From the NCBI GenBank assembly GCA_963782915.1, contig CAWALK010000013.1, forward strand, positions 1-12,697: DNA of 12,697 nucleotides, in the 5' to 3' direction. Made by a program: the position numbers and the translations under genes. This DNA comes from an uncultured archaeon (GTDB lineage: Archaea; Thermoproteota; Bathyarchaeia; Bathyarchaeales; Bathycorpusculaceae). The notes under the pieces are model-generated. The model worked only from the letters and a program-made list of their open reading frames with translations. It was not told where the DNA came from and did not search any database. Each line of letters starts with the position of its first letter. Positions within the stretch are counted from its first letter, which is position 1. Of this stretch, positions 1 through 12,697 are shown piece by piece.

Positions 1-523
1 CCATCAACCTGACCATTTCTTTTTCAACTTGTAAATGTGCTTTAAAGTGAGCATTGTACAAGTTAACAACCTTGTATAGCCAATACACCACCCCAACGCC
101 CAGCGTAACTAAAGTAATTATTGCATATGTTTTTATCGGTATCGTCTGCGGCATAAAAACTCGTTCTGGCAAAGTAGCTGCAAGATAAGCATCCTTTTTG
201 CTTTCGTGGACCCGCAAATCCTTAGACAATAATACAAGAATGAAAACGGGCACAACTAAAATTATACTGACTGCCCATGCCTTAGCATTCATCACTTTGA
301 TCCGTTCATTTAATACAGGTGGCTCCTTCCCTTGAGCTTTCAGGTAAACTGCAACCTGTTTCTCAAACTCCGTCTCGCTGTGGAAATGCCTGTTTCTGCC
401 TTCGACTAAACGGTAAAACATCGGGAAAAACGCTACGCCAAAAGTCACGACTGCCCCCAGAAACCACATGGAAAACCAGACTTTACGGTCGCTTCCACCT
501 TTAATTTGCATAGCGGTTTCCAT
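1..523 (-). CDS. DUF4234-like integral membrane protein (3' end runs off the window; absent from the ORF track)
   Basis: ATG at 523-521 opens a frame with no stop to the window edge: METAMQIKGGSDRKVWFSMWFLGAVVTFGVAFFPMFYRLVEGRNRHF...TYAIITLVTLGVGVVYWLYKVVNLYNAHF. It has three hydrophobic segments and a TLGxxxxYWLYK motif typical of DUF4234. Confidence 0.7.
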   Translation of the reverse strand, partial: METAMQIKGGSDRKVWFSMWFLGAVVTFGVAFFPMFYRLVEGRNRHFHSETEFEKQVAVYLKAQGKEPPVLNERIKVMNAKAWAVSIILVVPVFILVLLSKDLRVHESKKDAYLAATLPERVFMPQTIPIKTYAIITLVTLGVGVVYWLYKVVNLYNAHFKAHLQVEKEMVRLM

Positions 524-568
524 TTATGTTCAACTTTCCATTTGGGTTGCTTACAAGGTTGGGGTAGC

Positions 569-581
569 CAAACTTTATAAG
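569..581 (+). promoter_or_regulatory. Putative archaeal BRE/TATA promoter of the glycosyltransferase operon
   Basis: CAAAC-TTTATAA (TATA at 574-580) about 28 nt before ATG 608, in the divergent intergenic region. Confidence 0.5.
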
Positions 582-607
582 TTCTTCCATTGGCTTCTTA
601 AAATAAA

Positions 608-1305
608 ATGCGCCCAAGCAAAATGCTGCTTTCTGTAATTATTCCTGTTTATAATGAGGAACAAACAGTCGGCAACATCATTGACCGCACGAAAAAAGCT
701 CTGCAGCAACAAGGCTTAGATTTTGAAATAATTGTTGTTGATGATCAGTCACATGACAGATCATTTGAAGTGGCAAAAAGACATAGCGTTAGGCTCTACT
801 CTCTGAAACAGCATTTAGGCAAAGGCTATGTTCTACGCGCTGGATTCGCACAAGCAAAAGGCGACATCATAGTCACCATTGACTCAGATGGGTCCCATCG
901 ACCGGAAGAATAGCTGAAGTTTTGGCCCCTGTTCTCCAAGACAAAGCAGATATGGTAATAGGTTCCAGATACCTAAATCATAAACAGGTTGCTGCAAGAA
1001 AACTCAATCGATTTGGTGTACGGATCTTCAATTTCCTAATTCAACTATTTACTGGAACAGCCAGCACCGATTCCCAGTCTGGCTTCCGCGCCATGAAACG
1101 GGAAGTTATCGAAAAGCAAAAGCTATACGCTCGCGAATATGAAATAGAATCGGAAATGCTAGTTAAGACGGCCAAAGCAGGCTTTAGGGTAGCTGAAGTG
1201 CCGATTAGCTTTGAGCAGCGCACATATGGCCGCTCAGGTGTTGATCCTTTATGGGATGGTTCAAAAATTTTATACTCAATTTGGCTTGCTCGTTTTAGGG
1301 GATAA
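608..1305 (+). CDS. GT2 glycosyltransferase, DPM1/dolichol-phosphate sugar synthase-like; split by a 1-nt deletion near 910
   Basis: Motifs SVIIPVYNEE, IIVVDDQSHD, GKG, VTIDSDGSHxPEE and DSQSGFRA. Adding one base at GAAGAA-TAGCT restores EE(I/L)AEVLAPV and joins ORFs 608..913 and 922..1305. Confidence 0.85.
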
Positions 1306-1308
1306 CAA

Positions 1309-2298
1309 ATGGCTGAAGACGGAACTGCGAAAGTTTCAATCGTTGTTGCATCCTACAACAGCCAAGACACAATAGAAGAATGCCTCAAATCCATTTTAGC
1401 GCAGAATTATCCAAAAGATGCCTTTGAAGTCATAGTTATGGACGGCGAAAGTAAAGATAACACGGTCAAAATCGCCCAGCAATTTCCCATTAAAGTCTTA
1501 TCTATTCGTCTGAATTGTCCAGCTGCCTACAATTATGCGATGAAAATCGTCGCCTATCCTATACTGGGATTTATCGATGCGGACGCTAAAGTTGAACCAG
1601 ATTGGCTCAAAAAAGTCACACCCCATCTAGCCGAGCCCGGAGTGGCTGGCGTTAGCGGCAGTATCGAAACTTGGAACGCTGATAATCCGTGGGCAAGAAG
1701 CATCGGTTACGAACTCAAAAGCCGCTACAGACGTATAGGCAAATATACAGGTCGTATAGCAACCATGAACTTGCTGCTCAAAAAATCAGTCATCGAGGAA
1801 GTGGGTGGATGGGACGAGAAATTGCCGAGTCAATATGATACTGATTTTGGGTTTCGTATGAGTGGCAGGGGCTACAAGATTGCTTATGAACCTACCGCTG
1901 TATGTTACCATTTTAATCGCCCGACGTTGAAGGCGTTCTATCGCCAGCAGTTGCAGTATGGCAAGAACACGCTTAAACTATACTTTAAACATGGGCACCT
2001 AGCGAAAGGTGACGAAATCACTGATGTAGGTATGAACATTCAGCCCATCTTGCTGTTGGCTGTGGTTGTATCTTTTCTTTTGGGTATCATTCCACAGATT
2101 CGATTGCTGTGGGTTGTTTCGGGTTTAATCTTGTTGTCGATTTTTGTTTACTTTGTTTACTCAGCCGTGAAGTTATCGGTCAAATTTAGTGATCGGTCTG
2201 CGATGAGGCTTGTTGTGCTCTATTATGTGCGATCGGCGGCGTGGTTTGTAGGTGCCGTTTCAACTACAATTCGATACCTGATCAGGAGGAACAGGTAA
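1309..2298 (+). CDS. GT2 glycosyltransferase with C-terminal membrane segments
   Basis: Motifs VSIVVASYN, VIVMDGESKD, FIDAD (DxD), GGWDE and a RQQLQYG QxxRW-like motif; hydrophobic C-terminus. Confidence 0.9.
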   Translation: MAEDGTAKVSIVVASYNSQDTIEECLKSILAQNYPKDAFEVIVMDGESKDNTVKIAQQFPIKVLSIRLNCPAAYNYAMKIVAYPILGFIDADAKVEPDWLKKVTPHLAEPGVAGVSGSIETWNADNPWARSIGYELKSRYRRIGKYTGRIATMNLLLKKSVIEEVGGWDEKLPSQYDTDFGFRMSGRGYKIAYEPTAVCYHFNRPTLKAFYRQQLQYGKNTLKLYFKHGHLAKGDEITDVGMNIQPILLLAVVVSFLLGIIPQIRLLWVVSGLILLSIFVYFVYSAVKLSVKFSDRSAMRLVVLYYVRSAAWFVGAVSTTIRYLIRRNR

Positions 2299-3494
2299 TG
2301 CCTCATAAAGTCTGCTTCATCTCCCCCGAGTACTGGCCGCTCTCTGGCGGAACAGGCGCATATGTATACTATCTCTCTAATGAACTGATGAAAAACGGCT
2401 ACCGAATCCAAATCGTAACCGGTTCAAACCAAACTCAGGATGTCCAAGTCAACCCAAATCTCAACGTGTCCTTTCTAAAAATTCCCAAAATGCCCATAGT
2501 CAAATCTTTCCTGCTCGCAGGCAACAGCTACAGAAAACTCCAAAGCTTCCGCACCACCGCCAATATCGACATCACCCATCCGCAGTTGCCGTTGACACCA
2601 AGTTTTGCGGTTCCACCGAGATTTGGAAAAGCCCTCGTATGCACAGTTCACTCAACATGGAAAGGCGAAGCAGAAGCCATACGCGGCGAACCCTACAGCC
2701 GCCTAAACGCCAACGAAAAATTCCTTGTGAGTTTTAACTGGTTTTTACGTTTCTTCGAAGAAGGCATGATTCATAGAGCCAGAAAAATCATCGCGGTCAG
2801 TCACTTCACAAAATGGGAACTCACCAAATACTACAAGATTCCAGCCCACAAAATCCAAGTTATCCACAACGGCGTAGACATTAAGAAGTTCCAGCCAGCC
2901 GTCGACAAAAGAAAAGTCAAGGTGGCGATGGGGCTTAACCCCGATGACTTAGCCATCGTCTCGGTCGGGCGTCTCTATGCCCGTAAAGGGCTCTTTACCC
3001 TAATCGAATCCATGCCCGATATCATCAAGAAGTTTCCAAAAGCCAAATTCATCATCAGCGGCAAAGGCCAAAGCGATGAAATGCACAAACTCAACGCCCA
3101 CGCTGAGCGCTTAGGAGTCAGAGGCAACATAGTCTTCACAGGCTACACTCCCGACCGAGAACTGCCAAAACTCTACCAAGCCGCAGACGTCTTCGCTTTC
3201 AGCACCTTCTATGAGCATCACCCGTTCGCCGTGTTGGAGGCATTGGCAACAGGCTTGCCCGTGGTCACCACCACCGTGGGGGGTATTCCCGAAACCATCG
3301 ACAGCGGCAAAAACGGCTTTCTCGTGGAACCTTTCAATCCCAAGCAGTTTAGCGAAAAAATCCTGTACCTGCTCGAGCACCCAGCGGGGGCAGCGGAAAT
3401 GGGTGCAAAAGCGCGGAAGACGGTTGTGGAGCAACTGGATTGGCGTATAGTCGTCAAAGACGCCATGAAAGTCTATGATGAAGCGCTAAGATAA
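2298..3494 (+). CDS. GT4 (GT-B fold) glycosyltransferase
   Basis: ATG 2298 overlaps the upstream stop (TAATG). Motifs EYWPLSGGTG, IIAVS, VIHNGVD, VGRLYARKG and EHHPFAVLEALATGLPVV (EX7E). Confidence 0.92.
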   Translation: MPHKVCFISPEYWPLSGGTGAYVYYLSNELMKNGYRIQIVTGSNQTQDVQVNPNLNVSFLKIPKMPIVKSFLLAGNSYRKLQSFRTTANIDITHPQLPLTPSFAVPPRFGKALVCTVHSTWKGEAEAIRGEPYSRLNANEKFLVSFNWFLRFFEEGMIHRARKIIAVSHFTKWELTKYYKIPAHKIQVIHNGVDIKKFQPAVDKRKVKVAMGLNPDDLAIVSVGRLYARKGLFTLIESMPDIIKKFPKAKFIISGKGQSDEMHKLNAHAERLGVRGNIVFTGYTPDRELPKLYQAADVFAFSTFYEHHPFAVLEALATGLPVVTTTVGGIPETIDSGKNGFLVEPFNPKQFSEKILYLLEHPAGAAEMGAKARKTVVEQLDWRIVVKDAMKVYDEALR

Positions 3495-3496
3495 TC
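3423..3496 (+). repeat. Direct repeat copy 1 (last 23 codons, stop and TC of GT4)
   Basis: 63/74 nt identical to 4209..4282 with no gaps (hand alignment). Confidence 0.9.
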
Positions 3497-3532
3497 GCCG
3501 TTTTTAGGCTCATCATCAGCAGATTCTCATCA

Positions 3533-3543
3533 ATCTTTAAAAG
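3533..3543 (+). promoter_or_regulatory. Putative TATA box of the MNT-HEPN operon
   Basis: TTTAAAAG at 3536-3543, about 29 nt before ATG 3572. Confidence 0.45.
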
Positions 3544-3571
3544 GTAACAACCCAACTTTATCTCGATACAA

Positions 3572-3865
3572 ATGCCAACGGTAGAGAAGCTAAAAGCGAT
3601 TTTGGCTTTACATAAAGAGAATTTAAAGAAGAATTATAAGGTCAAAGAAATCGGTATTTTTGGGTCTTACGTTCGACATGAGCAGAAAAAGAAAAGCGAT
3701 CTAGACGTTTTGGTTACCTTCTCTGAAACAATTGACCTCTTCACGTTTGTTGAGCTTGAAAACTATTTGAGCGATATTTTAGGGGTTAAAGTTGACCTTG
3801 TTATGAAAGATGGGATTAAACCTCGCCTCAAAGAGAGGATTTTAAGCGAGGCTGTTTACGTTTGA
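3572..3865 (+). CDS. mntA: Minimal nucleotidyltransferase (MNT) antitoxin, type VII TA
   Basis: 97 aa with GIFGSYVRHEQKKKSDLDVLV (GSx10DxD) and KVDLV; overlaps the downstream HEPN gene. Confidence 0.92.
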   Translation: MPTVEKLKAILALHKENLKKNYKVKEIGIFGSYVRHEQKKKSDLDVLVTFSETIDLFTFVELENYLSDILGVKVDLVMKDGIKPRLKERILSEAVYV

Positions 3866-4203
3866 GAGACTTTCAAGTCTACCTTGAAGACATAATTGAC
3901 GCATTAAACAGCATAGAAGCATACACTAAAGGGCTCACCTATGAGGCGTTCGTTAACGATAGAAAAACCGTTGATGCAGTAATAAGAAACTTTGAGATTA
4001 TCGGTGAAGCAGCCAAACAAGTTCCCCTTTCAATTCGACGAGAGTACTCCAAAGTGCCTTGGAGGGATATGGCTGGAATGCGCGACAAGCTAATACATGG
4101 CTATTTTGGGATTCAGTTAGATGTTGTTTGGAAAACTATCAAAGAGCGTTTGCCGCCACTTCGGCTTTTACTGCTTGACGCTTTAGCAGATATGAAGAAA
4201 TAA
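3862..4203 (+). CDS. hepT: HEPN (DUF86) ribonuclease toxin, type VII TA
   Basis: 113 aa with DAVIRNFEIIGEA and PWRDMAGMRDKLIHGY (RX4HXY); 4-nt overlap with MNT. Confidence 0.92.
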   Translation: MRDFQVYLEDIIDALNSIEAYTKGLTYEAFVNDRKTVDAVIRNFEIIGEAAKQVPLSIRREYSKVPWRDMAGMRDKLIHGYFGIQLDVVWKTIKERLPPLRLLLLDALADMKK

Positions 4204-4208
4204 GATCC

Positions 4209-4282
4209 GTTGAGCAGCAGCTGGATTGGCGTATTGTAGTCAAAGAAGCCATGAAAGTTTACGATAAAGCGCTAGAATAATC
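4209..4282 (+). repeat. Direct repeat copy 2: orphan GT4 C-terminal fragment VEQQLDWRIVVKEAMKVYDKALE*
   Basis: Matches the GT4 C-terminus VVEQLDWRIVVKDAMKVYDEALR* at 18/23 aa and 63/74 nt; begins 5 nt after the HEPN stop. Confidence 0.9.
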
Positions 4283-4383
4283 CTAAGTGCCTATCTGGCA
4301 GACCAGACACTGGTAAACTTGACAAAAGCATTGTAATAATGTTTAAGGGCATTCTTCCTGCTAGGGTATCTGGCTGGTTGGGT

Positions 4384-4963
4384 TTGAGGGGTAAGTTATG
4401 GTCAATCGAGCAAGAGCGGCAACTGCGAAAGCTCGTCGCAGAGGGAGTTGGTATTGCCGAGATTTCTAGGGTTATGGGTAAGACGCGTGTTTCTGTGAGG
4501 TCTAAAATGTACCATTTAGGTTTGTCTGTAGTTGATGCAGCAGCTGTTTCCCCGACCATTGCTGTATCAGTTGCATCAATTGCATCAGTTGCATCAACTC
4601 CTGAACCCATTATCGACCATGCACCCCTTGATGATGCCCCCTCGCAGGTTCCAATTATAGACCATCAACCCGCTGCTGATCTCTGCCTCTGTGCCTTGTC
4701 CTAGTGAGGTTGACGCCTTTGCGGCTCAACTCAAGGAGAATGCACCTTTGCCTACCATTGAGGAGCAGCTTCATGTTTTGAACGCTGCGATAGTAGAATT
4801 GCGCAGGCCAGGTATTAGCCGGGCTGAAGTTGCAAGGAACTCAAAGATTATTGAGGGCGTAAAAGTCTACAATGACCTGTTCGCTAAATTTGTCGATTAC
4901 CGAGGGCTCGAAACTAAAGTCTTGGAGTTAGAAAAACGGCTTGCGAGCGAAAAAAACCCGTAA
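4384..4963 (+). CDS. HTH (GcrA-N/Myb-like) plus helical/coiled-coil protein, candidate small terminase subunit; one frameshift between 4661 and 4701
   Basis: Likely TTG start at 4384 (MRGKLWSIEQERQLRKLVAEGVGIAEISRVMGKTRVSVRSKMYHLGL), then a low-complexity linker. It continues in ORF 4691..4963 (LPTIEEQLHVLNAAIVEL...DYRGLETKVLELEKRL) and overlaps the terminase start by 23 nt. Joining the two ORFs is inference. Confidence 0.6.
4561..4665 (+). repeat. Intragenic repeats: three 9-bp units (RTTGCATCA) and a PIIDH motif repeated at 45-bp spacing
   Basis: GTTGCATCA-ATTGCATCA-GTTGCATCA at 4570-4596; CCCATTATCGACCAT (4606-4620) versus CCAATTATAGACCAT (4651-4665). Confidence 0.75.
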
Positions 4964-6401
4964 TGTGCAGAGTCGTCGGAGATTCAACGCCAAAGAAATC
5001 CAAGCACACTGGCAAAACCTGGACGAAGCATACAGAATTCGCCAGCAAGCCACACACGCAAGAGTCGAAGCAGTTAAGGGTGACACGGCAGCGTTCTTCC
5101 AGCAAATCTGCCGCCTCAAAGCCTTCAGCTACCAGTTGGAACTCGCAAAGTTGTACCGTGAAAACCAGTTTTTGGCGGTTAGGTGGCCAAGGCAGACAGG
5201 CAAGAGCACATCGATTGGAGCATTGCTGCTGCAGGATGCCTACGAGAACAACGACTTAAGCATTGCATTCATTGGTCCGAGCTGGCGCCAAACCAAGCTT
5301 AACCTCCGACGTGTAGCGGGATTTTGCCGCAATCTGCCCCAAGGAACCTGCCATGTGCAGAAAACCAGAATTAGCTTTGAAAACGGCTCGTTCATCGAAG
5401 CCTTCCCCAACAACCCCGACACCACCCGAGGCAACACATTCCATCGTGTCTGGTGGGACGAAGTCAACTTCACCCAAGGCGACGACGACCTATACGACGC
5501 CCTCCTATACACCCTGGGAACCACAAACGGCAAACTCGTAGCCAGCAGCACCCCATTTAACACTGACTCACTGTTTTGGAGAATGTGCAACCACAAAAGA
5601 TTCGCAAACTATGCAAAACACCACTTTTCCTACGAGGCCGCACTTGAACCAAACGGTCCATTGAATGCGCAGATGATTGAGCGGATCAAGGAACAGTTTG
5701 GGGATGACCCAAGCCGTTGGCGTCGGGAGATGGAGGCTGAGTGGGCTGAAGATGAGGATGTGTGGCTTGCTCAGAGCTTGATTGTTTCGTGTATTGGCAC
5801 TAAAAAGAACTGCGGACAAGACCTCGAAGAATACGACACGGAGAAGAGTTGCAGCGGCGAGTTTTTCTTGGGCTTAGACATCGGTCAAGTAAGAGACTAC
5901 ACATCGCTAAGCATCGTAGAACTGGTCGACGATACGATTTATTTGAGGCATCAAAAGCTTTTTCCGCATCCAACCACTCACGCACATGTCTTAGGCTACA
6001 TTAAGCGTCTGCAGGATCTGTGGGGCGGCTTCCAGAAGATCCGCGTCGACTTCACCCGAGAAGGTCCAAGCCTCATCAAGGATATGGAAAACGCAGGCAT
6101 AGAAAACGCTGAAGGCGTCAACTTTAGTGTCCCTCGCAAAAGCGAAATGGCAAGCCTACTAAAACAACGCATGCAAAACCAACAATTCCGCTTTCCACTG
6201 CTCACTTGGGAGAAGCCTTACCGAAGCGACATCTGCAGTGAACTTAACGTTGAGAAATATCAACTGCGCAAGGATGGCAACATAGGATACAGCCACCCAA
6301 ACGGCACCCACGACGACGTCTTCTGGAGCATAGCATTAGCCGTATACGCAACAACCGACATGGCACCTGAACCCTTCTTAACAGTAGTTCCCCGAAGCTA
6401 A
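4941..6401 (+). CDS. terL: Terminase large subunit (ATPase plus RNase H-like nuclease; Terminase_6-type)
   Basis: Adenine-binding YQ, Walker A WPRQTGKST, Walker B VWWDEV, coupling motif SSTP, nuclease LGLDIGQVRD, RVDFT and HDDVFWSIALA; uninterrupted 486 aa. Confidence 0.9.
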   Translation: MRAKKTRNVQSRRRFNAKEIQAHWQNLDEAYRIRQQATHARVEAVKGDTAAFFQQICRLKAFSYQLELAKLYRENQFLAVRWPRQTGKSTSIGALLLQDAYENNDLSIAFIGPSWRQTKLNLRRVAGFCRNLPQGTCHVQKTRISFENGSFIEAFPNNPDTTRGNTFHRVWWDEVNFTQGDDDLYDALLYTLGTTNGKLVASSTPFNTDSLFWRMCNHKRFANYAKHHFSYEAALEPNGPLNAQMIERIKEQFGDDPSRWRREMEAEWAEDEDVWLAQSLIVSCIGTKKNCGQDLEEYDTEKSCSGEFFLGLDIGQVRDYTSLSIVELVDDTIYLRHQKLFPHPTTHAHVLGYIKRLQDLWGGFQKIRVDFTREGPSLIKDMENAGIENAEGVNFSVPRKSEMASLLKQRMQNQQFRFPLLTWEKPYRSDICSELNVEKYQLRKDGNIGYSHPNGTHDDVFWSIALAVYATTDMAPEPFLTVVPRS

Positions 6402-6404
6402 GAT

Positions 6405-6450
6405 CAAGTCAGGGTTAATTACTTGAGTTAGTGGGGCTCGCTGGGATTTG
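6405..6450 (+). repeat. Degenerate direct repeat copy A (tRNA 3' end plus trailer)
   Basis: CAAGTCAGGGTTAA-N12-GTGGGGCTCGCTGGGATTTG resembles 8754..8796. Confidence 0.45.
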
Positions 6451-6533
6451 AACCCAGGATCGCATACGCCTCAGGCATGTATTCTGAACCATCCTAGAGA
6501 ACGTATAGCCCTAGCCAGATTAGTCTACTACCG
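6432..6533 (-). tRNA. Degenerate/pseudo tRNA, Pro-like body with GAG anticodon
   Basis: Minus strand: anticodon arm CATGC-CTGAGGC-GTATG, 5-nt variable loop CGATC, perfect T arm CTGGG-TTCAAAT-CCCAG, 3' acceptor CGAGCCCC-A. The 5' acceptor strand and D arm are imperfect, so the 5' boundary is uncertain (6511 or about 6534). Confidence 0.6.
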
Positions 6534-6545
6534 ATAATTTTTTCT

Positions 6546-7480
6546 TCAATCTTTAAAGTAAATGATTCTTAATTTCAACAATTCCAAAAGATAGATCTGA
6601 GCGCTGTCAATTATGCTCTCGCTCAATGCTTGCAGACTTATAGTATAATCCCTTTGGTGCGCTATTGGATTCAGCTTCTCATAGGAATCTCTAATATTTT
6701 TGCTCAGTTCGTCTATTGGTCTTAAAACATCATCGGTTAAGGATTCATTTGACCCTAAGAGTACATATTTTGCTCTTTGACGTTGAGTTGGTTTGCCATT
6801 TTCCAATTCTGGCTTGAACCATTTTGTGGAGGTCACTTTGTCATCAGGTGCCAATGTAACTAATATATCGGAAATAAGTTCCCTTGCAGAGTTAGCGGCC
6901 TGTGAGAATCTATCCTCATTTGCAGTGTCATTGAGTGTGTACCAAGCACCCTCAAGTTTAGTTACCAATCCGCCATTAATATTTTTCAGCATTGGACTAA
7001 GTTGATTTTTTCTGTCATTGGGTGTGGGTTCATTCATTTTATTTATTGTATAAGAAACAGGTTCAGTATCAATCATTGACTTTGTCAAATAAACTGCTGA
7101 TGATGTCATTGTCGTTAATACTGCAGTTGATGTTGACACTGTACCAGCAAAGACATAGCTTTCATTCTTTACTTTCTCAGAAGTATAGAGAACATTTTTG
7201 GCTGATTCTTTTTCAGAAACACTGAGACTATACATTCCAGCAAGTGAGCCCCCTGTTGCGTTATTAATTGGAAGATAAGCATCCGATTTGAAAACATCCC
7301 TAATCTGGCACAAGCGGGTTAGGTCATGTGTCCTACAGATTTGTTAATATCAGTTTTTGCTTGACTTGTATTTTTAAGGGCTTCTTCCTTTAATGTGATA
7401 GCTTCGTCTATGTTTTCAATAATGGGCTTTTTCTTCTTTGCCCACTCTTTCTTATCCTTCTCTTTGTTTTCTTCAGTCAT
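6546..7480 (-). CDS. Protein with a C-terminal predicted pPIWI-associating nuclease-like (pP_pnuc_1, HEPN-like) domain; frameshift between 7319 and 7343
   Basis: The C-terminus EGAWYTL...DRFSQAANSARELISDILVTLAPDDKV...GKPTQRQRAKY...LNPIAH matches my recollection of this family. A 53-aa ORF at 7480..7319 (MTEENKEKDKKEWAKKKK...) overlaps the open frame of ORF 7313..6546 and follows a TATA box. Confidence 0.6.
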
Positions 7481-7502
7481 AATGATTCAGCAATATGGTG
7501 TT

Positions 7503-7519
7503 TAGATATAAATAATCTA
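7503..7519 (-). promoter_or_regulatory. TATA box embedded in a short inverted repeat
   Basis: Minus-strand TTTATAT about 27 nt before ATG 7480; TAGAT-N7-ATCTA dyad at 7503-7519. Confidence 0.4.
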
Positions 7520-7763
7520 GCCAGAATCGAAACTTAACAAGTTACAACATAATTTGTTGTCTACTCTCTTTTCTTGTAGAGTTGCAAGGAACATAACTCA
7601 GGTAGCGTACTGCTATAATCAAAGAATTATGGACTAAAACGTAGGTCGTATAGTAACTTTCTCTCTAACATAAATCTTTTAAGGAAATAAAACACACTTT
7701 GGCGTTATAGAGAAGGGTGTTTCAGAAAGTAGACTTAGCTATATCAAAAAGGATTAATTCATT

Positions 7764-8730
7764 ATGTCAAGCATAGAGAATCTAATCATAGAATTAGAGG
7801 ATGACTACAAACAGACAAACACCCAATTGAAAAGACTTCTTCAAGTTATACGAACCGCAACGATAGACACAAATACTAGAAGACGAACTAAAGATGGCTC
7901 TAAGAAGGGTTATAGGGTTTCAGCATAAAGTTGAAGAAGACTATGATTTTGTTGAGAAAATAGCTGAAAAGACCAAGTATGCAAAAAGAATAGAGAAGCA
8001 TTCACAAGCAATACTAACTAAGCTTACTAGTGAAACGGGAATTGGCAAAGCTAACGTGCCTCCTGGTTATGACTTTCTAAAACCTCCAATTCAAATAGAT
8101 ACATTTGGAGTGGTTCCAACGCTGAAGGGTGCTTCAAAAGTATTGTCTGGAGCAGGGACATGGGAAAATTTCACGATAGTTTGTCAAGTTGCTTGGGAGG
8201 TTTTCAAATCACTTGAAGTAAACTTGATTGAGTTTGAGGAAGAGATGCGACATATTGGAGTTCTAACTATCTTTCCGATAGAGAAGAAAAACGCTATTAA
8301 GACTAAGTTGTCGTCAAATGGATTCGGAGAAGTAGTTGTTAGTTTTGAACAAGCTGAATCGAGTCTAATAGATGGAATCAATAATGAAGGAAATCGCAAG
8401 AATTGTATTAGTAGGTCAAGAGATGCAATTGAATGTCTTGTAGCAACTCTTCGAGAGAAGGTAACTGGAGAGAATACTGTTAGGTCATTTCACAAAGATA
8501 ACTCAAGGCTCATGGATACTGGATTCTATACTAATCACACAATGCAACTTGTTCAAGGAGTCTATGCTTTTTGTAGCACCGATAAAGGAAGCCACAAATT
8601 TAGACCTGCAGAAATAACAGTTGCTGATGCTGAAGAAGTAATGCAAGAGACCTACTCACTAACTGAGATACTTCTCCGACTCTATATATCATGGGACAAG
8701 AATAAGCAAACAAAAGAAAAGAGTCAATGA
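7764..8730 (+). CDS. Hypothetical helical protein with a C-terminal HEPN-like (Abi_C/AbiJ-like) domain; frameshift near 7870
   Basis: ATG 7764 (MSSIENLIIELEDDYKQ...) joins ORF 7894..8730 if one A is removed at ACAAATACTA. The C-terminus NCISRSRDAIECLV...VQGVYAFCSTDKGSH...ITVADAEEVM has a HEPN-like layout, but no canonical Rx4-6H arginine. Confidence 0.5.
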
Positions 8731-8753
8731 GTAAAAAAGAGAAATGCGGTACA

Positions 8754-8796
8754 CAAATCAGGGTCAAGGTGTTTGTGGTGAGGCTGCTGGGATTAG
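8754..8796 (+). repeat. Degenerate direct repeat copy B
   Basis: CAAATCAGGGTCAA-N10-GTGAGGCTGCTGGGATTAG: 12/14 and 17/20 matches to the two blocks of 6405..6450; abuts the DUF362 stop codon. Confidence 0.45.
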
Positions 8797-9753
8797 TTAC
8801 CCAATTTCGACAGGCGTACCTCGATAAGCCATTGTAAGTTTTTGAAATAACTTTACTATGTCTAGAGAGCAGAAAAGCGCCTTTGTTAGATATTCATGCT
8901 GGTAAATCATAATCTGTGCCTTCACAGGCAAATCGATTCTGGGCGGTTCAAATCTGCGTGCAACCTCCGACACCTGTAAACCATCGACTTGGACGTCTTC
9001 CTCGCGCATGCCAGCATTGTTGGCGATATAGCCCAGGTATGTTTTTTTCCAATCTATCATCATCACTTTTGCGGCGACTATGTCCACCGCTAAAGCGTCG
9101 TCACCGGTAAGCATCAAATCCATCTTGACGGGCTTGCCTTTGGTGGGTCCATTGCCCTCGATGCCGATTCGTGCATCCATTATGGTTAGCTGCGGCCTGA
9201 AAAGCGAGTAGAGTCGGTACATGACTTCAGGCAGGTAGGGGTGAAGATAGATGCGTTTGTTGCTGGGTACGCAGCCGAAGAGGTTTTTGATGGCGCCGCT
9301 GTAAGCCATAAACTCGTGAGTCTTCATCAACGGCAAATCCACCACCGCATCGGCGTCCAGCACAGTTTTTGGTAGAAACAGCCGTTTGAGAGGGCAGCCG
9401 TCTGGGAATTTGACTTCAACGACTTTGTCTTCTGAGAGGTTGATGGCTTTGCCGTCTGCGGATTCCACGGCTTTTTGCATGCCTGTTTTGTCAAACGCGG
9501 TCCAGCAGGGATAGTTAAAGCCGTTGGATTCGCCAACGACAACTTCGCTGTTGCCGTCCCTTAATAGCCCGACGAGTTGATGCATAACCTCTGGGCTTGT
9601 TACCACGCCTGGCAAGTATTCGGGGTGGCTCAAGTTTGGCTTTATGAAAATCTTTCTCTTGCCACGTAACCCTGAGTCGGCGATGGCTTGGGCGACGATG
9701 CTGCTTACGTCGTCTCCTGCACGGTAAATCGTAACTTTATGTGGATTAGGCAT
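8797..9753 (-). CDS. DUF362 domain-containing protein
   Basis: Motifs IFIKPNL, GVVTSPEV, VVVGES, LPLMKTH, SGAIKNLFGC, IMDAxxGIEGNGP and DALAVD. Confidence 0.88.
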   Translation of the reverse strand: MPNPHKVTIYRAGDDVSSIVAQAIADSGLRGKRKIFIKPNLSHPEYLPGVVTSPEVMHQLVGLLRDGNSEVVVGESNGFNYPCWTAFDKTGMQKAVESADGKAINLSEDKVVEVKFPDGCPLKRLFLPKTVLDADAVVDLPLMKTHEFMAYSGAIKNLFGCVPSNKRIYLHPYLPEVMYRLYSLFRPQLTIMDARIGIEGNGPTKGKPVKMDLMLTGDDALAVDIVAAKVMMIDWKKTYLGYIANNAGMREEDVQVDGLQVSEVARRFEPPRIDLPVKAQIMIYQHEYLTKALFCSLDIVKLFQKLTMAYRGTPVEIG

Positions 9754-11170
9754 GTTTTGACTTCACTCCTTGGAGGCATCCCGGGTCGCCGTTTAACATG
9801 TCTCCACTATGGTATGCTGCGGAACGTGCTCGACAGCCGCCGCAGATAAATTTGTAGGTGCATTTGCCGCAGGTACCCTTAAGGTTTGCTCGGTTGCGGA
9901 AGGATTTGAACAACGACGCGTTTAGCCAGATGTCCTGGAACCTTTCTGTCTTCAAGTTCCCGACGTTCACGGGCAAAAATACACACGGGTGGACATCGCC
10001 CTGTGGTGAGATTGAGCAGTAGAGTCTTCCTGCGCCGCATCCGCCGATGAATTCACCAAGGGGAACGGCTTTTTTTGTGACTTTGACGGTTTGCATGTGA
10101 GCCATTGACATGGTGACTTCGTCTGTTCCCGCTGGACCCTGACATTGCAAGGCGACGCGAGCTAATTGGGGAGCCGTGGCTAGGATGGTTGTTTTGCAAC
10201 CCGCTGACATCCTATTCAGCAAATAACGCATAACGTCCTCGCGTTCCTGCGGGGAGAGGTCTTGGTCGAAGTGGGCTTTGCCGCGTCCAGTCGGGATAAA
10301 ATTGAAGTAGGTGAAGCGTTCTGCATGGATTTTCTCGGCTAAATCGATGATGGCGGGCAGCTCAGCCATATTGTTTTTGCCCACGGTGGTGGCGATGCAG
10401 ACACAAAGATCCGCTTCAACGCAGTTTTTGAGTCCTGCAATAGCTTTATCAAAGGTGCCTAGAACCCCGCGGAAGTCATCGTGGGTTTTAGCACAGGCGC
10501 CGTCGATGCTTACGTCGATGTAGTTGACTTTGGCTTCTTTGATTTTAGCTACGTTTTCTTTGGTGAGGAGCGTGCCGTTGGAAGCCAACGAAACATAGAG
10601 TCCGCGGTCGGAGGCATATCGCGCAACTTGAAAGAAGTCTTTGCGCGTGAGAGGTTCTCCTCCCGAAAAAGCCAGAGCCGTCACGTGTGCATCGGCCAAT
10701 TGATCGACAACCGCCAAAGCCTGCTTAGTAGACAACTCCTCTTCCATCACAGCGCCGCTGTTACTGTAGCAGTGTTTGCACTGTAAGTTGCATTTGTGAG
10801 TGAAATCCCAAACCACCAGAAACGGCGCAGTCAGCGAAATGGGTTTTTTGATGCCAAAATAATCAAATGATTGAACCAAATTTATAACCGCTGCTCGTGC
10901 ATATCGGTCAGTTAAGAGTTTCTCGGCTTTCTCACGCTTGAATCCGAGGCCTTTTCGGAGGAACTCTATCCAAAAACCGATAATCTGAGAGTACAAACCA
11001 CTGCATTTGTCGCATTTGCGGTCAATTTTGCCGCCGTAATCATCCAAAGCTGCTTCAAGGACTGTTCTGCCACATTTGCCGCATTTTTTTAGCGAGAGTT
11101 GGAGCATCTTCTTAGTCATGGGCAGGGATATGACTGCGTTCCAAAATGTATCATGGCTAAGGATGCTCAT
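9746..11170 (-). CDS. Radical SAM protein with SPASM domain and an N-terminal Cys-rich extension
   Basis: CNLQCKHC (CxxxCxxC), FSGGEP, SPASM CGAGRLYCSISPQGDVHPC...CGKCTYKFICGGCRAR; N-terminal CGKC...CDKC; 8-nt overlap with DUF362. Confidence 0.93.
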   Translation of the reverse strand: MSILSHDTFWNAVISLPMTKKMLQLSLKKCGKCGRTVLEAALDDYGGKIDRKCDKCSGLYSQIIGFWIEFLRKGLGFKREKAEKLLTDRYARAAVINLVQSFDYFGIKKPISLTAPFLVVWDFTHKCNLQCKHCYSNSGAVMEEELSTKQALAVVDQLADAHVTALAFSGGEPLTRKDFFQVARYASDRGLYVSLASNGTLLTKENVAKIKEAKVNYIDVSIDGACAKTHDDFRGVLGTFDKAIAGLKNCVEADLCVCIATTVGKNNMAELPAIIDLAEKIHAERFTYFNFIPTGRGKAHFDQDLSPQEREDVMRYLLNRMSAGCKTTILATAPQLARVALQCQGPAGTDEVTMSMAHMQTVKVTKKAVPLGEFIGGCGAGRLYCSISPQGDVHPCVFLPVNVGNLKTERFQDIWLNASLFKSFRNRANLKGTCGKCTYKFICGGCRARSAAYHSGDMLNGDPGCLQGVKSKHA

Positions 11171-11343
11171 TGCGGTTTCTCCATTGCGGCTTTGGTAGTT
11201 AATTGGATGGTTTGGATGTTAAATATTTCTCTAATCGAGGTTCAGATTCAAAAAGCTGTAAAAAGGCAAGTTACTAGACGAATTAGCTAAATTTGCAAAA
11301 CGATATATGATTGGCATTCTTACACGGGTTTCAAGGGAAGAAC

Positions 11344-12685
11344 TTGAAAAGACGCAATATATTGATTATTATTGCAATAGGCTTGGCCGTAATCATAGTT
11401 TCTTCCTCGATAGCAATCTACGCTAACAGCATCCTAAACCCCGAAGGCTCCCATAAGGTTTGGCAACGCGATATCCCAAACTTCGCCACCGCTTTATCCA
11501 CTGACGACGGCAAAGTCTTCACTATGGATATTTCTGGCAACGTAAACTGCTACAACCAACAAACTGGCGCAACCATCTGGAACGGCGGCAGCGTCGGCGG
11601 CTACTTCGCGGAGGGTCTTACTGTTGGTGAGGGTAGAGTATATGGCGGGTTCCATTACGCCTCAGTGGGCTCTTTGGATGAGGCAACAGGGCAGTTTCAG
11701 TGGAGCCACATGAATACTGCTGGCGTCAATCAGGCCCTGATAGCATAATCATAAAAGATGGTCGTTTGTTTGCGGTTTCAGAAGGTCCCGCAGCAGGCGT
11801 TGCAGCCCTTAATGCTTCCACCGGGCAGACTCTCTGGCAAACGCCTTACCATTTCGACATTTTTGGGAACATCTCTGATTCCGAAACCTGGTGGGTAGCT
11901 GGCTATCCACTGGGAGGAGACCCCTTTGAAGGCAATTTGGTTTACGCTTTGGGAGGCAACGAGTCAAACGCAAATATTTTCAAGTTAAACACCGATAACG
12001 GCAGCATAATATGGCGTAGTAACCTTACTTCTTTCGCTGGCATTCCGAGCGTTCTGACAACCTATAAAGGGCAAGTTGTCTTAGAGAGCGGCACCCAAAT
12101 CTTAAGCCTCAACCAAAGCTCCGGTGAGTACCTTTGGCACAACGACCTCGGTGCATCGATGTACCATCCAGCAGTCAACAATGACCTTTTGTTATTTGGC
12201 GCTTCAGATGGGTACTTCTACGGGTTAAACCTCTCAGACGGATTGATCCATGGAAAACTAGTGTCGACAGCCAAAACCTCATGTCCACAGTCAACAACGG
12301 CAACATAACCCTTACTGCATATCCTATCCAAGTCCAAAATAATCGGGTGTATTGGAGTTTTGGCGTAACCCAGCAACTTGGAACATCAAGTGAAAATAAA
12401 CATGACCGTTATGTTGGAGTTGTGTGCAGTCTTGACTTATCAAGTGGAAAGCTGTTATGGAATAGACAATTAAAAGACAGCGGAGTCTTCTTTGGTTTTT
12501 CTGCTGGTTTAGTTGTTAACAAGGATACTGTATATCTCAACGAGAACAGTGCTCTTTGGGTTCTTAGCGCTTCAAACGGAAATGTGGCCAGAAATCAGCG
12601 TTTCGACCATTACCTTCTGGCGCCAGTGCTGTCAGGTAACATGGTATTTGTGGCGTCAGATCTTCAGTTAACAGCATATTCATAG
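11344..12685 (+). CDS. Secreted/membrane-anchored PQQ-repeat (BamB-like) beta-propeller protein; split by two 1-nt deletions (near 11735 and 12252)
   Basis: Likely TTG start at 11344 with signal/anchor MKRRNILIIIAIGLAVIIVSSS. Repeats YNQQTGATIW, LDEATGQFQW, LNASTGQTLW, LNTDNGSIIW, LNQSSGEYLW, LDLSSGKLLW. Three consecutive ORFs join with single-base additions (QAPDSII; GLIxWKTSVDSQNLM). Confidence 0.85.
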
Positions 12686-12697
12686 CGCTTTAGTGCT

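What the first reader, a model, noticed from the sequence alone, without database searches (positions are those of the whole stretch)
4384..6401. Stand-alone, intact terminase module (HTH gene + TerL) with no portal, capsid or integrase
Seen: an uninterrupted 486-aa TerL with all ATPase and nuclease motifs, overlapped by an upstream HTH/coiled-coil gene in the usual TerS position. The stop is followed within about 30 nt by a tRNA-like sequence, not a portal gene, and non-viral genes occupy at least 4 kb on both sides. Known: in tailed viruses and GTAs, TerL is normally adjacent to portal and head genes. Inference: this is not a simple decayed provirus. It could be a minimal satellite-like element that hijacks helper-virus heads, a domesticated DNA cutting/translocating motor, or an antiviral packaging-interference module. 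This is the best candidate for an undescribed system here.
Basis: partly seen in the sequence, partly recalled or inferred. Interest (0 to 1): 0.82.

Follow-up and report, generated by a model that had tools for sequence, protein, structure and literature searches.

The report
Host-kept stand-alone viral terminase gene pair
An archaeal chromosome carries only the two DNA-packaging genes of a tailed virus, with no capsid genes, and related species have kept this same pair intact under strong selection, so it is a working resident module and not viral debris.

Summary
TerL (4941-6401) is intact, with ATPase and nuclease motifs. A degenerate tRNA-Pro-like sequence starts 30 nt after its stop. No portal, capsid or integrase lies on the contig, which is the whole window. 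One correction: the upstream TerS-like gene is frameshifted here (4384-4704 and 4691-4963). It is a single ORF in three of the four orthologues.

The pair sits at the same chromosomal site in four other species of the genus. All five TerL genes are 486 aa, and pairwise dN/dS is 0.04-0.09, like the housekeeping flanks. Four further genomes have the empty site.

Of 40 further TerL loci sampled in the genus, 23 are intact stand-alone TerS-TerL pairs among core genes and 13 lie in proviruses. Stand-alone copies form two clades without viral members (24 and 8 rows). Several sites are syntenic across species, with dN/dS 0.05-0.12. The closest viral relatives (71% identity) lie in complete 35-44 kb viruses.

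I read it as a virus-derived packaging module kept by selection. It probably acts on capsids of related viruses, by in-situ packaging and/or interference. That mechanism is inferred, not shown. My literature searches found no description of such a module.

The parts
4209..4282 (+). Second copy of the last 74 nt of the glycosyltransferase gene (first copy 3423-3496). It marks the left edge: the module begins right after it.
   Evidence: Direct repeat D1, 85% identity. In G161 and G197 the single glycosyltransferase 3' end abuts the module directly.
4283..4383 (+). Upstream leader of the module. It is shared by the five orthologous loci but diverges faster than the genes.
   Evidence: 3-18 differences per 99-100 nt between pairs.
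4384..4704 (+). TerS-like gene, N-terminal part: HTH domain plus an expanded low-complexity linker. The frame ends at 4704 in this copy.
   Evidence: Pfam GcrA 2.2e-5, below cut-off. Three-helix HTH in the model of the G161 orthologue, pLDDT 86-91. Aligns to viral TerS-position proteins.
4679..4700 (+). Indel hot spot in the linker. This copy has +1 nt relative to the in-frame orthologues, which splits the TerS-like gene.
   Evidence: Five-way alignment: G152, G161 and G197 are in frame and differ by multiples of 3 nt. The window (+1) and G189 (-1) are independently out of frame.
4691..4963 (+). TerS-like gene, C-terminal helical part, in another frame. It overlaps the TerL start. Synonymous divergence is unusually low.
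   Evidence: Aligns to the C-terminal half of viral and stand-alone TerS-like proteins. dS is 0-0.053 against 0.086-0.19 in TerL.
4941..6401 (+). TerL, large terminase subunit (ATPase plus RNase H-like nuclease), intact at 486 aa.
   Evidence: Orthologues at 98-99% aa identity occur in four other genomes. dN/dS 0.043-0.092.
6431..6455 (-). 3' fragment of a tRNA-Pro-like sequence (acceptor 3' strand plus T arm). It is the shared right boundary of the module in all five orthologous loci.
   Evidence: Similarity among the five loci ends at window 6453-6457. The T-arm motif lies 39-41 nt after the TerL stop in all five.
6431..6510 (-). Full-length but degenerate tRNA-Pro-like sequence (pseudo-tRNA, anticodon GAG).
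6511..8791 (.). AT-rich variable block specific to this copy. It holds an Argonaute-associated-nuclease-like gene (6546-7313, minus strand) and an unknown 278-aa ORF (7894-8730, plus strand). It occupies the variable side downstream of TerL.
   Evidence: GC 0.367. pP_pnuc_1 5.2e-25 and PADLOC Aga_Nuclease 1.9e-21. Absent from G161 and G197; replaced by about 19 kb with a type I R-M system in G152.

Best explanation
The window holds one member of a class of host-resident TerS-TerL gene pairs that derive from tailed archaeal viruses. The taxon label Bathyarchaeia comes from earlier scan notes and I did not test it.

Shown:
- The pair descends from the terminase of a family of 35-44 kb tailed viruses.
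- It now sits alone between chromosomal genes.
- It has been inherited at the same site by at least five species, and TerL is under purifying selection as strong as on the neighbouring housekeeping genes.
- Many other such pairs exist in the genus. They form clades without viral members and occupy core-gene neighbourhoods.

Inferred mechanism:
1. The HTH/helical TerS-like protein recognises DNA at or near its own locus.
2. It recruits TerL, whose ATPase and nuclease motifs are all kept.
3. When a related virus infects or is induced and supplies procapsids, the resident terminase cuts and pumps chromosomal DNA from its own locus into those capsids. This would be in-situ headful packaging, as in lateral transduction.
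4. That would spread the module and the variable, defence-rich island downstream of TerL. At the same time it would take capsids away from the virus.

In this particular copy the TerS-like gene is frameshifted. Either the copy works with two polypeptides, or it has begun to lose the TerS function.
For: Origin:
- 152 of 157 candidate IMG/VR stretches encode relatives, the best at 71% identity.
- Viral synteny is conserved: tail genes, TerS-like, TerL, then an ABC-ATPase-like gene. The TerS-like cluster occurs in 73 of 80 loci.
- Five complete or near-complete viral records each carry exactly one TerL, of this type.

Stand-alone at a conserved site:
- G152, G161, G189 and G197 carry the module at the same site at 95-96% nt identity, with the same left and right boundaries.
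- G162, G151, G016 and G168 have the empty site, with a 3-31 nt gap. In G000:C12 the same two flanks lie 73 nt apart, with the MNT-HepT cassette present but no terminase module.

Selection:
- All five TerL genes are 486 aa with no indel. dN/dS is 0.043-0.092 in 10 of 10 pairs, departing from neutrality at p 1e-10 to 2e-24.
- Flanking genes give 0.06-0.10.
- Other syntenic groups agree: group IV TerL 0.048-0.072 and TerS 0.11-0.21; group VI 0.077; group III 0.05-0.12.

Generality:
- Of 40 further genus loci, 23 are intact stand-alone pairs and 13 are in provirus context.
- Their flanks are core genes: UbiD, AcnX and GHMP kinase; PriS, GINS and exosortase-like; HMG-CoA reductase; transporters.

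Clades:
- The tree of 141 TerL rows shows a 24-row clade and an 8-row clade with no viral-context member. Five state changes suffice.
- A second IMG/VR scan with the C12 TerL found nothing above 64% identity in 79 loci.

Enzyme kept:
- Catalytic columns are conserved in 36 of 36 stand-alone TerL. TerS is a single adjacent ORF in 31 of 36.

Polarity:
- In syntenic groups I, II, III, IV and VI the upstream flank is constant and the region just downstream of TerL varies.
- That region holds defence genes in the window and in G152.

Hint of expression (weak):
- Contigs from three metatranscriptome libraries of three studies cover TerS/TerL at 90-99% likeness.
Against: - No packaging, pac site or helper has been shown.
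- The TerS-like gene is frameshifted in this copy and, independently, in G189.
- Decayed stand-alone copies exist: C11, C22 and C20 in this genome, plus L133, L163 and L204. Retention is therefore not universal.
- In G000 the two provirus regions with head and tail genes (C11, C18) give hits split over frames, so they look decayed. No intact helper is evident there, and contig C13 may come from another population anyway.
- The RNA evidence comes from contigs in RNA libraries, where carried-over DNA cannot be excluded.
- The lack of viral members in the stand-alone clades could reflect sampling: IMG/VR was reached only through pattern-seeded scans, and the cellular loci were hand-picked from hit lists.
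- dS above 1 in group III makes those ratios rough.
Confidence: 0.45

Rival explanations
1. Pure anti-viral packaging interference. The resident terminase is kept as a defence. It cuts incoming viral concatemers at the wrong time, or competes with the viral terminase for portal docking. This lowers virus yield, and any transfer of host DNA is an unselected by-product.
For: The group I locus is a defence-type hot spot. It holds MNT-HepT (PADLOC PDC-S09), an Aga-nuclease-like gene, and a type I R-M system in G152. PIN-domain genes lie downstream of the group IV module. Several diverged pairs per genome (for example three in G185 and three in G164) would suit a repertoire against different virus lineages. 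Catalytic residues are kept.
Against: TerS and TerL have no PADLOC match. Most other stand-alone pairs sit among housekeeping genes, not in defence islands. This reading overlaps with the best explanation rather than excluding it.
Confidence: 0.2
2. Trans-acting part of a dispersed, host-controlled virus-derived system (GTA-like). The head and tail genes lie elsewhere in the genome, and the stand-alone terminase serves them.
For: G000 has head and tail gene clusters at C11:135.8-146.6 kb and C18:16-30 kb. The C11 cluster has no TerS-TerL at the canonical c6/c3 junction. An HK97-type capsid Pfam match lies at C18:15862-16584.
Against: Those clusters give hits split across frames, so they look decayed. 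Proviruses whose c3 gene has no adjacent TerL of this type (G153, G167, G202 and the own genome's C18 region) show a distant second type of TerL (27-38% identity) some 16-20 kb away, so they are not terminase-less in general. Complete viruses of this family carry their own TerL. I did not test whether structural clusters are conserved across the species that share the module.
Confidence: 0.12
3. Neutral remnant. The pair is the last piece of an integrated provirus that happened to survive, and it is now decaying.
For: The TerS-like gene is frameshifted here and in G189. A tRNA-derived att-like scar lies next to TerL. Decayed copies occur elsewhere. The tRNA-Pro(GGG) gene of the genome has a decayed integrase beside it.
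Against: TerL shows 25-52 synonymous against 6-14 non-synonymous differences per pair, no indel in 1,458 nt across five species, and p below 1e-10 against neutrality. The same holds in other syntenic groups at dS 0.45-0.8. Stand-alone copies form their own clades. In bacterial prophages, terminase genes are preferentially lost from incomplete prophages (PMC7744054, passages read).
Confidence: 0.06
4. A mobile two-gene element in its own right, or a cellular DNA-processing enzyme unrelated to capsids. TerL's RNase H-fold nuclease with the HTH protein would move the cassette or process chromosomal DNA.
For: One clade (S2) occupies three different chromosomal sites and the other (S1) more than ten. 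Two copies with 95% identical flanks occur in one genome, G164. A tRNA T-arm-like motif lies 39-65 nt after the TerL stop in members of both clades at different sites: the window group, L166, L196 and L199.
Against: No shared terminal repeats or target duplications were found between sites. Only 8 of the 31 stand-alone loci whose downstream flanks were scanned show the tRNA-like motif there; a ninth locus, L188, has it upstream of TerS. No strand-transfer activity is known to me for terminases (recalled). The full packaging-type ATPase motifs are kept.
Confidence: 0.1

Closest known systems
Terminase (TerS + TerL) of tailed archaeal and bacterial viruses (Caudoviricetes; Pfam Terminase_6N/6C type)
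   Same: Same protein family, gene order and overlap. The closest viral copies (71% identity) sit in complete 35-44 kb viruses with tail and capsid genes.
   Different: Here no virion, replication or integration gene accompanies the pair. It is chromosomal, syntenic across species and selected in that state.
Lateral transduction from integrated prophages (in-situ pac-type packaging; Staphylococcus aureus work recalled, papers on the topic seen only as listings)
   Same: The proposed mechanism is the same. TerS-TerL start headful packaging on the chromosome from a resident pac site and move downstream DNA in one direction.
   Different: Known cases are complete, inducible prophages that make their own capsids. 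Here only the terminase is present and capsids would have to come from another virus. Nothing has been shown experimentally.
Phage satellites that redirect packaging: PICI, PICMI and PLE (abstracts and reference list seen; details recalled)
   Same: They are chromosomal residents that carry a small-terminase-type gene, exploit helper capsids, and thereby interfere with the helper.
   Different: Those satellites have an integrase and a replication and regulation module, excise, and as far as I recall rely on the helper's TerL. This module has TerL, and no integrase or replicon is found.
Gene transfer agents and other domesticated defective prophages (recalled)
   Same: They are virus-derived genes kept by the host under purifying selection and inherited vertically.
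   Different: GTAs keep the head-tail cluster. Here only the packaging enzyme is kept. In bacterial cryptic prophages, terminase genes are among those preferentially lost (PMC7744054, passages).

Membership tests
Large terminase subunit (TerL, Terminase_6N/6C) | N-terminal packaging ATPase with Walker A, Walker B and C-motif | tested here: met
   Pfam Terminase_6N 4.9e-12, over cut-off. Walker A Gly and Lys, the Arg at position 116, the Walker B Glu and the last two C-motif residues are invariant in all 36 stand-alone and 105 viral-context rows; the other ATPase columns vary only conservatively (Walker A S/T, Walker B D/E, first C-motif residue S/T/A).
Large terminase subunit (TerL, Terminase_6N/6C) | C-terminal RNase H-like nuclease with catalytic Asp residues | tested here: met
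   Terminase_6C alone is just under its cut-off (21.5 against 22.6 bits). However, phrog_2 spans residues 13-470 at 4e-31, and D313, D370, D458 and D459 are invariant.
Large terminase subunit (TerL, Terminase_6N/6C) | Packages DNA into procapsids through a portal | not testable with these tools
   No portal gene was identified. Pfam PF04860 finds none in the genome.
Small terminase subunit (TerS) | Gene directly upstream of, or overlapping, terL in viral genomes | tested here: met
   The homologous cluster lies just upstream of TerL in 73 of 80 IMG/VR loci and in 31 of 36 stand-alone loci.
Small terminase subunit (TerS) | N-terminal HTH DNA-binding domain plus helical oligomerisation region | tested here: inconclusive
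   The model has a three-helix N-terminal domain and long C-terminal helices at pLDDT 85-94, with a disordered linker. Pfam GcrA is below its cut-off. Oligomeric state was not tested.
Small terminase subunit (TerS) | Fold similarity to solved TerS structures | tested here: not met
   Foldseek against the PDB gives 0 matches at E <= 0.001. The top hit is the GcrA DNA-binding domain (E 0.43), and no terminase appears among the listed hits.
Integrated provirus of a tailed virus | Capsid, portal and tail genes next to the terminase | tested here: not met
   None on the contig. The flanks are chromosomal genes that are syntenic in genomes with the empty site.
Integrated provirus of a tailed virus | Integrase and a pair of att repeats | tested here: not met
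   No integrase on C13. A tRNA-derived fragment lies on the TerL side only.
Phage satellite (PICI, PICMI, P4-like, PLE) | Own integrase and replication/regulation module, with excision on helper infection | tested here: not met
   No such genes appear in or beside the module in the window or in the other stand-alone loci examined. Excision cannot be tested with these tools.
Known anti-phage defence systems (PADLOC-DB 2.0) | Match to a catalogued defence protein | tested here: not met
   TerL and the intact TerS orthologue have no match at E <= 0.01. Only the neighbours match (Aga_Nuclease, PDC-S09).
tRNA gene (for 6431-6510, minus strand) | Cloverleaf reaching Rfam's gathering score, with a paired acceptor stem | tested here: not met
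   25.7 bits against 29. ARAGORN finds none. Read by eye from the sequences printed, the acceptor stem has two mismatches and the anticodon is GAG in a tRNA-Pro-like body.

The most novel reading that the evidence does not exclude
TerS-TerL pairs are a new class of minimal 'packaging-only' genetic element. They have no integrase, replicon or capsid genes. They persist in archaeal chromosomes and spread by starting headful packaging in situ into capsids of passing viruses. They re-enter genomes by recombination, and so create and mobilise the variable defence islands found downstream of TerL.
Probability: 0.3. Interest if true: 0.9.

Novelty: new variant of a known kind. Interest (0 to 1): 0.8.

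Why it matters
Terminase genes are used as hallmarks of viruses, and in bacteria they are among the first genes lost from decaying prophages. Here the reverse holds. In one archaeal genus, most sampled TerL genes are stand-alone pairs that are inherited with core genes and are under strong selection.

If they package DNA into borrowed capsids, they would be:
- a new route of gene transfer,
- a new form of virus interference in archaea, and
- the smallest satellite-like element known.

In practical terms, many 'viral hallmark' hits in archaeal genomes would not mark proviruses at all.

Tried and rejected
- **Co-folding TerL with the C-terminal half of the TerS orthologue.** No verdict (score 0.00), so it says nothing either way.
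- **Fold search of the TerS model against the PDB.** No significant match.
- **Shared terminal repeats or common non-coding ends between stand-alone sites.** Only orthologous flanks and the tRNA T-arm-like motif matched.
- **'Terminase-less provirus served in trans'.** A search with the ABC-ATPase-like gene c3 found several copies without an adjacent TerL of this type. Three of them (G153, G167, G202), like the own genome's C18 provirus region, have a distant second type of TerL 16-20 kb away. Complete viruses have exactly one TerL. I dropped the idea as a general explanation.
- **Decayed c3 remnant after the C12 TerL.** One weak hit within 6 kb could not be located among the ORFs. Not pursued.
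- **tRNA calls in the orthologous loci.** ARAGORN and Rfam found none. Rfam on five stand-alone loci found only one distant tRNA.
- **Checking the TerS frameshift with reads.** No public run holds the window's exact sequence (best share of words 0.47). The laid contigs gave no row at 4679-4700, so the frameshift is neither confirmed nor refuted.
- **RNA contigs on the flanks.** None lay on 4100-4360 or 6536-6700. This is not evidence of silence.
- **RNA pieces at 6439-6498.** They run on into unlike sequence and belong to real tRNA-Pro genes elsewhere.
- **Portal Pfam PF04860.** No match in the genome.
- **Earlier scan notes by words.** Nothing found.
- **Locus L184.** It was left out of the tree because my ORF caller gave 376 aa, although one search reports an open 495-aa frame.
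Full report
**1. What is in the window**

The window is the whole 12,697-bp contig C13 of a 25-contig, 3.28-Mb assembly. Earlier notes of this scan call the organism a soil Bathyarchaeia. I did not test the taxon.

Genes from left to right:
- glycosyltransferase genes (608-3494);
- an MNT-HepT toxin-antitoxin pair (3572-4203);
- the finding itself (4384-6401);
- a tRNA-like sequence (6431-6510, minus strand);
- an AT-rich block with a pP_pnuc_1 / Aga-nuclease-like gene (6546-7313, minus strand) and an unknown ORF (7894-8730);
- DUF362 (8797-9753, minus strand) and a radical-SAM/SPASM gene (9746-11170, minus strand);
- repeat-rich ORFs of unknown family.

*TerL.* The gene is real and intact.
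- Terminase_6N scores 4.9e-12. Terminase_6C is just under its cut-off. phrog_2 scores 4e-31 over residues 13-470.
- All catalytic columns are present.

*The TerS-like gene.* The upstream gene is not one ORF here.
- The HTH part (4384-4704) and the helical C-terminal part (4691-4963) are in different frames.
- The break lies in an expanded, repeat-containing linker (9-nt repeats at 4563-4597).

*The tRNA-like sequence.*
- It is a degenerate copy of tRNA-Pro(GGG): 88% identity over 68 nt to C23:176634-176712.
- Its anticodon reads GAG and its acceptor stem is mismatched.
- It falls below Rfam's gathering score and ARAGORN does not call it.

**2. Viral relatives**

- A scan of IMG/VR confirmed relatives in 152 of 157 candidate stretches. 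The 80 best were kept, at up to 71% identity.
- Their gene order is conserved: capsid-region genes, tail tube (Phage_tube_2), tail proteins, two or three small genes, the TerS-like gene (73 of 80 loci), TerL, then an ABC-ATPase-like gene in 58 of 80 loci.
- So even in the viruses TerL is not followed by a portal gene.
- Five long records (four rated 97-100% complete, one with terminal repeats) each hold exactly one Terminase_6N match, of this type.
- Nucleotide similarity between the window and these viruses is confined to 5073-6391, inside TerL.

**3. The same pair at the same site in other species**

The flanks of the module are chromosomal.
- Four same-genus genomes (G162, G151, G016, G168) have the glycosyltransferase stop and the DUF362 stop only 3-31 nt apart.
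- In the paralogous or homologous locus G000:C12 the same two flanks lie 73 nt apart, with MNT-HepT present and no terminase module.

Four other same-genus genomes (G152, G161, G189, G197) carry the module at this site.
- TerL is 98-99% identical in protein, and the module is 95-96% identical in DNA.
- The left edge is the same: directly after the glycosyltransferase 3' end, except that G152 has an extra 1.5 kb there.
- The right edge is the same: inside the T arm of the tRNA-like fragment, at window 6453-6457.

To the right of that edge every genome differs.
- G161 and G197 have about 0.4 kb.
- The window has 2.3 kb of AT-rich DNA.
- G152 has about 19 kb that includes hsdR, hsdS and hsdM.

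**4. Selection**

*TerL in the window's group.*
- All five TerL genes are 486 codons with no indel.
- Nei-Gojobori counts give 25-52 synonymous and 6-14 non-synonymous differences per pair.
- dN/dS is 0.043-0.092 in 10 of 10 pairs. The departure from the neutral expectation has binomial p of 1e-10 to 2e-24.
- Flanking genes between the window and G161 give 0.061-0.099.
- TerL dS (0.086-0.19) is in the range of the less diverged flanks: 0.05-0.10 for a 232-aa glycosyltransferase among G152, G161 and G197, and 0.17-0.28 for the 329-aa glycosyltransferase within one allele group.
- That 329-aa glycosyltransferase also shows a second, very divergent allele group with dS above 1, so the flanks are mosaic.

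*The TerS-like gene in the window's group.*
- The HTH part has dN/dS 0-0.32 on few changes.
- The C-terminal part has few changes and strikingly low dS (0-0.053).
- The gene is one ORF in G152, G161 and G197. These copies differ from each other by multiples of 3 nt in the linker.
- It is independently out of frame in the window (+1) and in G189 (-1).

**5. A widespread class**

*How common TerL is.* TerL relatives occur in 80 of 151 sampled genomes of the family and 49 of 61 of the genus (both counts include G000), often with several per genome.

*Sampling.* I fetched 20 loci from the family list and 40 from the genus list. I picked them by hand from the top full-length hits that had flanks available. 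They are neither all hits nor a random sample.

*How loci were classed.* A locus counted as provirus context if it had at least two virus-cluster genes within 6 kb.

| Class | Family set (n = 20) | Genus set (n = 40) |
|---|---|---|
| Provirus context | 14 | 13 |
| Intact stand-alone | 4 | 23 |
| One weak extra hit | 0 | 2 |
| Stand-alone with split or broken TerL | 1 | 1 (L204) |
| Fragment | 1 | 0 |
| Unclear | 0 | 1 (L184) |

*Syntenic groups.* Stand-alone pairs fall into groups that are syntenic across species.
- Group II: G151 (TerL broken by one TGA), G160, G171.
- Group III: between a UbiD-family gene with an AcnX gene on one side and a GHMP-kinase gene on the other. Members are G000:C12, G163, G185, G170 and G181.
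- Group IV: beside exosortase-like, GINS and primase PriS genes. Members are G198, G158, G203 and G185.
- Group V: with a divergent 147-aa gene.
- Group VI: G195, G155.
- Pfam confirms the cellular nature of these flanks and of three singleton sites.

*Selection in these groups.*
- Group IV: TerL 0.048-0.072 at dS 0.45-0.78, with flanks at dS 0.7-1.0. TerS is 0.11-0.21.
- Group VI: TerL 0.077.
- Group II: TerL 0.087.
- Group III: TerL 0.05-0.12. Here dS is saturated, as in the UbiD flank, so these ratios are rough.

*Enzyme and partner kept.* Catalytic columns are kept in 36 of 36 stand-alone TerL. A single-ORF TerS-like gene adjoins 31 of 36.

**6. Phylogeny**

A FastTree tree of 141 TerL rows was built: 78 IMG/VR, 27 cellular provirus-context, 32 stand-alone and 4 'partial'.
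- The stand-alone copies fall mainly into two clades.
- The first has 24 rows (21 stand-alone, 3 partial, no viral member; support 100). It includes groups III-VI and two loci from other genera.
- The second has 8 rows (the five window-group copies, group II and L166; support 99). It is sister to a small viral clade.
- Two further stand-alone copies sit singly inside viral clades, and two are very divergent.
- Five state changes suffice on the tree.
- A second IMG/VR scan seeded with the C12 TerL returned 79 loci, none above 64% identity. Members of the 24-row clade are 65-79% identical to the C12 copy.

Caveats: the tree has SH-like support only, the viral scans are pattern-seeded, and the cellular loci were hand-picked.

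**7. Polarity and the tRNA-like end**

- In groups I, II, III, IV and VI the gene upstream of TerS is constant, while the DNA just after TerL varies between orthologous loci.
- A T-arm-like motif lies 39-65 nt after the TerL stop in the five window-group loci.
- The same motif occurs in L166, where it belongs to a real tRNA-Gly(UCC) on the opposite strand.
- It also occurs in L196 and L199 of the other clade. L196 continues as a tRNA-Pro-like sequence much like the window's.
- In total, 8 of the 31 stand-alone loci scanned have the motif downstream of TerL.
- The genome's true tRNA-Pro(GGG) has a decayed integrase fragment beside it.
- I read the TerL-side edge as an old tRNA-type attachment scar that still serves as an insertion hot spot. 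This is inference.

**8. Expression**

- No run holds the exact sequence. The best DNA runs hold 0.35-0.47 of its words.
- Contigs from three metatranscriptome libraries of three studies cover the module at 90-99% likeness. X15 covers 24 of 30 bins, X17 covers 13 and X16 covers 7.
- These are contigs from RNA libraries in which DNA can persist, so this is only a hint.

**9. Interpretation**

*What the data exclude.* A lone, neutrally decaying remnant is excluded.

*What the data show.* This is a virus-derived terminase pair maintained by selection in the chromosome, and one of many.

*What I infer.* Both enzyme activities and the DNA-binding partner are conserved. The only known use of such an enzyme is to cut DNA and pump it into procapsids. 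So the most economical mechanism is action on capsids supplied by related viruses. That could be in-situ packaging of the locus and its downstream island, interference with the virus, or both.

*Alternatives scored as rivals.* A purely defensive role, a GTA-like split system, and a self-mobile cassette remain possible.

*This copy.* With its frameshifted TerS-like gene it may be partly disabled.

**10. Literature**

- Five full-text searches brought up no description of stand-alone terminase pairs in archaea.
- The same is true of the passages I read in 10.1101/2023.08.24.554615, 10.1101/2025.02.15.638363, PMC13573593 and PMC11705971.
- Those surveys select proviruses by capsid genes or completeness, which would filter such loci out.
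- PMC7744054 (passages) reports that terminase genes are preferentially lost from incomplete bacterial prophages.
- Supplementary tables were not available to me.
- Statements about lateral transduction, PICI, PICMI, PLE, GTAs and the archaeal mevalonate pathway rest on recall and on abstracts or listings only.

Noticed in passing
window 3423-4282: The MNT-HepT cassette (3572-4203) is bracketed by two 74-nt copies of the glycosyltransferase gene's 3' end (3423-3496 and 4209-4282, 85% identical). The cassette is present in the window, G152, G189 and G000:C12. It is absent from G161, G197 and the four empty-site genomes. It therefore looks like a small insertion that carries or duplicates the gene end and can be lost by repeat recombination.
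   Followed up: partly
whole window (contig C13) versus G000:C12:118653-125288: C13 1-4196 and 8855-11237 match C12 at 73-75% nt identity with the same gene order. DUF362 is single-copy in the other genomes with a match (19 of 20 searched), but G000 has two copies, and the C13 copy is 94-95% identical to those of G152 and G161. C13 may therefore come from a second, co-binned population rather than from a duplication.
   Followed up: partly
window 4703-4960: Synonymous divergence in the C-terminal part of the TerS-like gene, up to the TerL start, is 0-0.053. It is 0.086-0.19 in TerL among the same five genomes. This could mark a DNA-level element such as a pac site or the TerL translation start. 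Counts are small (0-3 synonymous changes per pair).
   Followed up: no
window 6546-8730: A pP_pnuc_1 / Aga_Nuclease-like gene (Argonaute-associated nuclease family) lies here without any Argonaute gene on the contig. Next to it is an unknown 278-aa ORF. Both sit in a block with GC 0.37.
   Followed up: partly
L160 10593-19901 and L154 1-11760 (G152): In G152 the variable side after TerL holds about 19 kb. It includes a type I restriction-modification system (hsdR, hsdS, hsdM), a metallo-beta-lactamase-fold gene and several ORFs without a Pfam match.
   Followed up: partly
G000:C23:176160-176712: The genome's real tRNA-Pro(GGG) gene has a Phage_integrase fragment with two in-frame stops about 230 nt upstream. 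This is a likely old integration site.
   Followed up: no
G000:C19:100993-101448: A lone TerS-like gene (43-50% identical to viral ones) with no TerL match on that contig.
   Followed up: no
G000:C11:130962-146639 and C18:8036-30223: Two provirus regions of the same virus family. In C11 the head-tail block has no TerS-TerL between the small genes and the ABC-ATPase-like gene. A decayed stand-alone-type TerS-TerL lies upstream in the opposite orientation. C18 uses a distant second type of TerL placed before the head genes.
   Followed up: partly
L262 (G000:C12:226500-235500), L180, L195, L199, L181: Several stand-alone pairs sit inside or beside isoprenoid-pathway genes: AcnX, a UbiD-family gene and a GHMP kinase, and HMG-CoA reductase in L181.
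   Followed up: partly
window 9452-9539 (+), also L154 12420-12507: An 88-nt hairpin inside the DUF362 gene, antisense to it, gives a weak chance-level match to the mir-135 model (26-28 bits against a gathering score of 59). It is conserved in the G152 orthologue. Most likely it is just a coding-region palindrome.
   Followed up: no
L197 and L201 (G164:C2 and G164:C6): Two copies of a stand-alone pair in one genome, with 95% identical flanks of at least 380 nt on both sides. This points to a recent segmental duplication or an assembly of two strains.
   Followed up: no
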